NCBI GenBank assembly: GCA_049315365.1
Contig: JBMOKH010000003.1
Span: 1 to 40,929 of the forward strand
Source: Candidatus Nanopelagicales bacterium
GTDB taxonomy: Bacteria > Actinomycetota > Actinomycetes > S36-B12
DNA length: 40,929 bases
Reading direction: 5' to 3'
The position numbers and the translations under genes were made by a program. Positions 1 to 40,929 of the stretch are shown here, piece after piece; within the stretch, counting starts at the first letter, position 1; every line of letters starts with the position of its first letter. The notes below the pieces were generated by a model. The model worked only from the letters and a program-made list of their open reading frames with translations, was not told the origin of the DNA and ran no database searches.

Positions 1-45
1 CGTGCGAGGCGAAGTCGTGCGAGGCGAAGTCGTGCAAGACGAGGT
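1..45. repeat. 15-nt tandem repeat
   Basis: CGTGCGAGGCGAAGT x2 (1-30) plus degenerate CGTGCAAGACGAGGT (31-45); encodes HDFAS repeats on the minus strand. Confidence 0.9.
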
Positions 46-292
46 GGGGATCCATGTCACAGAGCGGTGCGTCGTCGATGAGTGCGCCGAAGTGAGCCTC
101 GAAATCGGCGTCGAATTCGGGGTGGAGTTCAAGGCGTTCGAGCGTGCACGAGCAAACACACGCGCATGAGCAAACACACGCGCATGAGCAAACACACGCG
201 CATGAGCAAACACACGTGCACGAGGTGGGCGCATCCGGCAGCTCGGCGATCGCGGGGCCGCCAGTGCGGAGCTGAGTGCATGATTCGAACAC
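1..292 (-). CDS. Partial ORF (runs off window start), SOS-box-overlapped, N-terminus MFESC... with a (Cys-X)13 tract; possibly a DUF222/HNH-family protein
   Basis: Hand translation from GTG at 292 gives 97 stop-free codons: MFESCTQLRTGGPAIAELPDAPTSCTCVCSCACVCSCACVCSCACVCSCTLERLELHPEFDADFEAHFGALIDDAPLCDMDPHLVLHDFASHDFASH. A -10 hexamer TATATT (305-300) lies 7 nt upstream. Absent from the ORF track because there is no stop in the window. Family assignment is inference only. Confidence 0.6.
   Translation of the reverse strand, partial: MFESCTQLRTGGPAIAELPDAPTSCTCVCSCACVCSCACVCSCACVCSCTLERLELHPEFDADFEAHFGALIDDAPLCDMDPHLVLHDFASHDFASH
150..221. repeat. 18-nt tandem repeat, 4 copies
   Basis: GAGCAAACACACGCGCAT at 150, 168 and 186, and GAGCAAACACACGTGCAC at 204; no spacers. 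Confidence 0.95.
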
Positions 293-302
293 ATGTTCGA
301 AT
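283..302. promoter_or_regulatory. LexA (SOS) box
   Basis: ATTCGAAC-ACAT-GTTCGAAT; the core TCGAAC-N4-GTTCGA (285-300) is the actinobacterial LexA consensus and overlaps the start codon and -10 of the minus-strand ORF. Confidence 0.9.
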
Positions 303-403
303 ATACCGTCCCCGGGTGAGCGGCGCAAGACTCGCTCAAGCCCTGTGAATGTGCGCATTTGCAGAACCTCTGGCACACTTGATCACGCTGCGGACCATCG
401 AAG

Positions 404-462
404 CCTCGTGACGTCTGCCTACTTCCCGATCCACCTCCAGGAACAGACCTATTCACGAGGAG
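404..462 (+). promoter_or_regulatory. ahcY 5' leader hairpin overlapping the Shine-Dalgarno sequence
   Basis: CCTCGTGA(404-411)/TCACGAGG(453-460), GTCTG(413-417)/CAGAC(444-448), TTCC(423-426)/GGAA(440-443); SD GAGGAG at 457-462; candidate extended -10 TGG-CACACT at 371-379. Confidence 0.45.
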
Positions 463-468
463 TTTTAC

Positions 469-1926
<1,458 letters not shown>

Positions 1927-1946
1927 TCCAGCCGCATGCAGATCGT

Positions 1947-1990
1947 CGAGAGGGCCGCTCCCAATTGGGGTGGCCCTCTCGCCTGTTTGA
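1947..1990 (+). terminator. Intrinsic terminator after ahcY
   Basis: CGAGAGGGCCGCTCC-CAATT-GGGGTGGCCCTCTCG stem-loop followed by a T-rich stretch. Confidence 0.8.
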
Positions 1991-2017
1991 TTGTTCGCGA
2001 GCTGATTGTTCGCGAGG
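1988..2017. repeat. 15-nt tandem duplication
   Basis: TGATTGTTCGCGAGC TGATTGTTCGCGAGG. Confidence 0.9.
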
Positions 2018-2086
2018 GCCTACAGTGCATGGAGCGCCACATCGGGGATCGACGAAGGCTGCACCGGCATGGGTAGTGAAGGCAGC

Positions 2087-2129
2087 GACTGACAGACCCG
2101 AGACTGACAGACCCCAGACTGACAGACGG
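2087..2129. repeat. 15-nt tandem repeat, ~3 copies
   Basis: GACTGACAGACCCGA GACTGACAGACCCCA GACTGACAGACGG, immediately upstream of the -10 of the CPBP gene. Confidence 0.9.
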
Positions 2130-2147
2130 TGGCGGTAGCGTCTGGGC

Positions 2148-2930
2148 ATGGAGGCAACAGAAGCCGTTGACGCGGGCGACCGCTATCCAGCCGCGGACTA
2201 TGCAGGGTGCCCGGTTACCGTCCACGAGGCCCTTTCTGAAGGCCGTCACCTGCGGCCACCGCGATGGGGTCTTGGTGATGTGTTCATCACGCTCGGGCTC
2301 ACCGTGGTCATCGCACTCGTCGCGTCCACCCTGCTCGAGGCCGCTGGGGCGTCATTGGGGGTCATCGTCATCCTCGGCGGGCTCATCGGCTGGACGAGCC
2401 TTGCCGGCTGGCCGATCCTCATCACCAAGCTCAGGGGTAACGGGCCCCGCATTGACCTCGGACTGAGGCTGACGTGGCATGAACTCGGCTGGGGTGTGGT
2501 GACAGGCGTCATCGCACTCGTGCTGGCAGCGGTCGTGACCCTCATCAGCACTGCCATCTTCGGCGAATTCGACTCCGCTGCGGGTGAGGTGGCCCGCGAG
2601 ATTCTGGCGGAGGACAACCGTCTCACTCTGATTGGCTTTGGGCTCATGCTCATGGTTGGTGCCCCGATTGCCGAGGAACTGGCCTTCCGCGGGCTCCTGT
2701 TCGCCGGCCTGATGAAGCGAGGCATGCGTCCGTGGCTGACGGTGGTCATCACGACCTTGGCGTTCGCCCTATTCCACTTCGAGCCCGTCCGGCTCGGGGT
2801 CCTGATCGCAATTGGGCTCGTCCTTGGCATAGCCCGAGCGCGCAGTGGTTCCCTCGGAGTATCGATCGTCGCGCACGGGGTGAATAACGCCCCTGGCGCC
2901 ATTTTCGTCATGCTCGGGTTCCCAGGGTGA
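2148..2930 (+). CDS. CPBP family (CAAX/Abi) intramembrane glutamic endopeptidase
   Basis: Multiple TM segments; EELAFRG, FALFH and HGVNN motifs; TAGCGT-N6-ATG leaderless-type start. Confidence 0.92.
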   Translation: MEATEAVDAGDRYPAADYAGCPVTVHEALSEGRHLRPPRWGLGDVFITLGLTVVIALVASTLLEAAGASLGVIVILGGLIGWTSLAGWPILITKLRGNGPRIDLGLRLTWHELGWGVVTGVIALVLAAVVTLISTAIFGEFDSAAGEVAREILAEDNRLTLIGFGLMLMVGAPIAEELAFRGLLFAGLMKRGMRPWLTVVITTLAFALFHFEPVRLGVLIAIGLVLGIARARSGSLGVSIVAHGVNNAPGAIFVMLGFPG

Positions 2931-2942
2931 CACGATACGGTC

Positions 2943-3644
2943 ATGACCATCCCTGCAGGCATGGCGACACGTGGCCGGGTGCTCGTCGTCGATGACGACC
3001 TCGCACTCGCCGAGATGCTCGGAATCGTGCTGCGGGGGGAGGGTTTCGAACCGGTGTTCTGCGCTGATGGCGCGTCTGCAGTGCAGGCATTTCGTGAGAC
3101 TCAGCCCGATGTGATCCTGCTCGACCTCATGCTTCCGGGCATGGACGGTATCGACGTGTGCCGGGCAATCCGCCTGGAATCGGGTGTTCCGATCGTCATG
3201 CTCACCGCGAAGAGCGATACCGTCGATGTCGTCGTTGGACTGGAATCCGGTGCCGACGACTACATCGTGAAACCATTCAAGCCCAAGGAACTCGTCGCAA
3301 GGATCCGCGCGCGGGTCAGGCGGCATGACGACGCCTCGTCCGGGGCGCTTGCGATAGGCGACGTCGCGATCGATGTGGTGGGTCACAATGTGTCGCGGGC
3401 GGGTCGGGTCGTGGCGCTGACCCCCCTCGAGTTCGATCTGCTCGTCTGCCTGGCCAGACGTCCGGGTCAGGTCTTCACCCGGGAGATCCTCCTGCAGGAG
3501 GTGTGGGGCTACCGTCATGCAGCCGACACCAGGCTCGTCAACGTGCATGTGCAGCGACTGCGGGCGAAGATCGAGCATGACCCGGAGAGGCCCGAAATTG
3601 TGCTGACCGTTCGGGGCGTCGGCTACAAGGCCGGCCCGGCCTGA
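2943..3644 (+). CDS. mtrA: OmpR-family response regulator MtrA
   Basis: Receiver (VVDDD, LDLMLPG, KPF) plus winged HTH with VWGYRHAADTRLVNVHVQRLRAKIE; precedes mtrB-lpqB. Confidence 0.97.
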   Translation: MTIPAGMATRGRVLVVDDDLALAEMLGIVLRGEGFEPVFCADGASAVQAFRETQPDVILLDLMLPGMDGIDVCRAIRLESGVPIVMLTAKSDTVDVVVGLESGADDYIVKPFKPKELVARIRARVRRHDDASSGALAIGDVAIDVVGHNVSRAGRVVALTPLEFDLLVCLARRPGQVFTREILLQEVWGYRHAADTRLVNVHVQRLRAKIEHDPERPEIVLTVRGVGYKAGPA

Positions 3645-3658
3645 GAACTCGTCATTCG

Positions 3659-5614
3659 ATGCGTTGGATGCACCCCATGCATGCTTGGACCGAGTTGCTC
3701 GCAGGCCCGAGATGGCTGCTGCACCTGTGGCGCCGTTCACTGCTCCTGCGGGTGACATCGACGACCCTCGTGCTCTCGATGGTCGTGATGATGGTGCTCG
3801 GTTTCTCCCTGCTCTCCCGCGTTACCACCGGGCTGCTGAGCTCCAAGGACCGCATCGCGGTTGGCGAGGCGGCCGCCGGGCTGGGGGAGGCGCAACGACT
3901 GCTCGATGCGGCGGACACCGGCATTACGACCCCGTCCGCCTCCAGGCTCGTCGACTCGGTGGTGAGCGCGCTCGCCGGCCGCGCCGGCTCTCCCGGGCAG
4001 TTCGACGTACTGCTCCTCTCATCGGGTGATGCGGCCGACGCTCCGGAGCGTGGGACGAATCTCGTTGCCGTCTCGAGTGTGCCGGTTGCGCTGAGGGAGG
4101 CAGTGGTCTCGTCTCAACGGCAGTCGTGGACCTACTCGGAAATCCGTTTCCTGGACGGCCCTGGGGTGCCGGGACTGGTCGTTGGTGCCCCCCTTGTCGT
4201 GCCGACCGTGGGCCTCTACGAGCTCTACTACCTGTTCCCGCTGGCACAGGAGCAGGAGACCCTTGACCTCGTTCGCGGTGCCGTCATCCTCACGGGCGTC
4301 CTGCTCGTCGGCCTGCTGGCCTTCGTGGCATGGTTCGTGACCCGGCAGGTGGTCGCCCCGGTGCGAGCCGCGGCCCAGACGGCCAGCCGGTTCTCGGCCG
4401 GCTTTCTTTCGGAGCGGGTTCGGGTGAAGGGCGAGGACGACCTTGCGCAACTGGCCGCCTCGTTCAACGACATGGCCGCCAGCCTGCAGCGCCAGATCAA
4501 GCAGCTCGAGGGCCTGTCCCGGGTGCAGCAGCGGTTCGTGTCTGACGTCTCGCACGAGCTTCGAACGCCGCTCACGACGATTCGCATGGCCGCCGACGTG
4601 ATGTTCGAGAATCGTGCCGATTTCGATGCGCCTACTGCGCGGGCAGCGGAGTTGCTGCAGGCACAGTTGGATCGATTCGAGGCGCTCCTCGTCGATCTCC
4701 TGGAGATCTCCCGCTTCGATGCTGGCGCCGCGGTGCTCGAGGCCGAGCATGTCGACGTGCGCGAGCTTGCACGCCGGGTCGTTGAGCGCTCATTGCCCCT
4801 TGCCCACCGGCTTGGGACCGACATCCGGCTGTTGGACGATGCGGGCCTCGCTGGTGAGTGGGGATCGGCGCGAGCGGACGCCCCTGACGGCGAGGAGGAC
4901 ACGTCCGGCGTGAGTGCAGGCGCTCAGGCCGACGCGCCGGTGGAGGTATGGGGCCAGCGCTCGCCGGAATCAGGGGGATCACGTGAGGCCCTGCCCGATG
5001 ATGACCTGCGCTATGCCGTCAATGGCGACGCGCGTCGAATTGACCGCATCGTCCGCAATCTCATCGACAATGCCGTGGAGCATGGTGGTGAGCGAGGTAT
5101 CGATGTTGAGGTCGGGCAAAACGACAAGGCGGTCGCCGTGACGGTTCGGGACTTTGGCGTCGGGCTGCGTCCAGGGGAGTCGTCGCTGGTATTCAACAGG
5201 TTCTGGCGCGCTGATCCTGCGCGAGCGCGCACGACGGGCGGAACAGGTCTGGGCCTGTCGATCTCGCTCGAGGATGCCCGGCTCCACGGCGGCTGGCTCG
5301 AGGCCTGGGGCGAACCGGGGCGAGGGGCCTGCTTCCGACTTACCTTGCCGCGTCAGGTCCGAGGGCCCATCGGGGAATCGCCCCTCCTGCTGAGCGCCGC
5401 GGAGCAGGGCGCTCCCCGGGAAGCGCGGGCGGAAGCACCAGCGGCACGCGAGCTGGGCAGGCCGGGGGGTGACTTGTCCGCGAGGGGGCTTTCGCAGAAG
5501 GGTCGATGGGGACTGCCGGAGGGGACCGGCAAAGGCGGGACGCCCGACCGATTCGATCCCGGGAGCTGGTCGTCAGCCGACCCGGTGCGTGACGGCCCCG
5601 GGGAGCCAGGATGA
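3659..5614 (+). CDS. mtrB: Sensor histidine kinase MtrB
   Basis: Two TMs, HAMP, H-box FVSDVSHELRTPLTT, HATPase with RFWRADPARARTTGGTGLGL; start may be one of the next Met codons. Confidence 0.95.
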   Translation: MRWMHPMHAWTELLAGPRWLLHLWRRSLLLRVTSTTLVLSMVVMMVLGFSLLSRVTTGLLSSKDRIAVGEAAAGLGEAQRLLDAADTGITTPSASRLVDSVVSALAGRAGSPGQFDVLLLSSGDAADAPERGTNLVAVSSVPVALREAVVSSQRQSWTYSEIRFLDGPGVPGLVVGAPLVVPTVGLYELYYLFPLAQEQETLDLVRGAVILTGVLLVGLLAFVAWFVTRQVVAPVRAAAQTASRFSAGFLSERVRVKGEDDLAQLAASFNDMAASLQRQIKQLEGLSRVQQRFVSDVSHELRTPLTTIRMAADVMFENRADFDAPTARAAELLQAQLDRFEALLVDLLEISRFDAGAAVLEAEHVDVRELARRVVERSLPLAHRLGTDIRLLDDAGLAGEWGSARADAPDGEEDTSGVSAGAQADAPVEVWGQRSPESGGSREALPDDDLRYAVNGDARRIDRIVRNLIDNAVEHGGERGIDVEVGQNDKAVAVTVRDFGVGLRPGESSLVFNRFWRADPARARTTGGTGLGLSISLEDARLHGGWLEAWGEPGRGACFRLTLPRQVRGPIGESPLLLSAAEQGAPREARAEAPAARELGRPGGDLSARGLSQKGRWGLPEGTGKGGTPDRFDPGSWSSADPVRDGPGEPG

Positions 5615-7347
5615 TGCGCGGCTCACTCGTGGGCCGGCTGGGCCTTGTCGGCGCTGCGGTCCCGCTCATGCTTCTCGCCGGTTGCGGAACCATGTCCTCG
5701 TCCATCGTGGCGCAGGTTCCAACCTCGGGGCCGATTCAGCAGGGTGACCAGATTTCGACAGATCGCGAGGACCAGTTCATCCGCGTCATCGCACGGGGCC
5801 CGAGCCCCGGGATGACGCCCGCGGACATCGTTCAGGGCTTCCTTGACGCCTCAGCATCATTCGATGGCGATCATGCGGTCGCACGTCAGTACCTGACCGA
5901 TCAGGCGAATCTTCGCTGGGACCCGTCCAGCGGGGTCGCGGTGTACGAGGGCGCGGGTGCGGTGTCGGCGTTTGGCGGCAGGGCAACGCTCTCCGCAAGC
6001 GAGGCGGGCCGAATCTCGGCCATCGGTCACTACGACGTCTCAGCTCCAGGGTCGGAGCTGAGGAGTGCCTTTGACCTCGTGCGAGAGGATGACGAATGGC
6101 GGATCAGCCGGGCGCCGTCGGGACTCATCCTCTCCCTGGCTGATGTCGATCGCTCATTTCGCTCGCTGTCCGTCTACTTCTTCGATCCAACGTTCAGCAC
6201 GCTCGTTCCGGATCCTCGGATGGTCCCGGTCCTCGGCCCGGGGCAGGCCACCACACTGGTGAAATATCTCGTCGACGGGCCAAGCGAATGGCTGCTTCCG
6301 GCTGTCCGCACCGGGTTTCCCGATGGCGTTGGCCTCGGAATCGAGTCGGTGCCGATCGAGTCGGGCGTTGCGGTGGTTGACCTGACGCCGAATGCGCAGC
6401 TGGCCGGTGACAGCGCCCGCCAGGCGCTCTCGCAGCAGCTCATCTGGACACTGCGTCAGGTGCCGGATGTGGCGGCGGTGAGCATCACGAGCCTGGGCCA
6501 GCCGCTGAGTGTTCCCGGAGTCGCGTCCCCGCAACCGCGCGATTCGTGGCCGGGGGTGGATCCGGGCGGCGTGCCACCCGGATCGAGCGGCTATGTGGCC
6601 AGGTCATCGTCGGTGGCCCGGCTGTTCGCCGGAACCACGCGACCCGTGCTCGGCGGAGCGGGTGATGGTCAGGTCTCCTTCGTCGACATCGCCGTGTCGA
6701 GGGCATCGGACTTCATTGCGGGGATTGATGCCCAGGGCGGACTTTGGCGGGGACCGCTCGGGCCGGGGCGGCCATTGACCCAGCTCGTCGCCGGGGCGAG
6801 CCTGTCCAACCCGGTATTCGATCGCTCGGGGGTGCTGTGGGTGATCGATGCAGATGAGGGACTCGGCCTCGTGCGACCTGATGGTACGCGGGCGACTATC
6901 AGGGTGACGGGACTGGAGGGGCGGACGATCATCCGATCGGCGACGCCGTCGCGGGATGGGACGAGGGCTGCGCTCGTCGTCCAGAGCGGACCGCGCACCT
7001 CGCTCCTGCTCGGGCGAATCGTTCGATCCGGGCCCGGGGGCGAGATCAGCCTCGATGACCCGATCAGGGTTGAGTCGAAGCTGACCGAGGTGATCGATGT
7101 CGCGTGGTCGGGCGCCGATTCGATCGCGGTGCTCGGGAGCGTCGAGGCGGGGGCGCTGGAGGTGTTCGACATCGATCTGGCCCGGGGGTCGGTGGCGGCC
7201 CTTGGCTCCCCGGAGGCCCCGGTCTCGATTGCTGCGGCGCCGGGCCTGCCGATGCTCGTCGGAGGTGCAGACGGGCAGGTCTACGAGCTGAACGCCGGGT
7301 CTTGGCGGAGCCGTGCGAACGGGACGTCACCGGCCTATCCGAACTAG
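5611..7347 (+). CDS. lpqB: Lipoprotein LpqB (GerMN plus beta-propeller)
   Basis: Lipobox LAGC; IVQGFLDA, ARQYLT, PSRDGTRAAL; ATGA overlap with the mtrB stop; synteny. Confidence 0.93.
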   Translation: MMRGSLVGRLGLVGAAVPLMLLAGCGTMSSSIVAQVPTSGPIQQGDQISTDREDQFIRVIARGPSPGMTPADIVQGFLDASASFDGDHAVARQYLTDQANLRWDPSSGVAVYEGAGAVSAFGGRATLSASEAGRISAIGHYDVSAPGSELRSAFDLVREDDEWRISRAPSGLILSLADVDRSFRSLSVYFFDPTFSTLVPDPRMVPVLGPGQATTLVKYLVDGPSEWLLPAVRTGFPDGVGLGIESVPIESGVAVVDLTPNAQLAGDSARQALSQQLIWTLRQVPDVAAVSITSLGQPLSVPGVASPQPRDSWPGVDPGGVPPGSSGYVARSSSVARLFAGTTRPVLGGAGDGQVSFVDIAVSRASDFIAGIDAQGGLWRGPLGPGRPLTQLVAGASLSNPVFDRSGVLWVIDADEGLGLVRPDGTRATIRVTGLEGRTIIRSATPSRDGTRAALVVQSGPRTSLLLGRIVRSGPGGEISLDDPIRVESKLTEVIDVAWSGADSIAVLGSVEAGALEVFDIDLARGSVAALGSPEAPVSIAAAPGLPMLVGGADGQVYELNAGSWRSRANGTSPAYPN

Positions 7348-7356
7348 GCCCGTGCC

Positions 7357-7365
7357 TTGTCCACA
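7357..7365 (+). promoter_or_regulatory. DnaA-type box upstream of comF
   Basis: TTGTCCACA, 40 nt upstream of the -10 CATGCT (7406-7411). Confidence 0.55.
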
Positions 7366-7417
7366 GAGGTGACCGCAGCGCTGGCGGCGGCTCGCCGGAT
7401 CCCGGCATGCTCGGTCA

Positions 7418-8194
7418 ATGGCGCGGTGGGGGGCGGCGGGACGCGGAACCGCGGGGCGAGGAAAGGCCCTGGGGGTTGCGCTGCGCCATCTGTTGGAGGC
7501 CCTGTTCGCGGATGTCGCGGATCTCACGCTTTCGAGGGCCTGCGTTGCATGCGGTGCGGTTGGGTCCCTGCTCTGCTCGATGTGCGAAGTGTCGCTGATC
7601 GAGGTTCGCAGGCACGAGGTTGGGCGACGAGGACAGGCTCCGGTCGGCAGTGCGGCGAGCATGCCGCCAGTGATTGTCGCGTCGACGTATGACGGGGCGG
7701 CGCAGCGCGCCATCATCGCGCACAAGGAGCACGGGGTGCTCGGACTGACGCCTGTTCTTGGTTCAATGCTCGCCGCGTCGGTCGCGGTGCTGGGCGATGG
7801 CCCATTCGCGATGGTGGCCATCCCTCCCCATGCTGATGCCATCCGGCGCCGCGGAATCGACACCCTCGGCGCGATCGCTGATCGGGCGGCGGGCGAGCTA
7901 CGGACGGCCGGTTGGTCTGCCCACGTGATCCCGGTCCTGAGGCGGCAGGCGGACGGTGGACGCCATGTGGGCAGGTCAGCGAATGAGCGCCGCGCCGCTG
8001 TGCATGGAACATTCGCCGTCGATGAGCGCATGCTCCGGCGCATCACGCGGGGAGTGGCGCTCATCGTCGTTGATGACGTCGTCACGACCGGCGCGACCGT
8101 GCGGGAGGCCGTGCGCACGCTGCGGGCATCGGGGCTCGTGGTCGAGGGCGTTGCGGCGGTCGCCGGCACCGAGCGCCTCAACCGAGCGTCGTGA
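7418..8194 (+). CDS. comF: ComF family protein (Zn-ribbon plus phosphoribosyltransferase fold)
   Basis: CVACG...LCSMC, AHKEHG, VVDDVVTTGAT; follows lpqB as usual; CATGCT-N6-ATG. Confidence 0.9.
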   Translation: MARWGAAGRGTAGRGKALGVALRHLLEALFADVADLTLSRACVACGAVGSLLCSMCEVSLIEVRRHEVGRRGQAPVGSAASMPPVIVASTYDGAAQRAIIAHKEHGVLGLTPVLGSMLAASVAVLGDGPFAMVAIPPHADAIRRRGIDTLGAIADRAAGELRTAGWSAHVIPVLRRQADGGRHVGRSANERRAAVHGTFAVDERMLRRITRGVALIVVDDVVTTGATVREAVRTLRASGLVVEGVAAVAGTERLNRAS

Positions 8195-8975
8195 GGCCCT
8201 CGTGCACCCCCCTGATCACGGCATCGACCCGAGACGTCGCCTGGAGTTTCTCGAGGATCTTGCGCACATGGTTCTTGACGGTGTTCTCGCTGATCCCGAG
8301 CGACACGCAGATGGCTCGATTGGATTGGCCCGCTGCGAGCTGATCGAGGACCTCCCGCTCCCGCGGGGTGAGGCTCGGTCCGGTGAACGGCGAACGCCGA
8401 GCCGTGACCTCGACGAGATCCGCGGGGAGCAGGTCGCCGATCCAGCCGTTGACTCGTTCGCCTCGCTGGACGAGTCCGAGCCGCAGGACATCGCGGTGGA
8501 TCCGAAACCCGACCTTTGTCGCGACCGTGCGTGAGGGGTCATTGCCGACGCCTGCGTACCACCTGATTACCTCGAGGCGCAGGGCCATGAATGCCCACCC
8601 GCAGGCGAGGCGCAGCGCACGGGTCGCCACTTGATTGCCGCGGAGCCAAGGGGCCACGAGGTAGCCGACCTCGGCGCCGCCCATCCCGTCGAGCCGAAGG
8701 TCCACGGTGCCGCCCCACCGAGCGCCGTTGTGGGTGACAGCCCAGGTCGGGGCAGCCCACCACTGATCGCCTGCCTCGTGGGCGGAGATCCAAGCATGCG
8801 CGTCCTCGAGGGAGTACGGGGTGGGGATTGTCGTCCAGCGGACGATGTCCGGGTCTTGGCAGGCCTCGGTGATGTCGGGCGCATCGGCCGCGGTCGGGGG
8901 CCGCAGGAGGACAACGCCGTCGCTGAGGATTGGCGGGGTCAAGGCCTGCTCCGCGCCGGGCGAGGAGGTAGCCAT
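8178..8975 (-). CDS. RimJ/RimL-type GNAT acetyltransferase fused to a LuxR-type HTH
   Basis: N-terminal LRPPTAADA, AEVGYLVAPWLRGNQVATRAL, NDPSRTVATKVGF; C-terminal LTPREREVL..LAAGQSNRAI...LGISENTVKNHVRKILEKL. Confidence 0.9.
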   Translation of the reverse strand: MATSSPGAEQALTPPILSDGVVLLRPPTAADAPDITEACQDPDIVRWTTIPTPYSLEDAHAWISAHEAGDQWWAAPTWAVTHNGARWGGTVDLRLDGMGGAEVGYLVAPWLRGNQVATRALRLACGWAFMALRLEVIRWYAGVGNDPSRTVATKVGFRIHRDVLRLGLVQRGERVNGWIGDLLPADLVEVTARRSPFTGPSLTPREREVLDQLAAGQSNRAICVSLGISENTVKNHVRKILEKLQATSRVDAVIRGVHEGLTTLG

Positions 8976-9059
8976 GCGAGCAGTCTCCCAGCCCGTCTGG
9001 AAAAACCGTATGACCCCTCTACGATGGAGTGTTGCGTCGCGCGTCCGTCATGAACGGGC

Positions 9060-9119
9060 GGCGAATGCAGCGAGCCCGAATGCTACGAACCCGAATGCCC
9101 CGAACCCGAACGCCCCGAA
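9060..9119. repeat. 15-nt tandem repeat (4 copies) in the secA leader
   Basis: GGCGAATGCAGCGAG CCCGAATGCTACGAA CCCGAATGCCCCGAA CCCGAACGCCCCGAA, ending just before SD GAAAGG. Confidence 0.85.
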
Positions 9120-9136
9120 CCGAAAGGTCGCCCACT

Positions 9137-11938
<2,802 letters not shown>

Positions 11939-11961
11939 CCGGGTCGATTGACCGGGTGTTT

Positions 11962-12000
11962 CTTCGTGCGCCGCTGCCCCCCGCGCAGCGGCGCACGAAG
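11962..12000. terminator. Stem-loop between convergent secA and the Rv3235-like gene
   Basis: Perfect 16-bp stem CTTCGTGCGCCGCTGC / GCAGCGGCGCACGAAG with a 7-nt loop. Confidence 0.8.
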
Positions 12001-12002
12001 TG

Positions 12003-12542
12003 CTAGCCGAGGCTGAAGGCGGTGAGAAGCCAGCGCTCGGTGATGAACTCGAATCGCATCGCCACGGCTCGTGCGCGCTCAGTCCCAACGAGGACGGCGG
12101 ACGTCTCCACGATGCCAGGCGCGATCGGGCAAAGACGAATGGATCGCACCTGCTGGAGGGCCCGCGGCTTGCTCGCGACCGTTGCGCGCCCTCGGGTGCT
12201 CGGATGGCGCACCACCGCTGCGCCGCGGGCAGCCAGCAGCCGTAGCTGATCGCGCTCGACCCACCTCGTGAGTTGACCCGGGGGCCGCTCGCCCGCCCCA
12301 ACCTCGGCAACGGCGCGTGCCATTCGGGCGACCCACTCGACTGCCGGCAGGTCGGCTTGTGGCTCACCGGTGACGTGCGGGTCGCAGGTGCCGACGACGC
12401 GCAGGTGCCTAGGTACCTGCGGGACGGCCGGCACGCCGGGGGACACTTCCCAGGACAGTGGCAGGGGAAGTTGGCGGGCAGGTGCTGCAGCCTCGGCTGA
12501 CGCCGACGTGTAGCGAGCGGGAGCGAGCGTTGAAATGGACAC
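12003..12542 (-). CDS. Rv3235-family (DUF6459-like) protein
   Basis: AVAEVGAGERPPGQLTRWV and ETSAVL..GTERARAVAMRFE....RWLLTAF; convergent on secA as in other actinomycetes; start moved to GTG 12542 after SD GGAG. Confidence 0.85.
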   Translation of the reverse strand: MSISTLAPARYTSASAEAAAPARQLPLPLSWEVSPGVPAVPQVPRHLRVVGTCDPHVTGEPQADLPAVEWVARMARAVAEVGAGERPPGQLTRWVERDQLRLLAARGAAVVRHPSTRGRATVASKPRALQQVRSIRLCPIAPGIVETSAVLVGTERARAVAMRFEFITERWLLTAFSLG

Positions 12543-12617
12543 GGCGTTCTCCTCGGAGGACGACCGCGGTCGGGGGGGCGCGGTGACGGGTGGTTGCATT
12601 GGATGGTGAATAGGTTC

Positions 12618-12643
12618 GTTTACTTGTGTTTGCGTGCGTATGC
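12618..12643. promoter_or_regulatory. 10-bp-phased direct repeats just downstream of the Rv3235-like gene -10
   Basis: GTTTAC (12618), GTTTGC (12628), GTATGC (12638) in a locally AT-richer tract. Confidence 0.45.
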
Positions 12644-12674
12644 ATCGTATGTCCACCGATGGCTGAGCTGTCAA
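12644..12674 (-). promoter_or_regulatory. Sigma70-type promoter with 19-bp spacer
   Basis: Minus strand TTGACA (12674-12669) - 19 nt - TACGAT (12649-12644). Confidence 0.65.
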
Positions 12675-12681
12675 GGGTGGG

Positions 12682-12690
12682 TGTGGACAA
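12682..12690 (-). promoter_or_regulatory. DnaA-type box
   Basis: TTGTCCACA on the minus strand, 7 nt upstream of the -35. Confidence 0.55.
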
Positions 12691-12807
12691 GTGACTCCCC
12701 GAGCCGACTTGGCCTGATCAATGTCCACGGGTTCGGTATGGCCGGGCTCATGGCGGGCCATACCCAACCTGAACGTGATCTAGACCACCCGACCGAAAGG
12801 CAGGCAA

Positions 12808-13398
12808 ATGCCCGTCCATGACCAGGCGTCGAGCGCCGACAAGATGCCCGAGGACCTCCTTGCGGAGGCAGCGGCAGGACTGCAATCCGACATCGATGCC
12901 GATGTGCTCGCCGAGGCGGCTGAGATCCTCACCGCCGAGCGCGTGAGCCTTTGCATCGTCGATCGGCTGTCGGCAGCGCCGAGGCCGGTCACGTTGACGC
13001 TGCGGAGCGGCTGCGTGGTGGAGGGGATGGTCCGGGAAGTCGGCGATCGCGTGGTGGTCCTCGCCGACGGGGCTGGAGCCGAGCACTGCATTGCGATCGC
13101 GGGTGTCGTCACCGCGCGAGGGCTGCCGGCCGCCCTGTCGAACGCTGACGTGTCGAACGCGGCCGAGAATGTCCACGGTGTTCATCGACGATCAGCGGTA
13201 GCCACCACGTGGGGTTCCTACCTACGAGCGTCGACGGGAGTGGAGGTCCGGATCATCCTGTTCGACGGGACTTCGCTCACCGGGCTTGCGGCCCTCGTGG
13301 GCGCTGATCACATCGACCTGCTCATGGCGGACGGTGCGGTGACGACCTGCTCGCTGGCCTGGGTCAGTCGAGTGGTTCGACTGTGGAGCCGGGGCTAA
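12808..13398 (+). CDS. Hypothetical protein with two putative Sm/SH3-like beta-barrel repeats
   Basis: SD-like GAAAGG; acidic helical N-terminus, then VTLTLRSGCVVEGMVREVGDRVVVL and VRIILFDGTSLTGLAALVGADHIDL. Confidence 0.8.
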   Translation: MPVHDQASSADKMPEDLLAEAAAGLQSDIDADVLAEAAEILTAERVSLCIVDRLSAAPRPVTLTLRSGCVVEGMVREVGDRVVVLADGAGAEHCIAIAGVVTARGLPAALSNADVSNAAENVHGVHRRSAVATTWGSYLRASTGVEVRIILFDGTSLTGLAALVGADHIDLLMADGAVTTCSLAWVSRVVRLWSRG

Positions 13399-13621
13399 CC
13401 GCGGGCTCGGAGCCAAACGGGTGGGATTCGACGAACTCGCGAGTCTGCACGTACATCCGGCTGATGTAGTTCTCGAGCTCCGCGGCCTCCACCCGCCACT
13501 GGCCCCGGCCGCCGACCTTGATGGCCGGCAGGTCACCGCTGCGAACGAGGGCGTACGCCTGGGCGGCGGAGATCTGGAGGGTTTCCGCGACGTCGGCGAG
13601 GGTGAGAAAGCGTGATGTCAC
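13364..13621 (-). CDS. Small excisionase/BldC-like (MerR-superfamily, HTH_17) DNA-binding protein
   Basis: RFLTLADVAETLQISAAQAYALVRSGDLPAIKVGGRGQWRV; start moved to GTG 13621 (GACGAT-N6-GTG). Confidence 0.9.
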   Translation of the reverse strand: MTSRFLTLADVAETLQISAAQAYALVRSGDLPAIKVGGRGQWRVEAAELENYISRMYVQTREFVESHPFGSEPAVSPGSTVEPLD

Positions 13622-13671
13622 CCGCCGATCGTCCCAAACTGGTGCTCGAGCGGGGACGCCGACCCTCGGCC

Positions 13672-13680
13672 TGTGGATAA
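13672..13680 (-). promoter_or_regulatory. DnaA box between the divergent HTH and SAF genes
   Basis: TTATCCACA on the minus strand (perfect consensus), 38 nt upstream of the HTH gene -10. Confidence 0.6.
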
Positions 13681-13751
13681 CTATTTGGCGACTGGGCCCT
13701 CGTGGGTGATCCTTGGGCTCCAATCATCGAACTGACCATCGGGGAGAGCCC

Positions 13752-14441
13752 ATGAACGTCCTCACCAGACCACGTGACAAGGCCGCGGGCCAATTGCCGC
13801 TCGCGAGCCCGCCGAGATCCGAGAGGATGCGCCAGGTCAGGTGGCGTGACACACGGCTGTGGCTCGGCCTCGGGTTCATGATCGTGGCAATGGTGTGGGG
13901 TGCGAGCCTGATGTCCGGTTCGGAATCGACGGTGACCGTCTGGCGCGCGAGCCGCGACCTGCTGCCCGGCGCTGTCCCGGTGGTGGAACCTGTTGCCGTG
14001 TCCCTTGGGGCCGCGGCTGAGAGCTACCTGACCGCTGATCGCCCGCTCGAGGGGCGCATGATCCTGCCGGTCACGGCCGGCTCGCTCGTTCCTGCCGCGG
14101 CGGTCGGTGGCGTACCCTCCCTGGGGGCGCGGAGGGTGACATTCCCGGTGGATCCGCTCCATGCGCCGGTCGACCTCGCGGCCGGTGATCGGGTTGACGT
14201 CTGGGCGACCTTGACCGACGGCGGACAGACACCCGCGGCCCCGCCGGTGCTCGTCCTTCCCCGGGTACTTGTCGTGTCGGCTGATCGCGAGTCGGTGGGC
14301 GTCGGCGGCGAGATCGCCGTGGTGGTCGAGGTGCCCGAGTCCGAGGTGAGCACCGCTGTTTCGGCGATCCGGTCCGGTGTGGTCGATCTCGCAGCGGTGC
14401 CGATCACCGAGGCTGATCCGCGTGAGGCGGCGAGCCAATGA
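13752..14441 (+). CDS. Membrane-anchored SAF / RcpC-CpaB-like protein
   Basis: WRDTRLWLG plus TM, VWRASRDLLPG (SAF-like), LAAGDRVDVW (RcpC-like); start ATG 13752 after GGGGAG. Confidence 0.75.
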   Translation: MNVLTRPRDKAAGQLPLASPPRSERMRQVRWRDTRLWLGLGFMIVAMVWGASLMSGSESTVTVWRASRDLLPGAVPVVEPVAVSLGAAAESYLTADRPLEGRMILPVTAGSLVPAAAVGGVPSLGARRVTFPVDPLHAPVDLAAGDRVDVWATLTDGGQTPAAPPVLVLPRVLVVSADRESVGVGGEIAVVVEVPESEVSTAVSAIRSGVVDLAAVPITEADPREAASQ

Positions 14442-15712
14442 TCAGCGTGATCCTCGCGGCCCCTGACCTGAGCGACGAACCGGGCCTTGTCGCGGCCGCG
14501 ACTTTGCACGACCTCATCATCTCGCGCCGTTCGCTCGATGCGGCGGACCTGCTTGCCGCGGCTGCGGCCGACACCACGATGGCTGTCGCAGTGAGTGCTG
14601 GAGTGCCGAGGCTCAGCGGGGATCTCATCGGCCGCATCATGGCCGATGAGCGCATCGTTGTCGGGATCGCGGTGAGCGACGACGATGAGCGACGCCTCAG
14701 TGCATGGAACGTGCCGAACGTCATCCGGCATCACGGCGACCCGGTTACGACGATTGCGACGATCGCAGCGCTGGTGAGCGGAGGTCCTGATCGCACGACA
14801 TCGGACTCGGCCGCGCGGATAGCGGGCGGTGCGGGAGGCCGTGACGCGAGGGGCCGTGATCAGGCGGTGCCCCCTGCGGCCCCGGACGCGGGAGCCAGGC
14901 CCGCCAGCCTCGTCGCGGTGTGGGGGCCGACGGGGGCACCCGGCCGGACGACCACGGCCCTTTCGGTCGCCGAGTCGCTCGCCGCCAACGGGCATTCGGT
15001 CTGCCTTGTCGATGCGGACACCTATGCGCCGTCACTGGTAGCCCAGGTTGGGGTCAACGCAGAGGCCAGCGGCCTGGTCGTCGCCTGCAGGCAGGCTGAC
15101 AATGGCACGCTCAATGCCCGCACTCTGGTCGCGGCCACGCGGCTTCTCTCGGACCGACTCTCCATCCTCGGCGGCCTGGTGAGGGCCGAGCGGTGGCCCG
15201 ATCTGCGAGAGGCTGCGCTGCGCACCGTGTGGATGGTGGCGCGGGAGACCTTTGATGTAGTGGTCGTCGACATCGGCTCCTGCATCGAGGAGGAGGGGGC
15301 GATCGCCCATCTCGCGGGGAGTCCGCTGCTCGCTTCGAGGCGCAATGCCGCGGCCGTCACCGCCCTCGAGGCCGCCGATCACGTGGTTGTCACCGCGAGG
15401 TCGTCGACCCTCGGCCTCACGCGGCTGCTCAACGAACTTCCGGCCGTCACCTCGGTGAATGCTGCTGCTGGCCTCACCATCGTTCTGACGGGAGCGTCCG
15501 GATTGATGGCGCCAACGTCAATCAGCGACCGACTGCTGCGCCGACTCGGGCTGAGAGCGGAGGTCGTCCGGCTGCCTCGCGATCCCGAGCGGCTCGAACG
15601 GGCGATACGCGACGGCCTCACGCCCTACGAGGCGGCGTCAAGGCGCGAGCGCCGAATGCTCAGTGCCCTAGCGAGGGGGATCGCGCCAATCCCGACAGGA
15701 TCGCGAACGTAG
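14438..15712 (+). CDS. MinD/ParA (CpaE/TadZ-like) P-loop protein with degenerate receiver-like N-terminus
   Basis: LVAVWGPTGAPGRTTTA, LVDAD, FDVVVVDIG; ATGA-coupled to the SAF gene. Confidence 0.85.
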   Translation: MISVILAAPDLSDEPGLVAAATLHDLIISRRSLDAADLLAAAAADTTMAVAVSAGVPRLSGDLIGRIMADERIVVGIAVSDDDERRLSAWNVPNVIRHHGDPVTTIATIAALVSGGPDRTTSDSAARIAGGAGGRDARGRDQAVPPAAPDAGARPASLVAVWGPTGAPGRTTTALSVAESLAANGHSVCLVDADTYAPSLVAQVGVNAEASGLVVACRQADNGTLNARTLVAATRLLSDRLSILGGLVRAERWPDLREAALRTVWMVARETFDVVVVDIGSCIEEEGAIAHLAGSPLLASRRNAAAVTALEAADHVVVTARSSTLGLTRLLNELPAVTSVNAAAGLTIVLTGASGLMAPTSISDRLLRRLGLRAEVVRLPRDPERLERAIRDGLTPYEAASRRERRMLSALARGIAPIPTGSRT

Positions 15713-15815
15713 GGGAGCGGCGCCGGCCATTCGTCTAGGGTGGCGGGGGTGAGGTCGGGAATGGGAACGGCGCTGCTGTGGCGCGCCGGGCTGAGTGCAT
15801 GAGGGAGGCGCCGGA

Positions 15816-17231
15816 ATGAACGAGAGGGTCAGTGCCCTTGACGCGTCCTTGCTCTACCTCGACCACGCCACGACGCCGATGCATGTCGGGAGCGTGGCGA
15901 TCTTCCAGACCCCGGATGAGGGCTTCGACCATGCCCAGCTCGTCGAGCTGATCTCCCAGCGGATCGCGTTCGTGCCGCGATACCGACAGCGCATTCGTCA
16001 GGTGCCGTTCGGCATCGCCCGGCCGGTCTGGGTTGACGACTCGAGCTTTGACATCACCTATCACGTGCGCCGGTCCGCGCTTCCAAGGCCAGGCTCCCGT
16101 GATCAGCTCAATGAGCTCGTCGGCAGGCTCATGGGCCGGGCGCTGGACAAGGATCGGCCGCTTTGGGAGATGTACCTCATCGAGGGGCTGGAGGACAACC
16201 GCTTCGCGCTCGTGACGAAGACGCATCAGGCCCTTGTCGACGGCCTCGCGGCAATCGACCTCATGCAGGTCATCATGGACATCGAACCGGGCCGTCGCCC
16301 GCCGACAGGGGGGAAGTGGTCGGCTCAGGCCGAGCCCTCGGCAATCGAGTTGGTGTCCTCGGCGCTCACCGAGTCAATTGTCCATCCGGCGGTTGCGCTC
16401 GAGGCCGTCAAGGCGGGTGCCTCGCAGGTGCTCGCGCTGGCCGGGGGCATCGGCGGTCGGGCGCTCGGCATCGCGACCTCGGCGCTGTCCTTGGCCACCC
16501 CCGCGACCACGACCCCCCTGAACGTCGAGATCGGTGCGAGCCGGCGGCTTGCCACGGTCGACTACGGTCTTGAGGAGTTTCGCAGGCTGCATCGGACATT
16601 GGAATGCTCAGTCAACGATGTCCTGCTCTGCACGCTCACCGGTGCCCTCAGGATCTGGCTCCTCGGCCGGGGCGCGTCGGTCTCGAGCCGGTCGCATCTG
16701 CGTGCCGTCGTGCCGTTCAGTACCGCCGATGCCGGATCCCCGGTGTCGGCGTTCCTCATTGACCTACCGACGGGCGAGCCGGATCCGATCGTCCGACTGC
16801 GCCGCATCAACTACGAGACCTCGCGGCTGAAGGATGTCGCCCAGTTGCTCGGTGCGGAGACCATCATCAACGCGGCGGGTTTTGGCCCGCCGACCCTGCA
16901 CGCCCTCGGCGCCAGGCTCGCATCCAGGCTTTCGAGCCGGGTCTACAACCTGGCCATAACGAACGTGCCGGGACCGCAGGAGCCACTCTTCCTCGCGGGA
17001 TCGCGACTCCTTGCGACCTACCCGGTGATGCCGCTCACCAAGAACCAGGCGATCAGCATCGGGGTGACCTCGTATGACGGCCGAGTCTTCGTCGCGGTGA
17101 ACGCGGACTTCGACTCGGTACCTGACCTTGCCGATCTCGTCGGCGGCCTCGATGAGGCACTGGAGGAACTGAAGCAGGCGGTGAAGGCTTCCGGGGGCCG
17201 GCGTGGGCGGTCCGCCAAGCCTGCGAAGTAG
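15816..17231 (+). CDS. Wax ester synthase/diacylglycerol acyltransferase (WS/DGAT)
   Basis: PMHVG, RPLWEMYLIEGL, THQALVDG (HHxxxDG variant), TNVPGP; start ATG 15816 after GGGAGG. Confidence 0.95.
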   Translation: MNERVSALDASLLYLDHATTPMHVGSVAIFQTPDEGFDHAQLVELISQRIAFVPRYRQRIRQVPFGIARPVWVDDSSFDITYHVRRSALPRPGSRDQLNELVGRLMGRALDKDRPLWEMYLIEGLEDNRFALVTKTHQALVDGLAAIDLMQVIMDIEPGRRPPTGGKWSAQAEPSAIELVSSALTESIVHPAVALEAVKAGASQVLALAGGIGGRALGIATSALSLATPATTTPLNVEIGASRRLATVDYGLEEFRRLHRTLECSVNDVLLCTLTGALRIWLLGRGASVSSRSHLRAVVPFSTADAGSPVSAFLIDLPTGEPDPIVRLRRINYETSRLKDVAQLLGAETIINAAGFGPPTLHALGARLASRLSSRVYNLAITNVPGPQEPLFLAGSRLLATYPVMPLTKNQAISIGVTSYDGRVFVAVNADFDSVPDLADLVGGLDEALEELKQAVKASGGRRGRSAKPAK

Positions 17232-18268
17232 TGCAGGAGTCCTCCCTCGTGCTGGATAGCCATTCGCCCGGGCCTAGGCGGGGCATCGTCCTCGGGGGAG
17301 GCGGGGTCCTCGGCGGAACCTGGGCGGTTGGCGCGCTACTCGCGCTGGAGGAGGAGTTCGGCTTCGCCGCCGGGTCAGCGGATGTCCTCGTCGGCACCTC
17401 GGCCGGCGCGGTGCTTGCGGCAATGCTCGGAGCGGGGGTCACCCCGGAGCAGTTGCGCCAGCGGTACAACGACGAAGTAGTGCAGGGCGGCCCGCTCGCC
17501 GGACTCTCGTGGAATCCGGACGCGGCGATCGGCGGTCATCGTCCGGGCCTTCCCCGAGCGCTGGCACCGGGCTCGATGAAGCTCATCGGACGGAGCCTTC
17601 GCCATCCGGCGCAGGTGCCGGGGACGGCGCTCGTGGCAGCGCTCATGCCCGAGGGTGCGAAGACGATGGCGGGGGTCGGCAGGCTCATCGACGCAGTGTC
17701 GCCGATGGGCGGGTGGTCACGGCATGGTGCGTGCTGGATCGTGGCGATGGACTACGAGACAGGTCGGCGCACCGTCTTCGGCCGATCGGGGTCTGTCGTG
17801 GCGCCGCTTGCCAGCGCTGTCATGGCATCCTGCTCCATCCCCGGCTGGTTCGCCCCCGTGGAGATCGGTGGCCGGCGGTTCATCGACGGCGGGGCGATCT
17901 CGGCGACCTCGGTCGATGTAGTGGAGCACGCTGGCCTCGATGAGGTCTACGTCATTGCCCCGATGGTCTCCTTCAAGACGGATCACCCATCATCAGCTGC
18001 GATGCGACTCGAGCGCCGGTGGCGCGAGGTGGTCACGAAGGCCTGCCTGGCTGAGGCGAAAGCTGTTGCCCGAGCCGGAGCGACCGTGCGGGTCATCGGC
18101 CCCGGACCCGAGGACCTCGAGGCCATCGGCGCGAACATGATGGATGCCTCGCAGCGTCGGGCGGTGCTCGCCACCTCGGTCGGGACGAGTTCGGCGGCAT
18201 GGCGGGCGGCCACGGTGATTACCGCGGCTGATCCCTCGGCTGATCCCGTGACCTTGATAGACCCGTGA
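17231..18268 (+). CDS. Patatin-like phospholipase
   Basis: LGGGGVLG oxyanion loop, GTSAG nucleophile, ASCSIPG, IDGG. Confidence 0.95.
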   Translation: MQESSLVLDSHSPGPRRGIVLGGGGVLGGTWAVGALLALEEEFGFAAGSADVLVGTSAGAVLAAMLGAGVTPEQLRQRYNDEVVQGGPLAGLSWNPDAAIGGHRPGLPRALAPGSMKLIGRSLRHPAQVPGTALVAALMPEGAKTMAGVGRLIDAVSPMGGWSRHGACWIVAMDYETGRRTVFGRSGSVVAPLASAVMASCSIPGWFAPVEIGGRRFIDGGAISATSVDVVEHAGLDEVYVIAPMVSFKTDHPSSAAMRLERRWREVVTKACLAEAKAVARAGATVRVIGPGPEDLEAIGANMMDASQRRAVLATSVGTSSAAWRAATVITAADPSADPVTLIDP

Positions 18269-18276
18269 GATCCGGG

Positions 18277-18777
18277 TTAGCGCTCGCCCGTGAGCCAGCC
18301 GCGTCCGATCTCCTGCTCCTTGGCGAGGTAGCGAAGGGTCTGCTCCATGGCCATCTCCTCGACCTTCCCGCCCACGAACGGAATGCTTGCCTTGTACTCA
18401 CCAAAGGTGCGGACCGTCGTGACGCTGCCGTCAGAGGTGATCGACATCGACCCGGTGAACGCAATGGGGGCGGATAATGCGGCGGTCGCGACTGCGGTGC
18501 CGGTGCCGTCAGCCTCCGGCACAGACCACTCCTGACGCTCGGTGACGGTGAGGGTCTCGCCGACGAAGGACTTCGCGTACGAGGGGACGTTGGCCGGCAT
18601 GGTGCGCGTGACGACGACGGTCGTTCCGCCGCCGGGCTCGGCAATGACCTCGGAATCGACCGTCGTAGCCCCAGTTCTCATCGCCCGCTTCGTGATGAAA
18701 TCGGCGTCGGTGATCATTGCGCGGACGGCGGACGGCTGGGCGTCGTAGGTCTGCGAGAAGTCCAATGTCGTGGCCAT
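18277..18777 (-). CDS. DUF2505 domain protein (START/SRPBCC-like)
   Basis: MATTLDFSQTYDA..., KASIPFVGGKVE motif; start moved to ATG 18777 after SD GGAGG. Confidence 0.85.
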   Translation of the reverse strand: MATTLDFSQTYDAQPSAVRAMITDADFITKRAMRTGATTVDSEVIAEPGGGTTVVVTRTMPANVPSYAKSFVGETLTVTERQEWSVPEADGTGTAVATAALSAPIAFTGSMSITSDGSVTTVRTFGEYKASIPFVGGKVEEMAMEQTLRYLAKEQEIGRGWLTGER

Positions 18778-18813
18778 GGCTACAACCTCCAAATTTTTGG
18801 CTAGCGTAGCGGT

Positions 18814-21800
18814 GTGCAGCACGTAGTGGACAACCTGATCTCGGCTCTTGACGGCGACGGGGACGAGGAGCTCCGGCTCCTCCTGCCCCGCTTCTACCGG
18901 TACGTCGCGTTCGAGGACGTCGGCTCGATGAGCGTCCCCGCGCTCATCGGTCAGGTGGCCCTCGTGTCCGATCTGGCGCGACGGCGCCTCGTTGGGGAGT
19001 CCAACGTCATGATTCAGCGTGATGACGAGGGCCTCGCGACGATAGCCGCCATCGTCACGGACGACATGCCATTCCTCGTCGACTCCGTGACAGCGGCCCT
19101 CACCGAGGAGGGGCGGGTCATCAGGCTCGTCATGCACCCGCAGCTCGTCGTCGAGCGCGATTCGGAGGGCAACCTGGTGCGCGTCCTCGACCTTGATGTC
19201 GATGACCCTCGTCCGGATGGTGCCATCGCGGAGTCGTGGATGTGCTTTCGCATGGACCGGGACTTCGCGCACGATTGCGAGCCGCGGATAGCCGAGCATG
19301 TCGTGCGGGTGCTCGATGACGTCCGCGCGACCGTCGCAGACTGGGCGCCGATGGTCGCCCAGGCCCGACGGCTTGCCCGTGAGCTCAGGGCCGGGCCCCC
19401 GGTGAGCGTGCCCGATGTCGAGGTGCGCGAGGCGGCAGACCTGCTCGAGTGGCTGTGCGACGACCACCTGACGTTCATCGGGTACCGCGAGTACCTGCTC
19501 GTCACTGGACCAGACGGCGTCGAGGCCCTGCAGGCGGTAGCTGGTTCGGGTCTGGGAATCCTCCGGGACGAGGAGGATGAGGTGGGATCGGCGGACGGTT
19601 CCCCGCGCTCATCGTCCAGTTTCGCAATACTGCCGCCGGCCGTTCGGGCCAGGGCGCGGGAGCGGAGAATCCTCGTGCTGAGCAAGGCCAACTCCCGCTC
19701 GACGGTCCACCGCCCCTCGTACCTCGACTACATCGGCGTGAAGATGTTCGATGGTGCGGGCGAGGTCATCGGCGAGCGACGGTTCCTCGGCCTGTTCACC
19801 GCGTCCGCATACAACGAGAGCGTCACCGAGATCCCGGTGCTCCGCGAACGCGTCCATCAGGTCACCGACAGCCTCGGCCTTGTGCCCGGGTCGCACAGCG
19901 CGAAGGACCTACGCCAGTTCCTGGAGACATACCCGCGGGATGAGCTGTTCCAGACCCAGGCTGACCAGCTCATCGAGGTTGCCGAGTCCGTCATGCACCT
20001 ACTCGAGCGCCGGCAGACGAAGCTCTACCTGCGGGTCGATGACTACGGCCGATTCGTCTCCTGCATCGTCTACCTGCCGCGCGACCGATACACCACGCCC
20101 GTCAGGCTTCGCGTCGAGCGGCTGCTAAGGGACGCCTTCGGTGGGGTGTCCGTCGACTACACGGCTCTCGTCACCGAGTCGGTGCTCGCTCGACTTCACT
20201 ACGTCGTGCATATCGAGCCGGCCGCGACGGTGCCCACCGTTGATCACGCTGAGCTCGAAGGCCTCCTTGCGCAGGCCACCCAGAGCTGGGAGGACCTCTT
20301 CACCGAGGCCGTGGTCGCGAGTGTCGGAGAAGCCGAGGCGCCGGCCTTCCTTGCGGAGTACGCCGCCGCCTTCCCGGAGGGCTACAAGGAGGAGTTTCGG
20401 GCCAAGGTCGCCGTCGAGGATGCCAGGACCATCGAACGACTCGAGCCGTCCGAGCTGGCCCTGGACTGGTACTCGCAGGAGGGTGACGAGCAGGATCGCA
20501 TGCGATTCAAGGTGATCCGGGTCGGGCCCGCCATGTCCCTTTCCCGGATTCTCCCGACCCTGCAGGTCATGGGGGTCGAAGTCCTCGATGAGCACCCGCA
20601 CGTGATCGAGCGGGCTGCGGGCGCTCCCGCGTGGATCCTGGACTTCGGACTTCGGCTTCCGGAGGGCGCGGTCGAGGAGCGTGACTCGCTGCCGGGCCGC
20701 GCGACCGAGGCGTTCCGTGCCGCGTGGTTCGGCGAATGCGAGACGGATCCGTTCAACGCACTGGTCGTCCGGGCCGGGCTCACCTGGCGGCAGGCCGCGC
20801 TCATCCGCGCCTACTCGCGGTACCTCAGGCAGATCGGATCCTCGTTCGGCCAGGAGTACATCCAGCGGGTCATGACCGGAAATGCAGCGATCGTGCGACT
20901 TCTCGTACGGCTCTTCGAGACGCAGTTCGACCCGAGCCTTGAGATCGACGGTTGCGGCAGCGCGGCTGGCGCAATCAGCGGGGCCGGTCGGGAGGCTGCG
21001 GCAGGGGTCATCATCGACCGGATAGAGGGCGAACTCGAGTCCGTCCTCAGCCTCGACCACGACCGCATCCTCCGGGCTTTCCTCACCGTCATCCGAGCGA
21101 CCCTGCGAACGAACTACTTCGAGCAGGGCCGCGGCCCGCGTCAAGCCCTCGCCTTCAAGGTTGATCCACGCGCGATTCCCGACATGCCGCTTCCGCGGCC
21201 GATGTTCGAGATCTGGGCCTACTCCCCGAGGGTGGAGGGCGTGCACATGCGGTTCGGCGCGGTCGCCCGGGGCGGCCTTCGGTGGAGCGATCGTCCCGAG
21301 GACTTCCGGACGGAGGTACTCGGACTCGTGAAGGCCCAGGCGGTCAAGAACGCGGTCATCGTGCCGGTCGGGGCAAAGGGAGGGTTCTTCGCGCGGAACC
21401 TTCCTGACCCCTCGGTCGATCGTGACGGGTGGCTGGCCGAAGGCAAGGCCGCGTATCGGGAATTCGTGTCCGCGCTCCTAGACGTCACCGACAACCGGGT
21501 CGCAGGGAGCATCGTGCCGCCCGCTGGCGTCGTTCGCCGTGACGGCGACGACTCCTACCTCGTCGTCGCCGCAGACAAAGGCACGGCGACCTTCTCCGAT
21601 CTCGCGAACGGCATTTCGGCCGAGTACGGGTTCTGGCTCGGGGATGCATTTGCCTCCGGCGGATCGGTGGGATACGACCACAAGGCCATGGGCATCACCG
21701 CCCGTGGAGCGTGGGAGTCGGTCAAGCGCCATTTCCGCGACCTCGGGATGGACACCCAGCGCGAGTCCTTCACCGTGGTCGGAGTCGGTGACATGAGCGG

Positions 21801-23694
21801 CGACGTATTCGGCAATGGCATGCTGCTGAGCGAGTGCATCCGTCTCGTCGCGGCATTCGACCACCGCGACATCTTCATCGATCCGGGCCCGGATGAGGCC
21901 GCCTCCTTCCGGGAGCGCCGCAGGCTGTTCGACCTGCCGCGCTCGAGCTGGGCGGACTACAACACCGGGCTCATCTCGCGGGGCGGGGGCGTGTTCTCCC
22001 GTGCGGCGAAGGCGATCGAGCTCTCCCCCGAGGCCTTGACAGTGCTCGGCCTGCCGGAGACAACCGGCCCGCTGACACCGGCTGAGGTGATCCGGGCGAT
22101 CCTCGTCGCGCCGGTCGACCTGCTCTGGAACGGCGGTATCGGCACCTACGTCAAGGCCCGAACCCAATCGAATGCCGATGTCGGCGACAAGGGCAATGAC
22201 GCGATCCGGGTCAACGGCGATGACCTTCGCTGCCGAGTCGTGGGGGAGGGCGGCAATCTCGGGCTCACCCAGCTCGGACGCATCGAGGCGGCCCGTGCAG
22301 GAGTGCGACTCAACACCGACGCGATCGACAACTCGGCGGGCGTCGACACGTCCGACCATGAGGTGAACATCAAGATCCTGCTGGACGAGTTCGTCACCGC
22401 TGGCACGATGCTCATGGATGACCGCAATGCACTCCTTGCCGAGATGACCGAAGTCGTCGGTGAGAACGTGCTCGTTGACAACTACGCCCAGAACGTGGTG
22501 CTTGGCATCGCCAGGGCCGGTGCGTCGAACCTCATCACGGTGCACCAGCGGATGATCCGCGATCTCGAGCGGCAGGGGCTGCTCGACCGTGCCCTTGAGT
22601 TCCTCCCTGATGACGAGGAGCTCAACGTGCGCCGTATGGCCGGCCACGGGCTCACCTCGCCAGAGCTCGCGGTGCTGCTCGCGTACGCGAAGATGTCGCT
22701 CACCGCAGTCCTCACGGCCGCCGGACTCGGCGAGGATCCGTGGTACGAGGTGATGCTCAGGCGCTACTTCCCGCCCGCGCTCACCGATCGATTCGCGGAC
22801 TCGCTATGGCACCACCCGCTCCGCGCGGACATCATCAGCACCGTCACGTGCAACCGCCTCCTCAACATCGGCGGCATCACGTTCGCCTTCCGTGCGATGG
22901 AGGAGACGGGGGCCTCGGCCCTCGAGGTGGTGAAGGCCGCCACGGTCGCTCTCGAGGTGTTTGGCATTCAGCGGATGTGGGATGACATCAACGCACAGGA
23001 CAACCTCGTGCCTTCGGCCGCTCAGGATGCACTCCACCTCGAAACCCGGCGACTGCTTGACCGCGGTACCCGCTGGCTCCTCCAGACGCGTGGCAGCGAC
23101 CTCGATGTCGGCGCCCAGATCAGGGGATTCGAGTCCGTCGTTCGAGAGTTCGCTGACGGGGTACCCGCCGAGCTGCACGGCGCGGAGGCGGAGCGGTTCG
23201 AGCGGACGCGGTCGCGGTTCTTGGAGTTGGGCGCGCCGCAGGACCTCGCCCTGCGTGCATCGGCGGCGCTTGATGCCTTTGCCCTCCTGGACATCACGGA
23301 GGTCGCGAGCCGAACTGGCGAGGCGCCCTCGAGCCTCATCCCGCTCTACTTCGCGATCTCAGAGCGGTACGACGTCGATCAGACACTCATGCGGATCACG
23401 GCATTGCCCCGGGGCGACCGCTGGGGTGCGCTGGCCCGTCAGGCGCTGAGGAGTGATCTCTACGGGGTGATCGCCGGCCTGACCGCCCGGGTCAGCCGAG
23501 CGACCGACCCCGGCCTGGCCCAGAGTGATCGAATCCTGCAGTGGGAGCAGGCGCACGCTGCGGGCCTCGGCCGGGCGAGGGCGACCCTCGATGAGATCGC
23601 CGGCACCGAGGATGTCGATCTCGCCACGTTGTCGGTGGCACTGCGGGTCCTGCGCAACCTGGTGGCCCAGGGGGCAGCATCGACCCTCGACTAG
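18814..23694 (+). CDS. gdh: Large NAD-specific glutamate dehydrogenase
   Basis: 1626 aa; DDMPFLVDSV, ARGGLRWSDR, VPVGAKGGF, VVAADKGTATFSD, GVGDMSGDVFGNGML, NSAGVDTSDHEVNIKI. Confidence 0.98.
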   Translation: MQHVVDNLISALDGDGDEELRLLLPRFYRYVAFEDVGSMSVPALIGQVALVSDLARRRLVGESNVMIQRDDEGLATIAAIVTDDMPFLVDSVTAALTEEGRVIRLVMHPQLVVERDSEGNLVRVLDLDVDDPRPDGAIAESWMCFRMDRDFAHDCEPRIAEHVVRVLDDVRATVADWAPMVAQARRLARELRAGPPVSVPDVEVREAADLLEWLCDDHLTFIGYREYLLVTGPDGVEALQAVAGSGLGILRDEEDEVGSADGSPRSSSSFAILPPAVRARARERRILVLSKANSRSTVHRPSYLDYIGVKMFDGAGEVIGERRFLGLFTASAYNESVTEIPVLRERVHQVTDSLGLVPGSHSAKDLRQFLETYPRDELFQTQADQLIEVAESVMHLLERRQTKLYLRVDDYGRFVSCIVYLPRDRYTTPVRLRVERLLRDAFGGVSVDYTALVTESVLARLHYVVHIEPAATVPTVDHAELEGLLAQATQSWEDLFTEAVVASVGEAEAPAFLAEYAAAFPEGYKEEFRAKVAVEDARTIERLEPSELALDWYSQEGDEQDRMRFKVIRVGPAMSLSRILPTLQVMGVEVLDEHPHVIERAAGAPAWILDFGLRLPEGAVEERDSLPGRATEAFRAAWFGECETDPFNALVVRAGLTWRQAALIRAYSRYLRQIGSSFGQEYIQRVMTGNAAIVRLLVRLFETQFDPSLEIDGCGSAAGAISGAGREAAAGVIIDRIEGELESVLSLDHDRILRAFLTVIRATLRTNYFEQGRGPRQALAFKVDPRAIPDMPLPRPMFEIWAYSPRVEGVHMRFGAVARGGLRWSDRPEDFRTEVLGLVKAQAVKNAVIVPVGAKGGFFARNLPDPSVDRDGWLAEGKAAYREFVSALLDVTDNRVAGSIVPPAGVVRRDGDDSYLVVAADKGTATFSDLANGISAEYGFWLGDAFASGGSVGYDHKAMGITARGAWESVKRHFRDLGMDTQRESFTVVGVGDMSGDVFGNGMLLSECIRLVAAFDHRDIFIDPGPDEAASFRERRRLFDLPRSSWADYNTGLISRGGGVFSRAAKAIELSPEALTVLGLPETTGPLTPAEVIRAILVAPVDLLWNGGIGTYVKARTQSNADVGDKGNDAIRVNGDDLRCRVVGEGGNLGLTQLGRIEAARAGVRLNTDAIDNSAGVDTSDHEVNIKILLDEFVTAGTMLMDDRNALLAEMTEVVGENVLVDNYAQNVVLGIARAGASNLITVHQRMIRDLERQGLLDRALEFLPDDEELNVRRMAGHGLTSPELAVLLAYAKMSLTAVLTAAGLGEDPWYEVMLRRYFPPALTDRFADSLWHHPLRADIISTVTCNRLLNIGGITFAFRAMEETGASALEVVKAATVALEVFGIQRMWDDINAQDNLVPSAAQDALHLETRRLLDRGTRWLLQTRGSDLDVGAQIRGFESVVREFADGVPAELHGAEAERFERTRSRFLELGAPQDLALRASAALDAFALLDITEVASRTGEAPSSLIPLYFAISERYDVDQTLMRITALPRGDRWGALARQALRSDLYGVIAGLTARVSRATDPGLAQSDRILQWEQAHAAGLGRARATLDEIAGTEDVDLATLSVALRVLRNLVAQGAASTLD

Positions 23695-23732
23695 CAGGGC
23701 TGTTGCGAAGCATGTGCAGGTGAGTGGTTGGA

Positions 23733-23758
23733 GGAATCCCGTTGGGGCCGGGAGGGTT
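23733..23758 (+). promoter_or_regulatory. SigR/SigH-type ECF promoter upstream of moeZ
   Basis: GGAAT-N18-GTT, the SigR/SigH consensus; moeB/moeZ is a known member of that regulon. Confidence 0.75.
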
Positions 23759-23803
23759 AGCATGCACAAGATCCCTTCATCGGCCCTGACACTGGAGTGA
23801 ACC

Positions 23804-24994
23804 GTGAGCCTGCCTCCCCTCGTGGAGCCCGCCGCAGAACTGACCGTCGATGAGGTGCGCCGCTACAGCCGCCACCTGATCATCCCGGATGTCGGCATGG
23901 CCGGGCAGAAGCGGCTGAAGAACGCGCGGGTGCTGTGCGTTGGCGCAGGGGGCCTCGGCAGCCCGGCACTGATGTATCTCGCCGCGGCCGGCGTCGGCAC
24001 GCTCGGCATCGTCGAGTTCGACACGGTCGACGAGTCGAATCTTCAGCGCCAGATCATTCACGGCCAGAGCGATATCGGACGGTCTAAGGCCGAGAGCGCT
24101 CGCGACAGCGTCCGCGAGATCAATCCGCTCGTGCAGGTGAACGTCCACGAGGTTCGGCTCGACTCGACAAACGTCATGGATCTCTTCGCGCAGTACGACC
24201 TCATCGTCGACGGCACTGACAACTTCGCGACCCGCTACCTGGTGAACGACGCCTGCGTTCTGCTCGAGAAGCCCTATGTGTGGGGATCGATCTACCGGTT
24301 CGATGGGCAGGCGAGCGTGTTCTGGGCCGAGTACGGCCCCTGCTACCGCTGCCTTTACCCCGAGCCCCCGCCGCCCGGCATGGTGCCGAGCTGCGCCGAG
24401 GGTGGCGTGCTCGGCGTCCTGTGCGCGTCGATCGGCTCTATCCAGGTCACCGAGGCCATCAAGCTGCTTGCGGGCATCGGCGAGCCGTTGCTCGGACGGC
24501 TGATGATCTACGACGCGCTCGAGATGACCTATCGCCAGGTGAAGATCCGCAAGGACCCGAACTGCGCGGTCTGTGGCGCCGAGCCCACCGTCACCGAGCT
24601 CATCGACTACGAAGCCTTCTGCGGTTCCATCTCGCTCGAGGCAGCCGAGGCGGCGATGGACTCGACGATCTCCGTCAAGGACCTCAAGGTACTGCTCGAT
24701 GCCCGTGACCGCGGAGAGGACGACTTCGTGCTCATTGACGTGCGCGAGCCGGGCGAGTTCGAGATCGTGCAGATCCCCGGGGCGATCCTTATCCCGAAGG
24801 GCAAGTTCTTGGACGGATCCGCGCTCGCCGACCTGCCGACCGACAAGCGCGTGATCCTGCACTGCAAGGTGGGCGGACGATCGGCTGAGGCGCTGGCCGT
24901 CGTGAAGGGCGCCGGGTTCACCGACGCCGTGCACGTGGGCGGCGGGCTGCTCGCCTGGGTGAACCAGATCGAGCCGGAGAAGCCGACCTACTGA
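23804..24994 (+). CDS. moeZ: Adenylyltransferase/sulfurtransferase MoeZ (MoeB-rhodanese)
   Basis: RYSRHL, GAGGLG, SNLQRQ, CYRCLYPEPPPPGMVPSCAEGGVLG; rhodanese HCKVGGRS. Confidence 0.97.
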   Translation: MSLPPLVEPAAELTVDEVRRYSRHLIIPDVGMAGQKRLKNARVLCVGAGGLGSPALMYLAAAGVGTLGIVEFDTVDESNLQRQIIHGQSDIGRSKAESARDSVREINPLVQVNVHEVRLDSTNVMDLFAQYDLIVDGTDNFATRYLVNDACVLLEKPYVWGSIYRFDGQASVFWAEYGPCYRCLYPEPPPPGMVPSCAEGGVLGVLCASIGSIQVTEAIKLLAGIGEPLLGRLMIYDALEMTYRQVKIRKDPNCAVCGAEPTVTELIDYEAFCGSISLEAAEAAMDSTISVKDLKVLLDARDRGEDDFVLIDVREPGEFEIVQIPGAILIPKGKFLDGSALADLPTDKRVILHCKVGGRSAEALAVVKGAGFTDAVHVGGGLLAWVNQIEPEKPTY

Positions 24995-25014
24995 GAGGCC
25001 TCGCCGAAGACCGT

Positions 25015-25077
25015 ACGTGCGCGATACTGTCGTGAAATCCCCTTGGCGGGGCCCTTTCACGACAGTATCGAGCATGT
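25015..25077. repeat. REP-like palindrome A (downstream of the AbiEi/DUF559 gene)
   Basis: Perfect 16-bp arms CGATACTGTCGTGAAA (25022-25037) / TTTCACGACAGTATCG (25055-25070), extendable to 25015/25077. Confidence 0.9.
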
Positions 25078-25095
25078 GGGCGCGTTGAGGCGCCG

Positions 25096-26139
25096 TTATG
25101 GACGCCGGAGGCCTCGATGCTGGCGGCCGAGAGCCTCCTGGATGCGCCGAACCATGATGGTGGGCGCCACGACCGCCTCGAACCAGTTCCAGCGGATGAC
25201 GAGCCAACCCGCGCGCTCGAGGGATTCCTGGCGGCGCTTCTCTGCGATGAGGACGTCGCGAGTCTCGTACTTCACTCCGCCGTCGGCCTCGCCGATGACC
25301 TTGGCATCCGGCCAGACGAAGTCCGCCCAGTAGGTCTTGCCGTCATCGCCGGTCACCGGCACTCCGCATCGGGGCGGGGGTACTCGATGCCGGTGCATCT
25401 GCCACCGGGACAGGGATTCTAGGTGCGACTCGGCCGCGGGATCAGCGAATGGGATGAGCGTCGACAGGCCCGCAACTCCCTTGCGCGCGCTCATCTGGCC
25501 CAGAATCCGGGCGAGATGAGCGGTGGCGGTGGCGCGTGATGCCGCCGACTGAACCGCCTGCCTCACGTCGATGCCACGATTGTCATCGGACACGAGTCGC
25601 CGAAGGCCGACGTCGAGGATGGCGATCGCCTGTCCCGGCGGCAACTGGAGGGCAAGATCCAGACACGTACGGGCGACCGAGGTGCCCGGCATTCCGAGCG
25701 AGAGCGTGCGCTGGTCGTCAGGGATGATTCCTGGGTACAGGCGTATGCGCGGTTGACGCCGTCCGACGCCGGGCTGGGTCAGTTCGACAATCGCTACGCG
25801 CCCGAGGCGCTGGTCGAGGTACGTGGCGATCGGGTCGTCGTTCCACGGAAGTTGCAGGAGGAGCGCAGCGGAGCGATGGCTGGCGATCGCGCTTGGATGG
25901 CGGAGCAGGGCGGATTCGAGGGCAAGGTGGTGCCGGCCGGCTTCGTCAGCCTGGCGCCACACGTGATCTGGCAGCAGGGTTCCTGGCTGGAGCGACACTA
26001 GGCCACCGGCGGCCAGCGCCGCGCGCACCTTGCCCTCGGTCAGGCCGTGGGAGAAAGCGGTGCGTCGGGTGATGGGCCGAAAGAATCCGAGCCGGGAGAT
26101 CTCCTGGGACGTGCTGGCGATTCTCCGGGGATCGGGCAT
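25096..26139 (-). CDS. AbiEi-like N-terminal domain plus DUF559/Vsr-like PD-(D/E)xK nuclease-fold protein
   Basis: ASHRSAALL, TSVARTCLDLA, AESHLES, ADFVWP, IGEADGGVKY, EKRRQESLERAGWLVIRW; start set at ATG 26139 (CACAAT-N6-ATG). Confidence 0.85.
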   Translation of the reverse strand: MPDPRRIASTSQEISRLGFFRPITRRTAFSHGLTEGKVRAALAAGGLVSLQPGTLLPDHVWRQADEAGRHHLALESALLRHPSAIASHRSAALLLQLPWNDDPIATYLDQRLGRVAIVELTQPGVGRRQPRIRLYPGIIPDDQRTLSLGMPGTSVARTCLDLALQLPPGQAIAILDVGLRRLVSDDNRGIDVRQAVQSAASRATATAHLARILGQMSARKGVAGLSTLIPFADPAAESHLESLSRWQMHRHRVPPPRCGVPVTGDDGKTYWADFVWPDAKVIGEADGGVKYETRDVLIAEKRRQESLERAGWLVIRWNWFEAVVAPTIMVRRIQEALGRQHRGLRRP

Positions 26140-26203
26140 CGGGGAATTGTGCCTGCAGCCGGTCGCGGCCGGCAAAACTGCCGTCCACAGGCTGCCCTGC
26201 CAC

Positions 26204-26270
26204 GAACATGCACGTTGCTGTCGCGAAATAGCCGGAATCTGCCGGGAAAGCGACAGTAACGCGCATGTTC
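26204..26270. repeat. REP-like palindrome B (upstream of the AbiEi/DUF559 gene)
   Basis: 21-bp arms GAACATGCACGTTGCTGTCGC (26204-26224) / GCGACAGTAACGCGCATGTTC (26250-26270) with 2 mismatches; sequence-related to palindrome A. Confidence 0.9.
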
Positions 26271-26371
26271 AGGCGGTTGGCACGGCCTCCGGGGTTGGAA
26301 AAGCCGCGCGCTCAGTCCCCGGGACCGGCGGTGCCCTGCGGGTGCTCGCCGGCGGCGGCCCGAAGCTGTGA

Positions 26372-26599
26372 CTAGCTGCCGAGACCGGCGTCAGTGAAGC
26401 CCTCGCGCTTGTGGGCGCCGTCGCAAAAGGGCTTGTTCGCGGAGTGTCCGCAGCGGCACAGGTACGCCTTGCTCGTCTCGCGCAGGACGGTACCGTCTGC
26501 CGCGATGATCTCGACCGGGCCAACGACCTCGAGGGGGCCGTCGGCTCCCACTGTGATGGTGACGGATGGGCTGGCCGGCTGACTCGTGGATTCGCTCAT
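26372..26599 (-). CDS. CDGSH iron-sulfur domain protein
   Basis: DGPLEV...YLCRCGHSANKPFCDGAH; CACAAT-N6-ATG. Confidence 0.95.
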   Translation of the reverse strand: MSESTSQPASPSVTITVGADGPLEVVGPVEIIAADGTVLRETSKAYLCRCGHSANKPFCDGAHKREGFTDAGLGS

Positions 26600-26662
26600 G
26601 CGAGCATTGTGCCGCCCGCCGCAGGATGCCGCACTCTCGGGCCAGCGGGCCCAGGCACGAGA

Positions 26663-29104
26663 CTAGAGGGCGCCCTTCTTCGTCAGCCAGTTGAAGGACC
26701 AGTATCCCGGCAGGGTCGGCAGCCAGAAGGTGACGAGCCGGTAGAGGAGAACGGCCGACACGGCGACACCGCCGTCAAGGCCGGCTGCAGTGAGACCGGC
26801 TGAGAGGGCGGCCTCAACCGCGCCGAGTCCGCCGGGTGTCGGCGCCGCCTGGCCGATGGTGGCGCCCGCGAGGTAGACCACCGCGATGACCGCGATGCTC
26901 AACTCGCCCCCGAAGGCATGAACGCATGCGATGAGAACCCCGATGTAGGCGAGGTTGAGGACGAGGATGCCGCCGATGCCCTCGAGCAGCTTGTATGGCC
27001 GCTGCGCCAGCGTGACGAGCCGGGGTACCACCTCTCGCAGCGTTGGCCGGACCCGGTCGGTAATGAGACGGCGTATCGCGGGAACGGCCAGGAGGGCAAG
27101 GACGAGTACCGCGACCGCAGCGATCGCGATGACGACGAGGCGAGGGGGGTTGAAGGTGAAGTCGTGCTGGGTGCCGGCGGCGATGCCGAAGGCGAAGAGC
27201 AGGAGGATGTGGAAGACGAAGGCCATGACCTGCGAGACCCCCACCGAGGCAGCGGCGAGTGCGGGATGCAGGCCCGCGCGCTGGAGGAATCGCATGTTGA
27301 TGGCGACGGCGCCCAGGGTTGGAGGGGAGACGAGGGTCGCGAAGTCGCCGGCGAGTTGCGCGAGAATCGTCCGATGGAGCACGAGCCGCTCGGGAACGAA
27401 ACCGGAGAGGGACCAAGCGGCGCCGACGTAGGTGATGAGGCTCAGGACCAGGGCTGCGAGGACCCACCAGCCGTTCGCGGATGTAATGAGCGTCGCGAGG
27501 TCGACCTGGGCCAGTTGGGAGAGCAGGACGTAGCCGGCGATGGAGCCGACGACGATCATGACGAGCGTGCGGATCTTCACCCGTTCGAGACGTATCTGCT
27601 CGACGGGCTCCCCGGGACGGCTCTCGAGCAGGGCGTCCCTCAGGCCCACCATGAGCTGCTTGTTCTTGCGCATGGCGCGACGGGTGGTCCAGGAGAGCGC
27701 GACAGGCTGAAGGGTCGGCAGGGCGCGCAGGAGGCCGGCATCGCCGAGCACCCGCTGCCCCGACGCCACCGCCCGGTCGACTCCGACGATGAGCGCGAGC
27801 GTGCAGAGCATCTCGGCGAGATCGATGCGCATCGACACGTCGCCGGCCGCAACGGTTCCGCCGTCGTATCCGATGATCTGGACTCCGCCATCCGCTGCCC
27901 GGATGAGGTGATCGGCCGAGAGACGCCGGTGGCTGATCTGGTGGTCGTGCAGGATCTTCAGTGCGCGCCAGGCATCGTCGAGATCGGTGTCGGTGAGATC
28001 GGTGGCATCGGAGAAGACCGTGCCGTCGATGTGCTCGAAGGCCAGGAGGCTGGAGTCGGGACCGACCTCGGAGGCGAGGAGCAGCCGTGGCATCGGGGCG
28101 CCCGCCGCCTCGCCGGCGTAGGACATGAGCGCGGTGTGGTCGAGCGAACGTCGCATGTTGAAGGCGCCGCTGCCGGTCTCGCTGCGCAGGCGCACCGCCG
28201 TCCAGATGGAACTGACGAGGCCCGCGCCCTCGAGGTCGCGGTCGAGAACGGCGATTCGCATCTGCCGGCCGGTGGAGGTGACGGCGCGATAGCGGCGTCC
28301 TCGGCTCGTTGTGACCTCGGCGGAGAGCGATGTGATCGTGAACCCGCCTCGGGTCAGGGCGGCGACGATTTCAGCCGAGCTCGGCCGGGTGGTCGGGGTG
28401 CCGAGCACGTATCGGCAGATGAGTCCGATCGCCCAGCCGATCGACAGTGATACCCCGACGCCCGCGAGCGCGATCCCCGAGTTCAGGACGGCGACCGTGA
28501 CGAGCGAACCGATCACCAGGATGCTCAGGACATTCCAGGGACGCCGGCCCATGAGTCGAGCCACGGTGATGAAGGCGATGAGCCCGCCGAGAATCGGGGC
28601 AGTGGCGGTGCTGCCCTCGTTCGCGGATCCGGCGAGGGCGGCGAGAAGCCTTGGGGAGTCAAGGCCTGAGATGACGTTCGTCGCGATGGTGAGGACGACG
28701 ATCGTGACGAGGAGCGCGACGAGGGCGTCGAAGAGCTGGCGGAGGCGGCGGCGGACCACGAGGGCGATGGACGCGGCGATCGGCAGCCCGAGGGTGCCGA
28801 TGCCTCCGATGATGTTCAGTGCAAGGACGATGAGGCTCGGCAGGAGCTGGGCCCCGGTCGAGAGGTCGGTGCCGATGCCAGCGGTCGTGCTCGTCGCGAA
28901 CCACGCGACCAGGACGATGCTCGCGGTGAGCACGAGGGACGCGGTGAACCGGGCGAGGTCGAGCGGGCGGCGAACGCGCCGAGGGAATTCGTCGGCGCTG
29001 ATGAACGCATCGGGAAGGATCTCCCCCGGGGCGGTATTTCCGGGCGCGCCAACACAGGAAAGGGCGGCTGGCCCGAACCCTGATCCGCTCTCCTCGGTGG
29101 ACAC
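26663..29104 (-). CDS. UPF0104 / lysylphosphatidylglycerol synthase TM (flippase-like) protein with central kinase-like region
   Basis: N-terminal TM bundle, soluble middle region (HQISHRRL), C-terminal TMs with PTPGGLGAVEAAL and LYRLVTFWLP. Confidence 0.9.
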   Translation of the reverse strand: MSTEESGSGFGPAALSCVGAPGNTAPGEILPDAFISADEFPRRVRRPLDLARFTASLVLTASIVLVAWFATSTTAGIGTDLSTGAQLLPSLIVLALNIIGGIGTLGLPIAASIALVVRRRLRQLFDALVALLVTIVVLTIATNVISGLDSPRLLAALAGSANEGSTATAPILGGLIAFITVARLMGRRPWNVLSILVIGSLVTVAVLNSGIALAGVGVSLSIGWAIGLICRYVLGTPTTRPSSAEIVAALTRGGFTITSLSAEVTTSRGRRYRAVTSTGRQMRIAVLDRDLEGAGLVSSIWTAVRLRSETGSGAFNMRRSLDHTALMSYAGEAAGAPMPRLLLASEVGPDSSLLAFEHIDGTVFSDATDLTDTDLDDAWRALKILHDHQISHRRLSADHLIRAADGGVQIIGYDGGTVAAGDVSMRIDLAEMLCTLALIVGVDRAVASGQRVLGDAGLLRALPTLQPVALSWTTRRAMRKNKQLMVGLRDALLESRPGEPVEQIRLERVKIRTLVMIVVGSIAGYVLLSQLAQVDLATLITSANGWWVLAALVLSLITYVGAAWSLSGFVPERLVLHRTILAQLAGDFATLVSPPTLGAVAINMRFLQRAGLHPALAAASVGVSQVMAFVFHILLLFAFGIAAGTQHDFTFNPPRLVVIAIAAVAVLVLALLAVPAIRRLITDRVRPTLREVVPRLVTLAQRPYKLLEGIGGILVLNLAYIGVLIACVHAFGGELSIAVIAVVYLAGATIGQAAPTPGGLGAVEAALSAGLTAAGLDGGVAVSAVLLYRLVTFWLPTLPGYWSFNWLTKKGAL

Positions 29105-29114
29105 CTGAGCATCT

Positions 29115-29136
29115 TGTCAGACGCTGCTGATAGTCA
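29115..29136 (+). promoter_or_regulatory. Candidate PafBC (RecA-NDp) DNA-damage promoter for adnAB
   Basis: TGTCAG-N10-TAGTCA versus consensus TGTCRG-N10-TANNNT (last base differs); ends 6 nt before ATG 29143. Confidence 0.55.
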
Positions 29137-29142
29137 TGACCC

Positions 29143-32100
29143 ATGCAAACACGGGGCGGGTCCATGTCGTTCCTCCTCGACGCCTCGCCGCTGCTGGCAT
29201 CCGTGGCCCCGAGGCTCGATGAGGAGCAGCAGCAGGTCGTCGATCATCGGGCCGGCCCCCTGCTCGTGCTCGCCGGCCCGGGCACCGGCAAGACCACGAC
29301 CATCGTCGAGGCGATCGCCGCCAGGATCAACGATCCGGTCGATCCACTGCCGGCATCGTCGGTCCTCGCGCTGACCTTCGGCAAGCGGGCCGCCGGCGAA
29401 TTGCGCGATCGGGTCGTCACCCGACTCGGGGGCGGTCTGCTGCCGACCGTCGCGACCTTCCATGCTTTCGCCTACGGCCTGACGCTGCAGAACGGCACCG
29501 AGGAGGATTACCGGGAGCCGCCGCGACTCCTGTCCGGTGCCGAGGAGGATGTCCGGATCCGCGATCTCCTCCTCGGTGCGGTCGCCGACGGCGCGGTGGC
29601 CTGGCCTGAGGACTTGTCCGGGGCCCTTCACACGCTCGGCTTGGCAAACGAGGTGAGGGCGGTCCTCGCTCGCGCGAAGGAACTTGGGCTCGAGCCGCTG
29701 CAACTGCAGCGCATCGGAGCCAAGTCGGGCCGGCCCGCGTGGGAGGCGCTGGGGATCCTCGCCCGGCAGGAGAGCGAGGTCATGGTCCTCGAGAACGTCG
29801 TGGACTATGCCGAACTTCTGCACCGCGCGGTCATCTGGGCGCGGTCGCCGCAGGGTCGGCTTGCCCTTCACGGCCAGTTCCGGGCGGTGTTCGTCGACGA
29901 GTACCAAGACACTGACCCGCTCCAGGTTGCGCTGCTTGAGGCGCTGGTCGGGCCTCGCACGGCCATCATCGCGGTCGGCGACCCGGATCAGTCGATCTAC
30001 GCGTTCCGTGGGGCTGACGTCACCGGAATCTTCGACTTCCCCAACCGGTTCCGCGCCCCGGGGGGCTTGCCCGCCCCGACTGTGGTGCTGCGCCGCACGA
30101 GGCGATTCGGTCCCGATATCCGAGGCGCTGCGTCCCGGGTGATCGGAAGGCGGCCGCTTCGCCAACTCGAGCCCGCGACCGCGCATGCCCATCGCAATCC
30201 GGTCTGCGATCCGGCGTTCGAGGGCGGGGTGGTTGTCGCCTGCTTCGACAGCGAATCAACCCGTTCCGCGCATGTGGCCCAGCAGGTTCAGCATGCGCAC
30301 CTGCGCGAGGGCCGGGCGTGGTCGAGCATGGCGGTCATCGTTCGGTCATCCCAGTCGATCCCCCTCGTGCAGCGGGCGATGATCCAAGCGGGGGTTCCGG
30401 CCGCCGTGGCTGCCGATGAGGTGCCGCTGCGCCTTGAGCCGGCGGTAGCGGTGCTCCTCGGCGCCCTCGAGGTCGCCTGCGACCCGGGCCGCATGAGTGC
30501 CGCATCTGCGATTGACCTCCTGCGGCCCCCGCTCGGCGACCTCGATTCATGGCAACTCAGGCGCCTTGGGCGCCTGCTTCGCGCCCAGGCCCGTGACGCG
30601 GACCCGAGCGTCACGCCCGTCTCGTCCGATGAGCTCATTCGAGACCTGCTCCGTGGCACCATCACCATCGACCGCGATGACAGCGATGCCGACCTGTTCG
30701 CGAGCGTCGATCGCATGCGCCTGCTTATCGAGGCCGCTAGCGGGCAGGTCGCCAGGGGCGCGTCGCCCGCCGAGGTCCTGTGGACCCTTTGGTCAGGGCA
30801 GGTTGGGGGATCGACCCTCCACGGTTGGTCGGAGCGGCTGCGCCAGCAGGCCCTCGGCGGCTCCTACTCGGCCCATCACAACATCGATGCGGTGCTCGCC
30901 CTCTTCGAGACCGCCGAGCGTGCCTCGGCGCGATTCCGGGGTTTCGTCGGCATGAAGAACCTGCTCATCTCCCTTCGCGAGCAGCAGATTCCCGCGGAGC
31001 CGATCGCCGAGCGATCGGTGAGCATCGACGCCGTTCGGATTCTCACCGCCCACCGCGCCAAGGGCCTGGAGTGGGATGCCGTCTGGATCGTCGGGGCGGA
31101 GGAGGGCGTCTGGCCGGACCTGCGAACGCGCGGCTCGGTGCTCGAACCTGACCGGCTCACCCGTGCCGGCGTCGGCGATCCGGTGAGGCCTGCTGACCTG
31201 CTCGCCGAGGAGCGCCGGCTGTTCTTCGTCGCCCTGACCCGGGCCCGGCGGCGCGTGACCGTTGCCAGCCTGGCCTCGGATTCCGGCGGCGGTCCGCAAC
31301 CGAGTCGATTCATCGACGATCTGGGCATCGAGCCGAATCGAGTCCATGGCCGGCCGGCCTTCGCTGCCTCAACCCACGGTCTGGTGGCGCATCTGCGAGT
31401 CGTCGCATCAGACCCGGGTGCCTCGCAGGGCCTGCGCAGCGCTGCGATCGAGAGGCTTGGGCGCCTTGCGAGCGCGCGAGGAGACGCGGGGGAGCCGTTG
31501 GTGCGGGTGGCTGATCCTGACCACTGGTGGGGCATGCGCGCGGAAACGGTGAATGAGCGACCCGTGCGACCGCCGGATCAGCCGATTGCCCTGTCGGGCA
31601 GCGGCCTCGAATCGATCCTCACCTGCCCGCTCAAGTGGTTTCTGGAGCACGACGCCCATGCGGATGTCCCTCGTCCATCCTCGACGAAGTTCGGCAGTGT
31701 CATCCACGCAGTTGCCGACTACGTGGCCAAGGGCGAGGTTCCGGCCGACCTCGACAGCATGGATGCCCTCGTCGATCGCGTGTGGCGCGACCTTCGATTC
31801 GAGGCGGCGTGGCAGTCGGCGAGTGAGCGGGCCGAGGCCCGGGAGGCACTTTCGCGATTCCTCGTGTACCACCTGCGGGGTGATCGCGTCCTCCTCGCAA
31901 CCGAGCGTGAGTACCGTGCCGAGATTGCGGTCCCCACGACCGGCGGCGGATCGGAGGCGGTGCGACTACGTGGCTTCCTGGACCGCATTGAGCAAGATGG
32001 CTTAGGTCGCACGGTCGCGATCGACCTGAAGAACATCCGCAAGCCCGCGTCCGACACCACCTTGCCCTCGCACGCGCAACTGGGCGTCTATCAGTTGCTG

Positions 32101-32364
32101 CTGCGCGAGAATGGCGCTGAGGTAGGCGGCGCTGCCCTCGTGCAGTTGCGGGTTCCGGCCACCACCGGTGCCGCGGACCCGAAGGTTCAGTTCCAAGAGC
32201 CGCTTGGGCCCGAATCCCCCACCTGGGTCGAGATCGAGCTTGGCGAGGCGGCCGAGCTCCTTCGGGGCGAGGGCTTCGTGGCGAAGCCCAACTCGGGATG
32301 CCGGTTCTGCGCGTACCGACTCGTGTGCCCGTCGCAGCGTCAAGGAGAGCAGGTGGTCCTGTGA
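29143..32364 (+). CDS. adnA: ATP-dependent helicase-nuclease AdnA
   Basis: AGPGTGKT, VDEYQD, GDPDQSIYAFRGA, TAHRAKGLEW, EERRLFFVALTRA; C-terminal RecB-like nuclease with CP...CRFC..CP Fe-S ligands. Confidence 0.92.
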   Translation: MQTRGGSMSFLLDASPLLASVAPRLDEEQQQVVDHRAGPLLVLAGPGTGKTTTIVEAIAARINDPVDPLPASSVLALTFGKRAAGELRDRVVTRLGGGLLPTVATFHAFAYGLTLQNGTEEDYREPPRLLSGAEEDVRIRDLLLGAVADGAVAWPEDLSGALHTLGLANEVRAVLARAKELGLEPLQLQRIGAKSGRPAWEALGILARQESEVMVLENVVDYAELLHRAVIWARSPQGRLALHGQFRAVFVDEYQDTDPLQVALLEALVGPRTAIIAVGDPDQSIYAFRGADVTGIFDFPNRFRAPGGLPAPTVVLRRTRRFGPDIRGAASRVIGRRPLRQLEPATAHAHRNPVCDPAFEGGVVVACFDSESTRSAHVAQQVQHAHLREGRAWSSMAVIVRSSQSIPLVQRAMIQAGVPAAVAADEVPLRLEPAVAVLLGALEVACDPGRMSAASAIDLLRPPLGDLDSWQLRRLGRLLRAQARDADPSVTPVSSDELIRDLLRGTITIDRDDSDADLFASVDRMRLLIEAASGQVARGASPAEVLWTLWSGQVGGSTLHGWSERLRQQALGGSYSAHHNIDAVLALFETAERASARFRGFVGMKNLLISLREQQIPAEPIAERSVSIDAVRILTAHRAKGLEWDAVWIVGAEEGVWPDLRTRGSVLEPDRLTRAGVGDPVRPADLLAEERRLFFVALTRARRRVTVASLASDSGGGPQPSRFIDDLGIEPNRVHGRPAFAASTHGLVAHLRVVASDPGASQGLRSAAIERLGRLASARGDAGEPLVRVADPDHWWGMRAETVNERPVRPPDQPIALSGSGLESILTCPLKWFLEHDAHADVPRPSSTKFGSVIHAVADYVAKGEVPADLDSMDALVDRVWRDLRFEAAWQSASERAEAREALSRFLVYHLRGDRVLLATEREYRAEIAVPTTGGGSEAVRLRGFLDRIEQDGLGRTVAIDLKNIRKPASDTTLPSHAQLGVYQLLLRENGAEVGGAALVQLRVPATTGAADPKVQFQEPLGPESPTWVEIELGEAAELLRGEGFVAKPNSGCRFCAYRLVCPSQRQGEQVVL

Positions 32365-35300
32365 GGAGGGTTGAGCAGTCAGGCCAGGGGCAGCCGGTCA
32401 GCCGGGCCGATCTTGATCGCGCGATCGGCTTCCTGCTCAGCGACGAGCAGTGGGAAGTGGTGTCGGCCCCGCTTGAGCCCGCCGTGGTCGTGGCGGGCGC
32501 CGGCTCGGGCAAGACCACCTCAATGTCGGTGCGGATCGCCTGGCTCGTCGCAAGCGGAATGGCGCGGCCGGATTCGGTCATCGGCCTGACCTTCACCACG
32601 AAGGCGGCAGCCCAGCTGCTCGAGTCGATGCGAAGGGACATGCGATGCCTTGAGCGGGCCGGGCTCATGCCCGACCTCATGGGCCGGTTCACCGGCGCCG
32701 GCGCTGGCGCAGCGGCCGGTGATGACCGGTCCCGCGACGCGCACGGCTCCTTGCGGGCCGACGACTCGAAGGAGGCGGCGCAGGATTTCGAGGAAGAACC
32801 GGTGGGGGAGCCGCAGGTGCTCACCTACAACGCCTTCGCTGCACGGCTGCTGAGCGAGCACGGTATCCGCCTCGGGCTTGAGCCCGGGGCACAAATTCTT
32901 GGCGCAGGAGCCAGGCAGCAGCTCGCCTACCGGGTGGTGTGCAGGACGTCACTGCCGATAGCGGGCCTTGGCGCCTCCCCGATTTCCCTGACGAGCGACG
33001 TCCTCGCCCTTGACGACCAGCTGAGCGAGCTCGATATCGACCCGGAAGCCGTCATCGATCACGACGATGCCCTGATCGCGGAACTCGACTCACATGCCTC
33101 ACTTCAGAAGATCGGCGCGAGCATGCGGGCGACTGCCCAGGCCAGGCGCGTGCTCGCCATGCTCGTTATGGAATGGCGTGCCGAGAAGCAGTCCCGCGAC
33201 CTGCTGGACTTCACCGACCAGACGAGGCTGGCCCTCGAGATCATTCGCAGGTTCCCCGATGTCGCGGCGTCGATCCGTGCCCGGCACGGCGTCGTGCTCC
33301 TCGACGAGTATCAGGACACCTCGATCGCCCAGCGGCACCTGCTCCAGGCGTTGTTCGCCGACGGTCACCCAGTGACCGCCGTCGGCGATCCATGCCAGGC
33401 GATCTATGGCTGGCGTGGGGCGAGCGTTGACAACATCGAGGAATTCCCCGCGCACTTTCCGGTGATGCGGTCCGGGGTCGCAGAATCCTCCGCCCGCTAC
33501 GCACTGACGTTCAACCGTCGATCAGGTCCCAGCATCCTCGATGTGGCCAATGACCTCTCGCGTGGCTTGCGCAGCCGCCATACGGGTCTTGGGCGACTCG
33601 AGGCGGGCGACGTTGGCATCAAGGGCTCAGGCGATGTCCGGGTCGGGCTCTTCGAGACCGCTGCGGCGGAGAAGGAGTGGATCGTCGAGCAGATCACGGG
33701 CTGGCGGTCGAGGGTCGAGTCGTCGTTCACCGATGATCAGTGGAGCGACATTGCCATCCTGGCCGCCACCGGAAAGGACCTCGCGGAGTTCGATCGACTC
33801 CTTCGTGCCGCTGGCGTTCCCACCCAGCTCTACGGCGCTGCGGGTCTCATGCGGCAGCCTGTCGTCGTCGAATTGCGCAGCATGCTCGAGATCCTCTACA
33901 ACCCCATCGCAAACCCTGAGATGATCCGCATTCTCGCCGGACCGCGCCTGCGGCTTGGCCTGCGCGACATAGCGGCGCTGGGTGCGCGCGCCGCAGATCT
34001 GGCAGGCGGTGGCCACCGCTTCGTGACCGATGACGTTGAAGATGCACTCGACGAGGCCGTAGCAGGTGCCGACCCGGTGGAGGCGGTCTCACTCAGCGAT
34101 GCGCTGTTCGATCTCGGCAACCCCGGCCGCTTCTCGCCCGATGCGCTGCGGCGTCTTACGGAGTTCGCTGATGAGATTCGGGAGCTTCGGCGCCACGTCG
34201 GCGAGCCGATGACCGAGCTGATCTCACGGATCGGCCGGGTCACCGGCCTTGACGTGGAGTGCACCCTGGCCGCCGAAGCGCAGCAGCAGCAGTACGCGTG
34301 GTCGTCGTTCCTCGACCTGGCGGCAGACTTCGTCGACTTTGACGGCACGTCATCCCTTGGGGCATTCCTCAGCCGGTTGCGAGATGCCGAGCGATTCGAT
34401 GTCGAACTCCCACTTGACCTCGCAGTGCTGGGCAATGCAGTGCAACTCATGACCATCCACAAGTCCAAGGGCCTGGAGTTCCCGCACGTATTCGTCCCCT
34501 CGGTGGCCAAGTCCGCCTTCCCGGGTGCCCCAGCGCGATCCGAGTGGCCGACGTCGGCTGCGACCGTGCCGTGGCCCCTGCGGGCCGACACCAATGACGA
34601 GCTCGATTCCTTTCCGAGCGCAGAGGAGTCGCCAAGGGACAAGGACCACAAGGCGTACAAGACGATTCTTGCGGAGCTCAAGACGGCTGATGATGAGCGA
34701 CTCGCCTACGTGGCCCTCACCCGAGCCGAGTCCACGCTCATCGTCACGGGGCACTGGTGGGGGCCGACCCAGTCGACCCTGCGCGGCCCCGAGCCGTACC
34801 TGTCCGCAATCAGGCAGACCGTGCTCGACGGCATGGGCACGATCGTGGCGTGGCACCCGAAGCCTGACGACGGCGCCACCAATCCCTCGGCTGGCGCAAC
34901 CGAGGTCGAGTTTCCCTGGCCCGCGCCGATCGAGTCAGCCAGCGCCATCGCAGCCGTAGCCGATCGGGTGCGTGGTGCGATGGCGGACCCTCGGCGTGAT
35001 GGCCTGCCCGCGGGCCTGTCGGTTTCGGAGCAGGCGATGATCGCGCAGTGGGATGCCGATGCCGAGCTACTGCTGGACGAGGAACGTCGCAGGCGTCGTG
35101 AGCAGGTGATCGTCCCGCTGCCGTCCTCGCTGTCGGCCAGCTCGCTGATCAGGGCGCTGCGCGACCCCGTGGGCCTAGCCGTCGACCTCGCTCGGCCGAT
35201 GCCGCGCAGGCCCGCTCCGGCCGCCCGTCGAGGGACGGCATTCCATGCGTGGGTCGAGAGCCGCTATGGACAGCAGTCCCTGCTCGACCCCGACGACCTC

Positions 35301-35681
35301 CCCGGTGCCGGGGATGAGGACATCGCGAGCGATGCGGACCTCGATGCATTGAAGGCCACCTTCGAGGCCTCGGTGTTCGCGGGTCGCTCACCGGTCGCGA
35401 TCGAGGAGCCGTTTGCACTCGTTCTGGGCGGTCGGGTCGTTCGGGGTCGAATCGATGCGGTTTTCGAGCGCAACGGCCGCTACGACGTCATTGACTGGAA
35501 GACCGGTGGTTCGAGCGGGGCTGATCCGTATCAGCTGGCGATCTACTGCATTGCCTGGTCGCAGTTGCGCAACGTTCCCCTCAGCGACATCGATGCGGGA
35601 TTCTTCATGGTGTCCACCGGCGAGCTCATCCGACCCGATGCCATGCCCGACCTAGCGGAGCTGGCCCGCGGTCTAGCCTGA
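32361..35681 (+). CDS. adnB: ATP-dependent helicase-nuclease AdnB
   Basis: AGAGSGKT, LDEYQDTS, GDPCQAIYGWRGA, TIHKSKGLEF, RGTAFHAWVE, GRIDAVF...IDWKTG; start moved to GTG 32361 (GTGA overlap with the adnA stop). Confidence 0.93.
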   Translation: MRRVEQSGQGQPVSRADLDRAIGFLLSDEQWEVVSAPLEPAVVVAGAGSGKTTSMSVRIAWLVASGMARPDSVIGLTFTTKAAAQLLESMRRDMRCLERAGLMPDLMGRFTGAGAGAAAGDDRSRDAHGSLRADDSKEAAQDFEEEPVGEPQVLTYNAFAARLLSEHGIRLGLEPGAQILGAGARQQLAYRVVCRTSLPIAGLGASPISLTSDVLALDDQLSELDIDPEAVIDHDDALIAELDSHASLQKIGASMRATAQARRVLAMLVMEWRAEKQSRDLLDFTDQTRLALEIIRRFPDVAASIRARHGVVLLDEYQDTSIAQRHLLQALFADGHPVTAVGDPCQAIYGWRGASVDNIEEFPAHFPVMRSGVAESSARYALTFNRRSGPSILDVANDLSRGLRSRHTGLGRLEAGDVGIKGSGDVRVGLFETAAAEKEWIVEQITGWRSRVESSFTDDQWSDIAILAATGKDLAEFDRLLRAAGVPTQLYGAAGLMRQPVVVELRSMLEILYNPIANPEMIRILAGPRLRLGLRDIAALGARAADLAGGGHRFVTDDVEDALDEAVAGADPVEAVSLSDALFDLGNPGRFSPDALRRLTEFADEIRELRRHVGEPMTELISRIGRVTGLDVECTLAAEAQQQQYAWSSFLDLAADFVDFDGTSSLGAFLSRLRDAERFDVELPLDLAVLGNAVQLMTIHKSKGLEFPHVFVPSVAKSAFPGAPARSEWPTSAATVPWPLRADTNDELDSFPSAEESPRDKDHKAYKTILAELKTADDERLAYVALTRAESTLIVTGHWWGPTQSTLRGPEPYLSAIRQTVLDGMGTIVAWHPKPDDGATNPSAGATEVEFPWPAPIESASAIAAVADRVRGAMADPRRDGLPAGLSVSEQAMIAQWDADAELLLDEERRRRREQVIVPLPSSLSASSLIRALRDPVGLAVDLARPMPRRPAPAARRGTAFHAWVESRYGQQSLLDPDDLPGAGDEDIASDADLDALKATFEASVFAGRSPVAIEEPFALVLGGRVVRGRIDAVFERNGRYDVIDWKTGGSSGADPYQLAIYCIAWSQLRNVPLSDIDAGFFMVSTGELIRPDAMPDLAELARGLA

Positions 35682-35738
35682 GGCCACCCGCCCCGCTGCC
35701 GGCAACAACACGGGCCTCGGCCAGGGGGCGCACTGCCC

Positions 35739-35839
35739 GCCCCGTCATTTCATCCAGCATCTGGGACAACGTGCAGAATTCGGGCGAAATCGGCCAGAAT
35801 TCTGCAGTTTCTCCCGGATCATGGATCAAACGACGGGGC
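35739..35839. repeat. ~100-bp imperfect inverted repeat between convergent adnB and the acyltransferase gene
   Basis: Nested pairings GCCCCGTC/GACGGGGC, ATCCA/TGGAT, ATCTGGGA/TCCCGGAT, TGCAGAATTC/GAATTCTGCA. Confidence 0.8.
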
Positions 35840-35857
35840 TAGGGGGTGACGGCCGAG

Positions 35858-37129
35858 TTAGGGGCTGGGAGTCTTCGGGGGCAGCGTGATGGGCTCCGGG
35901 CCGCTGTCAAGGCGCTCGGCGACTGCCTCGCCGGCCTCCTCAGTCGGTGTGCGCCGGGCCCCGGCGAGTCCGCGCATCCACTCGCGCGCAGGCTCCTCGA
36001 CGAAGCGCCACATGAGCCAGGCGATGGCCAGGGCTGCGCCTACGAGGACGAGCAGTCCGATCGCGTACAGCGGTCCGCCGTCGATACCGGCGGCGCGCAT
36101 GGCAGCCCGCCACAGGCCGAAGGCAACGAGGTGGGTCATGTACAGCGAGTAGGAGATGAACCCACCGAGGACGAGCGCCCTCGTCGCTAGCCCGCGTGAC
36201 ACCCGGCCGCGAGCGAGCGCGAGCGCCCCGAGCCAGGCAATGAGGAACGGCACGAGGAGCAGGTGGAAGTACGGGGGCATCGGCTCGGCATCGCCGGAGA
36301 TGTCGAGGGCAATCGGCGGCTGGGCGATCGGCAGGTTGGCGAGCATTACCGCGCCGGCGACGACTGCCAGCGGGAGCAGCCAAGAGAGGAATCCTGCGCC
36401 GCGAAGGGTCCGGGGTCCGGGGTCGCCGGCGCCGTCGGGCAGCAGGCGAACGACGATGAGGTAGGTGACGGCACCGGCCGTGAACTCGGTGAGGATGCGG
36501 ATCGTCGAGCCCCAGTTGTCGGTGTAGTAGGAGTCGGTGGTCGACAGGCCATAGATGACGAGCGGGGTGATGCTGGCACACCACAGGGCGATGAGCAGGC
36601 CAAGGCCGAGCCGCTTGTGGCAACGCCAGAGGACAAGGATGAGGAGCGGAAAGATGAGGTAGGCAAGCCACTCCATCGAGAGCGACCACGCCACGAAATT
36701 CCAGCCGCGCTGCGGCTGCGCACCCCATTCCTGAACGAGCAGCAGGTTGCGGGTGAAGTCGAGAGGGTTCAGCCAGGCTCGGTCGAGCGTGTCGCCCGTG
36801 ACCTTTGCCTGGGCGACCACGGCGACGCCTGCGACGACGAGCATGACGAGATGGACGGGGTAGACGCGCGCGAGCCGGAGCCACCAGAAGTTCAGGGTCT
36901 CGCGTACCCGGGCGCGCTGGCCGAGGCGATTGAGATAGGTGTGGGTGAGGATGAAGCCGGAGAGCGCGAAGAACAGGTCGACCCCGAGTCGCCCGACGTT
37001 GAGTACGTCGGGGAGGACTGGGATGGCGAGCAGGCCGACCCTGTCGAGTGGCCCCTGAAGGTGATACAGCAGGACCCAGGCTGCTGCGACGAATCGGACT
37101 CCGGTCAGCTGCCGAATGAACACGTTCAC
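35858..37129 (-). CDS. Acyltransferase-3 (OafA/YrhL-like) membrane O-acyltransferase
   Basis: LTGVRFVAAAWVLLYH, GVDLFFALSGFIL, RLARVYP, WSLSMEW, GFISYSLYMTH, FVEEP. Confidence 0.93.
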   Translation of the reverse strand: MNVFIRQLTGVRFVAAAWVLLYHLQGPLDRVGLLAIPVLPDVLNVGRLGVDLFFALSGFILTHTYLNRLGQRARVRETLNFWWLRLARVYPVHLVMLVVAGVAVVAQAKVTGDTLDRAWLNPLDFTRNLLLVQEWGAQPQRGWNFVAWSLSMEWLAYLIFPLLILVLWRCHKRLGLGLLIALWCASITPLVIYGLSTTDSYYTDNWGSTIRILTEFTAGAVTYLIVVRLLPDGAGDPGPRTLRGAGFLSWLLPLAVVAGAVMLANLPIAQPPIALDISGDAEPMPPYFHLLLVPFLIAWLGALALARGRVSRGLATRALVLGGFISYSLYMTHLVAFGLWRAAMRAAGIDGGPLYAIGLLVLVGAALAIAWLMWRFVEEPAREWMRGLAGARRTPTEEAGEAVAERLDSGPEPITLPPKTPSP

Positions 37130-37162
37130 CTAGGCATCGTGTCACGCAATTACCCTTGCCAT

Positions 37163-38098
37163 GTGACGAACCCCCGGCTCCTCGATGACCTCCTCCTTTC
37201 GCGCGCGGCAATTGAGCGTGCTGCGCACCTGCGCGCGGACGGTGATTGGCAGCTGGCGCGCACGAGCGACCCTCGGTCGCTCGTGGTCTGGGTGGAGGGC
37301 AGCGCGACCGCGGTTGCGCCCGGTGAGGGGGCGCCGGCCCTGCACCTCACGCCCGTCACGGAGTTTGGCGACCCCTTGGGACTGTCCTTCCTCGGTGTCG
37401 ATGCGGATGACCGGGCCTACTTCGCCGCGCACCTGGATTCACGGGAGCACCCGGCGCTTGCGGCGGACACCCGGTGGTCATCGCTGCGAACGATCGGCAG
37501 CGGGCTCTCGGACCTCGATGCGGGCCTGTCGGTCACTGCGGTGGCGCTGGACAACTGGCGCGCGCGCACCCGCTGGTGCTCTGCGTGCGGCAGTGCGCTC
37601 GCGATTCGAAATGCCGGTTGGTCCCTGCGCTGCGAGGACGATGGCGTCGAGCACTTCCCGCGGACGGATCCGGCCGTGATCGTTCTCGTCCGCGATCGTG
37701 ATGACCGGGCGCTGCTCGGTCGCCACGTGAACTGGCCGGAGGGGCGCATGTCGACCTTCGCGGGATTCGTCGAGGCGGGGGAGTCGGCGGAGGCCGCGGT
37801 GCGAAGGGAGCTGACGGAGGAGACGGGCGTGGTGATCGGCCCGGACCACGACGACGTGCAGTACCTCGGCAGCCAGCCGTGGCCATTCCCGTGCTCGCTC
37901 ATGCTCGGCTACCACGCATGGGCCTCTCATACGGAGATCAACGTGGATGGCGAGGAGATCGCAGAGGCCCACTGGTTCACCCGGGCGGAGCTCCTTGCTG
38001 CCTGCGTGAGCCAGGAGGTGACCCTCCCCTCGCCGGTGTCGATCTCGCGCAAGCTCATCGAGCGCTGGTACGGCGAAGTGCTGCCCGGAGAGTGGTGA
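37163..38098 (+). CDS. nudC: NAD(+)/NADH diphosphatase (NAD-cap decapping Nudix enzyme)
   Basis: CSACG Zn ribbon, FPRTDPAVI, Nudix AGFVEAGESAEAAVRRELTEETG, SQPWPFP; start moved to GTG 37163 (TACCCT-N6-GTG). Confidence 0.96.
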   Translation: MTNPRLLDDLLLSRAAIERAAHLRADGDWQLARTSDPRSLVVWVEGSATAVAPGEGAPALHLTPVTEFGDPLGLSFLGVDADDRAYFAAHLDSREHPALAADTRWSSLRTIGSGLSDLDAGLSVTAVALDNWRARTRWCSACGSALAIRNAGWSLRCEDDGVEHFPRTDPAVIVLVRDRDDRALLGRHVNWPEGRMSTFAGFVEAGESAEAAVRRELTEETGVVIGPDHDDVQYLGSQPWPFPCSLMLGYHAWASHTEINVDGEEIAEAHWFTRAELLAACVSQEVTLPSPVSISRKLIERWYGEVLPGEW

Positions 38099-38119
38099 CG
38101 AGACTGGGCGAAGGAGGGG

Positions 38120-38353
38120 TTAGGTGAGCCCGAGCTTGGCCTTGACCTGCCCGATCGATGGATTGGTCGCCGCGCTGCCATCGTCGTAGACGAGGGTCGG
38201 CACTGTCTGGTTCCCGCCATTGACGGCCTCGACGAGGGCGGCGGCCTCGGGGTCGTGCTCGATGTCGATCTCCTCGAAGGCGATGCCCTCGCGGGTCATC
38301 TGCGCCTTGAGTCGCTGGCAGTAGCCGCACCACACGGTCGTGTACATCTTCAT
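38120..38353 (-). CDS. mrx1: Mycoredoxin (glutaredoxin-like)
   Basis: MYTTVWCGYC, GGNQTVPT, ATNPS; located between nudC and uvrD2; start ATG 38353. Confidence 0.93.
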   Translation of the reverse strand: MKMYTTVWCGYCQRLKAQMTREGIAFEEIDIEHDPEAAALVEAVNGGNQTVPTLVYDDGSAATNPSIGQVKAKLGLT

Positions 38354-38377
38354 AGACAGGGACGCTACCGTGCCCCA

Positions 38378-40453
38378 GTGACGTACCCATCGGCCGAGGC
38401 GACTCTCGAGCAACTCGACGATGAGCAGCGGGCGGTCGCCACCGCGCTCACCGGCCCGGTGGTCGTGCTTGCCGGGGCGGGCACGGGCAAGACCCGGGCA
38501 ATCACCCATCGGATCGCCCACGCGGTGGCGGCAGGCGAGCACGAGGCGAGGCGGTCACTGGCCGTGACGTTCACGGCGCGGGCGGCGGGCGAGATGCGGT
38601 CGCGGCTGCGGACTCTGGGCGTGAGCGATGTCGCCGTCCGGACCTTCCATGCCGCCGCACTTCGCCAGCTGCGCTACTTCTGGCCCCGTCTCTCGAGCGA
38701 TGCCTTCCCCGAACTACTGCCGAGCAAACTCCGACTCATCGGCGAGGCGGCGGCATCGTGCGGGGTGTCGGTGAGCGCGCCGGTGCTGCGGGATCTCTCG
38801 GCAGATATCGAGTGGGCGAAGGTGTCTGAACTCACTCCGGCCGAGATCCTCTCCGGTGCGCATGCTGCCAGGCGTGACTGGTCAATCGAGGTGCGCGATG
38901 TCTCGCGCGTCTACGCTGCCTATGACGACCTGAAGGCCCGGCGGGGCAGGCTGGACTTCGAGGACGTGCTGCTCGTGACGGTCGGCGCGCTGCAGTCGCG
39001 GCCGGACATCGCTGACGAGGTCCGCAAGGCCTACCGCTGGTTCACCGTCGATGAGTACCAGGATGTCAATCCGCTGCAGCACCGCCTGCTCGAGCTCTGG
39101 CGCGGCGACCGAGACGACGTGTGCGTCGTCGGCGACGTCAGCCAGACGATCTATTCCTTCACCGGGGCGACGTCGACGTACCTCCTTGACTTCCCGAAGG
39201 CCTTTCCGGGGGCGACCGAGGTCCGGCTGGTGAACTGCTACCGGTGCAGTGGTCCGATCGTGGATCTGGCGAACTCCGTCGTGGCCCAGGCACCGGTGAA
39301 GGCGACCCTGCGGCTGCGGGCGGTCGACTTGCAGGGTCCGACGCCGACGGTCGAGGCTTTCGCTGACGATGTGAGCGAGGCCGAACAGGTGGCTGCGCGG
39401 GTGCACGGGTACCTCGACCGCGGCGCGTCGGCCCGCGACATGGCGGTGCTGTTCCGCATCAATGCGCAATCGGCTGAGCTCGAGGCGGCGATGTCGGCGA
39501 GGGGGATTCCGATCGTCATGCGGGGCACTGAGCGATTCTTCGACCGGCCTGAGATTCGGGAGGGGATCACGAGGCTGCGGGGTGCTGCGCGCGCAGGCGA
39601 GGCGACAGGGCCGATCGGCGAAGAGGTGCGAAACGTTCTGCGGGCGGCCGGTTGGAGCGAGGAGCCGCCCATGGGTGGTGGCGCGGTGCGCGAGCGCTGG
39701 GAGTCGCTCTCGGCACTCGTCTCCCTTGCCGACGAGCATGCCGCGATGGACGTTGCCGCGCTCATTGCCGAGCTCGACCAGCGCGCCGAGTCGCAGCACG
39801 CGCCGACAGCCGATGCCGTGACCTTGTCTTCGCTCCACTCGGCAAAGGGCCTCGAGTGGGACACCGTCTTCATCATCGGCTGCAGCGAGCGACTCCTGCC
39901 GTACGTGCAGGGATCGAGCAGCGAGCCGCTCGACGTGGACGAGGAGCGCCGGCTCCTCTACGTCGGGATCACGCGGGCCAAGCGCAACCTGCACGTGTCA
40001 TGGGCGAGGTCACGGGAGCCGGGCGGCCGGGCGTCGCGATCGGCGAGCCGGTTCCTAGAGGCTGCGGATCCTGAGTCGCTCGGTGGCTCGCTGGGGGCGA
40101 CCGTCACGCTCGGGACGAGGCAGGCGAAGGTGGAGCAGCGACGTAAGGGCCCCGCAAAATGCCGGGTCTGCGGTAAGGGGCTCGTGACGGCGCCCGAGCG
40201 CACGCTCGGCCGATGCCGCACCTGCCCGAGCGATTTCAACATCGAACGGTGGGAGGCGCTGAAGCGCTGGCGGCTCGGACGGGCCAAGGAGCGGGAGGTG
40301 CCTGCCTACCTGGTCTTCACCGATGCGACCCTCATGGCAATCGTCGAGCGCGGGCCATCGACGCTCGAGGAGCTCGAGGAGATTCCCGGAATCGGCGAGG
40401 CGAAGATTGAGGCCTACGGCAGTGCAGTGATCGGCATCGTGAACGCGACGTAG
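38378..40453 (+). CDS. uvrD2: ATP-dependent DNA helicase UvrD2
   Basis: AGAGTGKTRAITHRIA, LRQLRYFWP, VDEYQDV, tetracysteine CRVC-X14-CRTC and C-terminal HRDC (VPAYLVFTDATL); start moved to GTG 38378. Confidence 0.96.
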   Translation: MTYPSAEATLEQLDDEQRAVATALTGPVVVLAGAGTGKTRAITHRIAHAVAAGEHEARRSLAVTFTARAAGEMRSRLRTLGVSDVAVRTFHAAALRQLRYFWPRLSSDAFPELLPSKLRLIGEAAASCGVSVSAPVLRDLSADIEWAKVSELTPAEILSGAHAARRDWSIEVRDVSRVYAAYDDLKARRGRLDFEDVLLVTVGALQSRPDIADEVRKAYRWFTVDEYQDVNPLQHRLLELWRGDRDDVCVVGDVSQTIYSFTGATSTYLLDFPKAFPGATEVRLVNCYRCSGPIVDLANSVVAQAPVKATLRLRAVDLQGPTPTVEAFADDVSEAEQVAARVHGYLDRGASARDMAVLFRINAQSAELEAAMSARGIPIVMRGTERFFDRPEIREGITRLRGAARAGEATGPIGEEVRNVLRAAGWSEEPPMGGGAVRERWESLSALVSLADEHAAMDVAALIAELDQRAESQHAPTADAVTLSSLHSAKGLEWDTVFIIGCSERLLPYVQGSSSEPLDVDEERRLLYVGITRAKRNLHVSWARSREPGGRASRSASRFLEAADPESLGGSLGATVTLGTRQAKVEQRRKGPAKCRVCGKGLVTAPERTLGRCRTCPSDFNIERWEALKRWRLGRAKEREVPAYLVFTDATLMAIVERGPSTLEELEEIPGIGEAKIEAYGSAVIGIVNAT

Positions 40454-40495
40454 CGTGAAGACGGCGTCGGCGGTCGAGAGATGCGGTCGGGAGGG

Positions 40496-40929
40496 CTACG
40501 GGGCCTCGACGAATCCCGGGGCCCAGCGCTCGAGCTCGGATCGCATCGGCACGGTGGCCCCGAGCTGGCACAGCACGCCGATCGTGCCGAGCCAGACGCG
40601 GTGGATGAGGGCGTAGGACGGCGGCAGGTTCAGCTTGAGCCCGACGGTGAAGTCGGGGTTGCGGATGTCGTTGAGCCTGGTGAACTGGCCGCGCATCCAG
40701 TCGCGGGAGAACGTGAATGTCTCATGGCGTGCCGGCTCGACGAATGGGTCGAGGTATGACAGGACCTGCTCGGGGTCGACGTCGATATGAGGACGGACGA
40801 ACCCTTCGGTTCGCAGGCCTTCGAGCACGGTATCCGCGTCTCCCGACTGGGCCAGGCGCAGCAGTGTGCCCATTGCGAGGGGGAGGCCGTCCGGCAGGTG
40901 CGCGACCGCTCCGAAGTCGAGCACGCACA
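40496..40929 (-). CDS. AarF/ABC1/UbiB-family kinase (Rv3197-like), C-terminal part
   Basis: LDFGAVAHLPDGLP, LNLPPSYALIHRVWLGTIGVLCQL, WAPGF; convergent on uvrD2; 5' end outside the window. Confidence 0.88.
   Translation of the reverse strand, partial: CVLDFGAVAHLPDGLPLAMGTLLRLAQSGDADTVLEGLRTEGFVRPHIDVDPEQVLSYLDPFVEPARHETFTFSRDWMRGQFTRLNDIRNPDFTVGLKLNLPPSYALIHRVWLGTIGVLCQLGATVPMRSELERWAPGFVEAP

What the first reader, a model, noticed from the sequence alone, without database searches (positions are those of the whole stretch)
25015..26270. AbiEi/DUF559 nuclease gene bracketed by two related REP-like palindromes: candidate transposase-free REP/RAYT-like element
Seen: a single 347-aa gene sits between two ~65-bp hairpins. 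Their left arms align at 18/23 (ACGTGCGCGATACTGTCGTGAAA vs ACATGCACGTTGCTGTCGCGAAA) and their right arms at 16/18 (CGACAGTATCGAGCATGT vs CGACAGTAACGCGCATGT). At least one difference is compensatory (GATAC/GTATC vs GTTGC/GTAAC), and both carry G(T/C)GAAAT at the stem-loop junction. Palindrome B lies upstream of the gene's promoter, so it cannot be this gene's terminator. No AbiEii toxin partner is adjacent. Known: RAYT transposases are flanked by their cognate REPs, and DUF559 is a Vsr-like nuclease fold. Inference: a DNA-binding plus nuclease protein that recognises, maintains or spreads its own palindrome family, i.e. a ~1.25-kb cassette inserted after moeZ.
Basis: partly seen in the sequence, partly recalled or inferred. 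Interest (0 to 1): 0.85.

Follow-up and report, generated by a model that had tools for sequence, protein, structure and literature searches.

The report
Nuclease gene flanked by its palindromes
A DNA-binding nuclease gene sits between two matching long DNA palindromes, and the same layout recurs across many actinobacteria, sometimes with dozens of scattered palindrome copies, which points to an undescribed partnership between an enzyme and its own repeat family.

Summary
Palindrome A (25015-25077) and palindrome B (26204-26270) bracket a 347-aa gene (25096-26139, minus strand). The protein has an AbiEi-like N-terminal region and a Vsr/DUF559-like nuclease domain.

- **Indel unit:** the closest relative (G005) has only 14 bp between the moeZ and CDGSH stop codons.
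- **Family-wide pattern:** of 62 non-redundant homologous loci, 39 have a long hairpin upstream, 37 downstream, 27 both, and 22 form related pairs. Shifted controls gave 0 related pairs.
- **Own palindrome type:** the four paralogs in G044 carry four different types.
- **Specificity swap:** in two pairs of near-identical genomes, the N-terminal region and both palindromes are swapped together. The nuclease domain stays as similar as the flanks.
- **Dispersal:** at least 40 sites in G044, 45 in Microbacterium algihabitans, and 4-5 solo sites in sister species. I found none beyond the two flanking copies in this 77%-complete genome.
- **No RAYT:** no Y1/RAYT transposase was found in 0 of 5 carrier genomes.
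- **DnaA box:** a DnaA-box-like word lies about 50 nt before the start codon in most homologues.

Best reading: a nuclease that recognises its own palindromes, analogous to REP-RAYT but with an unrelated enzyme. Binding, cleavage and spread are inferred, not shown. My paper searches found no description of it.

The parts
23804..24994 (+). Left flank: moeZ-like gene (ThiF + rhodanese). Not part of the cassette.
   Evidence: Pfam ThiF E 9.1e-85 and Rhodanese E 2.8e-13. It is 97% identical in protein to same-genus genomes.
24995..26371 (.). Whole cassette as an indel unit: spacer, palindrome A, gene, promoter region, palindrome B, and a 101-nt spacer.
   Evidence: G005 has 14 bp between the moeZ and CDGSH stop codons. 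A contig of run X7 joins 24994 to 26378 with 20 other letters between, while other contigs of the same run cover the cassette.
25015..25077 (.). Palindrome A, 19 nt past the gene's stop codon: arms 25015-25037 and 25055-25077, loop 25038-25054.
   Evidence: I1. DNA fold -25.5 kcal/mol, z -7.09. Counterparts in G001, G002, G004 and G006.
25096..26139 (-). Gene for the 347-aa AbiEi-like + Vsr/DUF559-like nuclease protein (P0001).
   Evidence: dN/dS is 0.18-0.27 against same-genus orthologues.
25450..26139 (-). N-terminal ~230 residues: AbiEi-like winged-helix and middle domain, proposed as the specificity module.
   Evidence: Foldseek 6y8q_A E 1.3e-4 and 1zel_A E 1.2e-3. PADLOC AbiEi E 1.3e-4. 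Of 47 aligned relatives, 13 hit AbiEi_4 and 6 hit AbiEi_1. This region diverges together with the palindromes.
25120..25446 (-). C-terminal ~110 residues: Vsr-like PD-(D/E)XK nuclease domain.
   Evidence: Pfam DUF559 at residues 269-335, 24.5 bits against a 20.6 cut-off. Fold matches 3r3p, 1cw0 and 3hrl. Profile hit to 3hrl_A, E 9.9e-4. E237, E241, E284, D286 and R303 are invariant and D273 and K290 nearly so in 47 sequences.
25488..25522 (.). Internal palindrome inside the coding region (17-nt arms, 1 nt between). Role unknown.
   Evidence: I10. Kept in orthologues L032 and L033.
26140..26203 (-). Promoter region between palindrome B and the start codon. On the minus strand it has a -35-like TTGCCG (26170-26175) and a -10-like CACAAT (26146-26151), 18 nt apart. 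The -10 ends 6 nt before the ATG, which suggests a leaderless mRNA.
   Evidence: Read from the sequence; this is inference. The sigma-70 consensus scan found nothing. The TTG-type hexamer recurs in relatives.
26181..26191 (+). DnaA-box-like word (core TCCACA at 26184-26189), antisense to the gene, about 50 nt before the start codon.
   Evidence: The TCCACA core occurs in -130..+20 in 36 of 41 non-redundant loci, against 0-2 of 41 in five other flank windows and 7 of 245 in-gene windows. The same word clusters next to dnaA in this genome. DnaA box consensus taken from PMC4285127, Table 1.
26204..26270 (.). Palindrome B, 64 nt upstream of the start codon: arms 26204-26224 and 26250-26270.
   Evidence: I4. 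DNA fold -25.6 kcal/mol, z -6.06. Counterparts in orthologous loci.
26372..26599 (-). Right flank: CDGSH iron-sulfur protein gene. Not part of the cassette.
   Evidence: Pfam zf-CDGSH E 2.1e-18.

Best explanation
The locus is a self-contained cassette. In order it holds: a long palindrome, a DnaA-box-like word, a promoter, a single gene, and a second copy of the palindrome at the stop codon.

I propose that the AbiEi-like N-terminal region binds, probably as a dimer, to the two arms of its own palindrome in duplex DNA. The Vsr-like C-terminal domain would then nick or cut at or beside the bound site.

Binding at the promoter-side copy would also give autoregulation, as AbiEi does. The breaks or nicks would drive repair-linked copying, exchange and loss of the palindromes and of the cassette. 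The protein and its palindrome family would then persist together, as REP sequences do with their RAYT gene, but with an unrelated enzyme and longer palindromes (52-89 bp).

Shown by comparison: the anatomy, the indel, the family-wide pairing, the co-variation with the N-terminal region, the dispersed copies, and the lack of a RAYT. Inferred: binding, cleavage, autoregulation, spread, and control by DnaA.
For: 1. **Family-wide pairing.** The 105 homologous loci gave 102 usable gene models, which formed 78 clusters at 90% identity. Of these, 62 had enough flank. Among the 62, 39 have a hairpin with a stem of 16 or more upstream, 37 downstream, 27 both, and 22 are related pairs. Windows shifted by 1500 or 2200 nt gave 0 related pairs out of 39-46. 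Hairpin density is 0.32-0.54 per locus per 100 nt at the gene ends, against about 0.02-0.03 elsewhere.
2. **Constant geometry.** The upstream gap has a median of 61 nt. The downstream palindrome starts a median of 3.5 nt after the stop. Median length is 71 nt.
3. **Own type per gene.** The four paralogs in G044 carry four different palindromes. The window's paralog on C411 also has a different one.
4. **Specificity swap.** In L094/L096 the flanks are ~97% identical, and in L122/L119 ~95%. In both pairs the upstream palindrome plus the N-terminal two thirds of the gene are diverged, and so is the downstream palindrome. The nuclease domain stays at flank-level identity. Among pairs with 60-75% identity in the C-domain, palindromes are alike only where N-domain identity is about 0.55 or more. 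The 46 pairs with N-domain identity under 0.42 sit at background.
5. **Dispersed copies.** G044 has at least 40 sites. M. algihabitans 51-9c has 45 sites. G001, G002, G004 and G006 have 4-5 solo sites each. G021 has 1-2. G005, which lacks the gene, has 0.
6. **No Y1/RAYT transposase** in 0 of 5 carrier genomes, while 6 of 14 control genomes do score.
7. **Symmetry is kept.** In 29 copies, 88.4% of cells are paired and 7 of 22 pairs change on both sides. The covariation score is 0.126 against 0.081 in shuffles, and 0 of 500 shuffles reached it.
8. **Signs of duplex recognition.** Invariant columns TGC (7-9) and TG (17-18) lie 10 bp apart. G:T and A:C mismatches are equal (62 against 60), so there is no sign of an RNA-level hairpin.
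9. **The gene is under purifying selection**, with conserved acidic and lysine residues.
10. **Precedent for the fold.** I-Bth0305I, a fold match, is a homodimer that footprints ~60 bp (abstract of PMC3239194).
Against: - In the window's own genome only the two flanking copies were found. Two solo sites of the sister clade are empty here.
- Homologues are almost always syntenic, and the solo copies of the sister clade are syntenic too. Movement, if any, is therefore rare.
- The empty site in G005 has no palindrome and no recognisable footprint. It does not show how the cassette enters or leaves.
- By my stem threshold, 12 of 27 loci with hairpins on both sides... more broadly 35 of 62 non-redundant loci lack a long hairpin on at least one side, and 13 of 62 lack one on both sides.
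- The co-variation rests on two mosaic pairs and a few clades. Relatives are not independent.
- A catalytic His of typical DUF559 proteins appears to be Lys here. That reading is mine, and the typical motif is recalled from memory, not taken from a call.
- No binding or cleavage data exist.
Confidence: 0.55

Rival explanations
1. The protein is an autoregulated stand-alone nuclease, for defence, repair or another cellular task. The palindromes would only be its operators plus transcription stops that insulate an inserted gene, and the protein would play no part in their spread. Scattered copies would be extra binding sites or unrelated REP-like elements.
For: AbiEi-type proteins repress their own promoters through inverted repeats (listing and start of abstract of PMC7319586). 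The upstream palindrome lies next to the promoter. The downstream one sits at the stop codon. Fast change of the specificity region between close strains is also what defence genes show. The loci are syntenic.
Against: Arms of 16-38 nt in elements of 52-89 bp are much larger than the ~23-bp AbiEi repeats I recall; that size is from memory. Neither window hairpin is followed by a T run. At least 40 and 45 dispersed copies, including tandem arrays, are hard to explain as operators. The downstream copy co-varies with the N-terminal region as strictly as the upstream one. No methylase or other self-protection gene is adjacent.
Confidence: 0.25
2. It is a free-standing homing-endonuclease-type selfish gene. 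The enzyme cuts a solo palindrome or empty allele, and the break is repaired from a filled allele, which copies the gene in.
For: The fold matches the homing endonuclease I-Bth0305I. Filled and empty alleles coexist among close relatives and in one lake sample. G003 has a solo palindrome at the same site. The position is fixed across species.
Against: Insertion leaves two intact palindromes rather than a split target. The nearest empty allele has no palindrome to cut. The model does not explain families of 40 or more copies.
Confidence: 0.1
3. They are ordinary terminator hairpins of moeZ and the CDGSH gene, alike by chance or by shared constraint.
For: Both lie in intergenic DNA after convergent genes. 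Solo copies in relatives also lie just after stop codons.
Against: No T run follows either hairpin. Palindrome B is separated from the CDGSH stop by 101 nt and lies upstream of the nuclease gene. The closest relative has neither hairpin. Related pairs are family-wide, with 0 in shifted controls. Mismatch types give no RNA signal.
Confidence: 0.03
4. It is an integron-like gene cassette, with the palindromes acting as attC-type recombination sites used by a tyrosine recombinase encoded elsewhere.
For: The layout is one gene plus imperfect palindromes of 52-89 bp, and the unit is present or absent as a whole.
Against: The outer ends of the palindromes differ from locus to locus and share no common core. 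The palindrome type follows the cassette's own protein. These are single cassettes at scattered syntenic sites, not arrays. I did not search for an integrase.
Confidence: 0.02

Closest known systems
REP sequences with their RAYT gene (REPIN-RAYT systems)
   Same: A usually single-copy, vertically inherited gene is flanked by copies of a palindromic repeat family, which can be scattered through intergenic DNA of the same genome. Each gene variant has its own repeat type.
   Different: The enzyme is an AbiEi-like winged-helix region plus a Vsr-like PD-(D/E)XK nuclease, not an HUH Y1 transposase; no PF01797 was found in 0 of 5 carrier genomes. The palindromes are 52-89 bp, against the 20-40 bp given in the abstract of PMC3733652. 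No shared GTAG or CGTC head is evident. Copy number ranges from 2 to 45 or more. The hosts are Actinomycetota.
AbiEi antitoxin of type IV AbiE toxin-antitoxin systems (6y8q; Rv2827c, 1zel)
   Same: The fold of the first ~240 residues matches. Pfam AbiEi_4 and AbiEi_1 hit relatives. The protein probably binds inverted repeats next to its own promoter.
   Different: No AbiEii nucleotidyltransferase partner is adjacent. A nuclease domain is fused at the C-terminus. The repeats are far longer and lie at both ends of the gene.
I-Bth0305I (EDxHD homing endonucleases) and the Vsr mismatch endonuclease
   Same: The Vsr-like catalytic fold sits at the C-terminus of a multidomain DNA-binding protein. 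I-Bth0305I is a homodimer with a ~60-bp footprint on a pseudopalindromic site (abstract of PMC3239194).
   Different: This gene is not inside an intron or intein. Its presumed sites stay intact on both sides of the gene. The N-terminal region is unrelated.
IS200/IS605 elements
   Same: They are small elements whose ends are hairpins recognised by the encoded enzyme.
   Different: Those use single-strand HUH chemistry, have subterminal hairpins of a different size, and occur in many identical copies. Here the enzyme class differs and the cassettes are syntenic.

Membership tests
DUF559 / Vsr-like PD-(D/E)XK nucleases | Sequence match to the family model above its curated cut-off | tested here: met
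   PF04480, 24.5 bits against a 20.6 cut-off, residues 269-335. 26 of 47 aligned relatives match.
DUF559 / Vsr-like PD-(D/E)XK nucleases | Vsr-like fold | tested here: met
   Model pLDDT 92.8. Foldseek 3r3p_B TM 0.71, 3hrl TM 0.78 and 1cw0_A on ~100 residues. Profile hit to 3hrl_A, E 9.9e-4.
DUF559 / Vsr-like PD-(D/E)XK nucleases | Complete catalytic residues | tested here: inconclusive
   E237, E241, E284 and D286 are invariant, and D273 and K290 are present in 90% or more of 47 sequences. Mapping them onto the Vsr or EDxHD active site was not done residue by residue. A His typical of DUF559 seems to be Lys here; the typical motif is recalled from memory.
AbiEi antitoxin family | N-terminal winged-helix domain (AbiEi_4) and AbiEi C-terminal domain | tested here: met
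   P0001 itself has no Pfam hit at E up to 0.1. However, PADLOC AbiEi scores E 1.3e-4, the fold matches 6y8q_A at E 1.3e-4 over 240 columns, and 13 of 47 relatives hit AbiEi_4 and 6 of 47 hit AbiEi_1.
AbiEi antitoxin family | Encoded in an operon with an AbiEii (DUF1814) toxin | tested here: not met
   The neighbours are ThiF/rhodanese and CDGSH genes. The small overlapping ORFs have no Pfam family.
REP-RAYT system | Palindromic repeats dispersed in many intergenic copies | tested here: inconclusive
   Met in relatives: at least 40 sites in G044 and 45 in M. algihabitans. Sister species have 4-5 solo sites. Not met in the window's own 77%-complete genome, which has 2 copies.
REP-RAYT system | The cognate gene is flanked by its own repeats | tested here: met
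REP-RAYT system | The gene encodes an HUH Y1 (IS200-like) transposase | tested here: not met
   The protein is AbiEi-like plus Vsr-like. PF01797 was found in 0 of 5 carrier genomes, while 6 of 14 control genomes do score.
Homing endonuclease genes | Gene inserted into, and disrupting, its own target site, often within an intron or intein | tested here: not met
   Two intact palindromes flank the gene and no intron or intein context exists. The nearest empty allele has no palindrome.
Intrinsic terminators | Short G+C-rich stem followed by a T run | tested here: not met
   0 terminator-like sites in 24900-26450. Stems are 21-23 bp with 17-25-nt loops.
Integron cassettes (attC) | Conserved core sites at the palindrome ends, and an integrase | tested here: inconclusive
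   No common outer core is seen among palindromes of different loci. No attC model was run and no integrase search was made.

The most novel reading that the evidence does not exclude
This is a new class of selfish or domesticated genetic element in Actinomycetota. It is a one-gene cassette whose AbiEi-Vsr nuclease cuts its own long palindromes. By cutting and rejoining, or by break-induced copying, it moves or exchanges the cassette and seeds REP-like palindromes around the chromosome. A DnaA box at its promoter would time its expression to replication. Specificity would evolve by joint replacement of the DNA-binding region and both palindromes.
Probability: 0.3. Interest if true: 0.9.

Novelty: new variant of a known kind. 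Interest (0 to 1): 0.82.

Why it matters
REP-type palindromes are tied to one enzyme family, the RAYT transposases (abstract and passages of PMC3733652). That paper's text does not mention actinobacteria or Streptomyces, and the five carrier genomes I searched have no RAYT.

If this cassette works as proposed, a second, unrelated enzyme would have arrived at the same partnership with a palindrome family. It would also give a function to a large group of 'DUF559 / AbiEi domain' proteins.

It could explain why DUF559 genes stood out in a published screen for inverted-repeat-flanked genes: odds ratio 14.3 in a table of PMC9881135, where they are not discussed further in the passage I saw.

The natural swaps of the N-terminal region together with both palindromes are ready-made specificity experiments. 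The DnaA-box-like word suggests a testable link between replication initiation and palindrome handling.

The enzymes might also be useful as long-site, programmable-by-swap nucleases.

Tried and rejected
- **Rfam.** A search of the whole window at gathering thresholds found no family.
- **Promoter and terminator scan.** The consensus scan found nothing in 24900-26450. The promoter hexamers in the report are my own reading.
- **Homodimer prediction**: no verdict. It counts neither for nor against dimer formation.
- **Metagenome scan with P0001**: only one locus came back, a 42% paralog, so it gave no extra orthologues.
- **Search of G044's family for its palindrome**: the family holds only G044 in this collection, so the test of co-occurrence failed.
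- **RNA-level hairpin idea:** rejected, because G:T and A:C mismatches are equal.
- **Whole-cassette inversion** as the cause of the swapped inner base pair between G000 and its relatives: rejected, because gene orientation and the adjoining sequence are collinear. The swap remains unexplained.
- **Overall correlation of palindrome likeness with N- or C-domain identity** over 1035 pairs was weak (rho 0.15 and 0.17), because most pairs lie in the noise. Only the stratified view is informative, and it rests on a few clades.
- **Solo sites in G000:** sites 1, 4, 5 and 6 of the sister clade could not be judged, because of a contig end, missing flanks or paralogous matches.
- **Laid contigs**: no solo-palindrome allele, circle or inversion joint was seen in four runs. 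Contigs cannot show rare forms.
- **Paper searches** that found no description of the association: 'DUF559' (25 papers, listing only); palindromic repeats/RAYT/Actinobacteria; AbiEi + endonuclease + palindrom; REP + Microbacterium; REPINs/RAYTs/Actinomycet/Vsr/winged helix.
Full report
**What is in the window**

Palindrome A has 23-nt arms at 25015-25037 and 25055-25077. Palindrome B has 21-nt arms at 26204-26224 and 26250-26270. They bracket one gene on the minus strand, 25096-26139, of 347 aa. The two palindromes are related: 18 of 23 positions match in the left arms (read) and 16 of 18 in the right arms. As single-stranded DNA they fold far better than shuffles, with z -7.1 and -6.1 and 0 of 200 shuffles as good. 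The flanks are a ThiF+rhodanese (moeZ-like) gene and a CDGSH gene, and nothing resembling an AbiEii toxin is adjacent. Rfam finds nothing in the window. Neither hairpin is followed by a T run.

**The protein**

- Pfam gives only DUF559, above its cut-off, at residues 269-335. PADLOC gives weak AbiEi hits.
- I aligned 47 homologues. The resulting AlphaFold model is confident, with pLDDT 92.8.
- Its first ~240 residues match the AbiEi antitoxin 6y8q (E 1.3e-4) and Rv2827c. Its last ~100 residues match the catalytic domain of the homing endonuclease I-Bth0305I, Vsr and NGO0050.
- Of the 47 aligned proteins, 26 hit DUF559, 15 hit MTES_1575, 13 hit AbiEi_4 and 6 hit AbiEi_1.
- Acidic residues and a lysine in the nuclease domain are invariant or nearly so.
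- dN/dS against same-genus orthologues is 0.18-0.27, against 0.02-0.03 for moeZ. The gene is therefore kept by selection but evolves fast.

**The cassette is an indel**

The window comes from a 77%-complete genome that the titles of related records place in Candidatus Nanopelagicales. All eight genomes of the genus have moeZ.

- G001, G002, G004 and G006 have the gene with both palindromes at the same place.
- G005, the sister of the window's genome (moeZ piece 97% identical), has 14 bp between the two stop codons.
- G007 has a 96-bp spacer without a palindrome.
- G003 has a single palindrome of the family right after moeZ.
- A contig of lake run X7 carries the G005-like junction, while other contigs of the same run cover the cassette. 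I read this as two related populations, not as excision.

**The layout is a property of the family**

Homologues occur in 39 of 61 related genomes. A further scan returned 75 loci from many Actinomycetota, including isolates of Microbacterium, Kribbella, Leucobacter, Actinoallomurus and Trebonia.

- Across all loci (not de-duplicated), hairpins with stems of 16 or more reach 0.32-0.34 per locus per 100 nt in the 200 nt before the start. They reach 0.54 in the 100 nt after the stop. Elsewhere the figure is about 0.02-0.03.
- Three of the 105 loci gave no usable gene model. The rest formed 78 clusters at 90% identity. I dropped 16 clusters with too little flank, which left 62.
- Of those 62, 39 have an upstream hairpin, 37 a downstream one, 27 both, and 22 a related pair. 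Windows shifted by 1500 or 2200 nt gave 0 related pairs out of 39-46.
- With a slightly lower score bar there are 24 pairs. The upstream gap has a median of 61 nt, the downstream palindrome begins a median of 3.5 nt after the stop, and median length is 71 nt. Twelve pairs are direct, 4 inverted and 8 undecided.
- Some loci scored as lacking a hairpin have degenerate ones (L094 upstream, and both in L096).

**Each gene has its own palindrome, and it follows the N-terminal region**

- The four paralogs in G044 carry four different palindrome types. Three are pairs, and for the fourth I found only the upstream copy. The window genome's paralog on C411 has yet another type.
- Homologues are nearly always syntenic, yet their proteins differ much more than the flanks do.
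- In L094/L096 the flanks are ~97% identical. The upstream palindrome plus the first ~240 codons fall to 30-70% identity, and the last codons plus the downstream palindrome to 37-52%. The nuclease domain between them stays at ~97%. Each genome has its own palindrome word.
- L122/L119 show the same pattern.
- Among pairs with 60-75% identity in the C-domain, palindromes resemble each other only where N-domain identity is about 0.55 or more. The 46 pairs below 0.42 are at background.
- These comparisons come from a few clades and are not independent.

**Dispersed copies**

- In this genome I found none beyond the two flanking copies.
- G001, G002, G004 and G006 each have 4-5 solo copies at six syntenic sites. 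G005, which lacks the gene, has none.
- Two of those sites are empty in G000. One of them is also empty in G007, the midpoint-root outgroup, which favours a gain in the sister clade. G005 has a different palindromic insert there.
- G021 has one solo copy plus one at a contig end. G041 has about three.
- G044 has at least 40 sites; only 40 of 52 candidates were scored.
- M. algihabitans 51-9c has 45 sites, some in arrays with a 139-bp period.
- None of five carrier genomes has a Y1/RAYT transposase.

**Nature of the palindromes**

- In 29 copies from the genus, 88.4% of cells pair and 7 of 22 pairs change on both sides. No shuffle out of 500 reaches the covariation score. A palindrome-correcting mutation process could also produce this result.
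- The invariant positions TGC and TG lie one helical turn apart.
- G:T and A:C mismatches are equally common. This argues for a DNA-level element rather than an RNA-level one.

**A conserved word at the promoter**

- Between the upstream palindrome and the start codon, most homologues carry TGTCCACAG-like words on the antisense strand, about 50 nt before the start.
- I used the 41 non-redundant loci whose alignment reaches the N-terminus. The core TCCACA occurs in -130..+20 in 36 of these 41. It occurs in 0-2 of 41 in five other flank windows, and in 7 of 245 windows inside the gene.
- The word equals the DnaA box of actinobacteria and E. coli (Table 1 of PMC4285127).
- In this genome, eight such cores cluster within ~310 bp just after dnaA, against 0.26 per kb genome-wide.
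- In the window the word is at 26181-26191. A -35-like and a -10-like hexamer follow it, and the -10 ends 6 nt before the ATG. That promoter reading is my own.

**Interpretation**

The best-supported reading is a nuclease that recognises its own palindromes, in a partnership like REP-RAYT but with an unrelated enzyme.

It fails membership in the RAYT family on the enzyme. It fails membership in AbiE systems on the missing toxin. It does not fit homing endonuclease genes, because its presumed sites stay intact.

The main rival is an autoregulated nuclease whose palindromes are only operators. The large dispersed families and the strict co-variation of the downstream copy fit that reading poorly.

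How the cassette or the palindromes move, if they do, is not shown.

My paper searches found no description of this association. One screen lists DUF559 genes as enriched among predicted inversion targets.

Noticed in passing
window 25488-25522: A near-perfect 35-bp palindrome (17-nt arms, 1 nt between) lies inside the nuclease gene's coding region. It is kept in orthologues that are 77% identical in protein (L032 462-496, L033 2117-2153).
   Followed up: partly
window 25015-25077 and 26204-26270, against L068, L069 and L072: The inner covarying base pair of the two flanking palindromes is swapped between G000 and G001/G002/G004/G006: T-A against C-G on the moeZ side. Gene orientation is the same in all of them, and I have no explanation.
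   Followed up: partly
G000 contig C320:42917-43226: Eight TCCACA cores lie within ~310 bp just after dnaA (Bac_DnaA domain at C320:41822-42307). This is probably the chromosomal origin of this genome.
   Followed up: partly
L193 (G005:C9, about 2914-3087): At the site where the sister clade has a solo palindrome, G005 has a different 174-bp insert with its own long hairpin. Intergenic spots just after stop codons seem to be reused by different palindromic elements.
   Followed up: no
L134 and G061:C1:86155-88076: In the isolate Microbacterium algihabitans 51-9c, six copies of the 67-bp palindrome surround the homologue. Four of them form a tandem array with a 139-bp period.
   Followed up: partly
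L054, L077, L119, L122, L127: Several metagenome-assembled contigs end 10-90 nt after the gene's stop, at the downstream palindrome. This may reflect repeats or strain variation that break assemblies.
   Followed up: no
L076, L077, L079, L086, L087, L089: Records titled 'MAG: Bifidobacterium breve' are syntenic with Candidatus Nanopelagicales genomes and 88-97% identical to the window's flanks. The organism label looks wrong.
   Followed up: no
L097 (G009 contig C23) against L044/L098 (G021): The flanks are 99.7-99.9% identical and the protein 100% identical between genomes placed in different genera. This may be mis-binning of a contig or a very recent transfer.
   Followed up: no
G006:C16:88-1113: The orthologue in G006 has an in-frame TAG and higher dN/dS (0.27-0.43). 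It may be decaying.
   Followed up: no
window 24921-25141: A contig from an RNA library (run X19) runs from the end of moeZ through palindrome A into the 3' end of the nuclease gene. This is a weak hint that the hairpin does not stop all transcription, although DNA carry-over is possible.
   Followed up: no
G000 contigs C38:916 and C404:2483: Two of the 59 genome-wide T[GA]TCCACA words lie beside further DUF559 paralogs of the same genome, on the side where their promoters should be.
   Followed up: no
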